DNA of 64,000 bases from Negativicutes bacterium (GCA_963665275.2 CAXXIN010000014.1:128001-192000), one strand, 5' to 3'; counted from the first letter of the stretch, positions 1-64,000 are shown. Numbers and translations are program-made. Notes: generated by a model not told the origin, from the sequence alone.

Positions 1-1
1 T

Positions 2-1357
2 CTCAGAGATGGCATGACCATTTCGTTTCACCATCATTTCCGCAATGGCGATTATGTGATGAAGATGGTCGTCGATGCGATCGCTGCCAAGGGAATTCGT
101 GACCTAACCTTATCAGCCAGTTCTCTGAGTGCAGTTCAGGATGCGATCGTTCCCCATATTGAAGCCGGCGTCATAACAGCCATCGATACGAGTGGCATTC
201 GCGGCGAAATAGGGCGGCTCGTCAGTGCAGGAAAATTGAAACAGCCGGTTATGATCCGCAGCCACGGCGGCAGGGCAAGCGCCATCGAGTCAGGCAGGCT
301 GTCGATCGACGTGGCATTCATCGGCGCCCCTACCTGTGATCGATACGGCAACATTAATGGTGTGGACGGTCCATCGGCCTGCGGCTCGTTGGGCTACGCC
401 ATGATCGATGCGGCATATGCGGCGAAAGTGGTTGCAATCACTGACAATCTGATTGCACAGCCGCTGGGGTGCATCAGTATTCCTCAAACGCAGGTTGACT
501 TTATTGTGGCGGTCGAAAAAATCGGCGACCCTGGTGGTATCGGCACCGGTGCGCTGCGAATTAGCCGCGACCCTAAAGAATTGGTGATCTCCCGCTATGC
601 GGCCCAAGTCATCGAATACTCCGGTTTGTTTAAGCCCGGATTCTCCATGCAACTGGGTAGTGGCGGAGCATCGCTGTCGGCGGCGAAGTTTCTGAAAGAA
701 AAAATGCTGGCCCGCCAGATAACGGCTTCTTTTGGCGTGGGCGGCATTACCGGAATTTTCGTCGACATGATGAAGGAGGGCCTGGTGGAACGTCTATTTG
801 ATGTGCAGGACTTCGATCTGCCATCGATCCAGTCGTTGCGAGACAACCCGCGCCATATGGAAATGTCTGCTTCCTATTACGCCAGCCCGAATACACGAGG
901 GCCCATTGTTAATCAGGTGGACGCGGTCATTCTCAGCGCCACGGAAGTCGATATAGATTTCAACGTTAATGTGCTTACAGGTTCAAGCGGAAAACTCATG
1001 GGGGCCCCAGGCGGACATCCAGATACCGCAGCCGGATCGCATTTGTCGATCGTTGTCCTGCCGCTGCTTCGTGGCAGGCTGCCGATGGTGCGCGAACGAG
1101 TCCATACAATCGTCACACCGGGAGAAACGGTAGACGTTATTGTGACAGAAAGAGGGATAGCGGTTAACCCAAGGCGTCGGGATTTAATCGACAACCTTAG
1201 TCAGTCGGGCTTGCCGCTTATGAGAATTGAAGATTTGCAACGACTCGCCTATAAAATAACCGGCACACCGGATCCGGTCCCTGCGGGCGGAGACGTGGTG
1301 GGGTTGGTTGAATATCGGGATGGAACGATCATTGATGTTATCCGACAACTAAATTAG
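2..1357 (+). CDS. citF: Citrate lyase alpha subunit (citrate CoA-transferase), 5' end outside the window
   Basis: LRDGMTISFHHHFRNGD, RSHGGR, CGSLGY and GGHPDTAAG motifs; frame open from position 2. Confidence 0.9.
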   Translation, partial: LRDGMTISFHHHFRNGDYVMKMVVDAIAAKGIRDLTLSASSLSAVQDAIVPHIEAGVITAIDTSGIRGEIGRLVSAGKLKQPVMIRSHGGRASAIESGRLSIDVAFIGAPTCDRYGNINGVDGPSACGSLGYAMIDAAYAAKVVAITDNLIAQPLGCISIPQTQVDFIVAVEKIGDPGGIGTGALRISRDPKELVISRYAAQVIEYSGLFKPGFSMQLGSGGASLSAAKFLKEKMLARQITASFGVGGITGIFVDMMKEGLVERLFDVQDFDLPSIQSLRDNPRHMEMSASYYASPNTRGPIVNQVDAVILSATEVDIDFNVNVLTGSSGKLMGAPGGHPDTAAGSHLSIVVLPLLRGRLPMVRERVHTIVTPGETVDVIVTERGIAVNPRRRDLIDNLSQSGLPLMRIEDLQRLAYKITGTPDPVPAGGDVVGLVEYRDGTIIDVIRQLN

Positions 1358-1368
1358 GGGGTAAAAAA

Positions 1369-2718
1369 ATGGGTCTGAGTGTTTGGTCCTTGATCGCATA
1401 TGTTGCCGCAATCGTAATCTGGAATGCAGTCTTCAAGAGAAACATTGGTGAAGCAATGGGCATCGGCTGGATCGTGGTGCTTTTATTTGGCGGTTCGAAG
1501 ATGCTGGATCTATTCTGGAAAAGTGTTGTTTTCTCAGCGGGACAAGAAACTATATTTGCAGCGCTGGCATTCGTTTTCATGGCCTATGTCATGGGGAAAA
1601 CCGGTTTGATCATGCGAATGGTCAACATCCTGAACTCGGCGCTCGGCAGGGTCGCAGGCGGTGCGGGTTATATCAACACGCTAACCAGTGCGCTGTTCGG
1701 GCTGATGTCAGGGTCTGGATCCGGTTGCGCAGCATCCGTCGGTTCGGTCACGATTCCCTGGATGATCAATTCCTCCTGGCCCAAAAAAATGGCTGCCATT
1801 ATGACGTCCGGTAATGCCGGACTGAGCAGTTCCCTGCCGCCCAGTTCTTCAATGTTTATTCTGCTGGGGGCCGCGGTTGTTTCAAGTCAGGTCACCACCG
1901 GCGCACTTTACCTGGCGCTGCTGACAGGCGGATTGTGGACGTTGATTTACCGGCTGCTTTTGGTGCGCTATTTTGTCTATAAATATGACGTCAAAGCATT
2001 GCCGAATGATCAGATACGGCCACTGGCAGAAACAATGCGGACTGGCTGGACTTCACTGCTGATTTTTCTGGGTATCATTATACCGCTTGGGATTACAATC
2101 GGGCCTGTCGAAAGTGCTTTATCCGCGATGAAGTCCTTTGGTCCGAGCGGGATTCGGAGTATATCGCTGATTGTTTGGATACCAATCTTCATCAGTTGGA
2201 TTGCTATAATCGAAGGATGGAAATATTTGCCCAAGACGTTCGCGGGCTGGCATGATTTCGCGAAAGGTGCGGCGCCGAAGTATGCTGTTGTCGGTGCAAC
2301 ACTGTTTTTTGCCTTTGCGGCCGGAGAAGTTATGACCCAGCTTGGATTGGGCAAGGACTTGACTGTACTTCTGAAAAGTCTCAACGCACCGCCCCTGCTG
2401 ATGATTCTCCTAGTCGGGGTCTTGATCACCTTGGTGGGAGGACCGCTGACTTCGACGGCAACGGTTGCTTCAATTGGTGCAGTTGGATTTTCCGCCCTGG
2501 TTGGTGTGGGTGTGGTTCCGGCCACAGCTGCGGCAGTCATTCTGATTTTTGCATCCACAGAAGGAGCATCGCCCCCCGGCGCCGCACCGATTTATATTTC
2601 TTGCGGCATTGCGGATGTTGATCCTGCCTCGACGTTTATACCCTTGATTCTTTACTATGTCTTGCCGATCATTGCAGTCGGAGCGCTGATTGCGCTTCGC
2701 ATATTACCTACAATATAA
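1369..2718 (+). CDS. TRAP transporter large permease (DctM-like) / IT-superfamily carboxylate permease
   Basis: 449 aa, about 11-12 hydrophobic segments, FGLMSGSGSG, ASVGSVTIP and LPPSS motifs. Confidence 0.75.
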   Translation: MGLSVWSLIAYVAAIVIWNAVFKRNIGEAMGIGWIVVLLFGGSKMLDLFWKSVVFSAGQETIFAALAFVFMAYVMGKTGLIMRMVNILNSALGRVAGGAGYINTLTSALFGLMSGSGSGCAASVGSVTIPWMINSSWPKKMAAIMTSGNAGLSSSLPPSSSMFILLGAAVVSSQVTTGALYLALLTGGLWTLIYRLLLVRYFVYKYDVKALPNDQIRPLAETMRTGWTSLLIFLGIIIPLGITIGPVESALSAMKSFGPSGIRSISLIVWIPIFISWIAIIEGWKYLPKTFAGWHDFAKGAAPKYAVVGATLFFAFAAGEVMTQLGLGKDLTVLLKSLNAPPLLMILLVGVLITLVGGPLTSTATVASIGAVGFSALVGVGVVPATAAAVILIFASTEGASPPGAAPIYISCGIADVDPASTFIPLILYYVLPIIAVGALIALRILPTI

Positions 2719-2736
2719 CGAGCGGAGGTTTGTGTG

Positions 2737-2973
2737 ATGAAGTTATTCGTGCGGGGGATTTTGGACCGGATTTTTGTCGTTGGCCTTGTTGCGTTCCTGG
2801 CACTTGGAACCGTAATTGTCATTGGACAACTCTATGGAGTCATAACTGGAAATGGTGCGCTGACCATCGGGATGGCCAAGAATTTAGGGAAGACGACGTT
2901 CTACATAGCGGCAGTCGTAGGGTTGATCGGTTATGTTCAAAGCTACTTATATGGCTGGAAATCGGGAGATTAG
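2737..2973 (+). CDS. Small two-TM membrane protein
   Basis: GGAGG RBS at 2724-2728, two hydrophobic helices, inside the operon. Confidence 0.65.
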   Translation: MKLFVRGILDRIFVVGLVAFLALGTVIVIGQLYGVITGNGALTIGMAKNLGKTTFYIAAVVGLIGYVQSYLYGWKSGD

Positions 2974-2987
2974 AGGAGGCGAAGAAC

Positions 2988-3677
2988 ATGGGAGCAGGTT
3001 TTAGAGTTTATACCAAAATAAATCGGCCCGCACAGGAATTGGTCGAGGAGTTTCGCGGCCTGCCGGCGGCAAATATCGCCGATGAAATGAACCGGTTCAG
3101 TTGCATGGATGCGCGGATCAAGCCTGTGAATGCCGTGCCGCTTTTGGGAACGGCTTTTACCGTTAAGGCCCGCATTGCAGATAATCTGTTGCTGCATAAA
3201 GCCATTGATATGGCCCAACCGGGCGATGTAATCGTGGTTGACGTGCAGGGGGATATCACGAATTCGCTGATTGGCGAAATTATGCTGCGACAGGCTGTGA
3301 AACGTAATATTGCCGGCATCATCGTAGATGGAGCTATCCGCGACATTGAGGCATTGCGCGAACTTAGCATCCCGATCTATGCAGTTGGGTGCACACCAAA
3401 GGGGCCTTATAAAGACGGACCGGGTGAGATCAACACCCCGGTATCCTGCGGCGGAGTAGTCGTTCATCCAGGAGATATTATCGTCGGAGATGCAGACGGT
3501 ATAGTGGTTATTAGCCCCAAAGATGCCACTGGAATAGTGAAGAAAGCCAAGGGAAAATATCTTGAAGAACAGGAAAAATTCAGGGCTATTGAACTAGGAA
3601 CATTGGACCGGTCGTGGGTAGACAAGGCCTTGACCGAACGCGGCTGCGAAATTATTGATAAGGCTTGGGACGATTGA
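2988..3677 (+). CDS. RraA family / HMG-aldolase-like protein
   Basis: ANIADEM, DNLLLHKAID, VDGAIRD and PGDIIVGDADG motifs; start reset to ATG 2988 after GAGGAGG. Confidence 0.85.
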   Translation: MGAGFRVYTKINRPAQELVEEFRGLPAANIADEMNRFSCMDARIKPVNAVPLLGTAFTVKARIADNLLLHKAIDMAQPGDVIVVDVQGDITNSLIGEIMLRQAVKRNIAGIIVDGAIRDIEALRELSIPIYAVGCTPKGPYKDGPGEINTPVSCGGVVVHPGDIIVGDADGIVVISPKDATGIVKKAKGKYLEEQEKFRAIELGTLDRSWVDKALTERGCEIIDKAWDD

Positions 3678-3695
3678 ATAAGTCGTTGCATGGGA

Positions 3696-3738
3696 CTGAT
3701 AAAAGCCTTCCGGCGTAACGCCGAAAGGCTTTTATCAG
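3696..3738 (+). terminator. Rho-independent terminator / REP-like hairpin
   Basis: ctgataaaagccttccggcg-taa-cgccgaaaggcttttatcag just after the stop. Confidence 0.75.
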
Positions 3739-3819
3739 GTTTTGTGCGCATACCGGCTTGAACTCCACGGCAATCGATATTATCATATGCAAGGAGAATA
3801 GTCTCGGAGGAAAGACGAT

Positions 3820-4986
3820 TTGCAAGAACAGCAGTTATGGAATGTCCGTTATATCAGAATGTGCCTGAGTAGTTTCTTTCAGTATTTAACGCATTATACT
3901 TTGATTGCCGCTTTGCCCATATATGTAGTGCAGACATTGAGCCAGAGTGAGAACCAAGCGGGGCTTACCCTGACTTTTTTTCAAATTGGCGCCGTATTGT
4001 TCAGGCCCCTTGCCGGAAAATGGATGGATGATTATGACAAAAAACGAGTGATTTTTGCTTCACTGGCGCTGTTTTGTGTCGTATGTTTTCTCTATCTTGG
4101 GGTGCAGACCATCCTCTTTTTATTTGTCCTGCGATTTTTTCATGGAGTTGGTTTTTCTACCGGGACGACGGCGACGGCAACCATGGTGGCTGTTTTTTCG
4201 CCGGCATCCCGTATGGGAGAGGGCGTCGGTAATCTGGCAGTATTTACCAGTATCGCTATGGTTATCGGCCCTTTTATCGGTTTGAAGTTAATTGCTGAGT
4301 ATTCCACTGCCCATTTGTTTGGGGCATGTGCGTTGTTTGGATTGTTGGCTTTTTTGTGCGGGAATATGAAATTAATGCCACAGCAAAACATTGTTAACCC
4401 AACGAGAACTACAGCGGCTTTTTGCTGGACAGATTTATTTGAGCAGAACGCCTTGCCAATAGCGTTCTGCGGGGGACTATTGGCTTTAGTGTATAGCAGC
4501 TTGCTTGGCTTCTTGCCGTTATATGCCCAGAGTATCGGCATGATGGGCATGGCCAGTTATTTTTTTGCCGTCTATGCGCTCGTGATTATTATTACGCGAC
4601 CCTTCATTGGTAAGGTGTTTGACCGAATGGGCGCCAAGTGGGTAGTTTATGCGTCAATATTCTTTTATTTAGTGGGGATGGTTGAGTTAAGCCAGGTTAA
4701 AAACTCCACGGAACTGTTGCTGGCAGGCGCCTTAATTGGGCTGGGCTTTGGCGGTCTGAATCCGAGCTTTCAAACGCTGGCTGTTCTAGCTGCCCCAACT
4801 CATAAAAAAGGACTGGCCACATCCACCTATTTCCTGTCGTTGGATATCGGCATAGGGGTAGGGTCGTTTGTGCTCGGCATGGTGGTGAACTTCACGAATT
4901 ACCGGACAATGTATCTGGTCTGTGCTGTTATTGCTGCCTTGATTGCATTGAGTTTCTACGGAATTAACTCAAAAAGGCGCCGATGA
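3820..4986 (+). CDS. MFS transporter
   Basis: 12-TM pattern with motif A in both halves (GKWMDDYDKKR, GKVFDRMGAK); TTG start after GGAGG. Confidence 0.9.
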   Translation: MQEQQLWNVRYIRMCLSSFFQYLTHYTLIAALPIYVVQTLSQSENQAGLTLTFFQIGAVLFRPLAGKWMDDYDKKRVIFASLALFCVVCFLYLGVQTILFLFVLRFFHGVGFSTGTTATATMVAVFSPASRMGEGVGNLAVFTSIAMVIGPFIGLKLIAEYSTAHLFGACALFGLLAFLCGNMKLMPQQNIVNPTRTTAAFCWTDLFEQNALPIAFCGGLLALVYSSLLGFLPLYAQSIGMMGMASYFFAVYALVIIITRPFIGKVFDRMGAKWVVYASIFFYLVGMVELSQVKNSTELLLAGALIGLGFGGLNPSFQTLAVLAAPTHKKGLATSTYFLSLDIGIGVGSFVLGMVVNFTNYRTMYLVCAVIAALIALSFYGINSKRRR

Positions 4987-5138
4987 AGCGCGACCGTTCC
5001 CTGATACGAACGGTTCGGATACTGTTCGGCGGATTGCCGGCATGAGCCATCGCCGCACATGAGTAATTTTCATGAACCCCAAAATGCTGGAACTCACGTT
5101 AAATACTAAATTTGTTGTTGTTGCCGCTCTTCCCATTT

Positions 5139-5167
5139 AAGCCTTTCGGTTGTCAACCGGAAGGCTT
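5139..5167 (-). repeat. Hairpin with the same arms as 3702-3730, in opposite orientation
   Basis: Reverse complement reads aagccttccggttgacaaccgaaaggctt versus aagccttccggcgtaacgccgaaaggctt. Confidence 0.6.
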
Positions 5168-5247
5168 TGTTTATTACGATAATTATTGATATGCGCGTCC
5201 GATAGGCTTACAATTAGATTGAAAATTAAAAAAATGGAGGTGTTGAT

Positions 5248-5757
5248 ATGGGTGTTTTTGATTTCGCATTGAAGATGGAGTTGGACGGGGAGCAGTACTA
5301 TAGAGAACATGCCACACAAGCCAAGTATGCGGATTTGAAAACTGTATTGATAGGACTGGCCGAAGATGAAAAGCGTCACTTCGCGATTGTTGAGTCCCTC
5401 CAAAAGCAAAAAGGCAACGCCTACATCGAGGCAGATCCTGCTGTCAGCAAACAGCGAAATGTTTTTGAACTTGCCCACAACAAAGATTTTATCCCAAAAG
5501 ACAAGGAGTCTATTGCCAAGCTTAAAGCGGAGCAGGTTGATGTTTATCGGGCGGCTCTGACCAAAGAAGAAGAAAGTATAGCGCTTTATAAAAAACTTCA
5601 GCAGACAGCCACCTCGCCCACTGAAAAAACTGTTTTGGGAAAGCTGATGCATGAAGAAGAAAAACATAAGGACGTGCTGGATAATATCATTCAGATGTTC
5701 AACCGGGTCAATGAATGGGTGGAATCACCAGAGTTTCACCACACAAAACCGTATTGA
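5248..5757 (+). CDS. Rubrerythrin/ferritin-like diiron protein
   Basis: ME..GEQYY, EDEKRH, EEESIALY and EEEKH diiron pattern. Confidence 0.85.
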   Translation: MGVFDFALKMELDGEQYYREHATQAKYADLKTVLIGLAEDEKRHFAIVESLQKQKGNAYIEADPAVSKQRNVFELAHNKDFIPKDKESIAKLKAEQVDVYRAALTKEEESIALYKKLQQTATSPTEKTVLGKLMHEEEKHKDVLDNIIQMFNRVNEWVESPEFHHTKPY

Positions 5758-5827
5758 ACGATCCACATAGGGGAACGTTTAATAAATAACGGTCTATAAG
5801 ATATTTGCGAAGAAAGGAGGAAATGCC

Positions 5828-6190
5828 ATGCCTGCAGTTCGTATCACACCTCAAGATCTGAAAGCCAAAATGGAGCAGGAAAAGTTCATCATCATTGACC
5901 TGCGGCAAACTGATGCCTATGACGACAGCCCAGAACAAATCAAAGACTCTATCAGACTGGACCCGAACGATGATGCAGCGATTCAGCGGATGATTGACAG
6001 CACCGATAAGAACGCGGCGATTGTCGGATACTGCACCTGACACGATGAATACACAAGCGCCCGTGTGGCGAATATTTTCAACAAAAATGGATTTCACAAT
6101 GTCCGGGCACTGCTGGGTGGGATGCAAGCCTGGAAGGATGCTGGCTATCCGATGGAGCCGAAAAAAATCATGACGGCTACATCCAGGTGA
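5828..6190 (+). CDS. Rhodanese-domain protein with in-frame TGA (6038-6040), probable selenoprotein, 120 aa
   Basis: Reading through TGA gives GYCT-U-HDEYTSARVANIFNKNGFHNVRALLGGMQAWKDAGYPME, which completes the rhodanese fold; next stop at 6188-6190. Confidence 0.8.
6046..6080 (+). promoter_or_regulatory. Candidate bacterial SECIS element
   Basis: Lower stem tgaata/tattttca, upper stem cgcc/ggcg, apical loop cgtgt starting 21 nt after the UGA. Confidence 0.55.
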
Positions 6191-6219
6191 TGTGTCTTTG
6201 AGTTTTGACCCATTTCGTT

Positions 6220-6254
6220 AAAGCCTTCCGACCTAGTGACACGGGAGGCTTTTT
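6220..6254 (+). terminator. Rho-independent terminator
   Basis: aaagccttccg...cgggaggcttttt, placed after the read-through stop (6190) rather than after the TGA at 6040. Confidence 0.7.
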
Positions 6255-6355
6255 CATGTGCGAAAGCGCACCTTGTTTTTTCGGCAACATCGATATAACA
6301 TGATGATTAATGCCACATTGGCAAGTTGAGAGGGGAAATAAGGCGGGATGATAAA

Positions 6356-7339
6356 ATGAAGGCTATCAATTGGGGGATTCTCGCGACAGGCACGATTGCC
6401 AGGAAGTTTGCCGGCACCCTTACACAATTGCCTGACTGTGGCAACGTGATTGCCGTTGCTTCACGGAACGCTGAAAATGCTGCTAAATTTGCGTCAGAAT
6501 ATCATATTGAACGGGCCTATGGCAGCTACAATGAATTGGCGGGTGACCCGGACGTGGATGTGGTATATGTTGCCACGCCGCATTCAGCTCATTATGAGAC
6601 CGTCAAACTTTGCCTGGAGAATGGCAAGAGCGTACTGTGCGAAAAAACCTTTACGACCAACGCAGCCCAGGCCAGAGAACTTTTTGCATTGGCCGAGGCA
6701 AAGAAGCTGTTTATTATGGAGGCTTTCTGGACGAAATTTTTGCCTGCCTATGAGCAGTTGAAGCAAGTGATCGCAGATGGCGTTATCGGCGATATAACCC
6801 ATTTTCGGGCGCAGTATGGTTTTGCCCCAACCGGGGCCAGGTATATCAGGAAATTTGATCCAAGTCTAGCAGGCGGGGCGCTGTTGGATATTGGCGTTTA
6901 TGCCATAGGCGTCGCGACCATGCTCCTGGGATATAATCCGCTGAAAGTTCATTCCAGCTGTATTATCGGCGAATACGGAACGGATAGGCTGGATAGTATC
7001 ATGCTGGAGTACGAGAAGGGCGTAACGGCGCACCTGGTGACTACAATCGGCTCGATTATGGAGCAGCACGCAATAATTTATGGAACCAAAGGACATATCA
7101 TATTGCCGGAATTCTCAGCGCTGCAGTATTTTCAAGTTGAACTGAATGACGGAACCCGGTATGCCCGTCGCACTCCGTTTGAAGTCAACGGTTTCGAATA
7201 CCAGATCAGGGAAGTGGAAAAGTGCCTGAAGTCCGAGCAACGTGAAAGCCGCATCATGACCCATCAGAATACTGTTGATGTTCTTGTATTGATGGATCAG
7301 ATGCGTTCGGACTGGGGCCTGGTGTTTCCCTGCGGCTGA
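6356..7339 (+). CDS. Gfo/Idh/MocA family oxidoreductase
   Basis: WGILATGTIA, VYVATPH, LCEK and GGALLDIGVY motifs. Confidence 0.9.
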   Translation: MKAINWGILATGTIARKFAGTLTQLPDCGNVIAVASRNAENAAKFASEYHIERAYGSYNELAGDPDVDVVYVATPHSAHYETVKLCLENGKSVLCEKTFTTNAAQARELFALAEAKKLFIMEAFWTKFLPAYEQLKQVIADGVIGDITHFRAQYGFAPTGARYIRKFDPSLAGGALLDIGVYAIGVATMLLGYNPLKVHSSCIIGEYGTDRLDSIMLEYEKGVTAHLVTTIGSIMEQHAIIYGTKGHIILPEFSALQYFQVELNDGTRYARRTPFEVNGFEYQIREVEKCLKSEQRESRIMTHQNTVDVLVLMDQMRSDWGLVFPCG

Positions 7340-7497
7340 TAAATTTTGGCTATCATATCATAGTAAAAATATATTATAAATTAATGAGCGAATATGGTAC
7401 TCTAGAATCAGATGCTTTTTTCAGACAATTGTGATTGTCTCACTCTCTGGACGGTATATAATGGTAGAGACAGAATAATCTTATAGTGAGGTGAACC

Positions 7498-9210
7498 ATG
7501 CTTTCATATGATGTGCTTATCGTAGGCTCAGGTGGAGCGGGACTGCGGGCAGCCGTAGAAGCGATGAAAAATTCGCAGCTTTCGGTGGGAGTCCTGAGCA
7601 AAATGATGCCGACCCGTTCGGCGACTTGCATGGCGGAGGGCGGAATCAACGCCGTTCTCGACTTTCCCGAGCAAAAAGACTCGCTGGAAAGCCATGCTTT
7701 TGACACCGTAAAAGGCAGTGACTATCTCGGCGACCAGGACGCGATCGATTTTTTTGTAGAAAAAGCGGCCGAAGCTGTCAAGGAAACGGATTATTGGGGG
7801 ACTCCCTACAGCCGTCGCCCCGATGGCAAGATCGCCTGCCGCATGATGGGCGGACACAGCAATCCCCGAACTAATTATTCCGCTGACAAAACCGGGCACA
7901 TCCTTTTACATTCTTGTTTCGACTATGCGATTGGCTCCGGCGTCAAATTCCTGATGGATTATCTGCTGCTTGACGTGGTGGTGGATGACGGCGTATGTAC
8001 CGGGGTGATTGTTCGGAACCTCAAGACCGGCGAGATCGAACCCATCCAGGCCAAAGCGGTGATTCTGGCCACAGGCGGATACACTCGCCTGTTCTGGCTG
8101 CGCACCAGCACTCCGTATATCGCTACCGGTGACGGCGTAGCGGCTGCCATGCGGGCCGGCGTGGCGTTCAAGGACCCGGAAATGGTGCAATTTCATCCCA
8201 CCGGCGTTTCCAATGGCGGCGCTTTGATTACCGAAGCGGCCCGCGGTGAAGGCGGGTATCTCGTAAATAAGGACAATGAGCGATTCATGTCCAAATATGC
8301 GCCGGCAAAAATGGAACTGGCCCCCCGGGATATCACAGCTCGCGGAATCGAGACGGAGATTTTGGAAGGCCGCGGCTTTGGCGAAGGACTGACTGCTCAT
8401 GTTCATCTTGATCTGCGCCATCTGGGCAAGGAAAAAATTCTGGACCGGCTGCCGCAAATTCGCCACGTAGGACTGTTGTTCGAGAATGTTGATCTAGTTG
8501 AAGCACCGATGCCGATCCGGCCGACGGCCCACTATTCCATGGGCGGAGTTGACGTAACGGACTATCGTACCATGGGTACGTTGGTTCCCGGCTTGTTCGC
8601 CGCCGGCGAGTGTTCCTGCGTATCGATCCACGGCGCCAACCGCCTGGGCGGCAACTCGCTCGCGGACGCCATGGTAACAGGCAAGGTGGCCGGAGAGGCT
8701 GCCGCGCTTTACGCCCAAAGCGCACCGACAGTGGCTCCGAGCGCCAAACTGACACAACAGGCCAAATACTGGGAAGAAAAATTTCAGGAAGCGACTTCCC
8801 GCAAAACCGGGCCCAAGGTGCCGGAGCTGCGCGACCGTCTCGCGGCCATGCTCTGGAACAAAATGGGTATCTTCCGCACCGGCGACCAGCTCCAGGAACT
8901 GAACACCGAGTTGGCAAGCTTGGCGAAGGATTATGATCAGGCGTGGGTGGGCAACACCCAGAAGGTTTACAACAGTGCTTTCACCCACTACGTCGAGGTT
9001 GGTAATCTCATCCAGCTCGCCCGCGCGGCGGCGCTGGCGGCACTGCACCGCGAAGAGTCGCGCGGGGCCCATACCCGGAAAGATTTCACCACGCGCAATG
9101 ACGAGAAGTTCCTGCAGCACAGCTTGGTGAATCTGACCAACAACCAATTCGAACTTTCATATCGCCCTGTGGTGATGGGAAAATACCAACCGGAGGTGCG
9201 AAAATACTGA
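7498..9210 (+). CDS. sdhA: Fumarate reductase/succinate dehydrogenase flavoprotein (SdhABE/Mfr type)
   Basis: GSGGAG, AEGGIN, QFHPTG, ITEAARGEGG, HYSMGG, HGANRLGGNSL and ESRGAH motifs. Confidence 0.92.
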   Translation: MLSYDVLIVGSGGAGLRAAVEAMKNSQLSVGVLSKMMPTRSATCMAEGGINAVLDFPEQKDSLESHAFDTVKGSDYLGDQDAIDFFVEKAAEAVKETDYWGTPYSRRPDGKIACRMMGGHSNPRTNYSADKTGHILLHSCFDYAIGSGVKFLMDYLLLDVVVDDGVCTGVIVRNLKTGEIEPIQAKAVILATGGYTRLFWLRTSTPYIATGDGVAAAMRAGVAFKDPEMVQFHPTGVSNGGALITEAARGEGGYLVNKDNERFMSKYAPAKMELAPRDITARGIETEILEGRGFGEGLTAHVHLDLRHLGKEKILDRLPQIRHVGLLFENVDLVEAPMPIRPTAHYSMGGVDVTDYRTMGTLVPGLFAAGECSCVSIHGANRLGGNSLADAMVTGKVAGEAAALYAQSAPTVAPSAKLTQQAKYWEEKFQEATSRKTGPKVPELRDRLAAMLWNKMGIFRTGDQLQELNTELASLAKDYDQAWVGNTQKVYNSAFTHYVEVGNLIQLARAAALAALHREESRGAHTRKDFTTRNDEKFLQHSLVNLTNNQFELSYRPVVMGKYQPEVRKY

Positions 9211-10172
9211 TGCGTATGATTCGTTTTACAATCGACCGTTATGATGGCAGCAAGAGCTATCAACAGGATTATGACCTGAGCTATATACCCGGCATGACTG
9301 TACTGGCGGCGCTGATCCGGATTCGGGAAGAGCTTGATCCGACCCTGAATTTCACAGCTGCCTGCCGTTCCGCCATCTGCGGCGCCTGCGCCGTCAGAGT
9401 CAATGGGGCTCCCTTCCTGGCCTGCGACACCAAGCTGGATGACGTGCTGGAATGCTTCGGCGCCGAATCCCTTTCCATCGGACCCATCGGCAACTATCCG
9501 ATTATCTCGGATTTAGTGGTGGACTGGGATGCCAAGATGGACCGGCTGGCTTCAGTCAAACCTGGACTCATTCCCGTGGCGCAATTTTCCGCAGAAGACG
9601 GTTGTCGGCAAAAACCGGAAGATTTCCAGAAGCTTCGCAAAATGTGGGACTGCATCCTCTGCGGCTGCTGCGCTTCGGAGTGCAGTATGCTGGCACTGAA
9701 TCCGAAGGATTTCAAGGAGCCGTACGTTTATACCCACTCGCACCGTTATGCGGAAGATTCCCGCGACGACGCGCCTATGGCCCATGCGGAGCCAACGTTG
9801 GAAAACGACGGCCTCTGGAAATGCGTTCATTGCCTGCAATGTGTAACCCATTGTCCCAAAAACATCGAACCGGCCGAAGATATCTCCCGGCTGCGGGATA
9901 TGACAGTCAAAGCCGGGCACGACCAGGGCGTCGGTCCGCTCCACGCCAAGGCGTTTCTGACGGACATCGAGGAATCCGGCCGTCTGAATGAACCCAAGAT
10001 GGCACTGCGCACGGAAGGCGTCCTGAAAACCATGGCTCGCTTCCCGTTCGCTCTGCGGATGCTGTCCCATGGCAAACTCGATCCTCTGGCGGTATTTCAA
10101 AGCAAGACCATTGAAGGACACCAAGGTCTTTGCAAAGCTCTGGATGCTGCAAGGAGGGCTGAAAAGAAATGA
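9210..10172 (+). CDS. sdhB: Fumarate reductase/succinate dehydrogenase Fe-S subunit
   Basis: CRSAICGAC [2Fe-2S] motif, CILCGCCASEC and CVHCLQCVTHCP, long C-terminal extension. Confidence 0.9.
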   Translation: MRMIRFTIDRYDGSKSYQQDYDLSYIPGMTVLAALIRIREELDPTLNFTAACRSAICGACAVRVNGAPFLACDTKLDDVLECFGAESLSIGPIGNYPIISDLVVDWDAKMDRLASVKPGLIPVAQFSAEDGCRQKPEDFQKLRKMWDCILCGCCASECSMLALNPKDFKEPYVYTHSHRYAEDSRDDAPMAHAEPTLENDGLWKCVHCLQCVTHCPKNIEPAEDISRLRDMTVKAGHDQGVGPLHAKAFLTDIEESGRLNEPKMALRTEGVLKTMARFPFALRMLSHGKLDPLAVFQSKTIEGHQGLCKALDAARRAEKK

Positions 10173-11020
10173 AAAGGCGTTATGCATTTTTCCCCGGCTG
10201 TATACTCGAAAAAGCAACCCGCGAATGCCACCAATCCACCATGGCGCTTGCCAAGGTCCTCGATTGGGAACTGGTAGAAATTCCTGGTTGGAGTTGCTGC
10301 GGCGCCAGCCATGTGCAGGATATCGACGAAAAAGCCGCCTTGGTGACCAATGCTCGGAACCTGGCTCTGGCGGAGATGATGGGATTGCCCATCCTGACCG
10401 TGTGCAGCACTTGCACTCTGATGCTGCGCAAGGCAAAAATGGCATTGGACAATGGAGCCAAGGATGAAATCAACACCTATCTGGCCGAAGGCGGCCTAGG
10501 CTATCAGGGAACCACTACCGTGACCCATTTGCTGTGGGAACTGGTAGAGCACAAAGACGAATGGATCGGCAAAGTCACCAAACCGTTGTCTGGAGTGCGT
10601 GTTGCTCCGTTTTACGGCTGCCACACCATCCGTCCGCCGGAATTGCAGACATTCGAAAATGCGTTGGCTCCGACCAGCCTCGAACAACTGATCACTGCAG
10701 TAGGGGCCGTGCCGACGCCGACTCAGGATCGGCTGAAATGTTGCGGATTCCATGCTGCGTACCCAGCCGAACCCGATGTCCTGCGCAATGCAGGAAACAC
10801 CATTAAAAACGCCGCGGCTGTACAGGCGGACTGCTTGTTGACACCCTGCCCGCTCTGTCAGATGCAGCTTGATGTTTACCAACCCGATGCGAGAGCGGCT
10901 GCAGGCACGGACGCCGAAGTCCCCTGTCTACACCTGGCCCAACTGATCGGTTTGGGGTTGGGGCTGTCGGTTGAAGCACTTGGCATACAGAACCATATTG
11001 TCCGCGGCAAGAAATTCTGA
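10169..11020 (+). CDS. sdhE: CCG-domain (HdrB-like) membrane anchor subunit
   Basis: FFPGC, SCCG, CSTC, FYGC, KCCG and CPLC motifs. Confidence 0.85.
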   Translation: MKRRYAFFPGCILEKATRECHQSTMALAKVLDWELVEIPGWSCCGASHVQDIDEKAALVTNARNLALAEMMGLPILTVCSTCTLMLRKAKMALDNGAKDEINTYLAEGGLGYQGTTTVTHLLWELVEHKDEWIGKVTKPLSGVRVAPFYGCHTIRPPELQTFENALAPTSLEQLITAVGAVPTPTQDRLKCCGFHAAYPAEPDVLRNAGNTIKNAAAVQADCLLTPCPLCQMQLDVYQPDARAAAGTDAEVPCLHLAQLIGLGLGLSVEALGIQNHIVRGKKF

Positions 11021-11032
11021 TCAATAACAGGT

Positions 11033-11067
11033 AAAACACCGGTGCGAAACTGCGCCGGTGTTTTTTT
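11033..11067 (+). terminator. Rho-independent terminator
   Basis: aaaacaccggtgcg-aaac-tgcgccggtgttttttt. Confidence 0.85.
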
Positions 11068-11181
11068 ATGTCGCGACATGCAGTCGGAGATGGCGGTTCA
11101 ATAAAAAGGGTATCCCATTCGAATAACGAATTGAGATGCTATATGAACCCAATTAGGATTTGCGGGTCGGGAGGTATCGGC

Positions 11182-11967
11182 GTGGAAAGAAATGATCGAC
11201 AAGCCAGTCTGGGCTTCTGGCTCTTTCGACATCGCGGCTATATGCCGGCGTTCTTTGCAATTCTGTTTCTGCCGGCTTCGGAACATTTCCGGTTACTAGG
11301 AATGAATCATCAGCAGCAAATTCAATGGGAACTGTTTTGTCTGGGGATTTCCTTGCTTGGACTGACGCTGCGCATCTTGACTGTTGCTTTCATTTCTGAA
11401 GCATCATCTGGCAGAGAGCGCTCCCGCCCTCAGGCAGAGCAACTGAATACAACTGGGATCTATTCCCTGATTCGCCACCCGCTCTACCTTGGGAATTCGA
11501 TCATCTGGCTCGGAGTTGCTTCCACATTGCACCTTTGGTGGCTTTCCTTCTCCTTCATGCTGATTTCGCTGGTTTATCACCGCCTGATCATTTATGCGGA
11601 AGAAAACTATCTGCGCAGTCGTTTTGGAGCCGTATATATTGAATGGGCCAACAAAACACCGGCGTTCATTCCGGCGATACACAACTGGGCGGCTCCCTCT
11701 TTGCCGTTTTCCATGGCCATGGTGCTGCGGCGTGAATACTCGGGTCTGTTTCAAATCATTGCAGCTTTCGCTCTGATCAATGCCGGTTTGAATTATGTTA
11801 TGCAGGGTGTTTGGAACATGGATTCAATATTTCAAAATTTGTTGTTGGGTACTACACTGATTTGCGCGGCAATCTGGTTCGTCGTAAAAAGAACGGACTG
11901 GTTGCCGGCACCTGTGCGACGAAAAAATGATAAGGATCTGCAATCCCGTGAGGATTATCCGCAGTAA
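11182..11967 (+). CDS. Membrane methyltransferase of the ICMT/PEMT family, resembling lipid A phosphate methyltransferase
   Basis: LNTTGIYSLIRHPLYLGN and EENYLRSRFGAVY..W...TPAFIP motifs; GTG start after GGAGG. Confidence 0.75.
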   Translation: MERNDRQASLGFWLFRHRGYMPAFFAILFLPASEHFRLLGMNHQQQIQWELFCLGISLLGLTLRILTVAFISEASSGRERSRPQAEQLNTTGIYSLIRHPLYLGNSIIWLGVASTLHLWWLSFSFMLISLVYHRLIIYAEENYLRSRFGAVYIEWANKTPAFIPAIHNWAAPSLPFSMAMVLRREYSGLFQIIAAFALINAGLNYVMQGVWNMDSIFQNLLLGTTLICAAIWFVVKRTDWLPAPVRRKNDKDLQSREDYPQ

Positions 11968-12176
11968 CATTTTCTGTCGAGTATTTACTGCTTGGGGTTT
12001 TTAACACCGTGTTGTTGTGGACCCCTTGAATGCCAGATAATAAAGCTAACGTTTTTCTGCGCATGCTAAGTTCCTTAAAATAATCGGAGGCAGTGAGCAA
12101 GCTAAATTGTCAACAAAGCTCACCTATATATAGGAATAAAAAAAGTTATAGGCTATAATAGCAATTATAAATGTGG

Positions 12177-12192
12177 TGTCGAAAAACTGACA
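12177..12192. promoter_or_regulatory. Palindromic operator candidate upstream of the sigma-54 activator gene
   Basis: TGTCGAAAAACTGACA (TGTC-N8-GACA). Confidence 0.5.
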
Positions 12193-12217
12193 CATAGAAA
12201 ATGTTTAACGGATACAG

Positions 12218-13702
12218 GTGATGAAAAGTATGAGCAATCCGGTCAATTCTGTAATGGAGCTGCTAGCTCGTTACCTGCGGGAAGGACAACTTGATAAAAT
12301 ACCGGCACTGTTTCAGCAGATAACTGATCTTTACCAGGTGGAGCAGGCGCGCCTGGAAGCGCTGCTTGATACAGTCAACGAAGCGGTGTGCATGATCGAT
12401 GCGGCCAATAAAGTTGTTGTCTGGAATCATCGCGCCGAATTGTTGTACGGCATCAAAGCCGCCGAAATTTTGCATCAGCCGATAGGCAGATTCTTTTCCA
12501 ACTTAATGTTGAGCGAAGTCATGCAAAACCACAGTCTAGTAAAAGAGCGCTATCACACTCCGTTGCCGGAGACTCATGTTTTGATCAATGCCCGGCCCAT
12601 AACCAGGGACACTCAGATCATTGGCGGAGTTTCGACGGAGCGCGATATTACCGAGATGGTGCAGCTGAACCAGCAACTCACGCAGACGCACCGCGAGATG
12701 CAGTCGTTAAAGCAAACGCTGAATGAAATGCATTCGCAGCAAGATCCGTTCTCGGCAATCTATGGTCGTGGCAAAGCGATCCGTGACGCAGTCAATATGG
12801 CAAAGCGGGTGGCAACGACCAGCGTGCCGGTATTATTGCGGGGTGAGAGTGGGACCGGCAAGGAGCTTTTTGCGCGAGCGATTCATGAAGCCAGCCGGGT
12901 TGCTGGACCTTACGTGGCAATCAATTGCGGCGCCATTCCTGCTAATTTATTCGAAAGCGAGCTGTTCGGCTATCAGCCGGGTGCTTTTACCGGGGCCGAC
13001 CGCAAAGGGAAGGAAGGCCTGTTGGAGAAGGCCAACTGCGGCACCGTGCTGCTCGATGAAGTGGGCGATTTGCCGCGCGAAATGCAGGTGAAATTGCTGC
13101 GAACCCTGCAGGAAAAGTGTTTATATCGAGTTGGCGGCAACACGTCGATTCCGGTCGATTTTCGGGTGATAGCCGCTACCAACCGCAATCTGGAAGAGCT
13201 GATCCGAGCCGGTGAATTCCGTGAAGATCTTTATTACCGTCTGAATGTCGTGGCGATTTCCCTGCCGCCGCTGCGGGAGCGCCTGGACGACATCCCCGAG
13301 CTGTTTCATCGGGGACTGCAGTATTACTGCGCTTTGCACAATAAGAATATCTCCCAGGTGAACGGTGCGATTATCAATATTTTGGTCCAATATCAATGGC
13401 CGGGAAATATCAGGGAGTTTCTGAATGTGCTGGAACGCCTGGTTATTCTGGCGGAAGGTGATAGCCTCGGTATTGAGGACTTGCCGGCAGAGGTATTTCC
13501 CTCCGGACAGGGCGATAGGCCTGATCAAATTGCGGCGCGTCAGGGAATCCTGCCTGAGGTAACTGCCAAATTAGAACGAGATGTGATTGTCGGAGTGCTC
13601 GCCGAGACTGGCAATAATAAAGCGTTGGCCGCCCAAAAGCTCGGAATTCCCAGGGGGACTCTTTACTATAAGATGCAGAAACTTCACATAGACCGTCAGT
13701 AA
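12218..13702 (+). CDS. Sigma-54-dependent activator (PAS-AAA+-Fis HTH), PrdR/RocR-like
   Basis: [29 protein letters not shown] and WPGNIRE motifs plus C-terminal HTH. Confidence 0.92.
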
Positions 13703-13730
13703 GTTGACACGCAGTGTCAGCTATTCGACG
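13694..13730. promoter_or_regulatory. Tandem enhancer (UAS) candidates
   Basis: CGTCAGTAAGTTGACA (13694-13709) and TGTCAGCTATTCGACG (13715-13730), both GTC-N8-GAC. Confidence 0.55.
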
Positions 13731-13768
13731 AAATATCGATGAATTATACTTCTCGAAGTCTCTACTGG

Positions 13769-13800
13769 ACCGCGTTTTCATTTGAAAGCGCGGTTTATTT
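13769..13800 (+). terminator. Terminator after the activator gene
   Basis: accgcgttttca-tt-tgaaagcgcggt followed by a T-rich tail. Confidence 0.6.
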
Positions 13801-13979
13801 ATTATCAGGCTTTGAGTTAAATAGTGATTAAATTAATCAATCTGGATAGAAACTGTGGCCGATTGAACAAAAACGCTGCGGATCTAATATGAAAATAAGT
13901 AAAAAATCTGTCTGTGGATGAAATTCGAAGGATGACCTGTGAATCTGCTGAAAAGTTGTAAATGGCTGTATTTGATTTT

Positions 13980-13995
13980 TGGCACGGTAATTGCA
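13980..13995 (+). promoter_or_regulatory. Sigma-54 -24/-12 promoter
   Basis: TGGCAC-GGTAA-TTGCA, exact match to the TGGCAC-N5-TTGC consensus. Confidence 0.9.
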
Positions 13996-14032
13996 ATATG
14001 AAATTGGTCAATAAAAAATTGAGGTGGTTGAC

Positions 14033-14338
14033 TTGAGAATCGAAAATCATCCTATATTGAATTTCCCGTCAAAAGACCCCGTCGAGTTTACGTTCAACGG
14101 AGAGTCTTTTCGCGGCGTGGCCGGGGAGCCGATTGCGGCGGCGCTGCATGCGGCCGGAGTTCGGACCCTGCGGCACAGTTCGCGTTACCATCGTCCCCGG
14201 GGCCTCTTCTGTGCCATCGGCAACTGCTCATCCTGTCTTATGACGGTGGACGGAGTACCTAATGTGCGCGTCTGCGTGGAACCCCTGCAGGCAGGGATGA
14301 AAGTGGAAACGCAGGAAGGGAAGGGGACGTTGGCATGA
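14033..14338 (+). CDS. [2Fe-2S] subunit of a dye-linked proline dehydrogenase/sarcosine oxidase-like complex
   Basis: GEPIAAALHAAG and RGLFCAIGNCSSC..VDG.PNVR.C motifs; TTG start preferred (GTG 14024 possible). Confidence 0.85.
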   Translation: MRIENHPILNFPSKDPVEFTFNGESFRGVAGEPIAAALHAAGVRTLRHSSRYHRPRGLFCAIGNCSSCLMTVDGVPNVRVCVEPLQAGMKVETQEGKGTLA

Positions 14339-15423
14339 AGGAAATCGATATCGCGATCGTCGGCGCCGGGCCAGCTGGTCTGACGGCGGCAGCCCATGCG
14401 GCGGAAATGGGGGCAAGCGTCCTTCTCATCGAACGGGGGCAGGCGCTGGGTGGGCAGCTCGTTAAACAGACCCACAAATTCTTCGGGTCGCGTCAGGAGT
14501 TCGCAGGAGAACGGGGATTCGAAATCGCCCGTAAATTGATGGACCGAGTCGAAGCTCATCCTCGGATCACGATTTGGAAAAATGCGACGACACTCGGATA
14601 TTATCCGGACGGTGTGATGACGGTCAAGAAAGATGAACAATTTCATACGCTGAAACCGCGCAAAATTATCGTCGCAACCGGCGCTTCCGAGAAAACCCTC
14701 GCGTTTCCCAATAATGACCTGCCGGGAATTTACGGCGCCGGTGCGGTACAGACGCTGATGAACGTCTATGGAGTCATGCCAGCCAAACGGGTGTTGATGG
14801 TGGGAGCAGGCAATATTGGCGTCATCGTGGCCTATCAGTTGTTGCAGGCGGGAGTCGAAGTGGCGGCCATCATTGAAGCGGCGCCGAAGATCGGCGGTTA
14901 CTGGGTACATGCCTCGAAAATCCAGCGCTGCGGCGTTCCCATCCTAACCGGGCACACCATTAAACAGGCGCATGGTACGGACCGACTGGAAGGGGTCACA
15001 ATTTGTCAGTTAGACGAGAAATGGGCTACGGTTCCGGGAACGGATCAGTACCTTGAAGTGGACGGCCTGTGCCTGGCGGTCGGGTTGAGTCCGTTGACCG
15101 AACTGCTGTGGCAGGCGGACTGTAAGATGGAGTTTGTGCCGGAGCTGGGCGGATACGTTCCCTGGCGCAACGCCGACCTCTTGACGACCCACAACAACAT
15201 TTATGTGGCGGGTGACGTCGCCGGTGTGGAAGAAGCGTCGGCAGCGATGGTGGAAGGCAAGCTGGCCGGACTGGCGGCTGCATTTTCGCTGAACTACCAG
15301 ACTGACACTTTTGCGGCGGATTACCGTGAGGCGAAGAGCCAGTTGAATGCGCTCCGCGCCGGACCGGTCAGCGCCAAAGTGTGCAGCGGCCTGTGCAAAG
15401 TCATGCTGGGGGAGGCGATCTGA
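14335..15423 (+). CDS. FAD/NAD(P)-dependent oxidoreductase, alpha-type subunit
   Basis: GAGPAG, LGGQLVKQTHKFFG, DLPGIYGAGAVQTLMN and AGDVAGVEEAS motifs. Confidence 0.85.
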   Translation: MKEIDIAIVGAGPAGLTAAAHAAEMGASVLLIERGQALGGQLVKQTHKFFGSRQEFAGERGFEIARKLMDRVEAHPRITIWKNATTLGYYPDGVMTVKKDEQFHTLKPRKIIVATGASEKTLAFPNNDLPGIYGAGAVQTLMNVYGVMPAKRVLMVGAGNIGVIVAYQLLQAGVEVAAIIEAAPKIGGYWVHASKIQRCGVPILTGHTIKQAHGTDRLEGVTICQLDEKWATVPGTDQYLEVDGLCLAVGLSPLTELLWQADCKMEFVPELGGYVPWRNADLLTTHNNIYVAGDVAGVEEASAAMVEGKLAGLAAAFSLNYQTDTFAADYREAKSQLNALRAGPVSAKVCSGLCKVMLGEAI

Positions 15424-15424
15424 T

Positions 15425-15919
15425 ATGTTGACGAAAGACGGCATTCCATCCGCCGAAGATTTATGCGGAGTGACTCCGCATGCCGGACGACTGGAGCAGG
15501 GGCCGGTGGCGGTCATCGAATGTTTTCAGGAGATTCCCTGCAACCCGTGTGCAGATGCCTGCCCGCGTGGGGCTATAACCATGCCTGGAAACATCAGCGC
15601 TCGCCCAACTTTTGAAGAAAGCAAATGCAACGGATGTGCGATCTGCGTGACGCGTTGTCCGGGGCTGGCCATTTTCATCGTGGACTTTTCATACTCTGAG
15701 TCAGAGGCGATGCTCAAGATTCCTTATGAGTTTAGTCCGCTGCCTGAAGTTGAAGAAGAAGTGGAAGCGCTGGACCGAGCCGGGAAACGTGCCGGTTGCG
15801 CCCGCGTAATGCGAGTGCAGCAACAGGCGAACAAGACAACGGTGCTGTGGCTGGCCGTGCCGAAAAATATAGCGTTGGATGTGCGTAACATCCGGCGGAA
15901 GCTGGGGGCGATTTCATGA
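15425..15919 (+). CDS. 2x[4Fe-4S] ferredoxin subunit
   Basis: C.QEIPCNPC..ACP and CNGCAICVTRCPGLAIF motifs. Confidence 0.85.
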   Translation: MLTKDGIPSAEDLCGVTPHAGRLEQGPVAVIECFQEIPCNPCADACPRGAITMPGNISARPTFEESKCNGCAICVTRCPGLAIFIVDFSYSESEAMLKIPYEFSPLPEVEEEVEALDRAGKRAGCARVMRVQQQANKTTVLWLAVPKNIALDVRNIRRKLGAIS

Positions 15920-16191
15920 GCGACGATATTATCATCTGCCGCTGCGAAGATATAAAACTGTCGGAAATCCGAGAGCGTATCGCACAGGGAGATCGCACGA
16001 CGGAAGAGATCAAGCGCGGCTGCCGCTGTGGCATGGGCCCGTGCCAGGGCAGAACATGTATGCCACTGGTGGCGCAGGAGCTGGCCAAAGCAACCGGGCA
16101 ACAAGTTGGCGACATCGAACTGCCGACGTTCCGTCAACCGGTGGCGGCGATCAAGATGGGTGCGTTGGCGGGAGGTGGCGATCATGAATAG
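15916..16191 (+). CDS. BFD-like [2Fe-2S] subunit
   Basis: IICRCED and GMGPCQGRTC motifs. Confidence 0.85.
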   Translation: MSDDIIICRCEDIKLSEIRERIAQGDRTTEEIKRGCRCGMGPCQGRTCMPLVAQELAKATGQQVGDIELPTFRQPVAAIKMGALAGGGDHE

Positions 16192-17332
16192 AACTGCCGA
16201 CGTAGTGGTAGTCGGCGGCGGGATCGTCGGCTGCTCCACTGCCTATAACCTGGCTCGCCTTGGGGCAGGGAAAGTAGTTTTGGTTGAGCGAGGTTATTTA
16301 GCCAGCGGCTCTACCGGTCGGTGCGGCGCTGGCATGCGAATGCAGTGGGGCACTGAAACCAATTGCCTGTTGTCGCGCGAAAGCACGAAATTGCTGGAAA
16401 ACTTGCCTGAAATTCTCGAAGTCGATACCGACATTGAACTGAAACAGGGCGGCTATCTGCTCTTGGCCTACACGGAGAAAATGGCGGCCCAGTTCAAAAA
16501 AAACCTGATCTTGCAAAACTCACTCGATATTCCTGCTCGCTGGGTGACTCCTGCGGAAGCGAAAGAGATTGTGCCGCATCTCAATACGAATGGCATGATC
16601 GGCGCGACTTTTTGTCCCAAGGACGGACACTGCAATCCGTTCAAGGCGACGGAAGCCTATGCTAAGGCCGCCCGCCGCCTGGGTGTGGAAATCCTGACCC
16701 ACACGGAAGTGACCGGTATCGAATCGGAATGTTGCCAGATACGCACGGTGAAGACAACGGCGGGTGATATTCACACGCCGCGGATGGTAGTCGCGGCCGG
16801 TGGATACACCAAAGGCCTTGGTCGAATGGTGGGCGCCGAGATTCCAATTTACCCGGAGCGGCATGAAATATTGGTGACAGAGCCAGTAGAACCAATGCAG
16901 GAATCGATGGTAATGAGTTTTCACCATAATCTTTATTGTCAGCAGAGTCCCCACGGCAGTTTCATCATGGGAATTGGTCATCCCGATCTGCCGGAGAGTT
17001 TTGACACCCGGTCGAGCTGGCAGTTTCTGCAGGAGATGGCGACACGCCTGATCACCATATTGCCGGCGCTGGCGGGCTTAAATGTCGTTCGGCAATGGGC
17101 GGGCCTTTATGATATGTCCCCTGACCGGCAGCCGATCCTCGGACCGGCCGGTGATGTGGAAGGTTTCCATGTGGCAGCAGGGTTCAGCGGCCACGGCTTC
17201 ATGATCTCGCCGATTACCGGCCAGATCGTGGCCGAGCAGCTGCTGGGGCTGCCGACCGCATTGCCGGTGGGAATGCTGGACGCCGGACGTTTTCAGCGCG
17301 GCGATTTGTTCATCGAACCCTCGGTTGTCTAA
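16184..17332 (+). CDS. DAO-family FAD oxidoreductase (proline dehydrogenase/sarcosine oxidase beta subunit)
   Basis: GGGIVG, GSTGRCGAG, QWAGLYDMSPD and GFSGHGFM motifs. Confidence 0.88.
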   Translation: MNRTADVVVVGGGIVGCSTAYNLARLGAGKVVLVERGYLASGSTGRCGAGMRMQWGTETNCLLSRESTKLLENLPEILEVDTDIELKQGGYLLLAYTEKMAAQFKKNLILQNSLDIPARWVTPAEAKEIVPHLNTNGMIGATFCPKDGHCNPFKATEAYAKAARRLGVEILTHTEVTGIESECCQIRTVKTTAGDIHTPRMVVAAGGYTKGLGRMVGAEIPIYPERHEILVTEPVEPMQESMVMSFHHNLYCQQSPHGSFIMGIGHPDLPESFDTRSSWQFLQEMATRLITILPALAGLNVVRQWAGLYDMSPDRQPILGPAGDVEGFHVAAGFSGHGFMISPITGQIVAEQLLGLPTALPVGMLDAGRFQRGDLFIEPSVV

Positions 17333-17400
17333 AGACACCGCCAAATATGCAAAAATAAAATTTGAGACCAGCTATGAAAAGTCAACAGGTGCGACTGAAT

Positions 17401-18582
17401 TTAGCGTGCCAACATCGGATCATAGGCTTGACCAGATTTGAGAAGAGCAAAAATGGTATAAAGCAACTTGCGAGAAACCGCGCCCAGAGCAACACGATGG
17501 GCTTTGCCCTCTTCGCGTTTCTTATGATAAAACGCAGCAAAGACCGGATTGAATTTAGAAGCGGGGAACGCTGCTAACCAAACGGCTCTGCGCAGATACG
17601 GCGAGCCCCGTTTGGACATATGGCTTTGGCTGCCGGTGAATTCGCCGGACTGCTTTATTGAAGGATCCATCCCAGCAAAGGCAACCAATTTCTCAGGAGC
17701 GGAAAAACGATGAACATCGCCAATCTCACTGAGGATGGCTGCTGCCAAGACTTTGCCGATACCGGGAACCGTATGCAACGTGCAAGAAAAGCGGTCATAG
17801 TAGGCACTGATTTGTTCGCCAAGCTCAGCCAATTGCTCTTCCAGAAACACAATCTGAGCCACCAGCTGGCGCAATTGAAAGGCCAGGGCGTCTATCCCCA
17901 ATTTGACTCCAAACGAATGCTTTGCGGCATTCTGAATCCGTTGAGCTTGATCTAGGCCGAAGCGGCCACGGCTGGTTCGTTCAAGCAAGCCAGCTAACTT
18001 CCCAGAATCCACCGCTAAAAACTCCTCCGGAGTGGAAAACTCCGCCAGCATCTGGCGGGAAGAGGCTCCGAACAGATCAGAAAATAGGGACTCATATTCC
18101 GGAAACACTTGATCCAAGAGGGCGATTACCTTGCGTTTGAGATCGGATATATTATCTACCAGTGAGAAACGATAGCGGCAAAGTTGACGCAACGCAATTA
18201 AATCGGGTTCGGCCAGGGTGGTTTGCGTAAACCGACCGAAGCGAATGACCTCAGCGATGAGAAAGGAATCGACTGCATCCGTTTTAGTCTGGCGAATGTA
18301 CAGATTGCGAAGGCTGTCGGACTGAATGGGATTGATCACATGGACGACATGGCCATCCTGTATCAGCCGGGAATAAAGGGGCAGCCAGTAATGACCGGTT
18401 GCTTCCATGCCGAACACAACAGGCAGCAAAGTGGGATTGAGTTTTTGAACCTGCTTGAACAAAAGCTCAACTCCGGCGAGAGAATTGGGGAACGAAAATG
18501 GTTTTCCCAGCAAACCGCCTGATTCATTCATCAGACAGGCCTCATGACTGCGCTTGGCGATGTCGATGCCGACGATGATCAT
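17401..18582 (-). CDS. IS110 recombinase/transposase, 393 aa
   Basis: DEDD RuvC motifs GIDIAK, MEATGHYW and KTDAVD; C-terminal KQSG and SKRGSPYLR; start after GGAGGT. Confidence 0.95.
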   Translation of the reverse strand: MIIVGIDIAKRSHEACLMNESGGLLGKPFSFPNSLAGVELLFKQVQKLNPTLLPVVFGMEATGHYWLPLYSRLIQDGHVVHVINPIQSDSLRNLYIRQTKTDAVDSFLIAEVIRFGRFTQTTLAEPDLIALRQLCRYRFSLVDNISDLKRKVIALLDQVFPEYESLFSDLFGASSRQMLAEFSTPEEFLAVDSGKLAGLLERTSRGRFGLDQAQRIQNAAKHSFGVKLGIDALAFQLRQLVAQIVFLEEQLAELGEQISAYYDRFSCTLHTVPGIGKVLAAAILSEIGDVHRFSAPEKLVAFAGMDPSIKQSGEFTGSQSHMSKRGSPYLRRAVWLAAFPASKFNPVFAAFYHKKREEGKAHRVALGAVSRKLLYTIFALLKSGQAYDPMLAR

Positions 18583-18619
18583 GTGCGCACCTCCCTTTGG
18601 GACAGATAACCTCCAGCAG

Positions 18620-18835
18620 CTGCGGCACACAACCTCGTGAGACATGCGAAGTACCAGTCGTACCGGCCAACATCCAGCTCATTCGTGATGGACCGCAGGG
18701 CCAGAGGGATCACTCTCAATTTCGAGGTTCAACCTCAAGGAGGAAGACGATCTCCTCTGTCCTCTGCTATTAGTATCTCCGATTGTTCCTCGGGAGACAA
18801 GCGGAGAGGTTCAACAGGTTTCCCTGTTTATCCCG
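18620..18835 (-). ncRNA. Putative IS110 bridge RNA (ends approximate)
   Basis: Non-coding end with 5' hairpins, a stem cagaggagatcgt/gtgatccctctg enclosing guides cttcctcct and aaattgag around the hairpin gaggttgaacctc, and a second loop with agctgg and acgag matching the donor junction. Confidence 0.75.
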
Positions 18836-18864
18836 AACATAATTATACGAGGAGGAAGCTCATC

Positions 18865-20412
18865 ATGTTAACAGAGTATCGCAACGAACCGTTTACGAAT
18901 TTCTCCATTCCCGAAAACAAGGCTGCCATGGAAGCGGCGCTGTCCTTGGTAGCGTCGCAGAAGGGCAGACATTATCCCCTGAAAATCGGTGGCGTTGCCA
19001 TCGATACGGAAGCGAAGATCACTTCGGTCAATCCCTCTTATATCGAGGAAGTGGTCGGCACCGTGGCCCGCGCCAACATTGAGTTGGCGGACAAAGCTGT
19101 AAAAGCGGCCGCCGACGCCTTTAAAACGTGGAAATTCATTGAGCCGGAAACCCGCGCTCGACTGATTTTCAAAGCGGCTGCCATTCTGCGCCGCCGCAAG
19201 TTCGAGTACTCCGCCTGGTTGGTGGAGGAAGCCGGCAAGAACTGGGCCGAAGCGGACGCCGATACGGCGGAAGCCATCGACTTCATGGAATATTATGGCC
19301 GCGAAATGCTGCGTTATGCCGCAGGGATGACTGTGACATCCTACCCCGGAGAGCAGAATGAATGCGTCTATATTCCGTTGGGCGTGGGCGTGGTCATTCC
19401 GCCCTGGAACTTCCCTCTGGCAATCCTGGCAGGGATGACCGCGGCGGCTGTGGTTGCAGGCAACACCGTCATCATGAAGCCGGCCAGCAGCACACCGGTT
19501 ATTGCGGCCAAACTGATGGAGCTGTTTGAAGAGGCCGGTGTTCCTGCCGGCGTTATCAACTATCTGCCTGGCAGTGGCGGCAGCATCGGCGACGCGCTGG
19601 TGTCCCATCCCCAGGTACGGTTTATCAACTTCACCGGTTCCAGGGATGTCGGCCTGCGGATCAATAAATTGGCTGCAGACGTAGTGCCGGGACAGATCTG
19701 GATCAAACGGGTGATCGCTGAAATGGGCGGCAAGGATGCGATCATCGTGGATGATGAGGCTGATCTCGAAGAAGCGGCGACCGGCATTGTAACGTCGGCC
19801 TTCGGTTTCCAGGGGCAGAAGTGCTCGGCCTGCTCGCGCGCGATTGTCGTAAAAAGCGTTTACGATGAACTGGTAGCGAAAGTTGTGGCCAAAACAAAAG
19901 CGCTGAAAGTCGGACCGGCAGCCGAATTTGGCGTAAACATGGGTCCGGTGGTGGATGAAAGCGCTTACAAGAAAGTGCTGGATTATATTGAAATCGGCAA
20001 AGGCGAAGCCCGTCTGGTCGCAGGCGGCAACAAAGCGGGCGACAAGGGCTGGTTCATCGAACCGACGGTATTCGCTGACGCGCCTGCCACTTCCCGCATC
20101 GCACAGGAAGAAATCTTCGGGCCGTTCGTAGCCATCATTCCGGCTGCTGATTTTTCCGAAGCTCTCGACATCGCCAATGGCACCGAATATGGTCTGACCG
20201 GCGCCGTATTTTCCAAGAACCGTGCCAAGTTGGAGCGGGCACGCCGCGAATTCCACGTCGGCAATCTTTATCTTAACCGCAAATGCACAGGGGCATTGGT
20301 CGGCGTGCAGCCCTTTGGCGGCTTCAACATGTCAGGCACCGACTCCAAAGCTGGTGGCGCCGACTATATGCTGCTTTTCATGCAGGCCAAATCGGTTGCG
20401 GAAAAACTCTAA
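18865..20412 (+). CDS. pruA: 1-pyrroline-5-carboxylate dehydrogenase (RocA/PruA)
   Basis: [28 protein letters not shown] and [21 protein letters not shown] motifs; the upstream ORF extension is IS DNA. Confidence 0.93.
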
Positions 20413-20554
20413 GATTGCATTTGAATTACCTGTCTTGGATGACGATAATAAAGAAGGGGCTGTCTCAATAAGAATTTGATATGCTCCCTTCAAGGTAGAC
20501 AGATGAAATAAAAAAACATTGGTATGCCACCCATTAAGTAGACAAGGGAAATAG

Positions 20555-21466
20555 TTAAATTGAACAGTAATGCATTTCAAACTGCCTTGGGGACTTGTAT
20601 CCCAAGGCAGAATGTCTTCTCTGCCTATTGTAGAATATTTCTATATACTCAAACACTGCCTTCTTGGCGATTTCTCGATTAGCGAACATTCCCATCCCTC
20701 GCATTAACTCGGTTTTTAATGTCTTATGGAAAGCCTCAGCAACAGCATTATCATAAGGATTTCCGGGCCTGCTCATGCTGGCGATTAAGCCATGTTTGCT
20801 GAGCAAGTCCTTATATTTTTTGCCCATGAATTGCGATCCCCGATCCGTATGGACCACCAGGCCAGGCATTGGACTTTCTGCCCAGACTGCCGCTTGAATT
20901 GCGGTGAGTGCCAATTGTTCTCTCATTTGTTTATCCATGGACCATCCTATAACTTTTCGGGTGTAAACATCCAAATACACCATCAGGTAAAGAAATCCTT
21001 CTCTAGTTTTTATATATGTAATATCTCCAACCCAAATTTTATTCTTATCCTCTGCCCTAAAGTATTGCCCAAGGATGTTTTCACTAGCAAGGGCCCCTGT
21101 GCTTTTCCGGTAAACCCCATGCTTCTTTCTCGGATATTCTGCAGTGAAGCCCAATTCTCTCATACGTAGAACAATCCGTTTATGATTTACCTTCCGTCCG
21201 CGCGATTCTAGCTCCGCCTTAATCCTTCGATAACCATAACGTTTCTTGTACTGAAAATAGATTTCCGTGATTTCCTCGTTGAGTACTTCGTTCTCTATGG
21301 CGCGCCGACTTTTCCTTGCATGAATGAATTTGTAGTAGCCAGCGCGAGAGACTTTCAGCACGCTGCACATGAGTTTTGTGCTAAAGTGCTTTGAGTGTTG
21401 CTTAATGAACTCGAATTTCTTGTGTTTGAATGTGTTTATGCCTTGAGGAAGGCTTGAAACTTTTTT
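20555..21466 (-). CDS. IS3 OrfB (DDE integrase core), entered by -1 frameshift
   Basis: WVGDITYI, HTDRGSQF and DNAVAEAF motifs; frame open from the AAAAAAG slippery site at 21460-21466. Confidence 0.9.
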   Translation of the reverse strand, partial: KKVSSLPQGINTFKHKKFEFIKQHSKHFSTKLMCSVLKVSRAGYYKFIHARKSRRAIENEVLNEEITEIYFQYKKRYGYRRIKAELESRGRKVNHKRIVLRMRELGFTAEYPRKKHGVYRKSTGALASENILGQYFRAEDKNKIWVGDITYIKTREGFLYLMVYLDVYTRKVIGWSMDKQMREQLALTAIQAAVWAESPMPGLVVHTDRGSQFMGKKYKDLLSKHGLIASMSRPGNPYDNAVAEAFHKTLKTELMRGMGMFANREIAKKAVFEYIEIFYNRQRRHSALGYKSPRQFEMHYCSI

Positions 21467-21720
21467 AGGATATCGCGTTCCTGCTCCAATTGTTCAATTC
21501 TTTTTTGAAGTGTGCGAATTTCGAACTCTGGATCTCTGATAGGATTGCCAGAGCCAGTGAAGGCCTGTTCGCCAGACGTTTCGTATTCCTTGACCCAACG
21601 AGCAACCATGTTTCGTGATAGTTCTAGAGCGCTTGCAACTGACGCAGAACTTTTGCCTTCCTCAAGTACTTGTTTTACAACTTGAACTTTAAATTCCCGG
21701 TTAAATTTCTTTCGAGACAT
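21436..21720 (-). CDS. IS3 OrfA (HTH)
   Basis: MSRKKFNREFK...ERDILKK pattern. Confidence 0.9.
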   Translation of the reverse strand: MSRKKFNREFKVQVVKQVLEEGKSSASVASALELSRNMVARWVKEYETSGEQAFTGSGNPIRDPEFEIRTLQKRIEQLEQERDILKKFQAFLKA

Positions 21721-21800
21721 AAAATCCCCCCCTTGTTAATCAGTTGTACGTTTTCACCATACTTCCTGTCTACCAAGAGGGGGTCATACCAAATTTTTCT

Positions 21801-21834
21801 TATTTCATTCGTCTACTTGACGGGGGGCAGTTCA
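21801..21834. mobile_element. Orphan terminal IR of a second IS3-like element
   Basis: Reverse complement tgaactgccccccgtcaagtagacgaatgaaata resembles the IS end at 20477. Confidence 0.6.
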
Positions 21835-22366
21835 ATTGAGGCAGTCCCTTCTTTCGTCTAAAAATACGGGCAGCAGGTTCCGAAGAACCTGACTCTCGGT
21901 GTAAAATTAGACTACATGAAAAACTCTACACGACTAAATTTTCGCCAAAAATAACTTCATATCAATTGGTGTTGTCGCTCAACATAGAAATGTTCATCCC
22001 TGAAAATAATTCAGTCCGGCTGCTAAGCGAAATCATGGATCAACTCGACTAACCCTCTACAAAGCCTACTCGCGCAAAGGAAAAAAACCGCCGGAGTGCG
22101 CACTGCGGCTAAAAGCCGCCCCAGAGGCGTGGCAGGTATTGTTGCTTTGAATTCGGGGTCCAAGTTGTCCAGCGGAAAATCTGCCGCTGGGTTTAATTTT
22201 TCCATGGGCAGGAAATAAGAAATGATTGCGAGAAACAAGAGAAAGACCATCGCAAAAGCGGAGGAGCCGATAAGAAACGGAGTGTGTTGAATTGCTGCAA
22301 GTCATGTGCGAAAGTTGAGTATATAATCAAAGTTACAGGAGTATTTAAAGAAGGAGTACCGATCAG

Positions 22367-23110
22367 TTGTCAGAAATCAATGTTTTAATTGTTGATGATG
22401 AAGTTGAAATTTGTGATCTGCTCACGATGTATTTAAACCGAGAGGGATATCGGACTTGCTCTGTGTATGATGGAATTCGTGCGGTTGAGGAGGCTGTCCG
22501 CATTCAACCTAATATTATTTTGCTTGATGTTTTATTGTTGGGGATGGATGGAATAGAAGTTTGTGCACAACTACGCCGCCATACGGAAGTGCCTATTCTT
22601 TTTATTAGCTGCAAAGGTGAAGATGACGATAAAATTGTCGCATTGGGGGTAGGTGGTGACGATTATATTGTGAAACCATTTAGCCCGCGGGAAGTAGTAG
22701 CGAGAGTTAAAGCCCATCTGCGCCGTTATTGCAAAAGTTCCCGTATCGATGAAATAAAATTTGACACTTTGAGAATCAATGAATTGAATCGCACTGTGCA
22801 TATAGATAATGCTTTTATCAATCTCTCCAACACCGAGTTTGATATTTTGCTTTTGCTGGCGCAAAATCCAGGTGTAGTGTATAGTGCGGAAGAAATTTAC
22901 CGGCGTTTATGGGTAATGGACGATATGGAAGATACGCGTACTGTATTAGTGCATATCAGCAACCTGCGCAAAAAAATTGATGTTGATTTGACGCAATCAA
23001 GATACATTCTAACTATTTGGGGTAAGGGATATAAATTTAATGATCGCTGGCTCAATGGTGAAAACATGCCAGATGCCGGAATGGACAGTCGGTTGAGAAT
23101 GAAAAAATGA
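22367..23110 (+). CDS. OmpR-family response regulator
   Basis: REC domain (VDDE, LLDV, KPF) plus winged helix (VHISNLRKKI, TIWGKGYKF). Confidence 0.92.
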   Translation: MSEINVLIVDDEVEICDLLTMYLNREGYRTCSVYDGIRAVEEAVRIQPNIILLDVLLLGMDGIEVCAQLRRHTEVPILFISCKGEDDDKIVALGVGGDDYIVKPFSPREVVARVKAHLRRYCKSSRIDEIKFDTLRINELNRTVHIDNAFINLSNTEFDILLLLAQNPGVVYSAEEIYRRLWVMDDMEDTRTVLVHISNLRKKIDVDLTQSRYILTIWGKGYKFNDRWLNGENMPDAGMDSRLRMKK

Positions 23111-25179
23111 AAAAACATTCTCCGGCGCTTCTAGGGATAGTATTCTGTATTCTATTGGGATATTTAATTTATATGTTAAATATCATGGACACCCAGTCCG
23201 GCTTTTTCATCAGGGATGGCTGGCAATACCGCTGGGGGGATTCGCCGGTGGCCGCCGACGGCAAACCGACATGGGCAGTCGAAAAAAATGAGAATGGCGA
23301 ATGGCGCGATTTTTCATTCCCCAGCCAGCCGCCGGGATGGGATGGCGCCAGCGTACTCTGGCTGCGTGGCAGACTTCCCGACACGAGGTATGAGCACCCG
23401 GTCTTGTTCATGGTTTTTGTTCGCCAGCATCTGGAGTGCTGGGTGGATGGCAGGTCGGTTTATCATTATGGAGAAATTCCAGTTCCAGCAGGCGATCGAT
23501 ATAACCCTTGGTTTCCCTGGCATATGGTGTTGTTACCTGAGGATTCGGCAGGCAAGGAAGTCTATCTGCGTGTTCATTCAATTGGACCGACTATCGGGAT
23601 TGCGCATTTTCCGCGGTTGAGTTCTCTCAACGATTTACTGACAACACGTATAAAAATGGATTTTACCAAGAACGCTGTGACGGCGCTTTGCTTTTTTATC
23701 GGCGTGGTTGCGTTGGCCGTTGCCATGTACAGGCGGAATTTACAAAGTTATTACGCTCTTGCCGGCTGCGCATTTTGCAATGGAATCGTGGTGTTGAGCA
23801 CTACGTTCGCGTTGAGTCGGCTATTTGAATCAGACCAGTTTGTGCTGCTTCTGGTGATGGTCGGATCGTCGTTTGGACAAGGTTTTTGGCTCTGGTTCCT
23901 GGAGTCAGGCGTTGAAACGAATTGCTGCCGGATTGTGCGCAAAGCACGCTATATTGCTTTTGGAATCGCCGCCGCAGGACTGCTCCTGGTGTTGCAGGAT
24001 TCCAGCCAGGTGACGAGGATCCTCAATGTTCTTTTCTTGCTGCTTCTGATTAACCTAAGCCTCATGATGTATGTATTTCGCGGTCAGCTTGTTGTGAACA
24101 GGGATGCGCAAATTTATGCATTCGGCAGCATCGTCTGGGCGATTGCCATGGGGATCGACGCACTAAGGTCAGCAGGAGTTGTCATGCTGACAACTCCCAT
24201 CAGTGCTTTTGGCCAATTTATTGACATTGCCTGTCTGATAGCCATTGTCAGTCGTCGGGTGGCGGCCTTGTACTTCCAGCGCGAACAGGATGCAAAACTA
24301 ATCAGGGAAAACAATGAGCGCCTAAACCAGATGAATACGATGGTCAACCAGATGAACAATCAATTGGAAAAAACGGTTGCTGCACGGACGCAAGAACTGA
24401 CCGAAACAACAATCCTGCTGCAAGAAAAAGTTCAAAAACTGGATATGATGGAGAATGCTAGAAAACATTTGTTGAGCAATATCGCCCACGATTTGCGTAC
24501 ACCCATCACCATGATTGGCGGTCATGTGGAAGCCATTATAGATGGTGTGGCAAAAGAACCGGAACAGCAGCAAAAATCGCTGCGCATCGTTCACGCAAAA
24601 ATTCTGCAGCTCAATCGGCGAATCGAAGATGTCTTTACCCTATCCAGACTGGAGTCGCGTTCCTTGATACTCAAGAAACAGAAAGTCAGGAGCGGGGATC
24701 TGCTGCAGGAGATTGCATCCTGCTATGAAGCGGATATCCTGGGAGCAGGCATTCATTTAGTGCATGCCGCCGGGGCAAATAGTCAAGATTGTATCATTGA
24801 TATTGATCCCGGGCGCATGGATCAGGTTTTTGCCAATTTAATCTATAATGCACTCCGTTATACACCGCGCGGCGGAAAAATTATTTTGTCGGCGATGTAC
24901 CGGAATGGGATGGATGAAGTCATCTTATCGGTTCGGGATAACGGCTCCGGTATTGCCGCCGCTGAACTGGAACGAATCTTCCAGCGTTTTTATGTCGGAG
25001 ACGATGTGCCGTATGAAACCGGTAGCGGTACTGGCTTGGGCCTGGCCATCGCCAGGGAGATTGTTGAAATGCACGGGGGACGAATTTGGGCTGAAAGTGT
25101 TATCGATCAGGGGAGTGTATTTCATATCGCGCTTCCCGCGAGGCAGGGGAACTTGGCCGTGATGTCAGTAAGCGGCTAA
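23107..25179 (+). CDS. Membrane sensor histidine kinase (extracellular beta-rich domain plus 7TM-like region)
   Basis: AHDLRTP H-box, NLIYNA, DNGSGI and GTGLGLAI motifs. Confidence 0.9.
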   Translation: MKKHSPALLGIVFCILLGYLIYMLNIMDTQSGFFIRDGWQYRWGDSPVAADGKPTWAVEKNENGEWRDFSFPSQPPGWDGASVLWLRGRLPDTRYEHPVLFMVFVRQHLECWVDGRSVYHYGEIPVPAGDRYNPWFPWHMVLLPEDSAGKEVYLRVHSIGPTIGIAHFPRLSSLNDLLTTRIKMDFTKNAVTALCFFIGVVALAVAMYRRNLQSYYALAGCAFCNGIVVLSTTFALSRLFESDQFVLLLVMVGSSFGQGFWLWFLESGVETNCCRIVRKARYIAFGIAAAGLLLVLQDSSQVTRILNVLFLLLLINLSLMMYVFRGQLVVNRDAQIYAFGSIVWAIAMGIDALRSAGVVMLTTPISAFGQFIDIACLIAIVSRRVAALYFQREQDAKLIRENNERLNQMNTMVNQMNNQLEKTVAARTQELTETTILLQEKVQKLDMMENARKHLLSNIAHDLRTPITMIGGHVEAIIDGVAKEPEQQQKSLRIVHAKILQLNRRIEDVFTLSRLESRSLILKKQKVRSGDLLQEIASCYEADILGAGIHLVHAAGANSQDCIIDIDPGRMDQVFANLIYNALRYTPRGGKIILSAMYRNGMDEVILSVRDNGSGIAAAELERIFQRFYVGDDVPYETGSGTGLGLAIAREIVEMHGGRIWAESVIDQGSVFHIALPARQGNLAVMSVSG

Positions 25180-25194
25180 AATACCGGTGGCAGA

Positions 25195-25254
25195 AGCAAA
25201 CAAAAGGCAGGTTTGATTGGTCAAAGTGGCAATTAAATCTGTCTTTTGTTTGCT
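25195..25254 (+). terminator. Long hairpin after the kinase gene
   Basis: agcaaacaaaaggcaggtttgattg...caattaaatctgtcttttgtttgct. Confidence 0.55.
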
Positions 25255-25360
25255 AGGCAGTATTTTCTAAAGAATTCTTTAGAAAATACTGCTGTTTTTT
25301 TTGATACACTGAGAAAAACATGGGTATTTTTAGATTCTGCGAAAAGAAAGAGGGAACGTC

Positions 25361-27970
25361 TTGAGGCCCAATTCAGAGTTCATTAATGATTTTGTGGAAG
25401 AGGCTCTCTTGCATATTGCTACTGTTGAAGATGCACTACTGAAAGTAGAAACGGGCAATTATGCCGAAGAAACGGTCAATGAGATATTTCGGGCGGTTCA
25501 CAGTATTAAGGGGGCTGCGGGGCTTTTTAATTTTGTTCGTATTGCCGAACTGGCGCATGCGGCTGAAACTCTTTTTGGGGCTATCAGAGATAAAACTGTC
25601 TCGCTGAACAGTCCGATTGTTGATGCTGTTCTTGCGGTAGCCGACTTGCTGAAGGAAATGATTGGTTGCCTCGAAACGAGCGATACATACGATATTAACG
25701 CGCAGGTGCAGCGCCTGAAAACTTTCTTGCCTGCCCCCCAAGGGTCTGTGGAGGAAAACAAAAACCTATGGGGTTTAGGGGACACGATTGCCAGTGATAA
25801 AAAGCCGGCGGAAATTTGCAATGAAACAAAAGATAACCCTGATCGAGAAAACAACCGGGCGAAAGTGGAAAAAGAAAAAAGTATTCGGGTGGGGGTCGGC
25901 GTATTTGATGATTTGCTGGTTCTCGCCGGTGAAATGGTATTGCGGCGAAACCAGTTGATGTGTCTCGTGGGGATGGGGGTTACCCGAACGGAAGAACTGC
26001 AGATGGTGGCAAAAGACATTGATTTGGTAACGACCGCATTGCAGGAAAAAGTTCTGAAAGCCAGGATGCAGCCAGTCGCCAATCTGTTTAACAAGTTTCA
26101 CCGAATTGTCCGCGACCTATCGCGGAAACTGGGCAAAGAAATAGAATTAAGAATCGAAGGCGACCAGGTTGAACTGGATAAATCTACTATTGAGGCGCTT
26201 GGTGATCCGTTGATCCATATCGTCAGAAACGCGATTGACCACGGGATCGAACCGACGAATATCCGTGAAGAACGGAAGAAACCCTACATTGCACATGTGA
26301 CCATCAGGGCTTACCATGAGGCTGGCAAGGTCACCATTGACGTGGAGGATGACGGCGTCGGGATCGATCCCGGCAAGATAGCGGCCAAAGCGCTGGAAAG
26401 AGGGCTTGTGACCGAACAGCAGTTGACTGCCATGAATGAAAGCGAAATTATTTATTTAATAATGCGCCCCGGGTTTTCTACTGTCGACGAAGTCACCGCA
26501 TTGTCGGGGCGGGGCGTCGGCATGGATATTGTAAAGAACAATATCGAGAAACTTGGCGGCAAGGTCGAACTCCTGTCCAGCGTCGGATACGGCTCCATCG
26601 TCCGGTTGGTCCTGCCTCTCACCCTGGCAATTATTCCTGCCGTGATCGTGCAGAGTGCCGACTTTACAGCCGCAATCCCGCAGGCGAACTTGCAGGAATT
26701 GGTATTGCTTCAACCGGATGATGAAAAGCGCTCCATCGAACTGGTCATGGGGTATCCGGTCCTGCGTCTCAGGGAGCGCTTATTCCCGCTGTTACGGCTT
26801 ACGGATATCATCGGGGATACCCGGCTGGGAATTGACACCGGGAGTGCTGAATACTTCTGTGATCCGGAAAAAATCTTTCAAATCGTTGTGCTAAATTTTG
26901 GAAATCGAATTTTTGCGCTGGAAGTTGATAAGGTATATGATCACGAAGAAATTCTGGTAAAACCACTGCCGCCAACTCTGATAAAATCCAATTATTATAT
27001 GGGATTTGCCGTTTTGGGCGATGGTCGTATCGCATTCATTCTGAATCCCGAGGAAATCAGAAACCATGTCGGCTTGCGGCCGTTAGCGACTGAAGCGGCT
27101 GTAGACAGCATCAGGGGTAGCCAGTTGCCGGAAGAGGAACAGAGTTTGTTGCTGTTCTCTACCGCCGGTGGAGAAACCATCGGTATCGACATCACCCTGG
27201 TGAGCCGGGTTGAAACCCATGAGGCAGCGGCGATTCAGCGGATTCGGTCAAAAGAGTACGTCATATCACGTGGCAAGCCGCTGAGAATCATCAGGCCCGA
27301 ATACTATTTGCCTGTTGCATCCCCGAAAGACGGGTCGGACTCCATTCATCTCATTATTCCTAAATTAGTAAAGCAATCGGTGGGGATCGTCGCAAGGGGA
27401 ATCGGCGAGATTGTCAAGACTGCAGTGGCATTGAATGAGGAAGGGCCTGGCGGTTGCGGACTAATCGGGTCAACGCTGATTAACGACCGTATTGTCCTAT
27501 TGCTGAATATCTATGAGTTGTTGGAACAGGCCCTGCCTGAAACCTGTAAAGTAAGCACCTCCGTTATACGGAAACAGGAAAAAAGCCCGCTTGCACCGAC
27601 TGCTGCACGTGTGTTACTGGTGGAAGATCGGGCTTTTTTTTCCAAGGTGACAAAGGGCTATCTGGAGAGTGCCGGGATGGAAGTCAAATTGGCCGCTGAT
27701 GGTCGGGAAGCTCTCGATATATTGGAGCAGGATGAAGTCGATTTGGTGATCAGCGATATCGAAATGCCGGTGATGAACGGCTACGAACTCATCAGGGCCA
27801 TTCGGGCCAATGAACGGTTGCGCAAGTTGCCGGCGATAGCCCTGACCTCGCTTCTTGGAGAGGCAAACAAGGAAAAAGGGCTGCGGTCCGGATTCGACGC
27901 CTATGAGTATAAACTGGACCGGGATCGGTTGCTTAAAACTGCGCAGCGGTTTTTGGGCCGCTCCGAATAG
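25361..27970 (+). CDS. cheA: Hybrid CheA (Hpt, dimerization, HATPase, two CheW-like domains, REC)
   Basis: FRAVHSIKG, HIVRNAIDHG and SGRGVGMD motifs; C-terminal SDIEMP receiver. Confidence 0.9.
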   Translation: MRPNSEFINDFVEEALLHIATVEDALLKVETGNYAEETVNEIFRAVHSIKGAAGLFNFVRIAELAHAAETLFGAIRDKTVSLNSPIVDAVLAVADLLKEMIGCLETSDTYDINAQVQRLKTFLPAPQGSVEENKNLWGLGDTIASDKKPAEICNETKDNPDRENNRAKVEKEKSIRVGVGVFDDLLVLAGEMVLRRNQLMCLVGMGVTRTEELQMVAKDIDLVTTALQEKVLKARMQPVANLFNKFHRIVRDLSRKLGKEIELRIEGDQVELDKSTIEALGDPLIHIVRNAIDHGIEPTNIREERKKPYIAHVTIRAYHEAGKVTIDVEDDGVGIDPGKIAAKALERGLVTEQQLTAMNESEIIYLIMRPGFSTVDEVTALSGRGVGMDIVKNNIEKLGGKVELLSSVGYGSIVRLVLPLTLAIIPAVIVQSADFTAAIPQANLQELVLLQPDDEKRSIELVMGYPVLRLRERLFPLLRLTDIIGDTRLGIDTGSAEYFCDPEKIFQIVVLNFGNRIFALEVDKVYDHEEILVKPLPPTLIKSNYYMGFAVLGDGRIAFILNPEEIRNHVGLRPLATEAAVDSIRGSQLPEEEQSLLLFSTAGGETIGIDITLVSRVETHEAAAIQRIRSKEYVISRGKPLRIIRPEYYLPVASPKDGSDSIHLIIPKLVKQSVGIVARGIGEIVKTAVALNEEGPGGCGLIGSTLINDRIVLLLNIYELLEQALPETCKVSTSVIRKQEKSPLAPTAARVLLVEDRAFFSKVTKGYLESAGMEVKLAADGREALDILEQDEVDLVISDIEMPVMNGYELIRAIRANERLRKLPAIALTSLLGEANKEKGLRSGFDAYEYKLDRDRLLKTAQRFLGRSE

Positions 27971-28037
27971 AGAGGCTTCAAAGCCGGCGAAGCAGCTGAA
28001 CGGGGGTAGTATGGAAACGGGACTGGGGGGAGGAGCA

Positions 28038-28949
28038 ATGGAAAGGGTACTTGTTGTTGACGATTCTCTCGTTTTTCGCAAAGTGATCAAAGCAACGCTG
28101 GAAACTGCTGGCTACGAAGTTCTGACTGCTGAAAACGGTGGAAAAGCTATGCAGCTATTGCAGGAAGAGGGTTCGCCGGACATTATTCTGCTGGACAGGG
28201 TAATGCCCGATATGGATGGCGTCGAAGTTTGCAAATGGGCGAGGAATCATTTCTGCAATTTGTACGGAACCTCGTATAAATATTTTATCATCCTTACATC
28301 AAAAAATACCCAGGACGATGTTCTTGAAGGCTTTGGTATCGGGGCGGACGATTATGTGATAAAGCCGTTTTGCAATCAAGAGCTCCTTGCCAGACTGACA
28401 GTGGCATGCCGAGTGTTGAAAATGCAGCGCGAGCTTTTGAATGCCGCGATCAGGGACGCGCTTACCGGACTTTATAACAGGAGGTCCCTGTACGATTTGC
28501 TCGGGTTGGAGCTGTTGCGGGCCCGGAGGGAGCAGAGTAACGTTGCTGTCGCGCTGGTCGACGTAGACCGTTTTAAACAGATAAACGATACCTACGGGCA
28601 TGCCATTGGCGATGAAATGTTGATAATGCTTGCGGCAAAACTTCGCATGACCATGCGTGATTTTGATATTGTGGGGCGTTTAGGGGGCGAAGAGTTCGTT
28701 TTGGCATTTGGCTGCATGAGTGTCGGCGACGCTCTCGTTATTTGCGAACGCGTACGCCGGGGTGTGGCGGAAATATCAATAAATTGCGAGGAGACCGTAT
28801 TGAGCATGACTATAAGTATTGGTGTTGCCATCGCTATAGGGGAAACAGAGCCAGCTAAGGTAATCCGTTATGCCGACAAAGCGATGTATCAGGCCAAAGA
28901 GAACGGCAGAAACTGTGTGGTTGCTTATGAATATACCAAGGATGGATAA
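28038..28949 (+). CDS. REC-GGDEF diguanylate cyclase
   Basis: REC domain plus DALTGLYNR, DVDRFKQINDTYGH and RDFD...GRLGGEEF (RxxD I-site). Confidence 0.92.
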   Translation: MERVLVVDDSLVFRKVIKATLETAGYEVLTAENGGKAMQLLQEEGSPDIILLDRVMPDMDGVEVCKWARNHFCNLYGTSYKYFIILTSKNTQDDVLEGFGIGADDYVIKPFCNQELLARLTVACRVLKMQRELLNAAIRDALTGLYNRRSLYDLLGLELLRARREQSNVAVALVDVDRFKQINDTYGHAIGDEMLIMLAAKLRMTMRDFDIVGRLGGEEFVLAFGCMSVGDALVICERVRRGVAEISINCEETVLSMTISIGVAIAIGETEPAKVIRYADKAMYQAKENGRNCVVAYEYTKDG

Positions 28950-28975
28950 GCTAAAGGCGATAGTGGGCCTAATTA

Positions 28976-31279
28976 ATGAAAGGAAGTGTTGCATTGAATT
29001 CGAAAAGCATTCAATTCAAACTGGTCGGAGTAATATTGTTGGTAATCGCTGTGGCGATTACCGGGTTGGCAGGCTCCACTTATCTATCCACCAGGGAGGT
29101 TGTCGTATCCAATATCGACCAGCAACTGCGCAAAGATGCCAACGGACTGGCGGATGATATAACCCTGTGGTTAAACATGAAAAAAGGGGAAGTAGCGGCT
29201 ATTGCTGCGTCGCCTGTTCTGATGACGGGCGATAAAGCAGAAATATTGCGTTATATAACAGCGGAAGTCAAACGGCTTGATGACTATGAGCTGATTTTGG
29301 TGGGGGATGCAAAAGGAGATTATTACACAAGCAACAATCAAGCCGCCAATAATGCCGACCGCGAATACTTCAAAAGTGTGATGTCATCCGGCGAAAATTA
29401 TGTATCCGATCCGCTGAGCGCCCGCACTACCCGAAATAAAGTGGTCATCGTGGCCGCCCCGATAGTTCTGGAGGGGAAAGTGATCGGCGTAGTTGGAGGC
29501 TCGGTCAAGATTGAGAGTATCGAAAAAAAAATGCAGGCCGTCAAATTGGGCAAGACCGGTTATGCCTATTTAGTTCAGGCAAACGGCCTGTTAATTGCCC
29601 ATCCTGACCAGACATTGGCGATGAAAAAAAACTTATTGGATGACTCGGCCACGGATAATCGATTGAAAGCTACCCTGCAGGGAGCTGTCAAAGGGCAGGT
29701 CAGCGTAGGACGTTATCGCAGCGCCAATACCGACAAAGAACAATTTGTTGGAGCTGCCGCTGTTGCCGGTACCAACAACTGGGTTGTCGGCATGACTGTA
29801 CCGGTAGATGAAATATGGGAGCCAATTGATCGGCTTAATTGGATTTTCTGTCTTGCAACATTGATAATCCTTCTTATCACTGGCGCACTTACCCAGTGGT
29901 TTTTGTCCACTACAGTAATACGGCCGCTAGTGCAACTTGAAACGATGATCGAAAGCGTGGCCCAGGGCGATCTGACCGCCAGGGGGAAGGCCGTCGCGGA
30001 TGATGAGCTGGGCCGGCTTACGTTATCCTTTAACCAGACGTTGGATACTATTTGCGAGATGATAGGAAAGATTCATGAAGCCAACTGTGAGTTGAAACCC
30101 GCATCGATGCGGCTCCAGGAAATCGCCAGGATGGGTGCCGACAACAGCCTGACGATGAACAACCGAGCCTGTGTCGCCGAAAATGCCGTGCGGGAAATCC
30201 TAACGAGAATTGATGGCACCAACCATGCCACAGAGGAGACGGGGGGGAACATAACCAACATTGCCGCAGCTGTCCAGGAGATGGCGGCCACGACATCCAC
30301 GGTGGCCATGGTGGCTGAGGGTGTTTCGACAACAGTTAACAACGTACGCTTGGCGTTTGAAGGGATATCCGGCAATACCGACCGAGTGTCTCAAAATTCC
30401 GGCGATATGTCGAACTCAGTCGAGCAGGTGGTGAATTCGGTTCAGGACATTAATCGATCCATAGGCAACGTTAAGCTTAAGTGTGAACGGTCGGTGCAAA
30501 TAACGCTTGAGGCCAACGATTTTGCACAAGAGACATCACGGGTTATTTCCCAGCTCAGCGATTCTACCAAGAAGATCAACAAGATTGTCAGTATCATTAA
30601 TAATATCGCCAGTCAGACCAATATGTTGGCCCTTAACGCCGCGATCGAAGCCGCCAGCGCCGGAGAAGCCGGAAAAGGGTTTGCAGTGGTGGCGGGAGAG
30701 GTCAAGGAATTGGCCCAACGTACCGCCAGGGCCACTGATGAAATCGGACAACAACTGGAAGAGATGCAGAATAATATGAGTCGGGCTGTTGAATCAGTCG
30801 GGAAGATTACTCAGGTTATCGTTGAGATTACGGACATCACGGGAACCATAGGGAATGCCATCAATGAACAGTCGGCGACGCTCACTCAAATTACAGGCAA
30901 CTCGGTGGCCGCTGGCGAGAGGGTCAAATCCATCGCCGAAGAAATCATTACCGTCAATGCCAACTGCAAGAAGGCTTCCAAGGACGCTGCTGATGCTTCG
31001 CGTGGAGTTGCTGAAATTGCGCAGTCGATTACTGAACTATCGGACGTTACTACCTCGATAGCCAGAAACGTTGAATCTGTATCCTCCATGATGGCGTCTA
31101 TCGTTGAAGCCGGGCAGGAAATACTGACCCGATCAAATGAAATTTCAACTAGTACAGGGCAGGTGACGGAGATTTCCGAGAATACATCCGCACTAGCGGC
31201 CGATACCATGAAAGCCGCCGATGGGTTGGCTGAAACGGCGACTAAATTGGACACGTCGGTTAAGGTGTTCAAAGTTTAA
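28976..31279 (+). CDS. Methyl-accepting chemotaxis protein (dCache-HAMP-long MA domain)
   Basis: [37 protein letters not shown] signature and two TM helices. Confidence 0.93.
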
Positions 31280-31311
31280 TGATGTTTTCCGGCAAAGTAT
31301 AACTCGGCAAT

Positions 31312-31409
31312 GGTCAAGTCCAAATTTGTGTGTAAAAACCCGGTAGGGATCTCTGGTTTTACATGAGCCTGATTAGCTTGCTGGTAGGCGCTCCAGCGAC
31401 CGCGCGCCA
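31312..31409 (-). mobile_element. Probable IS256-family end remnant
   Basis: ggtcaagtccaaatttgtgtgtaaaa resembles IS256-type IRs; the minus strand reads ...LERLPAS* toward it. Confidence 0.4.
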
Positions 31410-31565
31410 CAGCTACTTGGTGGGAGAAATAACGTCGCACATGGCGAATACATCAACGTTGATGAAAAGGAATTTTTTGCTTTATACAAAGAAATTACCC
31501 AAATTATGTATGAGATAAAAAATAACGTAAGCAATGCTGCAAGCCAAGGACAATACAAGAAGTAA
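31410..31565 (+). pseudogene. C-terminal fragment of a HEPN-domain nuclease
   Basis: QLLGGRNNVAHGEYINVDEKEFFALYKEITQIMYEIKNNVSNAASQGQYKK*, RxxxxH motif, no start codon. Confidence 0.6.
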
Positions 31566-31771
31566 GTGGTTAATGTTATTCAAATGAACGTTACAATAAT
31601 GAGGCTTCATCATGCTGGGTAATGTACTATAATGTGCTGATGTTCGTTCTACCTGGATTCGGTATACCTTTACAACCTGAGTTCCCGCTTACTCATAACG
31701 AGGTTTTCTCGAAAATCCAATAAAATCAGCTTATTGAGCGATTGTTCTACGAAAAATACATAGTTATGTGT

Positions 31772-32536
31772 TGGATGGGTTACCCTAAACTGGACAGAAA
31801 AGATACGGTCATGTAGCATAACACCATAATAAAGAAAAGTTTTCACCGAAGAATTCAAAATTGAATTGGTCCAGCTTTATAACAACGGTAAGCGTCGAGT
31901 GGATATTTTGCGTGAATATGACTTGACGGCAACGGCATTCGACATCTGGGTCAAACGAATTAACGCAACAGGTTCAGCCAAAGAAGCCAATAATCGGACT
32001 CCCCAGGAGCAGGAACTGCTCCAACTGCGCAAAAAAAACAAGCAACTCCGAATGGAAAATGATATTTTAAAGCAAGCGGCGCTGATACTCGGACAAAAAT
32101 AATTGTCATCCGGCAAAATAGTGACAAACATTCTGTATCAGCGATGTGTCGATGTTTGGAACTACCCAGAAGCACCTTCTACTATGAAGCGCAAGAGAAG
32201 AAATCTGAAAACTCTCTGCAGAAAACCATCGTAGAAATCTTCCGCGCTAACCGCGATGCCTATGGAATCCGGAAAATCAAAGATGCACTAAGCAAAACCG
32301 AGCTACAAGTGTCGCGCCGACGAATCCGTCGCATTATGCAGGAAAGGGGGATTGTTTCCAAGTATACAGGGGCTCAATTTAAAGTCCATAAACAAACTTG
32401 CAACGAAGACAAAATCGGCAATAAACTGAACCGCCAGTTTTATAATCAGGAACCCTACGCCGTTGTCATCAGTGATTTAACCTTCGTTCGCGTGAAAAAC
32501 AAATGGAATTACATCTGTTTGCTGGTGGATTTGTAG
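31772..32536 (+). pseudogene. Truncated IS3-family element (damaged orfA, 5' half of orfB)
   Basis: FTEEFKIELVQLY...MENDILKQAA, then YGIRKI...SDLTFVRV..WNYICLLVDL*; TG-start IR at 31772. Confidence 0.85.
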
Positions 32537-32561
32537 AACGCGCACAGGCTTTGCGTTCTGC

Positions 32562-32912
32562 AAGCTGCTGGACGCCGGGCTAAGGCCTGCGGGCGGCACC
32601 GACGTCACCGGCATCTATCTGGACAATATCAACCCGTTCCTGCACATCTACGCCGCGGTTACGCGCGAATCCGACAAGGGGATCTTCATGCCGGAAGAAG
32701 TGTTGACTGTGACGGAGGCGCTCAGCATGTGGACGATCTGGGCGGCGGAGTCCATGGGCGAAGCTGCGCTGAAAGGCTCCCTCGAGCCTGGCAAGTTCGC
32801 CGACATGACCGTGTTTTCCGGGGATATCTTCACGATTCCGAAGAAAAACATCAAGGATATCAAAACGGTGATGACGATTGTCGGCGGCAGGATCGTCTAT
32901 CAGGCCAAGTAA
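32562..32912 (+). pseudogene. 3' fragment of an amidohydrolase_3 (YtcJ-like) gene
   Basis: KLLDAGLRPAGGTD, NPFLHIYAAVTR, GSLEPGKFAD and TIVGGRIVY motifs; 5' part replaced by IS3 DNA. Confidence 0.8.
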
Positions 32913-32940
32913 AGTCAAATAGACAAGAGGAGTAACGGCG

Positions 32941-33867
32941 ATGAAACAAAGGGTTATATTTCCCATCCTGCTGGTATGCTGCCTCGTTTTGGGGCAACAT
33001 AGCGTTCAAGCGACGGAGGGGGGATCGAGTGATTACTTCCCCGGCACCTTTGCCACTTTCGGCGTCGCTTTGCCGCCGGAGCCCGGGTTCATGGCCGTCA
33101 ACCAGCTGCTGTATTACAACGGCAAAGCCGATAAGGCTGTGCTAAACGGCAGGGTCAATCTGGATATGAGTGCCAATGCCGTTTACAATTACATGGGTGG
33201 TTTCTATACCTACAAGGAGCCGGTGCTTGGCGGTCGGCTGCAGATCGGAGCGGTGGCACCGGTCGCATGGGTGAATACCGCGTACAGCATCGACACCTCT
33301 TTGGGTTCGCGAAGCAGCTCGGATGCCTCCAGTGGCGTTGGGGACTCCCTTGCACAGGCGGCCCTGTTTTGGAAGAAAGGCGATTTGCATTATAAACTGG
33401 TGCAGTCGGTCTTTGTCCCGACCGGCGTTTACAACGCCGCCAATTTAGCGAACCCCGGCATGAACCACTGGGCCTTCGATACCTCGCTGGCCATCACATG
33501 GATGAATAAGAGGGGTACGGAAATCTCCCTCGTGCCAGGCATCATGTTCAACACGATGAACAACGCCACCCAATATCAGTCGGGGAACGAGTTCCACCTG
33601 GATTTCGTGGTGAACCAGTTCCTTGCGAAAAATTTCGCTGTGGGCGTTCAAGGATACTACTACAGTCAGTTGAAGGGAGATAGCGGCAGCGGCGCCTTGC
33701 TCGGCAACTTCCAGGGGCAAGCGTTCGGAGTCGGACCGGCCGTTCTCTGGTTGCCTGAAGCCGGCAAGGGCAGACTGTCCGTGGTTGCCAAACTGATCAA
33801 GGACGTTTCGTATACGAACCGCATGCACGGGGATTATGGCCAGTTCACCGTGACCTATAAATTTTGA
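32941..33867 (+). CDS. SphA / phenol-MetA-degradation family outer-membrane beta-barrel
   Basis: Signal peptide, ATEGG..YFPG, PTG.Y, N.G.N.W and Y.SG.EFH.D motifs, terminal YKF. Confidence 0.8.
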   Translation: MKQRVIFPILLVCCLVLGQHSVQATEGGSSDYFPGTFATFGVALPPEPGFMAVNQLLYYNGKADKAVLNGRVNLDMSANAVYNYMGGFYTYKEPVLGGRLQIGAVAPVAWVNTAYSIDTSLGSRSSSDASSGVGDSLAQAALFWKKGDLHYKLVQSVFVPTGVYNAANLANPGMNHWAFDTSLAITWMNKRGTEISLVPGIMFNTMNNATQYQSGNEFHLDFVVNQFLAKNFAVGVQGYYYSQLKGDSGSGALLGNFQGQAFGVGPAVLWLPEAGKGRLSVVAKLIKDVSYTNRMHGDYGQFTVTYKF

Positions 33868-33907
33868 CTTAATGGCGAGGAATAATAATTTAAGGGAGTG
33901 TAAGACT

Positions 33908-35077
33908 ATGTTGAGAAAGACCATGTTAATAAAAGTGTTTGTTCTACTGCTGGTATGTGTGATGTTCATCGGCACTACTGCGGAGGCGTGCACCAGCATC
34001 CGCTTGATAACGACGGATGGTAAGGTGTTTTACGCCCGTACTATGGAGTTTTATCCCTCGGAAGGAGACCCGGCACATCCTGACTCGTTATCGGTCGTTC
34101 CGGCCGGAACAATGTTTTTCGGCGTACTGCCGGACGGGACGCAAAAAGGGCTGGTCTGGACGGCGAAATATGGTTTTGTAGGCATGAATTCCTCCGGCCG
34201 TCCGGTTGTGGCCGACGGCATGAATGAAAAGGGGCTGGTGGTCGGAGAGTTGGAATTTCCCGGGTACGCGGGATATCAGGAATATAAGGTCGAGTATGCG
34301 GATCGAACCCTCAGTCAGTATGAAGTGGCTACCTGGATATTGGGGAATTTCGCCAACATTCAGGAGGTACGGCAGGGCATTGAAAAAATCCGCGTTTCCA
34401 GTGCCAATAATATAAGATCAGGCAGTGTTGATCTCAATTTGAGTTTTCACTACGCGGTGCATGACAAGGACGGAGACAGCCTGGTGATCGAGTATGTCAA
34501 CGGCGAGCTGAAGCTGTACGACAATCCTCTCGGCGTGTTGACCAATGCCCCGACGTTTGACTGGATGCAGACCAATTTAAAAAACTACATAAACATCAAG
34601 GCCTTTAATGCCCCCGCCGTCAAGATCGCCGACGTGACCGCCTCCGGCTTCGGGCAGGGAACCGGCATGCTGGGGCTGCCGGGCGACTTTACCCCGCCGA
34701 GCCGTTTTGTACGGATGATGGCGCTGACGCAGTCGGCCTTGCCTGTGACAGGCAGCGCTGCCGGGCTGAATCTGGCGATGACCATCATCAACAATGTGGA
34801 CATTCCGGTCGGTGCCGTGCGCGACAACAGCAGTGGGAAGACGGCCTATGACCGGACTTTGTGGACGGTGGCGGCGGATTTGCAGCATCAGCGCTATTAT
34901 TTCCGCAACTATGACAACAATGACTGGCGCTATGTCGACGTGGCACAGGCGCTCTCAGGCGCGACCCAGGTGATGACCATCCCAGTGTTTACGGCGCCGG
35001 AGTACAAAAACATCACCAACACCCGGGTCAATTTCACCAATTATGATCCTGCGCTCTATAAATACCAGGACCGGTGA
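33908..35077 (+). CDS. Exported choloylglycine hydrolase / penicillin V acylase (Ntn hydrolase)
   Basis: Signal peptide ending AEA|CTS, ARTMEF, DGMNEKGL, LTNAP and LPGDFTPPSRF motifs. Confidence 0.88.
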   Translation: MLRKTMLIKVFVLLLVCVMFIGTTAEACTSIRLITTDGKVFYARTMEFYPSEGDPAHPDSLSVVPAGTMFFGVLPDGTQKGLVWTAKYGFVGMNSSGRPVVADGMNEKGLVVGELEFPGYAGYQEYKVEYADRTLSQYEVATWILGNFANIQEVRQGIEKIRVSSANNIRSGSVDLNLSFHYAVHDKDGDSLVIEYVNGELKLYDNPLGVLTNAPTFDWMQTNLKNYINIKAFNAPAVKIADVTASGFGQGTGMLGLPGDFTPPSRFVRMMALTQSALPVTGSAAGLNLAMTIINNVDIPVGAVRDNSSGKTAYDRTLWTVAADLQHQRYYFRNYDNNDWRYVDVAQALSGATQVMTIPVFTAPEYKNITNTRVNFTNYDPALYKYQDR

Positions 35078-35159
35078 TGGAGGCGACAACAGCCAGTTGA
35101 GCCGCAAATTGACTGGCAGGCGGGCCCTCCTGAGAGAAATCGACCGCGTTCTTCGGTAG

Positions 35160-35520
35160 CATGGCATATCCTGTACAAGGCCGGAGAAAAATTGTTTGTC
35201 GATGGGGCCAGCGATACCATGATCGTTATTGACTCCTCCACCGGCGAAATCATTCCTGCCTACCTTTTCGTTTGCGCCTTGGGCCGTAGTTGTTACCCCT
35301 ATGCGGAAGCCTTTCCGACCAAGGCAAATGAACACTGGATTGCGGCACACCGCGCTTTCGAGTATTATGGCGGCCTGCCTTTGATCCTGGTGCCGGACAA
35401 CGACAAAAGCGCCGTAACCCTGGCGGATCAATACGACCCCGAGATCAATAAGACGTACCTAAGATGGCGAAACACTATGATGTTGCCATAATCCCTGCCC
35501 GTGTCCGCAAGCCCAAAGAT
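35160..35520 (+). pseudogene. IS21-family transposase (IstA) internal fragment
   Basis: AGEKLFVD, LFVCALGRSCYPYAEA and VPDNDKSAV, then frameshifted PARVRKPKD. Confidence 0.8.
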
Positions 35521-35859
35521 TATTCCGACGTTTAACATATGCCGTAATCTTGATCTAGATCATTTCAAACAGCCTCCAATAAAGGTTTCATATGTAAAAA
35601 CTTCGGAATAATCCAATGGCCTTCTTCCTCCGTTGAGTGCGTTGCGACGATAGAGCGCCGATAGTATTGAAATATATGGGTTCGTGAGATCGGGGATAAT
35701 TTCATAATGGGCTTTATGTTCGCTTGGACTTCGGTTCAGGCGTTTTTTACGAACCCCGGAGGTCGAACCTTACAGGGTAATCTCCGTCAAACGCCTCAAT
35801 GAACTGTACAGTGTGAAGGCAGAGACTCGTCCCCGATAAAGCCAAGCCTCAGCAAGAGG

Positions 35860-36180
35860 TAGTGTCAGGATTTTTGCGCACATTTGTGGATGGGCTCCCG
35901 CGTAGGTCTCAAATCGCTTCGGATACGCCCTCGGCCTGATTCTCCTGGAGTAGCCCCATATTCAAGTATCGCTTCGTTCCCCAACTGGTTGTCGTAATAT
36001 GCCGGAGTCGGGCTCCTACTAACATCAAAGCTGCTTTCCCGTCGGGAAAACTTCCGACCACTCTGGTTCTGCGACGGATTTCTCGCATGATTCGCTCCAA
36101 TCCATTATTGGTCCGAATCTTAACCCAGTGTTCCCTGGGGAAATTCATGTAGGCAATAGTGTCTTCAATGCCTTTTTCAA
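35860..36180 (-). pseudogene. IS256-family transposase 3' fragment with terminal IR
   Basis: FPREHWVKIRTNNGLERIMREIRRRTRVVGSFPDG; end sequence gtagtgtcaggatttttgcgcaca. Confidence 0.85.
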
Positions 36181-36272
36181 TTCGGCTGGCTCAAACAGGT
36201 TTAAAAACCTATTTTGAGCCAGCCCCTTCGCGCTCAGAATTCCAGGCTGAATTTGCAGAACTACGCTCAGCG

Positions 36273-37319
36273 TTACAGCAGTTGCAGATAATGCTGCATG
36301 GCGAGTGAAACGAGCGCGACGGCCAGCCAGCAGGAAAATCCGAGCAGGATCGGTTTGAATCCGTTGGCGATCAGCTGACGCAAATGGGTATTCAGGCCGA
36401 TGGCGGTCATGGCCAGAATGATGCAAAATTTGCCGGCCGAGCCGAGCAACTTGCAGGTAGCCGGCGTCAGCCAACCGAGAGTGCTGATGATGGAAGCGGC
36501 CAGGAACCCGAGAATGAACCAGGGAAAAATTTTCGCGAGGTTGAATGCGTTGCCTGCCGCCGCATTTTGGCGGGATACGAAAATTGCCAGAACCAGAGTG
36601 ATGGGAACGATCATCAGCGTGCGGGTCAGTTTCACGATGGTGGCATAGTTGCCGGCGGCGTCGCTGAAGGAATAGCTGGCGGCGACGACGGAAGAGGTGT
36701 CGTTGATGGCTGTTCCTGCCCAGATGCCGAAGCCGATATCGCTCATCTCCAGCAGATGCCCGAAGAATGGGAAAATAAATACCGCGCAAATATTGAATAG
36801 AAATATCGTCGAGATGGAATACGCTACATCTTTGTCACTGGCGGAAATCACCGGTGCGGTGGCGGCGATAGCCGATCCGCCGCAAATGGAGGTGCCAACG
36901 CCGATCAGAATGCTGGTCTTTCCGGCCAGGTTCAGATAGCGACCGACCGCCCAGGCGGTGATGAATGCGGCGCTGAGAGTGAAGAGCATGATTGACAGCG
37001 ACTGGCTGCCGACGGCAAAAACCTGAAAGAGGTTCATTTCAAAGCCGAGCAGGATGATGGAGCCCTGCAGGATTTTTTTGGCGGTGAACTTGATTCCGGG
37101 CTCGACGGCAGACGGGCGGGGCCAGAAGGCCAGCAGCATGCCGAACAATATGCCAAAGACCGGTCCGCCCACCAGCGGAAGTTTATAACCTGCAAACCAG
37201 GCCGGAACGGCGATGGCTGCGACCAGCAGCAGGCCGGGCAGGAGGGCGATCGTGGGATGGGTCGGCGCATTCGTTTTTATCAATATACCATGTGCCTCTT
37301 TTCCTCTATTTTTTTGCAT
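36273..37319 (-). CDS. YeiH-family (UPF0324) putative sulfate exporter
   Basis: GTSICGGSAIAA, GTAINDTSSV and KLTRT motifs; the true start may be slightly downstream. Confidence 0.9.
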   Translation of the reverse strand: MQKNRGKEAHGILIKTNAPTHPTIALLPGLLLVAAIAVPAWFAGYKLPLVGGPVFGILFGMLLAFWPRPSAVEPGIKFTAKKILQGSIILLGFEMNLFQVFAVGSQSLSIMLFTLSAAFITAWAVGRYLNLAGKTSILIGVGTSICGGSAIAATAPVISASDKDVAYSISTIFLFNICAVFIFPFFGHLLEMSDIGFGIWAGTAINDTSSVVAASYSFSDAAGNYATIVKLTRTLMIVPITLVLAIFVSRQNAAAGNAFNLAKIFPWFILGFLAASIISTLGWLTPATCKLLGSAGKFCIILAMTAIGLNTHLRQLIANGFKPILLGFSCWLAVALVSLAMQHYLQLL

Positions 37320-37442
37320 GGGATCATTTTATCTCAATTATCCGCTTTCAGCAAAGCGGTTGTGAAAATATCGGGCAGGAAACTGGCCATTGTAGGTAGA
37401 ATTAATATTTTAGAATCAAGAAATAAACCGGGAGGGAACAAC

Positions 37443-37790
37443 GTGTTTGCACTCAATTTTCAATGGGCCCAGAATGAAGAATTGCTGATTGCACGTAAGA
37501 AGGATTGTACGGTTCATCTGGGTGACATCCGGGACTCTTACCCCGAAAATTCGGTCGTCTGGATTACCGTTGGTCCCAAATACGGCACCAAGCGCAAACT
37601 CTACAGCGCGATGATCGACACTGTGTACACCAAGGAATTCCATGCGCTGACCATGAACGATCTGCGCCATCAAAGTCCTGACATCAAAACGGTGGAAGAT
37701 TTGCGCGAATACTTTCAAAAAAAATATCAAAAACATATTCTGCCTGATGATATCGTTACAGTGATCTATTTTTCTGAAATCATCGAGTAA
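37443..37790 (+). CDS. ASCH/PUA-like putative RNA-binding protein
   Basis: KKDCTVHLG...LREYFQKKY...DIVTVIYF pattern; GTG start after GGAGGG. Confidence 0.6.
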   Translation: MFALNFQWAQNEELLIARKKDCTVHLGDIRDSYPENSVVWITVGPKYGTKRKLYSAMIDTVYTKEFHALTMNDLRHQSPDIKTVEDLREYFQKKYQKHILPDDIVTVIYFSEIIE

Positions 37791-37820
37791 TAAGCTGACC
37801 GATAAAATGGAGGCGAAAGC

Positions 37821-38168
37821 ATGATCAAAAAGGCGGACACTTTGCAGCCGGTAATGTTTCAAAACCGTTTCGGCGGCCAGGGCGAAGTAACGATGAAGCA
37901 TCTGCTGACAGGTGAAGAGTTCTGCGGCAAAGGCCGGCTTTTTTCCCACAACGTGATTTTTCCCGGCTCATCCATCGGTTTTCATCAACATCATGGCGAT
38001 TTTGAGACTTACTATATTCTAAAAGGCGAAGGCATAGCCGACGACAACGGCGTCAAGACTCCGGTCAAGGCTGGGGACGTCATTTATACGAAGGACGGGG
38101 AGAGTCATTCTATTGAAAATACTGGAACAGAAAACCTGGAAATAATCGCCCTGGTTTTGTTCGCTTAG
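37821..38168 (+). CDS. Cupin-domain protein
   Basis: IGFHQH..ETYYILKGEG and GESHSIENTG motifs. Confidence 0.88.
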   Translation: MIKKADTLQPVMFQNRFGGQGEVTMKHLLTGEEFCGKGRLFSHNVIFPGSSIGFHQHHGDFETYYILKGEGIADDNGVKTPVKAGDVIYTKDGESHSIENTGTENLEIIALVLFA

Positions 38169-38183
38169 AACTGGAGGAGTTTA

Positions 38184-38840
38184 ATGAACAGGAAAATTTG
38201 GATTCAGGTGACCGCGTTACTCGCGGCCATTGTATTGCTTTTTGCGCTCTGGGGTTGTGGCAGCAGTGTTCCGGCAACGCATTCGGATAAAGCCTCTTCC
38301 GCTTCGCCAAAAATGTCGCAAGCCAAGGCGGCGACAACGCCCATGCCGCCCGGAATCAAGAAACCAAATACTGTGGAGGCCGTCGGCACCATCGAAGTTG
38401 CCTTCAGTCCAAATGGCGGAGGAGCTGCGCTGGTTGTCAAAGCAATCGGTGAGGCAAAGAAAACGATCAAGGTTCAGGCTTACAGTTTCACTAACACAGA
38501 TATCGCCAAGGCGCTCGTCGATGCAGCAAAACGCGGCGTAACAGTGAGGGTCGTGCTGGACAAGAGCCAGGAAACCGAAAAATATACTTCGGCCACATTC
38601 CTGGCTAACGCAGGGGTGCCTGTCCGTATTGATGATGAGTTTGCCATTGCTCACAGCAAAATCATGATCCTGGATGATGAGAATATCGTCACTGGCAGTT
38701 TCAACTTCACGAAGGCGGCGGAAGAACGCAATGCCGAAAACGTGCTTGTGATCCGCGGCAACAAGGAACTGGCAAAACTCTATATGCGGAATTGGCAGTG
38801 GCGCTGGGATGCTTCCGAAGCCTACAAACGGAAAGAATAG
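38184..38840 (+). CDS. Phospholipase D-family (Nuc-like) nuclease lipoprotein
   Basis: Lipobox LWGC, VAFSP, QAYSFT, single HSKIMILD motif, TGSFNFT and NAEN. Confidence 0.88.
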   Translation: MNRKIWIQVTALLAAIVLLFALWGCGSSVPATHSDKASSASPKMSQAKAATTPMPPGIKKPNTVEAVGTIEVAFSPNGGGAALVVKAIGEAKKTIKVQAYSFTNTDIAKALVDAAKRGVTVRVVLDKSQETEKYTSATFLANAGVPVRIDDEFAIAHSKIMILDDENIVTGSFNFTKAAEERNAENVLVIRGNKELAKLYMRNWQWRWDASEAYKRKE

Positions 38841-38857
38841 GATGGAGCTTTAGACTG

Positions 38858-38902
38858 AAAATGAAAAGCGGCAGCTCTTTTGGAGTTGCCGCTTTTCATT
38901 TT
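38858..38902. terminator. Bidirectional terminator
   Basis: aaaatgaaaagcggcagctc...gagttgccgcttttcatttt between convergent genes. Confidence 0.8.
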
Positions 38903-38935
38903 TCCAGATCGTTCACGCCAAACTGTGGCACCCGG

Positions 38936-40234
38936 TCAGAACAGTTTGGGCAGTGAGGGAACTTTCGGCAGCGATGGAAGTTGCGGTGGGGTTGGAACAC
39001 CGGGAAGCGTGCCGGGTAACATGCCTGGCAGCGCGAGGTTCAGAAAAGGAATCTTGAGTGCTTCGAGACTGTCGGCGTCGCCGATATAGATCGTTATTCC
39101 CGCTATCGTAACCCTGATATTATAGTAACGCGTGTAGCTTCCCCGCTTGGAGAAATTACCCGTCAGAGCTTCGAAGGCAACGCCCGAAATGGAGCCTGAT
39201 CCCATCTGAAAAGCGCCGTCGGCGCTAATGCCGGGTTGGGCGCCTTGCCCTTGCGCTTCGGCCTGGAAGTTGATCCGTCCATGGATATCCTTATCAGAGA
39301 GGTGGGCGCTGTCGATATTCTGTCCGGAGACTTTTTGCACATAACGCAGCGTATCCAGATAGATCGGACCGCTGGTGGTCAGGGAGCCCCCGAGGGAGTT
39401 CATCCTGGTATTGGAAAGTGAGAGAGTACTGCCTGAAAGTGAAAAATCACCTGCGGCATCTGTGAAGGCGATAGCTCCCGCACTGCCCGACGGATTCTGA
39501 AAAGTACCTGTAGCTGTGGGTTTGTCAGTGGTGCCTGACAACACGAAATTGGTGGTCAGTGCGCCTGTCAACGGGATATTGGGCGAGTAGGACGCAGGTT
39601 CGACCCGGTCGATGCCCACCTGGATATTCCCGCCGCCGCTGAAATTCCACAGTCCTTTGGCGGTGATGCCGGCAGAGCCGGACTTGGCTTTCAGGTCCAG
39701 GGAAAGGTCCGGGTGTTTGGCGAAATCGACAGTGCCATCCACATTTTTGAATTCATAGCGGTTTTCCACCATTAATACAGTGACTGTAGTATTGGTGGAA
39801 ACCAGCATTCCCCGGAAGATGGCGAGAGGAGCGGCGCTGGCTTTGGGCAGCGCTTCGGTGACATTCCAACGGTTCTCCTTGTCGCGGCTGAGATTGAGGA
39901 TCAAGCCGTCGAAGCTGACTTTGCGGATGCGGCTGATATCGAAGCTTCGGCTCAGCAGGTCGGACACATCCAGGTCAAGCGTCAAGGCTTTGGCAGCAGC
40001 GATCAGGGCGCCAGATTTATCTTTGAGTTCGACTTGCCTGACGACCAGGGCGCCCGGCAGGGAAAACTCGACATCGCCGACTGAAAGTGTTCCGTTGATT
40101 GAACTGGAGGCTGTCTGCAGCAGGAACTGCTTTGCTGCTCCAGTTGCGGAGGCGCCGAACATCTTCCAGGCCGCCGTGATGGCCAATAAACCGACGATCA
40201 AGCCGAGTACCAGATATTTTGCTTTCAGGTTCAT
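38936..40234 (-). CDS. AsmA-like envelope protein
   Basis: N-terminal TM helix, Gly-rich beta-strand repeats, LNLSRDKENRWN, Pro-rich tail. Confidence 0.7.
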   Translation of the reverse strand: MNLKAKYLVLGLIVGLLAITAAWKMFGASATGAAKQFLLQTASSSINGTLSVGDVEFSLPGALVVRQVELKDKSGALIAAAKALTLDLDVSDLLSRSFDISRIRKVSFDGLILNLSRDKENRWNVTEALPKASAAPLAIFRGMLVSTNTTVTVLMVENRYEFKNVDGTVDFAKHPDLSLDLKAKSGSAGITAKGLWNFSGGGNIQVGIDRVEPASYSPNIPLTGALTTNFVLSGTTDKPTATGTFQNPSGSAGAIAFTDAAGDFSLSGSTLSLSNTRMNSLGGSLTTSGPIYLDTLRYVQKVSGQNIDSAHLSDKDIHGRINFQAEAQGQGAQPGISADGAFQMGSGSISGVAFEALTGNFSKRGSYTRYYNIRVTIAGITIYIGDADSLEALKIPFLNLALPGMLPGTLPGVPTPPQLPSLPKVPSLPKLF

Positions 40235-40466
40235 ACGAACACCTTCTTTCGGGCTGCGCATATTGGGTAGCTATATTTTCATTATGACATATTTGGAGGA
40301 CCTTATCCTATAGGTCCGCAGTCTTGCCACAAAAATATTTTCTGAATTGAGCAAAAAAACTTATGGGAGGAGATTGGCTGCTAGCTAGCGAAATTAAGAA
40401 CCAAAATTCGGTACAAATTTTCGGCGAAAACGGTCAATTATTCAGGTATGGAGGGAAGCGAAAATT

Positions 40467-40811
40467 ATGAATGGGTTGGATTGGGTCGCGGAATTTCCGG
40501 GTGCAGTCACGGTCAGCAATACGCAGGGCGTCATCGTGTATATGAATCAAAAAGCGGAGAAGGGTTATGGCGGCAGTCTCGTCGGGCAAAATATGCTGGA
40601 GTGTCACCCTGAACCTGCCCGGACCAAGTTGATGAAGCTGATGGAAACGCAGGCAATCAACACATATACGATCGAAAAAAACGGCATTAAGAAACTGATT
40701 CATCAGGCGCCGTGGTTTACTGACGCTCAATACGCCGGGTTTGTCGAACTATCGATTGAAATCCCCTTTGAGATGCAGCACTTTGTCCGGGCGCCGCAAC
40801 CGGCGAAATAA
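40467..40811 (+). CDS. Stand-alone PAS-domain protein
   Basis: AVTV...GVIVYMN, LVGQNMLECHP and YTIEKNG motifs. Confidence 0.75.
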   Translation: MNGLDWVAEFPGAVTVSNTQGVIVYMNQKAEKGYGGSLVGQNMLECHPEPARTKLMKLMETQAINTYTIEKNGIKKLIHQAPWFTDAQYAGFVELSIEIPFEMQHFVRAPQPAK

Positions 40812-40878
40812 AATTTTACGCATCAAAAAAACAAGGAGGAGTGCATCGTCAATATTCTTGCATGAAACCCGGCAATAC

Positions 40879-40908
40879 AAAGGGGCGCCAATTGCATGGC
40901 GCCCCTTT
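40879..40908. terminator. Bidirectional terminator
   Basis: aaaggggcgcca-attgca-tggcgccccttt. Confidence 0.75.
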
Positions 40909-40921
40909 AAAATATTTGCAG

Positions 40922-41734
40922 TTAAATGGGAGTTGAGGGGGCGTGCCTTTTTTTCGCCGCCTCCAGCATATCCGGCAATGAAACCTCCGGGTTATGGTAA
41001 CGTTCTTTACCTGCCGTTTTTTTGGCAAACTGGATCGCTTCCTGCGGGCACCATTGTAGGCAGGCCAGGCACTGTTCGCAGTGGTGGAGCCAGAGGGGGC
41101 GTCCCGATTCCAAACGGATATTGGCGGCCGGGCAAACCTGAGAGCAGATGCCGCAGCTGTTGCATTTTTCATTGGCCCAGAAGTCCTTGTCCATTGCCGC
41201 GACCCGCGGCGCGGCCAGGGCGTTGATAGCCGAAAGAACAGCGTTTTGCCACCAGGGTCCTTTTTCGATCGATCCCGCTTTTTTATAAGATACAATAGTG
41301 GCGATTCGGTCCAGTTTCTGCGCGGCATCTGTGAATAATTTCTGTTGCTTTTCGGTTGGTTGGGCGCCATTCCAAATGATATAGTTTGATGGCGTCAGCA
41401 TTCCGAAGCCGGCGGAGAGAAAAATTCCCCGTTCGGATAAACGCGCCCGAAGCTGCAGCAGCGTAGCTGCAACTTGCCCGGCATTCACCGCCAATGCGAA
41501 AAAGTAGCAATTCGGTCGGGTTTTCAGCTGTCGGACAAACTCTTTGACGCGTTGCGGTAAGCCCCACATGTGAACGGGAAAGATGAGGCCGATCCGGTCG
41601 CAATCGTCGCCTGGAAGCTCATAGTCGGCACCCAGGGAATAAAGTTCGACGGGCTCATCGAGCCGTGCTGCCAACTGGCGGGCCACCCAGAGCGAGTTGC
41701 CGGTCCCGGTATAGTAATATAAGCGGGTTGACAT
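40922..41734 (-). CDS. EFR1-family flavodoxin-ferredoxin fusion
   Basis: YYTGTGNS, CNSCGICSQVCP, CEQCLACLQWCP and RYHNP motifs. Confidence 0.88.
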   Translation of the reverse strand: MSTRLYYYTGTGNSLWVARQLAARLDEPVELYSLGADYELPGDDCDRIGLIFPVHMWGLPQRVKEFVRQLKTRPNCYFFALAVNAGQVAATLLQLRARLSERGIFLSAGFGMLTPSNYIIWNGAQPTEKQQKLFTDAAQKLDRIATIVSYKKAGSIEKGPWWQNAVLSAINALAAPRVAAMDKDFWANEKCNSCGICSQVCPAANIRLESGRPLWLHHCEQCLACLQWCPQEAIQFAKKTAGKERYHNPEVSLPDMLEAAKKRHAPSTPI

Positions 41735-42024
41735 AGCGATAACCTCCCTGATGCATTGCATGGCGCAATCATTGGTTTACTGTTTTTGATCAAGACCCTC
41801 ATACCGTCATTATTCGCCAATGTTCCGTGTTTTCCTTGCCGCGTGAGATTCGTCCTGCCCCAAAGCAGTTTGCAGTAGGCTGATTTTTCTCGGGACGATC
41901 CAATTCGTGGCAGGATTGTCCGGTTTCAAAACGAATAAAGTAGGGATAACATAGTCTCGATCCTAATCACTTGAACAATAGAAAGATGCATGAACCATCA
42001 AAAATTGACAGGAGGGTTTCGTTT

Positions 42025-42801
42025 ATGCAACCACTTCAAGGAAAGATCGCTTTTATCAGCGGCGCAAGCAGTGGTATCGGTAAAGCCAGCGCCGAGGCCT
42101 TCGCCAAGGCCGGTGCCAAATTGATCCTGTGCGCCAGAAGCATCGACAAAATCAAGGCGCTGTCTGCCGCTCTGAAAGAGCAATATCAGACCGAGAGCAT
42201 TCCTGTCGAACTCGATGTGCGCAACCGAGCCAGCGTGACTGAAGCGATTGAGTCGTTGCCGGAGCCCTGGAAACACATCGACATTTTGGTGAATAACGCC
42301 GGCGGCGCATTGGGCATGGACAAGCTGCAAGAAGGGAATCCAGATGACTGGGACACGATGATCGATACGAATATCAAGGGCTTGCTGTACCTGACGCGTC
42401 AGGTCGTGCCGCTCATGCTGAAATATCAGCTCAACGGCCATGTGGTGAATATTGGTTCGACCGCCGGGATGCACGCTTATCCCAACGGTGCGGTCTATTG
42501 CGCGACAAAAGCCGCCGTGCAGTTCATCAGCGATGGGCTGCGGATGGATGTCGTGGATACGCCGATCCGGGTCACCAACATCCAGCCGGGAATGACACAA
42601 ACTAACTTCAGCAATGTACGGTTCCACGGCGACGAGCAAAAAGCGGCCAACGTCTATGAAGGAATTACCCCGTTGTCGCCTGAGGATATCGCGGATATCA
42701 TCGTTTACGCCACCAGCGCGCCGGCGCACGTGCAGATCTGCGAAGTGACAGTTACACCGACTCATCAGGCCACCGGCCGCGTCATGTATAAAACAAAGTA
42801 A
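42025..42801 (+). CDS. SDR oxidoreductase (YdfG-like)
   Basis: GASSGIG, NNAG, YCATK and FSNVRFHGD motifs. Confidence 0.9.
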   Translation: MQPLQGKIAFISGASSGIGKASAEAFAKAGAKLILCARSIDKIKALSAALKEQYQTESIPVELDVRNRASVTEAIESLPEPWKHIDILVNNAGGALGMDKLQEGNPDDWDTMIDTNIKGLLYLTRQVVPLMLKYQLNGHVVNIGSTAGMHAYPNGAVYCATKAAVQFISDGLRMDVVDTPIRVTNIQPGMTQTNFSNVRFHGDEQKAANVYEGITPLSPEDIADIIVYATSAPAHVQICEVTVTPTHQATGRVMYKTK

Positions 42802-42878
42802 CAATTGACAAAACGCAGCAGCTCCCGGAGCTTGAAACGCGGAGTGCTGTAAAAGTGAAAAGGAAAGAAGTTTAGCGG

Positions 42879-43232
42879 ATGGAAAAAATAAAAGCGCTGC
42901 TCATCGGGTTCACAGGAGGCATTGTTGGGGGCTTGCTGGGTATCGGCGGCGCCATCGTTCTCGTTCCCCTCATGGTCAATTGTCTGGGTGTGAGTCAGCA
43001 TATGGCGCACGCCACCAGTCTGGCGGTGATCATCCCGGGAGCCGCCATCAGCGCGCTCGTTTATCAGGGATTCGGGCAGCTTGACCTCGGGCTTGCCGGC
43101 ATGTTTGCAGTCGGTGGAATCGGCGGCGCCTATATTGGCGCATCCCTTATGCCCTATGTCAAACCTTATATTCTCAAACGGATTTTTGCGGTTGTCGCTC
43201 TTGCGCTCGCCATCCGGATGGGGGTGAGCTAA
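42879..43232 (+). CDS. Half-size TauE/SafE (TSUP) permease
   Basis: GGLLGIGGA..VP and QHMAHATSL motifs. Confidence 0.85.
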   Translation: MEKIKALLIGFTGGIVGGLLGIGGAIVLVPLMVNCLGVSQHMAHATSLAVIIPGAAISALVYQGFGQLDLGLAGMFAVGGIGGAYIGASLMPYVKPYILKRIFAVVALALAIRMGVS

Positions 43233-43234
43233 CG

Positions 43235-43666
43235 ATGCTGATCATCGCAATTCTAACAGGCATGGTCACAGGCGTGCTCAGTGGACTGCTCGGAATCGGC
43301 GGCGGTGCAATTCTGGTGGTTTCCGCCGTGGTGTTCATGGGTGTCGGGCAACATGCGGCGCAGGCCGCCGCACTGGTCGCGATGATACCGACCGCATTGG
43401 TCGGCGTGGCCAAGCATCACCGCAACAAGATGATCAACTATCAGGTGGCTCCTTATCTGGCGCTGGGTCTCGTCCTCGGGGGCATGATCGGGGCTTATGC
43501 CGCCAACAATATCTCAGACACGCTTCTTCGCAAAATTTTCAGCGTGTTCTTCAGCCTAATGAGCGTGCAAATGTTCTGGACCTCCTATAAACAGGAGAAA
43601 CTGGCGAAAGCGGCAGAGCGGCAGAGCGGCAGGCAGCGGCTGAAAAAGGGACAAAATGAAAATTGA
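43235..43666 (+). CDS. Half-size TauE/SafE (TSUP) permease
   Basis: SGLLGIGGG and QHAAQA motifs. Confidence 0.85.
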   Translation: MLIIAILTGMVTGVLSGLLGIGGGAILVVSAVVFMGVGQHAAQAAALVAMIPTALVGVAKHHRNKMINYQVAPYLALGLVLGGMIGAYAANNISDTLLRKIFSVFFSLMSVQMFWTSYKQEKLAKAAERQSGRQRLKKGQNEN

Positions 43667-44288
43667 ACGGTCAATCATGAACCCGAACTTGCTTGAAGTA
43701 GTGGACGAAAACACACAGAATAAATTTTACGGCTGCAATCAGGAATGGTATACGACCGAGTGGCAAAGGCGCGCCGGCTGCGGTCCTTCGGTCGCCTGCA
43801 ACATCATACGTTATCTGAGCAGCGCGCCTGAAGCAACCAACAGCAAAGCAGATTGGCTGTCCCTGATGGAGGAATCTTGGGAACATGTGACGCCAACGAC
43901 CAGAGGGATGCCCACGACCCAGTTGTTCTATGACTCGGTGCTTGCATATGCCCGGGCCAAGGGGCTGAATATCGAATGCCACTGCTGCGACATCCCGGAA
44001 GATGCGGCCTGCCGACCTGATTTGCCGACTATACTGCACTTTGTTGAAAGCGGCCTGCTGAACGATGCTCCCATCGCTTTTTTGAACCTATGCAATGGCG
44101 AGGAGAAAAATTTGTACCGCTGGCATTGGGTGACGATCATTTCTCTGGATTATGTTGCAGGTGGCAACCAGGCTTTGGTGAAGATTCTCGATGAAGGATT
44201 GGTGAAAGAAATCGATCTCGCGTTGTGGCATGAAACGACAACGCTGGGCGGTGGGTTCGTATATTTTACCGAAAATGAAGGGAAGTAG
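43656..44288 (+). CDS. Hypothetical protein, possible papain-like (C39-like) fold
   Basis: NQEWY..RAGCGP, WHWVTI and ILDEG give Q, C, H, D in papain-like order. Confidence 0.55.
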   Translation: MKIERSIMNPNLLEVVDENTQNKFYGCNQEWYTTEWQRRAGCGPSVACNIIRYLSSAPEATNSKADWLSLMEESWEHVTPTTRGMPTTQLFYDSVLAYARAKGLNIECHCCDIPEDAACRPDLPTILHFVESGLLNDAPIAFLNLCNGEEKNLYRWHWVTIISLDYVAGGNQALVKILDEGLVKEIDLALWHETTTLGGGFVYFTENEGK

Positions 44289-47200
44289 ATGAGCATGGCG
44301 AAACGAAAAATGAAAACAATGGACGGGAATACAGCGGCCGCATATGTTTCTTATGCGTTTACCGAGGTCGCCGCTATCTATCCGATCACGCCGTCGTCCC
44401 AAATGGCGGAGCTGGCTGATGAATGGTCGGCATTGGGAAAGAAAAACATTTTTGGACAGCCGGTCCGCGTCGTGCAGATGCAGTCGGAAGGCGGCGCGGC
44501 GGGAGCATTGCACGGCTCTCTGCAGGCCGGGGCCTTGTCGACTACCTACACGGCTTCACAAGGTCTGTTGCTCATGATCCCCAATATGTACAAAATCGCC
44601 GGCGAGTTGCTGCCCGCTGTTTTCCATGTCAGCGCCCGGGCTCTGGCGGCCAATGCGCTCAGTATATTCGGCGACCATCAGGATGTCATGGCCACTAGGC
44701 AAACGGGGTTTGCCCTACTGGCCTCGAGCAGTGTTCAGGAAGCCATGGACCTGGCGGCAGTCGCTCATTTGTCAGCTATCCGGGGACGCTTGCCCTTTCT
44801 TCATTTCTTTGATGGATTCCGCACGAGCCATGAGGTCCAGAAAATTGAAGTGCTGGAATATGACGAACTGGCGGCGCTGCTTGATACCGAAGCGGTCAGG
44901 GAATTCCGCGACCGGTCGCTCAGCCCCAATCATCCGGTGACTCGAGGTACGACGCAAAACCCTGATATTTATTTTCAGACGCGTGAGGCCGTCAATAAGT
45001 TTTACGCGGCTCTGCCTGGCATCGTCGAAGAAAGCATGCGACAGATCAACGAACTGACCGGCCGAAACTACCAGCTGTTCAATTACTATGGCGCACCTGA
45101 TGCCGAGCGGGTCGTTGTCGCCATGGGGTCGGCCTGTGATGCGATCAGGGAAACCATCGATTATTTGAGCGCCAAAGGCGACAAGGTCGGCTTGCTGGAA
45201 GTTCATCTGTACCGGCCTTTTGCCATCGAACGTTTTCTGGCTGCGATTCCGCCTGGCGTCCGCAAGATCGCCGTTCTGGACCGGACCAAAGAGCCGGGCG
45301 CGGCAGGAGATCCGCTGTACCTGGACGTCCGCAACGCCTATTGCGGAAAAGACGGCGCGCCTCTTATCGTGGGCGGCCGCTACGGCCTGGGTTCCAAGGA
45401 CTTCACGCCGGCGGACATTGCCGCAGTTTATGAAAACCTGAAACTGGAAAACCCGAAAAACGGGTTTACAGTGAGCATTGTGGATGACGTGACTTTTGCT
45501 TCGCTGCCGGAATACGGACAGGACATTGATACCACCCCCGCAGGAACCACCTGCTGCAAATTCTGGGGTCTGGGGTCGGACGGAACGGTCAGCGCCAACA
45601 AGAGCGCCATCAAGATCATCGGCGATCATACCGACATGTACGCACAGGCTTATTTTGCCTACGATGCGAAAAAATCCGGCGGCATCACCGTGTCGCACCT
45701 GCGGTTCGGAAAATCACCCATCCGATCATCCTACCTCATTAACAAGGCCGACTTCGTGGCCTGCCACAATCAGTCCTATGTCAACAAATACAATGTTCTC
45801 GCCGGACTGAAACCGGGCGGCAAGTTCCTGCTTAATTGCGAATGGAGTGAACAGGAACTGGAGGCCACCCTGCCAGGATTCATGAAGCGTTTCATCGCCC
45901 GTAACGGCATCCAGTTCTACACCATCGACGCCCTGAAACTCGCGGCGGAGATCGGGCTGGGCGGACGGATCAACATGATCATGCAGTCGGCATTCTTCAA
46001 ACTGGCCGAAATCATCCCGATGGCTGATGCCGTCAGCTATCTGAAGGAAGCGCTGGCCGAAGATTACGGCAAACAGGGGCAGAAGGTCATCGACATGAAC
46101 TATGCGGCCGTGGAACAGGGCATGAATGCGGTCGTGAAGATCGCCGTGCCGGAAGCCTGGAACAACGCAGTCGACAAAGAATCCGACATTCAGCACGTCG
46201 CGTGCGCCTGCTCGAGTGATATCGCGCTCAGCGGGATGCCTGCCTTTGTCAATGAAATGCTGGTTCCGATGAACCGCCAGGAAGGCGACCAGCTGCCTGT
46301 CAGCATGTTCAACGGCCGCGAGGACGGGACTTTCCCCTCCGGCACAACCGCCTATGAAAAACGAGGTGTCGCAGTAGAAGTGCCGGAATGGCAGTCTGAC
46401 AAGTGTATTCAGTGCAATCAGTGCGCGTTCGTATGTCCGCATGCCGTCATCCGCCCGCTGCTGATCGACAGCGGGGAAATGGCTGCCGCGCCTGCAGGGT
46501 TTGCGGTCAGGCCCGCCACCGGCTATCCGGGACAACATTTCCATCTCGCCATTTCCGCACTGGATTGCACCGGTTGCGGCAGTTGCGTCGAGGTCTGTCC
46601 GGTCAAAGGGAAAGCGCTCGAGATGAAGTCGCTGGCCAGCCAGCTTCCCCGGGGCGAAGAATGGTGGGCTTTTGCCGGCAGCATTGCGGTCAAGCCGATT
46701 GACGCGAAACAGAAACTGACAGTCAAAGGCAGTCAGTTCGCCCAGCCTTTGCAGGAATTCTCCGGCGCCTGTGCTGGCTGCGGCGAAACGCCGTATGCGA
46801 AACTCATTACCCAACTGGTGGGCGACCGGATGATGATTTCCAACGCCGCGGGCTGCTCCACCGTGTGGGGGGCCAGCGCCCCGTCCATGTCCTATTGCAA
46901 AAACGCAGACGGATGCGGCCCGGCTTGGGCCTTCTCGCTGTTCGAAGACAATGCCGAATACGGCTTCGGCATGCATGTGGGGGTAGCGCAGCTGCGCCGG
47001 ACCTTGCAGGGAAAACTGGAGGAAGCTCTGACGCACAATCCGCCTTCCCAGCTGCGGGACGCCATCACCGACTGGATGGCGCACATGGCGGAAGGAAATG
47101 GCACCCGCGAACGGGCCGGCCGCCTGATCGCAGCGCTGGAGTCCGCCAAGGGCAACGATGCGTTGCTGAACGAAATCTATGACCAACGCGATTATCTGGT

Positions 47201-47852
47201 GAAACGTTCCCAATGGATTTTCGGCGGCGACGGCTGGGCTTACGACATCGGCTACGGCGGCCTCGACCATGTGATGGCCTCCGGCGAAGACGTCAATGTA
47301 CTGGTCTTTGACACCGAAGTTTATTCCAACACCGGCGGGCAGTCGTCCAAGGCTACGCCGACGGCGGCAGTCGCCCAGTTCGCGTCCAGCGGCAAGAAAA
47401 CACGCAAAAAAGATCTGGGAGTCATGGCGATGTCCTATGGTTATGTGTATGTGGCCCAAATTGCCATGGGAGCTGACAGGAACCAGACCTTGAAAGCCAT
47501 TACCGAGGCGGAAGCATATCCCGGCCCCTCGCTCGTCATCGCTTACGCTCCCTGCGTCAGCCACGGTATTCAGGGCGGGATGCGCTACAGTCAGGAACAG
47601 GCGAAAAAAGCAGTGGAATCGGGTTACTGGCATCTGTATCGGTACAATCCGGAATTAAAAGAGCAAGGGGCCAATCCCTTTATGCTGGATTCGAAAGAAC
47701 CAACCGCCAGTTTCCAGGAATTCCTGAAAACCGAAGTCCGGTATTCGGGGCTGATGCGACAATTCCCGGCAACGGCGCAGGCCCTCTTCGACAAAGCGGA
47801 ACGGGATGCCCGGGATCGCCTGGACACTTACAAACGGCTGGCCTCACACTAA
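44289..47852 (+). CDS. nifJ: Pyruvate:ferredoxin (flavodoxin) oxidoreductase
   Basis: YPITPSS, GGRYGLGSK, two CxxCxxCxxxCP motifs, EFSGACAGCGE, GGDGWAYDIG and YSNTGGQ. Confidence 0.96.
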   Translation: MSMAKRKMKTMDGNTAAAYVSYAFTEVAAIYPITPSSQMAELADEWSALGKKNIFGQPVRVVQMQSEGGAAGALHGSLQAGALSTTYTASQGLLLMIPNMYKIAGELLPAVFHVSARALAANALSIFGDHQDVMATRQTGFALLASSSVQEAMDLAAVAHLSAIRGRLPFLHFFDGFRTSHEVQKIEVLEYDELAALLDTEAVREFRDRSLSPNHPVTRGTTQNPDIYFQTREAVNKFYAALPGIVEESMRQINELTGRNYQLFNYYGAPDAERVVVAMGSACDAIRETIDYLSAKGDKVGLLEVHLYRPFAIERFLAAIPPGVRKIAVLDRTKEPGAAGDPLYLDVRNAYCGKDGAPLIVGGRYGLGSKDFTPADIAAVYENLKLENPKNGFTVSIVDDVTFASLPEYGQDIDTTPAGTTCCKFWGLGSDGTVSANKSAIKIIGDHTDMYAQAYFAYDAKKSGGITVSHLRFGKSPIRSSYLINKADFVACHNQSYVNKYNVLAGLKPGGKFLLNCEWSEQELEATLPGFMKRFIARNGIQFYTIDALKLAAEIGLGGRINMIMQSAFFKLAEIIPMADAVSYLKEALAEDYGKQGQKVIDMNYAAVEQGMNAVVKIAVPEAWNNAVDKESDIQHVACACSSDIALSGMPAFVNEMLVPMNRQEGDQLPVSMFNGREDGTFPSGTTAYEKRGVAVEVPEWQSDKCIQCNQCAFVCPHAVIRPLLIDSGEMAAAPAGFAVRPATGYPGQHFHLAISALDCTGCGSCVEVCPVKGKALEMKSLASQLPRGEEWWAFAGSIAVKPIDAKQKLTVKGSQFAQPLQEFSGACAGCGETPYAKLITQLVGDRMMISNAAGCSTVWGASAPSMSYCKNADGCGPAWAFSLFEDNAEYGFGMHVGVAQLRRTLQGKLEEALTHNPPSQLRDAITDWMAHMAEGNGTRERAGRLIAALESAKGNDALLNEIYDQRDYLVKRSQWIFGGDGWAYDIGYGGLDHVMASGEDVNVLVFDTEVYSNTGGQSSKATPTAAVAQFASSGKKTRKKDLGVMAMSYGYVYVAQIAMGADRNQTLKAITEAEAYPGPSLVIAYAPCVSHGIQGGMRYSQEQAKKAVESGYWHLYRYNPELKEQGANPFMLDSKEPTASFQEFLKTEVRYSGLMRQFPATAQALFDKAERDARDRLDTYKRLASH

Positions 47853-47861
47853 AAGAACCAG

Positions 47862-47887
47862 AACCCCGGTTTGCGCCGGGGTTTTTT
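47862..47887 (+). terminator. Rho-independent terminator
   Basis: aaccccggt-ttgc-gccggggtttttt. Confidence 0.85.
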
Positions 47888-48007
47888 CATGGGGAGGACA
47901 CGGGTCTTAATGTGTCGAAGAATTAAAATACGGGAAGGGGTAGTATATAGACTAAAAAAGTTATCAGACTCCACGATCCTGAATAACTCAAGGGCAGGAG
48001 CAAACAA

Positions 48008-48952
48008 ATGAAATTGATTGATTTACATTGCGATACAATTATGCAGTTCATGGAAGCTACCGAAGAAACGGGTCTCTGGGAAAATAAATTCAGTGTTGAC
48101 ATACAGAAGCTGCGCCGTGGCAATGTGGCGGCCCAGTTTTTCGCGTTGTATGTTGATTTGGGTAAAACGGATACTCCGATGGAAACCTGCCTGGCAATGC
48201 TGGACCGGTTTTATCTGGAAATGGAAAAAAACAAGGAACACATCCGTCTGGCCACTTGTGCCAGCGACCTGATGGGTAATGCCGCGGCAGGAAAAATTTC
48301 GGCGTTTCTGACAATCGAAGAAGGGGCGGCGTTGCAAGGTAAGCTGGCGAATCTGCGCAATTTCTATCGTTTGGGGGTGCGGCTGATCACGCTCAGTTGG
48401 AACTACCCCAACGAAATTGGTTTCCCCAACGCTCTGGAAGAATGTCGCGACAAAGGGCTGACCGAGTTCGGCCGCGAAGTCGTGAGCGAGATGAACCGGC
48501 TAGGTATGGTGATTGATGTATCCCATCTTTCTGATGCTGGTTTTTATGATGTAGCGAGATTTTCGCAACATCCGTTTGTGGCATCTCACTCCAACGCCCG
48601 CGCCGTAACCGGCCATTCACGAAATTTGACCGATGACATGATTCGTGTTCTGGCCGAAAAAGGAGGCGTAACCGGGATAAATTTCGCCCAGGATTTTTTG
48701 GGCGACGACCCTGAGCTTAGCCATATCGCCGATATGGTGCGGCATATCATCCACATCAAGAAAATTGGCGGCATTGACGTTATCGCTATCGGTACTGACT
48801 TTGATGGCATAGATCCCCGGCAGGAAATTGCCGACAGCGGGGAGATGGGCAAGTTGGCGGATGCTTTGGCTACGGCTGGGTTCGCGGAAACAGAAATCGA
48901 AAAAATCTTTTATCAAAATTCGTTTCGCGTCATTCAGGACGTGCTCGGTTAG
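48008..48952 (+). CDS. Membrane dipeptidase (peptidase M19)
   Basis: DLHCDT, DVSHLS, ASHSN, RNLTD and GTDFDG motifs. Confidence 0.92.
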   Translation: MKLIDLHCDTIMQFMEATEETGLWENKFSVDIQKLRRGNVAAQFFALYVDLGKTDTPMETCLAMLDRFYLEMEKNKEHIRLATCASDLMGNAAAGKISAFLTIEEGAALQGKLANLRNFYRLGVRLITLSWNYPNEIGFPNALEECRDKGLTEFGREVVSEMNRLGMVIDVSHLSDAGFYDVARFSQHPFVASHSNARAVTGHSRNLTDDMIRVLAEKGGVTGINFAQDFLGDDPELSHIADMVRHIIHIKKIGGIDVIAIGTDFDGIDPRQEIADSGEMGKLADALATAGFAETEIEKIFYQNSFRVIQDVLG

Positions 48953-48997
48953 TTTTGCGTCGATCAATTCCAAAATACTTCTGGGAGGATGAAGTAT

Positions 48998-49273
48998 ATG
49001 CAAAAACGGCCTAACGTCTATGTCACCCGAATGATACCGGAGGCGCCCATCATACTTCTGAAATCGCCTGGGCTTTGTTATTTGCAGTAGCCCGGCGGGT
49101 GGCCGATGATGTTTCTCGGTCAGGAGATTATGGGCAAGACGCTAGGTGTTATCGGAACAGGCCGCATCGGCAGTTAAATGGCCCGCGGGGCGCAAGGGTT
49201 CGGCATGAGGGTGCTGTGCTGCGATGAATTCAAGAAATCCGAACTGGAAAAAGACCTGGGAACTACTTACTGA
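48998..49273 (+). pseudogene. Collapsed D-2-hydroxyacid dehydrogenase (glyoxylate reductase-like) pseudogene
   Basis: GGAGG RBS, MQKRPNVYVTRMIPE, then a jump to PMMFLGQEIMGKTLGVIGTGRIGS*MARGAQGFGM. Confidence 0.75.
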
Positions 49274-49337
49274 AAAATAATCGGACATCGCATGGGTGAA
49301 AACTGGATCGACGTCCAATAATTGAATTCGTTCCTGA

Positions 49338-49392
49338 GAAAACAGCAGCAGAGATTTTGTAACAATGTTATAAAATCTCTGCTGCTGTTTTC
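49338..49392. repeat. 26-bp inverted repeat (one G-T mismatch)
   Basis: gaaaacagcagcagagattttgtaac-aat-gttataaaatctctgctgctgttttc. Confidence 0.85.
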
Positions 49393-49511
49393 GATAAAGT
49401 TCGTTTCGTTGTTCTAATGTGCTAAAAGCGAATTAAGCATAGACTTAGAAATAGGCTGGTGGGTTTGCATGGACTTCACCAGGCAAAAACCTGAGAGGGG
49501 GAAGTGGCAGA

Positions 49512-50906
49512 ATGAAAAATATGAGGCATGCTTTCACCCATTTCGTTTTCGCGGTTCTCTTGCTGGTTTTCCTGCCGGCTGCCGCTGGCCCTGCGGAAGA
49601 TTACAAGGAAGCCCGCTTGCTATATCTGAGTGCTGCGGCTAGTTTGGCAGCTTATCCCGGTATGGATGGCGATATTGTCATGGGCGCGGTCGGGCGCGAT
49701 GGCTGGGAGATAGTACCGTATATCCAAAAAGACACAGCTGCCAAGGCAAAGTTTTTCTTTGCCAGCAAGGAAGTGCCGTCTAAGCCTACGGAATATTTGT
49801 TGGCGATTGCCGGAACTTCTACCCGCACAGATCTCAAGTTGGATTTGCAAATTGGCAAAGTGTTTTTTGCCGGCAAAACCTTTGATGAGTTTCAGGCTAA
49901 TGCAACAATTAAACCGGCATTTCCTGAACAGGTGCCCATGGTTCATGAAGGCTTCAATCGACATGTTCAAACCGCTTTTTCGGCGGAGACACAGTCGGAT
50001 GGCAGTAAGCCGGGACGTAAAATAGTGGAGTTAATGTTGGAGCATCCAGACAGCGTTGTGTATTTGGCAGGACATAGTGCCGGGGGCAGTGCGGCCACGC
50101 TGCTCGGAGCCCGTCTCGTCAGCATGGGAGTAAAGCCCGGGCAAATAAAAATTATCACGTTCGGTGCTCCGGCCGTTGGTAATAAAGTGTTTGCTGAGAA
50201 GTATGAGCAAGATTTGGAGCAGATTCGCGTAGTGGTTGCAGGCGATCCGATCCCCGATCTGCTGAAAGTGTTTACCCGCGGATATCAGCACTTTGGTCGG
50301 GAAATCCGCTGGACTACCTCAGGGTATACATTCGACGAAAAGCACTATCCAAATATTTATTTGGATTGCGCTATCAAAAATTACTATGACAAGCGTTTAG
50401 CGGCAGCTGCAGCAGGGGACTCCGATGCCGTATTGCCTAATGAAACACCTGCCGTCGAAGGTGCACGTCTATATATTGCAGAGATCAACAACAGTTTGAC
50501 TAAATCGCTGGGCGAGGAATTCGAGTACATGCGTGAAGTATTGTTGGATCAATATCGGATAGCGATACCGGCCTATGTCATTGGAACTCCCGTTGAAAAT
50601 GACTCGTCACATTTCGAAGCGCTGCGAGCCAAAGCGGCAGAGGCGTCCTGCGATCGAATGGTGATTGTGAACATTTGGGGGAGTACGCAGAATGATCCGG
50701 CCGTCTATGATAAAGGCCTGATGTCCAAACCGGACGAGCCCTACGACCTGATTGTGCTTGAACAAACTGTATTTCGTGTTTCAGACGGAGCTCTGTTAGG
50801 CGGAAGAACTTATCAAAAAGGATCAAAATATTTTACACCGCTGGGTGCGTTAGCATCAGCAGCAGTTGCCATGGGCAGCGACAGTGCCGCTTGGAGCGGA
50901 CAATAA
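49512..50906 (+). CDS. Exported lipase class 3 family protein
   Basis: Signal peptide, VHEGF, AGHSAGG, TFGAPAVGN and DPIP motifs. Confidence 0.85.
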   Translation: MKNMRHAFTHFVFAVLLLVFLPAAAGPAEDYKEARLLYLSAAASLAAYPGMDGDIVMGAVGRDGWEIVPYIQKDTAAKAKFFFASKEVPSKPTEYLLAIAGTSTRTDLKLDLQIGKVFFAGKTFDEFQANATIKPAFPEQVPMVHEGFNRHVQTAFSAETQSDGSKPGRKIVELMLEHPDSVVYLAGHSAGGSAATLLGARLVSMGVKPGQIKIITFGAPAVGNKVFAEKYEQDLEQIRVVVAGDPIPDLLKVFTRGYQHFGREIRWTTSGYTFDEKHYPNIYLDCAIKNYYDKRLAAAAAGDSDAVLPNETPAVEGARLYIAEINNSLTKSLGEEFEYMREVLLDQYRIAIPAYVIGTPVENDSSHFEALRAKAAEASCDRMVIVNIWGSTQNDPAVYDKGLMSKPDEPYDLIVLEQTVFRVSDGALLGGRTYQKGSKYFTPLGALASAAVAMGSDSAAWSGQ

Positions 50907-50933
50907 ATGATTGTGGAAGGAGTAATGAAAAAA

Positions 50934-51401
50934 ATGAAAGGTGACACGAAACTGATTGAAACGTTGAATGGATTGCTGTCGGGAGAACTTACGGCCGTCA
51001 ACCAATACATTGTTCACGCAGAGATGTGCGCTAACTGGGGTTATGGTAAGCTACACGATCATTTCGAGACGAGGGCAATTGATGAAATGAAACACGTTGG
51101 CCTGCTCATTTCCCGGATTCTATTCCTGGAAGGCATACCCATCGTTAGTGAACTCAATAAAATTCATATTGGCGAAGACGTGGCTAATATGTTCCAAAAT
51201 GACCACAGGCATGAAAAAAAGACCATTGAAGACTACAACGAGGCGATCGAAGTAGCCGGCAAGGCCAAAGATTTTGCAACGCGTGAAATATTGGAAGGCA
51301 TCCTCAGCGATGAGGATGGACACATTAACGCCATCGAAGAGAATCAGGTGCAAATTGTTCAAATAACGTTAGAAATGTATCTGTCGACAAAGGTTGGATA
51401 A
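50934..51401 (+). CDS. bfr: Bacterioferritin
   Basis: MKGD..., ELTAVNQY, IDEMKH, RILFLEG and DEDGH motifs. Confidence 0.92.
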   Translation: MKGDTKLIETLNGLLSGELTAVNQYIVHAEMCANWGYGKLHDHFETRAIDEMKHVGLLISRILFLEGIPIVSELNKIHIGEDVANMFQNDHRHEKKTIEDYNEAIEVAGKAKDFATREILEGILSDEDGHINAIEENQVQIVQITLEMYLSTKVG

Positions 51402-51435
51402 TTTACCGCTGAAAAATAAATTATGGGAGAGTGTA

Positions 51436-51639
51436 ATGATGAACGAAGATATTCTGGAAGGGAAATGGCATGAACTGAAAGGCGGAGTCAAAGCGAAGTG
51501 GGGAAAACTAACCGAAGACGATCTCACCTTGGTGAACGGAGAATCCGAAAAACTCATGGGAGTTCTCCAAACACGATATGGGTATACCCGGGACAAAGCC
51601 AAAGAGGAATATGATCAATTTATCAACAACCAAAAATAA
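51436..51639 (+). CDS. CsbD/YjbJ family stress protein
   Basis: GKWHELKG.VK.KWGKLTEDDL...LQTRYG pattern. Confidence 0.9.
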   Translation: MMNEDILEGKWHELKGGVKAKWGKLTEDDLTLVNGESEKLMGVLQTRYGYTRDKAKEEYDQFINNQK

Positions 51640-51681
51640 GCCTTTATCAGGGTAAAGGCATTTGTTAGAGGAGAAAAAAAT

Positions 51682-52002
51682 ATGTCATTTATGGATTTGT
51701 TGCCAAAAAGCAATGTGGAACGCAAGCGCAATGCGCGTGAACAAGCTGCAGTTGGAGCCGCGATTGGCGTGACAGTCGGCGCCGTTGCCGGGATATTGCT
51801 GGCGCCAAAAGCTGGCAGAGAAACCAGGGCGGAACTTGTAACAAACATTCAGGAATTGCCGGAAAAAGTCCGGGAGTTGTCTGAAAAAACCAAAGAACTG
51901 GCTGGTGAAGCGAGGGGAAAAATCGCCGCAAAAATTAAAAAAGATCTATGTGGTTGCCCAGAAGCAGAGCCAGTTGAAAAAGAAGACTTTTCAACTGAAT
52001 GA
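51682..52002 (+). CDS. YtxH-domain protein
   Basis: GAVAGILLAPKAGRETR motif. Confidence 0.88.
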   Translation: MSFMDLLPKSNVERKRNAREQAAVGAAIGVTVGAVAGILLAPKAGRETRAELVTNIQELPEKVRELSEKTKELAGEARGKIAAKIKKDLCGCPEAEPVEKEDFSTE

Positions 52003-52024
52003 TTAAAGAAGGGGGGCAGTTATT

Positions 52025-52798
52025 GTGCTTAATAAAGCGAAAAATTTAGCAGGTTATACTTTGCTCGCGCGCGACGGAGAAGTGGGTAAGGTCAAAGAAT
52101 TCTATTTCGATGATCATCACTGGACCGTTCGCTATCTGGTCGTCGATACAGGAAACTGGATTTCTGGTCGACAAGTTTTAATTTCGCCGTATGTGATCAC
52201 AGCGGTGAATACACTCGAGAAAAACTTCGAGGTCGCCCTGACGAAAAAACAAATTGAGAACAGTCCGTCATTAGAAACGGACAAGCCCGTTTCACGGCAA
52301 TTTGAGGAAGTGTACAACGGGTACTATGAATTGCCGATGTATTGGAATGGTCCATTTGTATGGGGAGAACATCCTTTCATTGATCGCAACCATCAAAAAT
52401 CGCAGCCCATAAACCCGGGTGGAAAAACTTGGGACCCGAATCTGCGCAGTACAGCCGCCGTAACCGGCTACAACATTGAAGCGGCAGATGGCGATATAGG
52501 GAATGTCGACGATTTTATCATTGATGATGAGACGTGGAGCATTCGTTATATGGTTGTCGACACTGTGAACTGGTGGCCGGGGAAAAAGGTTCTGGTTTCG
52601 CCACTCTGGATTGAACGCGTGAGTTGGGCCCAGTCGAAAGTATTCGTTACTCTTTCCCGCGATGCCATTAAGAAGTCGCCAGAATACACTGAGAAGTTGC
52701 TGTTGAATCGCGAATATGAGACAGCACTGCATAAACATTACCGTCGTACGGGATACTGGGATGATGAGCAGGCTTTCAGAGAGCATACTACCTTATAG
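52025..52798 (+). CDS. Tandem PRC-barrel protein
   Basis: Two copies of GY...A.DG..G.V..F..DD..W..RY.VVDT..W..G..VL.SP. Confidence 0.88.
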   Translation: MLNKAKNLAGYTLLARDGEVGKVKEFYFDDHHWTVRYLVVDTGNWISGRQVLISPYVITAVNTLEKNFEVALTKKQIENSPSLETDKPVSRQFEEVYNGYYELPMYWNGPFVWGEHPFIDRNHQKSQPINPGGKTWDPNLRSTAAVTGYNIEAADGDIGNVDDFIIDDETWSIRYMVVDTVNWWPGKKVLVSPLWIERVSWAQSKVFVTLSRDAIKKSPEYTEKLLLNREYETALHKHYRRTGYWDDEQAFREHTTL

Positions 52799-52820
52799 AT
52801 AAATCCGTCAGTCTGGATAA

Positions 52821-52864
52821 ATGACAAGCCGTGTTCCGATGAAGTTCGGAACACGGCTTGTCAT
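52821..52864. terminator. Perfect 19-bp hairpin between convergent genes
   Basis: atgacaagccgtgttccga-tgaagt-tcggaacacggcttgtcat. Confidence 0.75.
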
Positions 52865-52882
52865 GAGTACGTCGGGTTTCGG

Positions 52883-55849
52883 TTAAGGCTTGACTATATC
52901 TGAAGTGATATCATCAATGGTCATGTATACCTGATACGGTTTGTTTTCTCCAGGCCAGAACTGCGGAATTGCGTTGACGCGAATCCAGATGAGGTTTTTT
53001 TTAAGCGGGGGCCGTAATCCCATGACGACCTCGTGAACTTTTTGACCGGTTGTCAGGGCCGTGATGGCGGGTTGCTCTTCTCTTGGGAAGTCGGTCCCGT
53101 CTTTGCGCAAGGTTTTGCCCAGGGGATTAAAGGGATCGCGTTTCTTCATCTTGTCGACCGTTAGTCCCAGTATTCTTTCTGCCGCAGAATTGGCATCAAG
53201 AATCTGGCCTTTATCATTCAGAAAAATTACTCCCTGCGGCATCGTTTCAAATAAGATACGGTATTTGGACTCGGTTTCACGCAGTGCCGACTGGGTTCGT
53301 TTCATCTGGGAAATATTGAAGAAAGAAATGACGCCGCCTTCAATTACGTTTTCCAGGGTGCGATAGGGCGATATATGAAGCAAAAACCACTCTCCCAGCT
53401 TGCTTTGAACTTCCACCTCGAGAGGAATGAGCGTTTCCAATACGGACTGCAAGTCTTCAACAAGGGAATTATAAGCGACCAGATTGGACGCGATATGTTC
53501 CACGGGCCTGCCAATATCTGACTGGATCAGGTTAATGACCTGGGTGGCCGCCGGGGTGAAACGCCGGATGCGAAGTTGGTGGTCAACAAAAACAGTTCCA
53601 ACACCGGTGCCGGCCAACAAATTGTTCATATCGTTATTGACCCAGGTGAGATCCGTTACTTTGGCCTGAAGTTCGGCGTTGACGGTGTATAGTTCCTCGT
53701 TGACGGATTGCAGTTCCTCCTTGGATGTTTCCATTTCTTCGTTCGTCGACTGCAACTCCTCATTGACGGCCTGCATTTCGTCATTGGAAGTTTCCCTGGC
53801 TTCGTTGGCTCGTTGTAGATATTCTTCCTTGAGTTTCAATTCTCGTTTCAATTCTTCGATAAAAGGGGAAGTGCTTTCATTTTCAGCAAATTCTTTTGAG
53901 TTCGCAAGGGCGGGGATGCTTTGACAAGGGTGATTTATATCTTGTGCGCGCTCCAGGATGACGAGGAACAGGGTCGTTCCTGTGCCTGACGAGGAGTCAA
54001 TCCCGACAGGTTTGACTGTCAGGTCAATGACGGATAGGGTCTCTTTCATTTTGACCGTTAGACCTTTACGGACGATCTTCTCATTCTGCTTCACCGCTTT
54101 TTGCAGCGCGCGGGTAATCTCTTTTTGCAGGACTCCGTGCGCCATTTTCAGGAGACTATTCAGCCGCTGTTCGCCTTGCGCAGGTTCCAGGTATTGACCG
54201 GCATACCCCTCGAGATAGAGCAGGTCGCCATGTTCGTTGACCAGAGCGCCGACCGCAGCATAATGTTCAAGCAGGGCCTGTTCGGTTAATTCGCGCAAGG
54301 AGATTCTCGGTTTATCGAAATTTCTGCCGGAATTTTGGAACGTAGCCGGAGAATCAGGCCGCGGTGACGGATACTTCATGCGAGTAGGACGGGCAGACCC
54401 CAAAAGATCTTCTTTGCGTTGATAAAGTTTTGCCTGTGGGTCGATGGTGGTGAATACATCAGCATATTCGCCGACAGTCTCCGACGTTCCCAAAAATAGT
54501 ATTCCGCAGGAGTTCAAAGCAAAGTGGAACAAGCGGAGGATTCTTTTTTGCAAATCAGGCTCCAGATAAATCAGCAAATTGCGGCAACTGATCAGATTGA
54601 GCTTCGAAAAAGGCGGATCTTTTATCAAGTCATGTTCAGAAAATATCAGGAGGTCTCGAATTGTTTTGTGTACCCGATAACTGCCGTCAGTACTCGGAAC
54701 AAAAAAGCGCGCCAACCGTTCCGGGGTCAAATCTGCTGCAACCGTTTCGGGATAGAGGGCGGATCGCCCCCGCGCAATGGCTTTGCTGTCGATGTCGGTT
54801 GCAAACACCTGTAGTTTGAAGTGCTGTTTCAGCGCATCCATCCGTTCTTGCAGCAAAATGGCGATTGAATAGGCTTCTTCACCGGTTGAACAGGCAGGCA
54901 CCCAGACCCGGATCGCCGAACCGGGCATTTTGCCCTCGAATAAGGAGGGGATCACTTGGGACTCGAGAACAGCAAAGGCTTCTTTGTCGCGAAAAAAACT
55001 GGTGACACCGATCAACAGATCTTTGAATAGAAGATCCAGCTCTGCTGGCGTCTGCTGCAAATAACGGAGGTATTCTTCCGGACCCGACAGCTTGTGAACA
55101 GCCATTCGCCTTGCTACCCGACGACTGATGGTATTGGGCTTGTATAGGGAAAAATCATGTCCGGTGTGGGCAAGCAGCAGGGTGAATATTTTTTTCATCG
55201 TATCGTCAGGGCGTGCGGAGGGCGGTGGCGCGTGGGTGACAAAATCAATTAGTGCCGCCGGCATTTCAGCGGGTGGCAGGACATAATCCACCACCCCGGC
55301 AGCGATGACGCTGCGCGGCATGCCGTCATATTCCGCGGATTCAGTGTTTTGCGACATTACCATGCCGCCTTCGTCTTTGATCGCAATCGCTCCCAAAGTA
55401 CCATCATTGCCAGTTCCTGAAAGTATGACGCCGATGGCGAGTTCGTGTTGGGCAGCTGCAAGTGAAAGAAAGAACATGTCGATTGGTAGTCGTTGCCCCC
55501 TGGGCGAGGACGGTTTCGATAATTGCAAAGACCCATTTACCAGCGTCATGTCCCGGTTGGGGGGGATGACATAAACATGATTGGTCTGGATGATTGTCCC
55601 ATCTTCGACTTCCGTGACTGGCATGCTGGTATGTTTTTGAATCAGTTCACAGAGAAGGCTTTTGTGGTCGGGAGCTAAATGTTGAATCAAAACAAAGGCC
55701 ATGCCGGTATCGAGGGCAGCAGGCATGGCCGAAAAGAAAGCGTCAAACGCTGCAAGACCACCAGCGGAGGCGCCGATGGCTACGATGGGAACCGGCGTAA
55801 GTACGCCAGACGGTTTTTTTGAAGGAATCCGTTTTTTATTCATTGTCAT
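52883..55849 (-). CDS. CheB-CheR fusion with coiled coil and PAS domains
   Basis: GASAGG, IQHL and SGTGNDG (CheB); [16 protein letters not shown] and CRNLLIY (CheR); [20 protein letters not shown] coil. Confidence 0.92.
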
Positions 55850-56094
55850 GGCAGCCTCCAGTATATATGCGTTGTAGTAAGGGCTACCCCTTTGATCGGT
55901 GCGTAATACATCATTATATCACTTTTAAAAGAAAAATGATGAATAATTATAAATTTTCAGACTAATATGGCGGTGATGATAGGAACACTGATAATATCTG
56001 TGTTATATTATAATTGACAGATGAATATTGAGAGTGGACTTTCGGACTCAAGGAGCGCCGGGTCTATATTGAAATATCAGGGAGGACTAAGGGG

Positions 56095-57462
56095 ATGCCA
56101 AAGAAAAAAAACGCGCTAGAGGCAATCAATGACGCGGTAGAAGTCGCCGGTGAGGAACGTCGGCGACTGGCGGAGACTATAGTTCGGGAAACTATGGAGC
56201 AGGCGCCGGACGAGCCGGGAGAGCTCACCGTAGATACGGCGAGTCGGTTGCTTCATGAACTGCGAGTGCATCAAATCGAGCTGGAAATGCAGAACAATGA
56301 GCTGCGTCGGTCCCAACAGGGACTGGAAAAGTCCCGCACGCTATTTTTCGAGTTATATAATCTGGCGCCAGTAGGTTATGTTACGCTAAACGAAAAAGGC
56401 ATGATCGTGGGGGCGAATTTTACATTTGCCGCGATGGTGGATGCAACGATGAGTACGATTCTGGCAAAGCCGTTTTCTCAATTTGTCTGTCATGACGACC
56501 AAGATATTTACTATTGCTGGGAAAAGAAACTCAGGAAAAAGAATGCTTCGCACACGTGTGAGTTGCGGTTGGAAAAGAAAGATGGCACGCAATTTTGGAT
56601 ACATCTGGTGGCCAACCTAACACAGGATGCTGATGGGAAAAGAGTCATTCGCGTCGTGGTGAGCGATATTTCTGAATTGAAAAAAACGGAGCACGAACTG
56701 GCTGCAGCCAATCGTACCATCGAGGAAACGTCCAAGGCGAAGTCGATTTTCCTGGCCAACATGTCCCATGAATTACGGACTCCGCTCAACACGATCATCG
56801 GATTTTCTGAAGTGATGCAGGATGAATTGTTTGGGCCTCTGAATGCGAAGCAGATGACATTTGTGGAGAACATCCTGAACAGCGGACGACACCTGCTCAG
56901 TCTCATCAACGATATTCTCGATATCAGCAAAGTGGAAGCGCAAAAAATGACTCTGGAGCTGGACCGTATAAACCTGGCGGATATATGCAAAGGAACTGTG
57001 GCTGCATTCAGCGAAAAAGCACGCAAAAAAGAGGTCACATTGGCCTATTCGTTTGATCCAAACCTAGTCGACGTGCCGATAGTTGCTGACGGGCGTAAAA
57101 TCAAACAAATCCTCTATAACCTTGTCGATAACGGCATTAAATTCAATCACTCACAGGGGTCTGTAAGCATATCGGTTCAAAAAGACAGTGACCTCGCGAT
57201 CCCTGCAGGGATAAAAATTATCGTGGAAGACACTGGAATCGGAATAGCAGACGAGGATCAAGAGAAGCTGTTCCTGCCGTTCAGCCAGCTGGCGCAGTCG
57301 TATTACGATCGACAAACGGAGGGGACCGGATTGGGACTGGCCCTGACCAAGCATCTGGTTGAACTGCACGGTGGCAAGATCTTTCTTCAGAGTGACCCAG
57401 GGCAAGGGTCTCGGTTCACTATTGTATTACCGTTGAATCGGCATGAATCCGGCAACGTCTAA
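56095..57462 (+). CDS. Cytoplasmic PAS histidine kinase
   Basis: HELRVHQIELEMQN, FLANMSHELRTPL, DTGIGI and GTGLGL motifs. Confidence 0.92.
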   Translation: MPKKKNALEAINDAVEVAGEERRRLAETIVRETMEQAPDEPGELTVDTASRLLHELRVHQIELEMQNNELRRSQQGLEKSRTLFFELYNLAPVGYVTLNEKGMIVGANFTFAAMVDATMSTILAKPFSQFVCHDDQDIYYCWEKKLRKKNASHTCELRLEKKDGTQFWIHLVANLTQDADGKRVIRVVVSDISELKKTEHELAAANRTIEETSKAKSIFLANMSHELRTPLNTIIGFSEVMQDELFGPLNAKQMTFVENILNSGRHLLSLINDILDISKVEAQKMTLELDRINLADICKGTVAAFSEKARKKEVTLAYSFDPNLVDVPIVADGRKIKQILYNLVDNGIKFNHSQGSVSISVQKDSDLAIPAGIKIIVEDTGIGIADEDQEKLFLPFSQLAQSYYDRQTEGTGLGLALTKHLVELHGGKIFLQSDPGQGSRFTIVLPLNRHESGNV

Positions 57463-57473
57463 GGAGAGAACAC

Positions 57474-57878
57474 ATGGCCAAAACAATTCTGGTTGTAGAA
57501 GATAATGAAATGAATCGACTATTAATGGTCGAAGTATTGAGACATTACGGGTATGAGGTTCTGGAAGCCAGCAATGGCGCCCAGGCTTTGCTATTGACCC
57601 GTGAGCAGCCAATCGACCTGATCATAATGGACATGCAAATGCCGATTATGAATGGGTATGAAACGATCAAAGTTCTTCGGTCCGATGCAAGAACCGCCGG
57701 GATCAAGATTATTGCGGTCACCTCCTTTGCACTCGACGAGGAAAAGAACCGCATCCTCGCGACGGGTATCGATGTATTTGTGCCTAAACCGATTGATACC
57801 CGTACATTCTCCAAACTGGTAAAACAAATTCTTGATCAGAGCAATAACGCGCCGTTTAAAGGCGGGAGGGAACAATGA
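57474..57878 (+). CDS. Single-domain response regulator (DivK-like)
   Basis: VEDNEMN, MDMQMP and KPID motifs. Confidence 0.9.
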   Translation: MAKTILVVEDNEMNRLLMVEVLRHYGYEVLEASNGAQALLLTREQPIDLIIMDMQMPIMNGYETIKVLRSDARTAGIKIIAVTSFALDEEKNRILATGIDVFVPKPIDTRTFSKLVKQILDQSNNAPFKGGREQ

Positions 57879-59479
57879 AACGTCAGGTCACAGTCATGGT
57901 AGTGGATGATAACCCATTAAACCTCAGCTTAATGGAAGCAATGCTCACGCCAGAAGGTTACTTTGTGATTATGCACGAGTCAGGGGAAGCTTGCCTGGCG
58001 GCCGTTCGGCAAAAGGCGCCAGATGTTATCCTGCTTGATGCCATGATGCCTAATCTGGATGGGTTTCAAGTTCTCAGGCAATTGAAAGCGGATGAAGCAA
58101 CCCGGATGATTCCCGTGGTCATGGTGACGTCGCTCTCAGGCATGAAAGACCGGGTTGAAGCTTTGGATGCGGGTGCAGACGACTTCCTGACCAAACCGGT
58201 GACGCGCATAGAGCTGCTGGCCAGAGTGCGGTCGCTTCTCAAAATAAAATCATACAATGATCAACTTATCGAAAGTGAGCAACGTTATCGTGAGTTGGTG
58301 CATGATGCCAATGTCATCATCTTCGTTACAGACAGCCAAGGCAAGATCACATTTATGAATGAATACGGCCTGTCGTTTTTTGGCTATGCTGCAGAGGAAG
58401 TGATTGGCAAGACGGAAATCGATACCATCTTGCCTGAGTATGAATCAACGGGGCGGAATCTGAAAAAAAACGCTGAGGAGGTCAAAACCAATATTGCGCT
58501 GTATCAGCGATACAGGCATGAAAACATCACCAAGGCCCACCGGCGGGTTTGGGTGGACTGGACGAACCGATGCGTGATGGATAAAGAAACTGGCAAAATG
58601 GGACTGTTATGCGTGGGCGCCGATGTTACCGCCGCTAAATGGGCGGAGCAGGAAAAGCTGCGGCAACATGCCCGGTATAAGAGACGGGACATTTTGAATG
58701 ATGGGATGAATCGGCGAATTTCTCAAACCGAGTTGCTCGATCAACTCAGACAGTTGGGGTTGGCAGTCGAGGCGCCTTTTGTTGTGACTGTGCTGAAGAT
58801 TCCTGCGCAATATACTCCAGAGGCCGCCGGCGACGCCGAAGGGATGGAGCGACAGCATCATATCGATCGGCTGATTGATTTTCTGCATGACTCAGATGTC
58901 GGCGTTGTCTGGCAAACGCCTGCAGGTATCGCTGTTGCCCAGTCTTTTCCTATTTCCCGCAACTGCGCTGCATCTATCGATGGTTCGAAGGCGGCGGCCG
59001 CCGAGCTGATAAAAACAGTATCGCGCTATTGGCTGGGCGAGGAGATCAGCGCCGGAGTTGCCCATTCCACGGATGAACCCCAAGATTTGGCGGAGCTGTT
59101 TGAAGAGGCACGTGCGGCATTGCAGTATGCGTCGATACTGGAGGCAGACAAGACTGTGCATCATTGGAACGATCTGGGATGTCTTCAGTTTGTCGTCAAA
59201 GATCTCAGATCTTCGCAGGTACGACGATTTATCCAGGAACATTTGGGACCGGTGCTCAACAAAAAAAATGCGGGGAATTCCGCAGAAACACTGGCCACAC
59301 TGAATGCGATTGTATCGGGTGACTCGCTCCAGGTGATTGCAGATCGACTTTACGTGCATAAACAGACCATTGTATTTCGCAAAAGAAAGCTCGAGGAAAC
59401 CTTGGGTGTGGATCTGGATGTGCTCGAAACACGGATGAATCTGGCAGTTGCGATGAAGCTTTTAACCTTGTTGTCTTAG
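57875..59479 (+). CDS. REC-PAS-PucR/CdaR-type transcriptional regulator
   Basis: N-terminal REC, central PAS, C-terminal IADRLYVHKQTIVFRKRKLEETLGVDL HTH. Confidence 0.82.
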   Translation: MKRQVTVMVVDDNPLNLSLMEAMLTPEGYFVIMHESGEACLAAVRQKAPDVILLDAMMPNLDGFQVLRQLKADEATRMIPVVMVTSLSGMKDRVEALDAGADDFLTKPVTRIELLARVRSLLKIKSYNDQLIESEQRYRELVHDANVIIFVTDSQGKITFMNEYGLSFFGYAAEEVIGKTEIDTILPEYESTGRNLKKNAEEVKTNIALYQRYRHENITKAHRRVWVDWTNRCVMDKETGKMGLLCVGADVTAAKWAEQEKLRQHARYKRRDILNDGMNRRISQTELLDQLRQLGLAVEAPFVVTVLKIPAQYTPEAAGDAEGMERQHHIDRLIDFLHDSDVGVVWQTPAGIAVAQSFPISRNCAASIDGSKAAAAELIKTVSRYWLGEEISAGVAHSTDEPQDLAELFEEARAALQYASILEADKTVHHWNDLGCLQFVVKDLRSSQVRRFIQEHLGPVLNKKNAGNSAETLATLNAIVSGDSLQVIADRLYVHKQTIVFRKRKLEETLGVDLDVLETRMNLAVAMKLLTLLS

Positions 59480-59505
59480 AATCAGATTGATCATTTTCAT
59501 CAATT

Positions 59506-59563
59506 AGGAAGCAGGCAAGAGGGGGCTTATGCTATGGCATAAGCCCCCTCTTGCCTGCTTCCT
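59506..59563 (+). terminator. Perfect 27-bp hairpin
   Basis: aggaagcaggcaagagggggcttatgc-tatg-gcataagccccctcttgcctgcttcct. Confidence 0.75.
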
Positions 59564-59596
59564 TTGAGGATTGAACGGGAATATGACAGCGGCAAA

Positions 59597-59687
59597 ATTT
59601 TGTAACAACGTAATAAATCAGCCCAGATTTATTGCCTAAATTTCATTTCGTCGTTCTAATGTACTCCGTGTGACTTTAGCGTAATCT
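59597..59687 (+). promoter_or_regulatory. Promoter motif shared with 49354-49445
   Basis: Two conserved blocks plus a -10-like hexamer at the same offset in both copies. Confidence 0.6.
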
Positions 59688-59806
59688 ATAACTATAGAAA
59701 GACTCGTGTCTGAATAACGCTGCGGATTAACTGAACGGTTTGGCGGAGCACCGGAGAAGTTTACGGGTTGAAGCTATTTGTTTAAAAATGGAGGGAGTGC
59801 ATTCTG

Positions 59807-60373
59807 ATGAAAATGAAATCGATCGTCAAAACTTTTGCCGTCCTATTGGTGTTTGTGTTCAGCATTTCGGTGGCCAGTGCCGCCAGCTTGACCGAGCAAC
59901 GTCAACACATCCGGGATATTTCACGTACAACGCTATTGAAGCTCTACGACTTGCAGCCAGCTGCGCGAGGCTACGTTGAAAATGCCGCCGGGTATGGCGT
60001 GTTCGGAAATTGGGGCGTGAAGCTCCTGTTCATCGGTGGCGGAACCGGCAAGGGAATGGCTGTGAACAATAGCAACAATCATGAAACCTTCATGGATATG
60101 GTTGCCGGCACAGTCGGGTTTGGACTCGGTGCAAAAACTTACAACGTCGTATTCATCTTTGAAACCGAACAGGCATTGGAAGACTTTACGAACAATGGCT
60201 GGCAGTTTGGCGGGCAAGTTTCGGCGGTGGCTACAGATAGCGTGGCGGGCGGCGGCTATCAGGGAGCTTTCTCCGTATCGCCTGGCGTGTGGATGTATGA
60301 AATGACTGACACGGGGCTAGCGTTGGAAGTTACGCTCAAAGGCACCAAATTTTCGAAGAATGACTTGAACTGA
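59807..60373 (+). CDS. YSC84/SYLF-domain exported protein
   Basis: Signal peptide, AAGYGVF, GGGTGKG, GFGLGA and GWQFGGQ motifs. Confidence 0.8.
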   Translation: MKMKSIVKTFAVLLVFVFSISVASAASLTEQRQHIRDISRTTLLKLYDLQPAARGYVENAAGYGVFGNWGVKLLFIGGGTGKGMAVNNSNNHETFMDMVAGTVGFGLGAKTYNVVFIFETEQALEDFTNNGWQFGGQVSAVATDSVAGGGYQGAFSVSPGVWMYEMTDTGLALEVTLKGTKFSKNDLN

Positions 60374-60437
60374 ACAAAGATAAGGTGCTCGTCAGATTGC
60401 CAAATAAAATCCCCAATAAAGTAAGGAGTGAGGTTAG

Positions 60438-60761
60438 ATGTCTAAATGGGTTATTCGATTGGGTGTTTGCCTATTGATGATGGCTTTGCAGGAGGGGTTG
60501 TGTTTCACGGCGTCGGCGGCGCCGATATATGATGATCGCCAACAGACGGTACAACCGGCATTGACGGTGCAGGAACAGGAATTGCTTGAACGAAAACAGC
60601 AGGAGATCCGTCGACATGAACAAGCGATGCTGCAGCGAGGCGATGAGAGTGTATCAGACTGGGAGTGGCGACAATATCAGGAACGTGAACAACATATCCT
60701 GAATATGCAGCAAATTCAAGATGATGGAATGAAGGTTGTCGGTACGCCTGTTAACTGGTGA
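60438..60761 (+). CDS. Exported hypothetical protein with a charged E/R/Q/H-rich helix
   Basis: RBS, signal peptide ending ASA, EIRRHEQAMLQRGDES..WEWRQ. Confidence 0.7.
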   Translation: MSKWVIRLGVCLLMMALQEGLCFTASAAPIYDDRQQTVQPALTVQEQELLERKQQEIRRHEQAMLQRGDESVSDWEWRQYQEREQHILNMQQIQDDGMKVVGTPVNW

Positions 60762-60800
60762 ATTACAGGAGGCTGTAAACGATGAAAGGAGTTGCATTAG

Positions 60801-60920
60801 ATGATACTCAAGCAGATGACTGCTGTCATATTCGTCCTGGTGTTGACTTCACTGCTTCCTTTCTTCAGACCCTTCTATGAACCGGTTAAAATCATATATC
60901 GCTACATCTATCCGTTTTAG
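60801..60920 (+). CDS. Candidate 39-aa membrane peptide
   Basis: AAAGGAG 9 nt upstream; MILKQMTAVIFVLVLTSLLPFFRPFYEPVKIIYRYIYPF. Confidence 0.3.
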   Translation: MILKQMTAVIFVLVLTSLLPFFRPFYEPVKIIYRYIYPF

Positions 60921-61020
60921 ACAAGAGGATGCAGCCCTCGACAAAAGTATGACAATAGCCAGTTTCGTAGGATTTGAAGCTGGGGATCAAAAAATAAAAT
61001 ATGAAATGAGGGAAAACAGT

Positions 61021-62442
61021 ATGCGAAATAAGGTTTTGTCCATGATGATGACGTTTATCTTTCTGGCAGCGATGGGATCTTCCGCACTAGCGGCCACAAT
61101 ATATCAGAATAGGCCGACGGGATCCGATCCGGCTGCTTCCGCCAGCTACTATATTTGGCAGGACGGCGATCGCTGGCATGTACAGACAGTCAATACCGGA
61201 GCGCGCCATTTGTTTACAGGAACGGTTGAGACGGACGGAGCGTTTTCCGATGTGTCAGCCATGGCATCGGAGAATTCCGAACGAATTGCGATGAAAGTGC
61301 GTAACCAGAAAATAGAATTCAGCTTCAATTCTCTGGCGAGAACCGATGGGTTTTCTTTCACCGTTTCAGGCAGTCAGAACGCGACGTTCACACTCTACAT
61401 CGATGACCGGCCCGTCGATCCGGCCAATATCTATCTCGGTCGACAGAATCGGCATCCAAACAGTTATTCCTTTCCTCTCAACAATTCAACCAATTATTCC
61501 TATAATAATGATCCCGTCAACCTGTTGCGCTTCCAAGGGCAGCCGACGGCCCTGAATACGGGTAATATTCTCGGCTACTTCATTTGGCAGGAAGGTGACC
61601 GTTGGTTTCTGAAAACGACGACCCAAGGAGCACAGCGCCAATTCGCTGGGACTATCAGAACGGGCGGTACTTTTGTCAATGTGACCCGGAACAGCCTGGA
61701 GGACAATGATATCGTCAAACTCAACGAAGCTAGCAACGAGATTGGCTTTACCCTGAGGACGGAAAACGATCAGGATGGGATATCTTTTCAACTAAACAAC
61801 ACAATGGATGCAACTTTCATGCTTTTCCTCGACGGCCAGGCCATCAATCCGTTGAATGTTTATCTGGGATCACAAAATCTCCATCCAAGTGTTAATCCTT
61901 TCAGCATGAATACTCGCGACGACCAATACAATCAATACAACATGAACGATAGCCAGGTTCTTCCCTCTGCTTCGTATGACCAGACATTTCCAGAACCGAC
62001 GACCTATCAGACGATTGTCTCTTCCTATGCGCAGGGACAACCTGATGAACTAAACCCCGGTGAAGTGTTTGGCTACTTTATCTGGCAGGATGATCAAAAC
62101 CGTTGGACGTTGCAAACTACGACAAAAGGTGCGCAGCGGAACTTTACCGGTACGATTGAAACGGGCGGGACGTTTTCCGATGTGAGGATACTGCAGTCAA
62201 TGCGGCCGTCGGGAACCTGGGTGGACACAACCGTAAGCAACCGAATCAACTTTTCTTTCAAGCCCGGTGATTCTGATCAAACCGACAAGATGGGCGGGTT
62301 ATCGTTCCTGGTGACCGATGGATCGGACATCCGATTCAAGCTGTCTGTCGATGGCAGGCCTATCGATCCGACTAAAATATATCTCGGCAAAGCAGGCTAT
62401 CACCCGACAAACAGCGCAGTGAAAATTTACTCCAGCAATTAA
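61021..62442 (+). CDS. Exported protein with three tandem beta-rich repeats
   Basis: Signal peptide ending ALA; three copies of Y[YF]IWQ...RW...T..G..R..F.GT..T.G.F...DG.[PA]I[DN]P..[IV]YLG....HP. Confidence 0.85.
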   Translation: MRNKVLSMMMTFIFLAAMGSSALAATIYQNRPTGSDPAASASYYIWQDGDRWHVQTVNTGARHLFTGTVETDGAFSDVSAMASENSERIAMKVRNQKIEFSFNSLARTDGFSFTVSGSQNATFTLYIDDRPVDPANIYLGRQNRHPNSYSFPLNNSTNYSYNNDPVNLLRFQGQPTALNTGNILGYFIWQEGDRWFLKTTTQGAQRQFAGTIRTGGTFVNVTRNSLEDNDIVKLNEASNEIGFTLRTENDQDGISFQLNNTMDATFMLFLDGQAINPLNVYLGSQNLHPSVNPFSMNTRDDQYNQYNMNDSQVLPSASYDQTFPEPTTYQTIVSSYAQGQPDELNPGEVFGYFIWQDDQNRWTLQTTTKGAQRNFTGTIETGGTFSDVRILQSMRPSGTWVDTTVSNRINFSFKPGDSDQTDKMGGLSFLVTDGSDIRFKLSVDGRPIDPTKIYLGKAGYHPTNSAVKIYSSN

Positions 62443-62492
62443 TGTGAAGACAGTCTTAGCAGGCGAATAATGAATCAAAGAAGGTGATAATT

Positions 62493-62642
62493 ATGTTAGA
62501 AACGATTGTTGTTATTCTCGTGGTGCTGTGGCTTCTTGGCATGGTTAGCGCTTACACGATGGGCGGATTGATCCACCTACTGCTCGTAATTGCGATAGTT
62601 GTAGTTCTGTTGCGAGTAATCAGAGGCAGACGGGTACTGTAG
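62493..62642 (+). CDS. lmo0937/DUF5670-like small membrane protein, 49 aa (absent from the ORF track)
   Basis: MLETIVVILVVLWLLGMVSAYTMGGLIHLLLVIAIVVVLLRVIRGRRVL with AAGGTG RBS. Confidence 0.85.
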   Translation: MLETIVVILVVLWLLGMVSAYTMGGLIHLLLVIAIVVVLLRVIRGRRVL

Positions 62643-62661
62643 TCGACGTTCGATATAGGTA

Positions 62662-62689
62662 CAGGCTCACCTGGGCGCAGGTGAGCCTG
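62662..62689 (+). terminator. GC-rich hairpin
   Basis: caggctcacctg-ggcg-caggtgagcctg; no T tail. Confidence 0.5.
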
Positions 62690-62723
62690 GGGTGAAAATG
62701 AATTTTGGTTGGAGATGTATAAA

Positions 62724-63107
62724 ATGGAAGAAATGATCAAACAAAGGGAAACTCTCAATACGAGTCAACAAGGGGACACTGTTCAACGCATTGTTGGTAT
62801 CGTCTTTGGCGCGATCGAAATTACTCTGGCATTTCGATTGGTGTTTAAACTATTGGGGGCAAACCCGGAAAATGGATTTGTCCAGGGAATCTATGCTTTT
62901 ACGCATTATTTCGTGGTAGCATTTGTCGGTATTTTTTCACGCAGCACCACACAGGGGTCACAGACCCTGGCGGTCTTTGAACCGGCAACCGTAATCGCGA
63001 TGGTGGTCGTCGCCTTGATTGCCTGGGCTGTACTTAAGATGAGCAAACCACATACCGGCAACCATGTTGAAAGAACTGAATACACAAACATGCCCAGTAG
63101 CAAATAA
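62724..63107 (+). CDS. YggT-like membrane protein
   Basis: FGAIE..L.FR.VFKLLGAN..NGFV..IY and FEPAT.IAM motifs. Confidence 0.75.
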   Translation: MEEMIKQRETLNTSQQGDTVQRIVGIVFGAIEITLAFRLVFKLLGANPENGFVQGIYAFTHYFVVAFVGIFSRSTTQGSQTLAVFEPATVIAMVVVALIAWAVLKMSKPHTGNHVERTEYTNMPSSK

Positions 63108-63139
63108 AGAACAAGAGCCTCAGCGAGGCGGGAGGAAAC

Positions 63140-63940
63140 ATGAAACAGCAAACCACAATCATGGTGGTAGATGACAATTCGTTAAACCTCAGCCTAATGG
63201 AGGCCATGCTTACGTCCGCAGGATACGGAGTGACCCTGTGCGAGTCAGGGGACGCTTGTCTGGAAGCGGTCCGGGAAAATGCGCCTGATATTATTTTGGT
63301 TGATGCGATGTTGCCAGACTTAAAGGGGTTTCAAGTCCTCCGGCAGCTGAAGGCGAATGAAACAACACTGATGATTCCCGTGATTATGGTGACTTCCCAG
63401 TTGGACCTGAATGACCGGATTGAAGCGATAAACGCTGGAGCGGACGATTTCCTGACCAAACCGATAACTCGAATTGAACTTCTGGCTCGAGTACGAGCAA
63501 TACTTAAAGTCAAAGCGTGCAATGATCAAGTCATCGAAAGCGAGCAACGCTACCGTGAACTGGTACAGAGCGCCAACGTCATCATCTTCGCTACAGACAG
63601 CGAAGGCAAGATCAGCTTCATGAATGAATATGGACTGGATTTTTTCGGCTACGAACCCGGAGAAATTATTGGCAAGACGGAGCTTGAAACCATCCTGCCT
63701 GAGTATGAATCAACGGGGCGGAATTTAAACATAAATGCCGAAGCGGTCAAAAATAATATTAATCTGTATCAACGATACAATCATGAAAATATCACCAAGT
63801 CGGGCCGAAGGGTATGGGTGGATTGGACAAACCGCTGTGTCGCCGATAAGAACACCGGGAAAATGGGTCTGCTATCCGTTGGGGTCGATTTTACCGCTGC
63901 AAGAGGAATGCAACAAAAAAGTGAAGTAAAGGATGCGTGA
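63140..63940 (+). CDS. REC-PAS protein, paralog of the N-terminal half of 57875-59479
   Basis: Colinear and highly similar, e.g. AGADDFLTKP, ESEQRYRELV, TILPEYESTGRNL and VWVDWTNRCV. Confidence 0.85.
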   Translation: MKQQTTIMVVDDNSLNLSLMEAMLTSAGYGVTLCESGDACLEAVRENAPDIILVDAMLPDLKGFQVLRQLKANETTLMIPVIMVTSQLDLNDRIEAINAGADDFLTKPITRIELLARVRAILKVKACNDQVIESEQRYRELVQSANVIIFATDSEGKISFMNEYGLDFFGYEPGEIIGKTELETILPEYESTGRNLNINAEAVKNNINLYQRYNHENITKSGRRVWVDWTNRCVADKNTGKMGLLSVGVDFTAARGMQQKSEVKDA

Positions 63941-64000
63941 AGTGTACTGTGGAAAAGCGAAACGAATTCATCAAAAAATTTGAAGAAAATCTCAATGATT

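Follow-up and report, generated by a model that had tools for sequence, protein, structure and literature searches.

Among the IS110-type elements described so far, those nearest to the locus considered here are of two kinds. The first has been studied for its guide RNA. Durrant 2024 (PMC11208160), in the sections of the text available, presents the bridge RNA as two stem-loops with internal loops; the criterion for the IS110 subgroup in the accessible part of the seekRNA paper (PMC11187229) is that the recombinase gene has a long non-coding region before it and a short one after it; and CazIS110-1 is described in the preprint excerpt as active in vitro (10.1101/2025.10.25.684509). The second kind is known for where it inserts. 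According to the portion of Plague 2010 that was available, which cites Doran 1997 and Inglis 2003, IS900 and IS901 are inserted upstream of genes, between the Shine-Dalgarno sequence (SD) and the start codon. The IS900 insertion motif, CATGNNNNNNTCTCCTT, as given in the accessible text of PMC8141618 (which cites Doran et al. (1997) on IS900 insertion), is the complement of an SD, 6 nt and ATG. This class of target is not new for the IS110 family, having been reported for IS900 and IS901 since 1997, and an earlier note on the present locus was mistaken in supposing that SD targeting had gone undescribed, since insertion at translation-initiation signals has been published for both elements.

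A literature search, with supplementary target-motif tables lying outside its scope, found no paper tying SD targeting to the guide of a bridge RNA, and none joining bridge RNA with IS900. In the text available, Durrant 2024 does not mention the RBS, the seekRNA paper (PMC11187229) uses 'ribosome' once, about a cargo gene, and the CazIS110-1 preprint (10.1101/2025.10.25.684509) mentions neither RBS nor Shine. Supplementary Data 2 of Durrant 2024, which concerns natural target motifs, may already hold SD-like motifs.

The present analysis concerns an IS110-family element in 64,000 nucleotides of DNA from a Negativicutes bacterium (hereafter, the window). Its anatomy, its empty sites, the matches of its guides to flanks and element ends, and the covariation of these among relatives, all as they appear from sequence comparison, are best explained by an insertion sequence of the IS110 subgroup, active now or until recently, that works as an RNA-guided (bridge-RNA) recombinase system; the probability of this reading is put at roughly 0.87.

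Structure of the element

The genome assembly (3.97 Mb in 20 contigs, 50% G+C) contained three copies of the element with 100% identity; the features of the window copy are given in Table 1. The same core dinucleotide, CT, was found at both junctions of all three copies, and the target duplication did not extend beyond it. Between the cores the three copies had everything in common, while outside the cores only target-like bases were shared. Delimited in this way, the element was 1.49 kb in size, with an interior of 1483 nt (17367-18849) that comprised, on the minus strand, a 267-nt non-coding left end (18849-18583), the recombinase open reading frame (18582-17401) and a 34-nt right end (17367-17400); non-coding sequence was much longer before the gene (267 nt) than after it (34 nt). 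The earlier note had placed an IS110 element at 17364-18858. The identification stands, but the limits were redrawn to the CT cores, and bases 18852-18858 belong to the SD of pruA.

Table 1. Positions of the element, its predicted RNA and the adjoining genes in the window
Feature	Position	Strand	Evidence
IS110-family element in full, including both CT cores	17365..18851	minus	Copies, flanks, core positions
Left-end junction, core dinucleotide CT (plus strand: AG)	18850..18851	minus	CT at both ends, three copies
Right-end junction, core dinucleotide CT	17365..17366	minus	CT at both ends, three copies
-10 box TATAAT, 2 nt inside left end	18842..18847	minus	Sequence reading
-35 box TTGACT, right end, outward-facing	17380..17385	minus	Completes a promoter only once ends are joined
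Left donor TTTCATAGCTGGT, putatively read by donor loop	17367..17379	minus	6-mer AGCTGG repeated in donor loop
Predicted bridge RNA: 5' stem-loops, target-binding loop, donor-binding loop	18615..18835 (ends approximate)	minus	Fold
Predicted target-binding stem-loop	18693..18764	minus	Model R1, 67.4 bits, E 3.4e-15
Putative left target guide CUUCCUCCU	18738..18746	minus	Identical to left flank plus core at 9/9, 7/9 and 8/9 in the three copies
Putative right target guide AAAUUGAG	18715..18722	minus	Complementarity to core and right flank: 7/8, 8/8 and 6/8 positions in the three copies
Predicted donor-binding stem-loop CTGCGG...CCGCAG	18620..18698	minus	Fold; covariation with element ends
Putative donor guides AGCUGG; ACGAG	18674-18679; 18634-18638	minus	Match the element's own ends
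GGGAGG preceding recombinase gene	18590-18595	minus	Sequence reading
Recombinase gene, 393 aa	17401..18582	minus	PF01548, PF02371, IS621 match
Left target GAGGAAG; with core, SD AGGAGGAAG of pruA	18852..18858	plus	Native SD in same-genus genomes
Right target (plus strand AATTTG)	17359..17364	plus	Flank comparison
pruA-like aldehyde dehydrogenase gene, SD at insertion site	18865..20412	plus	PF00171 at 5.6e-150
FAD-dependent oxidoreductase (DAO-family) gene, upstream	16028..17332	plus	PF01266 at 4.7e-79

The recombinase reading frame was intact. Its N-terminal DEDD RuvC-like domain matched PF01548 (DEDD_Tnp_IS110) over the full length of the model (1-155/155, 6.8e-45) and its C-terminal Tnp domain matched PF02371 (Transposase_20, 4e-27), while matches in the PDB included the IS621 transposase (8wt6, 1.1e-24) and ISCro4 (5e-24). 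The motifs GID, EATG, KTDxVD and SG could be aligned with IS621, and the window residues concerned were D7, E60, D102, D105 and S312, the last of these lying within KQSGEF and aligning with the SG of IS621. D7, E60, D102 and D105, in GID, EATG and KTDxVD, are taken here to be the catalytic residues, on the strength of the IS621 literature, and S312 is presumably the conserved serine with a catalytic role in IS110-type recombinases.

When the two ends were joined in silico, the computed junction read TTGACT-17 nt-TATAAT, a consensus promoter. The right end, TTGAC...TAGCYGGT followed by the CT core, was conserved in relatives. With the element in place, TATAAT also fell within an 11/12 hybrid promoter with a host TTAACA; a promoter scan gave no outward promoter toward pruA. 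The plus-strand reading frames inside the element were 71, 81, 72 and 99 aa long. An element-spanning antisense reading frame of the hed type was considered and rejected, given only these frames of 71-99 aa and an ATG (17374) that was not conserved in relatives.

Within its own taxonomic family (13 genomes) no further copy of the recombinase was found at E 1e-60, and close copies were therefore sought in reads and metagenomes. Contigs of another isolate (X3) carried the same three insertion sites, and two freshwater metagenome runs contained the element with other flanks. Among the assembled contigs of X3, X6 and X7 there were no joints corresponding to joined ends or to an excised site.

Insertion sites and empty sites

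All three copies were antisense at the 5' edge of an SD, with the SD, 8 nt and ATG on the gene side. Read on the gene strand, the flanks were aaaatt-TG-AG...AG-GAGGAagctcatcATG for the pruA copy; gaaaat-TG-AG...AG-GAGGGaacgtattATG for a copy before a 28-aa Zn-ribbon reading frame downstream of a patatin-like gene; and gataag-TG-AG...AG-GAGGAtgaatagtATG for a copy between nifH and nifI1. In a metagenome contig (X7) the left end adjoined AGGAGG, CGTATCAAC (9 nt) and the ATG of a different gene. The earlier note had proposed antisense insertion just upstream of genes with the SD kept, which held for 3/3 copies and this one metagenome flank; the check it had suggested, for AGGAGG and a start codon at other copies, found an SD and, after 8-9 nt, ATG in the same four places.

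Since AGGAGG was common to all three right-hand junctions, the copies alone could not place the end of the element. The shared motif would suit an element that carried AGGAGG as an outward-facing, portable ribosome-binding site and was inserted before start codons by some other rule. Empty sites were therefore examined. In same-genus genomes lacking the element, the oxidoreductase gene was followed directly by pruA, and the empty site read AAAAATGAGGAGGATTTTTATCATG in G004 and ATATTGAGGAGG(G) in G003, G005 and G007; a native SD, TGAGGAGGA or TGAGGAGG, was present in these four genomes at the place where the earlier note had reconstructed an empty site and identified it as the ribosome-binding site of pruA. 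At the empty nifH-nifI1 site AGGAGGA stood 7-9 nt before ATG (G004, G009, G011), and for the third site, that of the Zn-ribbon frame, only diverged upstream regions were found in relatives, these also being SD-like. A single AG occupied the place matching the core in the empty sites of relatives. As the SD was present at element-free sites, it is native target DNA, and the occurrence of an SD at element-free pruA and nifI1 sites in the same genus contradicts a portable ribosome-binding site. Two further features weigh against it: limits drawn at the CT cores give an exact consensus promoter upon end joining, and the predicted donor loop (see below) reads CT-CGT rather than an SD. An SD belonging to the element is thus extremely improbable. 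Evidently, the element cut the native SD at its 5' edge (TG-AG-GAGGA) and the gene kept AGGAGGA and its spacer. The element separates pruA, nifI1 and the genes that follow them from transcription arriving from upstream.

A predicted bridge RNA in the left end

The whole 268-nt left end folded with z = -3.15 relative to shuffled sequences. In the fold a 5' region was followed by two stem-loops containing internal loops, as in the layout that Durrant 2024 presents for bridge RNAs, and the target stem-loop was contained in the minimum-energy fold. A search of Rfam (evalue mode, 17300-18900) returned no bridge-RNA family, only chance-level matches to rpsL_pseudo (14.5 bits) and Vax2os1_2 (10.1 bits); the structure was therefore tested by comparison among relatives. 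Compensatory changes affected 12 of the 15 predicted pairs of the target loop in an alignment of 22 diverse members. The covariance model R1 placed the target loop ahead of the recombinase gene, at a distance of ~115-195 nt, and produced 79 matches over 83 sources in the genome set and 70 over 81 sources in the metagenome set (both sets are defined in the next section).

In order along the minus strand, the target loop consisted of CAGAGGAGATCGT (18759-18747), CTTCCTCCT (18746-18738), a hairpin TGAGGTTGAACCTCG (18737-18723), AAATTGAG (18722-18715) and GTGATCCCTCTG (18713-18702). The stem-loop, arms, hairpin and strings that had been picked out from the sequence beforehand were all recovered within the non-coding end, and the base matches proposed for the arms proved correct. 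For the left arm the match to the left target was 9/9, and AGGAGGAAG had exactly two matches in the 64-kb window, at 18738-18746 and 18850-18858; shuffled sequences contained 0.41 matches on average, and two or more in 7/100 shuffles. The right arm was complementary to the core and right target at 7/8 positions in the window copy. With a conserved loop, compensated pairs and arms that covary with the flanks, the suggestion of an IS621-type target-binding-loop layout around a CT core was likewise upheld.

Covariation of guides with flanks and element ends

Relatives were assembled in two sets. One genome per species was scanned to give 80 loci with recombinases 46-56% identical (genome set), and metagenomes gave 80 further loci, four of them 63-74% identical (metagenome set); around 150 relatives were compared in all, and these are not independent of each other. 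Element ends were assigned to relatives without use of the guides, the left end being a core followed two bases on by a -10-like hexamer (as a regular expression) and the right end being TTGAC, 14 nt and a core. In a few rows (L091, L026, L090, L032, L034) the boundaries were wrong, and these rows were kept in the counts.

In the genome set the left guide and the seven bases left of the core gave 286/462 matches, against a permuted mean of 198.9, while the right guide and the six bases right of the core gave 191/306, against a permuted mean of 93.6; in both cases none of 20,000 permutations was as high, and the covariation was unchanged when one row was used per distinct guide. The metagenome set, from which rows already seen had been removed, behaved in the same way, both for the left guide (236/371, permuted mean 182.8, 0/20,000) and for the right guide (144/234, permuted mean 84.3, 0/20,000). 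The guide-target covariation among homologs that the earlier note had put forward as a check was therefore present in two sets. Individual cases included L094 and L098, which were nearly identical elements with the left guides ACGGCUCC and AAUACUCC and the flanks ACGGCTC and GATACTC, and L065 and L066, where the left guide matched at 8/9 positions and the right guide at 8/8.

The donor loop varied with the ends of the element. One segment (AGCUGG/AGCCGG/AGUUGG/AGUUAG) changed along with the right-end sequence of each relative, and another (ACGAG/ACAAG/AGUAG/AGCAG/AGGAG/ACCAG) with the first three bases of the left end. Of 48 distinct elements, 42 contained the left-donor 6-mer (on average 16.5 and at most 27 under permutation) and 38 the right-donor guide (on average 8.0 and at most 17).

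These patterns bear on a second alternative, in which the protein itself selects the target, or the copies are inert remnants dispersed in some other way, and the RNA-like match is a by-product. Neither transposition nor RNA is directly evidenced in the host, which would suit such a view; however, it is opposed by the covariation of both guide arms with flanks in two sets and of the donor loop with the ends, by the intact reading frame and the catalytic motifs aligned to IS621, and by the three identical copies and the further flanks in two metagenome runs, which point to recent movement. It is accordingly judged very unlikely, and an RNA-guided recombinase is the reading adopted below.

Target choice in this genome and among relatives

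The left guide corresponds to the 16S anti-SD sequence, so that the preferred target would be CTTCCTC-CT-CAATTT, which is complementary to a strong SD and a short stretch upstream of it. When compared with this guide-predicted 15-nt target, the occupied sites showed one (pruA), two and three base differences. The rest of the 3.97-Mb assembly contained no site with zero or one mismatch, and the best site in the genome is therefore the occupied pruA site. Elsewhere in the assembly there were 16 sites with two mismatches and 95 with three; a start codon with a reading frame of at least 50 codons adjoined 11 of the former and 48 of the latter.

For the wider group, guides were classed as anti-SD-like where CTCC, CCTC or TTCC occurred within the last seven bases of the left guide, the class being decided by the guide alone. 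To be scored as positive, an insertion had to combine an SD motif, an ATG at a distance of 3-16 nt from the core, and a reading frame in antisense orientation. The frame needed 60 codons or more, the minimum being lowered to 30 for frames that ran off the flank; this rule replaced a lenient test with a 19.6% background. On this basis, 19 of 28 unique insertions with anti-SD-like guides were positive in the genome set, against 0/31 with other guides, and the corresponding values for the metagenome set were 14/34 and 0/6, several of the metagenome misses being visibly SD plus ATG on flanks too short for the reading-frame rule. Both sets together gave 33/62 anti-SD-like insertions beside an SD, ATG and reading frame, compared with 183 of 14,100 random positions (1.3%); in this comparison the SD motif is partly built into the guide class, whereas ATG and reading frame are not, and the latter two alone occurred at 6.5% of random positions. 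These counts show that insertion of a putatively SD-directed, SD-sparing and antisense kind is common in a large IS110 group.

A phylogeny of 107 distinct recombinases (FastTree) placed the window element in a well-supported clade of four rows with L130-L132, all of which had CTCC-type guides. A separate small clade (L052, L056, L067 and L181) met the SD in another register, across the core and right target (cac|CT|ccttg), and its left end began with CC; by reading, rather than by computation, this CC would restore GGAGG beside the gene.

The same tree is relevant to a third alternative: that the guide merely specifies a 15-nt word, its likeness to an SD being incidental and unselected, and that adjacency to gene starts follows from the CCTCCT-rich words found there in this phylum. 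Guides do drift and switch, with at least 11-14 changes of class among the 107 recombinases, and the guides of sister clades are aimed at terminator-like or other sequences; moreover, the closest relatives, L130 and L131 (71-74% identity), lack an ATG in the 16 nt next to the core, and only 11 of the 16 free two-mismatch sites were at gene starts. Against this, anti-SD-like guides were the majority (63 of 107) and were spread over the whole tree, the positive insertions (19/28 and 14/34) stood far apart from random positions (183/14,100), the L052/L056/L067/L181 clade reached the SD in its other register, and a target of this kind is also used by IS900, whose host belongs to an unrelated phylum. 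An incidental likeness is thus possible but rather doubtful. The stronger proposal, that anti-SD mimicry in the left guide has been selected as a 'universal safe harbour' strategy, perhaps an ancestral one, in a large IS110 clade, is evenly balanced between acceptance and rejection.

Proposed mechanism and significance

From the features above we infer a bridge RNA, a joined-end intermediate, recombination activity and any effect on the downstream gene, in the following manner. Joining of the ends, as a circle or an equivalent junction, would unite TTGACT of the right end and TATAAT of the left end in a consensus promoter, from which the recombinase gene and an RNA of ~220 nt would be transcribed. 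Of the internal loops in this RNA, one would read the element's own joined ends and the other the target. Insertion at the CT core would place the element against the 5' edge of the SD, in antisense orientation, with the core and left target, AGGAGGAAG, still joined to the start codon of the gene.

Taken thus, the locus would be a clean natural example of bridge-RNA programming, in which four guide segments can be read, empty sites are confirmed and the best genomic match is occupied. SD-directed insertion would explain the position of the element before genes and inside operons (one copy being between nifH and nifI1), and would link an old mycobacterial observation, on IS900 and IS901, to an RNA-guided mechanism. 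Together with its ~150 relatives, which have differing guides, the element offers candidate programmable recombinases from Gram-positive hosts. The clade to which a safe-harbour strategy is putatively ascribed includes Firmicutes and other phyla, with at least two registers, and in it the gene keeps a full SD. If such a strategy is real, it would provide an RNA-level explanation for the target preference of IS900 and IS901, and natural, pre-tested guide designs for promoter-proximal insertion. Clade-wide anti-SD-like guides, SD-sparing antisense insertion and the link to IS900 are all worth following.

Comparison with known systems

The IS1111-type seekRNA elements ISEc11, ISKpn4 and ISPa11 resemble the present element in having a DEDD recombinase and RNA-guided choice of a short target, but their guide region is downstream and they have subterminal inverted repeats, whereas here the guide region is upstream, as in the IS110 type (PMC11187229, accessible part). 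CazIS110-1, from Caloranaerobacter azorensis, is likewise an IS110 element; on the evidence of the excerpt available, its host is a Firmicute, its bridge RNA has two loops and it occurs in several genomic copies (10.1101/2025.10.25.684509).

With IS900 and IS901, of the Mycobacterium avium group, the element shares membership of the IS110 family and orientation-specific insertion at translation-initiation signals, in so far as the accessible reports describe these. The form of the target here, CAT-N8-TCCTC-CT, is like the IS900 motif, IS900 being compared by its published description in partial text. Differences concern the cut, which is at the 5' edge of the SD here but between SD and start codon in the portions of the IS900/IS901 reports available; the element-spanning antisense reading frame (hed), dependent on host signals in those same portions and without a counterpart on the plus strand here; and the host, a nif-bearing Firmicute-type anaerobe rather than an actinobacterium.

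IS621 and ISCro4 (IS622) have the same two protein domains, and the recombinase can be aligned to their solved chains, although it is distant in sequence (E 1e-24, two local stretches aligned) and has 393 aa, where the solved IS621 chain has 328 aa. As far as the accessible text of PMC11208160 goes, IS621 is alike in its RNA region upstream of the gene, its CT core and the promoter rebuilt across joined ends, and alike in that the left guide equals the left-target sequence while the right guide is complementary to the core and right target. It differs in its natural target, which is a REP element and not an SD, and in its right guide, to which four bases are ascribed in the IS621 analysis as against up to 8 nt here (PMC11208160, same sections). 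Every testable sequence-level feature of membership was present, and the predicted mechanism of the element is that of an IS621-type bridge recombinase.

Host sequence and the copies in the source genome

The copy at pruA lies next to a host sequence that resembles a -35 box. The hexamer TTAACA, contributed by codons 1-3 of pruA, is situated 18 nt ahead of the TATAAT of the element, and together they match the promoter consensus at 11 of 12 positions. Because of this composite promoter, both the RNA and the recombinase might be expressed from the integrated copy without the ends being joined. At copies 2 and 3, the -35 position matched at 3 of 6 bases at best.

The ORF behind copy 2, on contig C7 of the source genome, was only 28 aa in length (MFCNQCGQ...), and relatives began in the same manner (MFCSQCGQ...); it may be truncated in this genome. 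Copy 3 was located on contig C18 between nifH and nifI1, within a nif operon where nifH is followed by two P-II genes. A polar effect of this copy on the downstream nitrogenase genes may result.

Opposite the recombinase gene, on the antisense strand, an ORF of 68 codons begins in the right end of the element. The start codon ATG corresponds to the CAT of TTGACTTTTCATAGC read in complement, and since many relatives carry T there, the ORF probably arose by chance.

Positions of the features described
Feature	Sequence	Positions	Strand
Composite promoter at pruA	window	18842-18871	minus
Antisense ORF	window	17374-17577	plus
Copy 3	L003	1501-2994	
Paired target-loop matches	L033	1080-1377	
Element-like stretch in another species	G003, contig C23	3554-3624	
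Its counterpart in the element left end	window	18764-18835	

Remnants, nested copies and unusual junctions

Another species of the genus (G003) contained a stretch of 71 nt with 82% identity to the left end of the element, and no copy of the element's recombinase was found in that genome at E 1e-60. This stretch is a remnant or a distant relative.

Locus L033 contained two matches to the target loop, spaced by 224 nt, and the second copy's left end started within the target loop of the first, in its 3' stem (AACCTCTCTC|CT). An element has thus been inserted into the guide gene of another copy; the stem of the invaded guide gene was similar to the inserting element's own target. At L099-L104 the cores were unequal, the left junction having TT and the right junction CT. 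In one genome, the sequences surrounding four copies (L044-L047) were the same over more than 70 nt to either side; therefore, these copies are carried within a larger repeated unit.

Targets of related elements

In sister clades within this IS group (L077, L104, L201, L073, L194, L065, L066 and others), the left flanks comprised a G+C-rich hairpin followed by CTTTATC|CT|GC or TTTTAAC|CT|GC, and these clades therefore seem to be aimed at sequences resembling intrinsic terminators. A Bacillaceae group (L083, L084, L086, L097) was inserted at GCCCC|CT. In a small clade (L052, L056, L067, L181), the SD extends from the core into the right target (cac|CT|ccttg). The left end of these elements begins with CC, so that GGAGG would be restored beside the gene. 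This clade represents a second register of reaching the SD.
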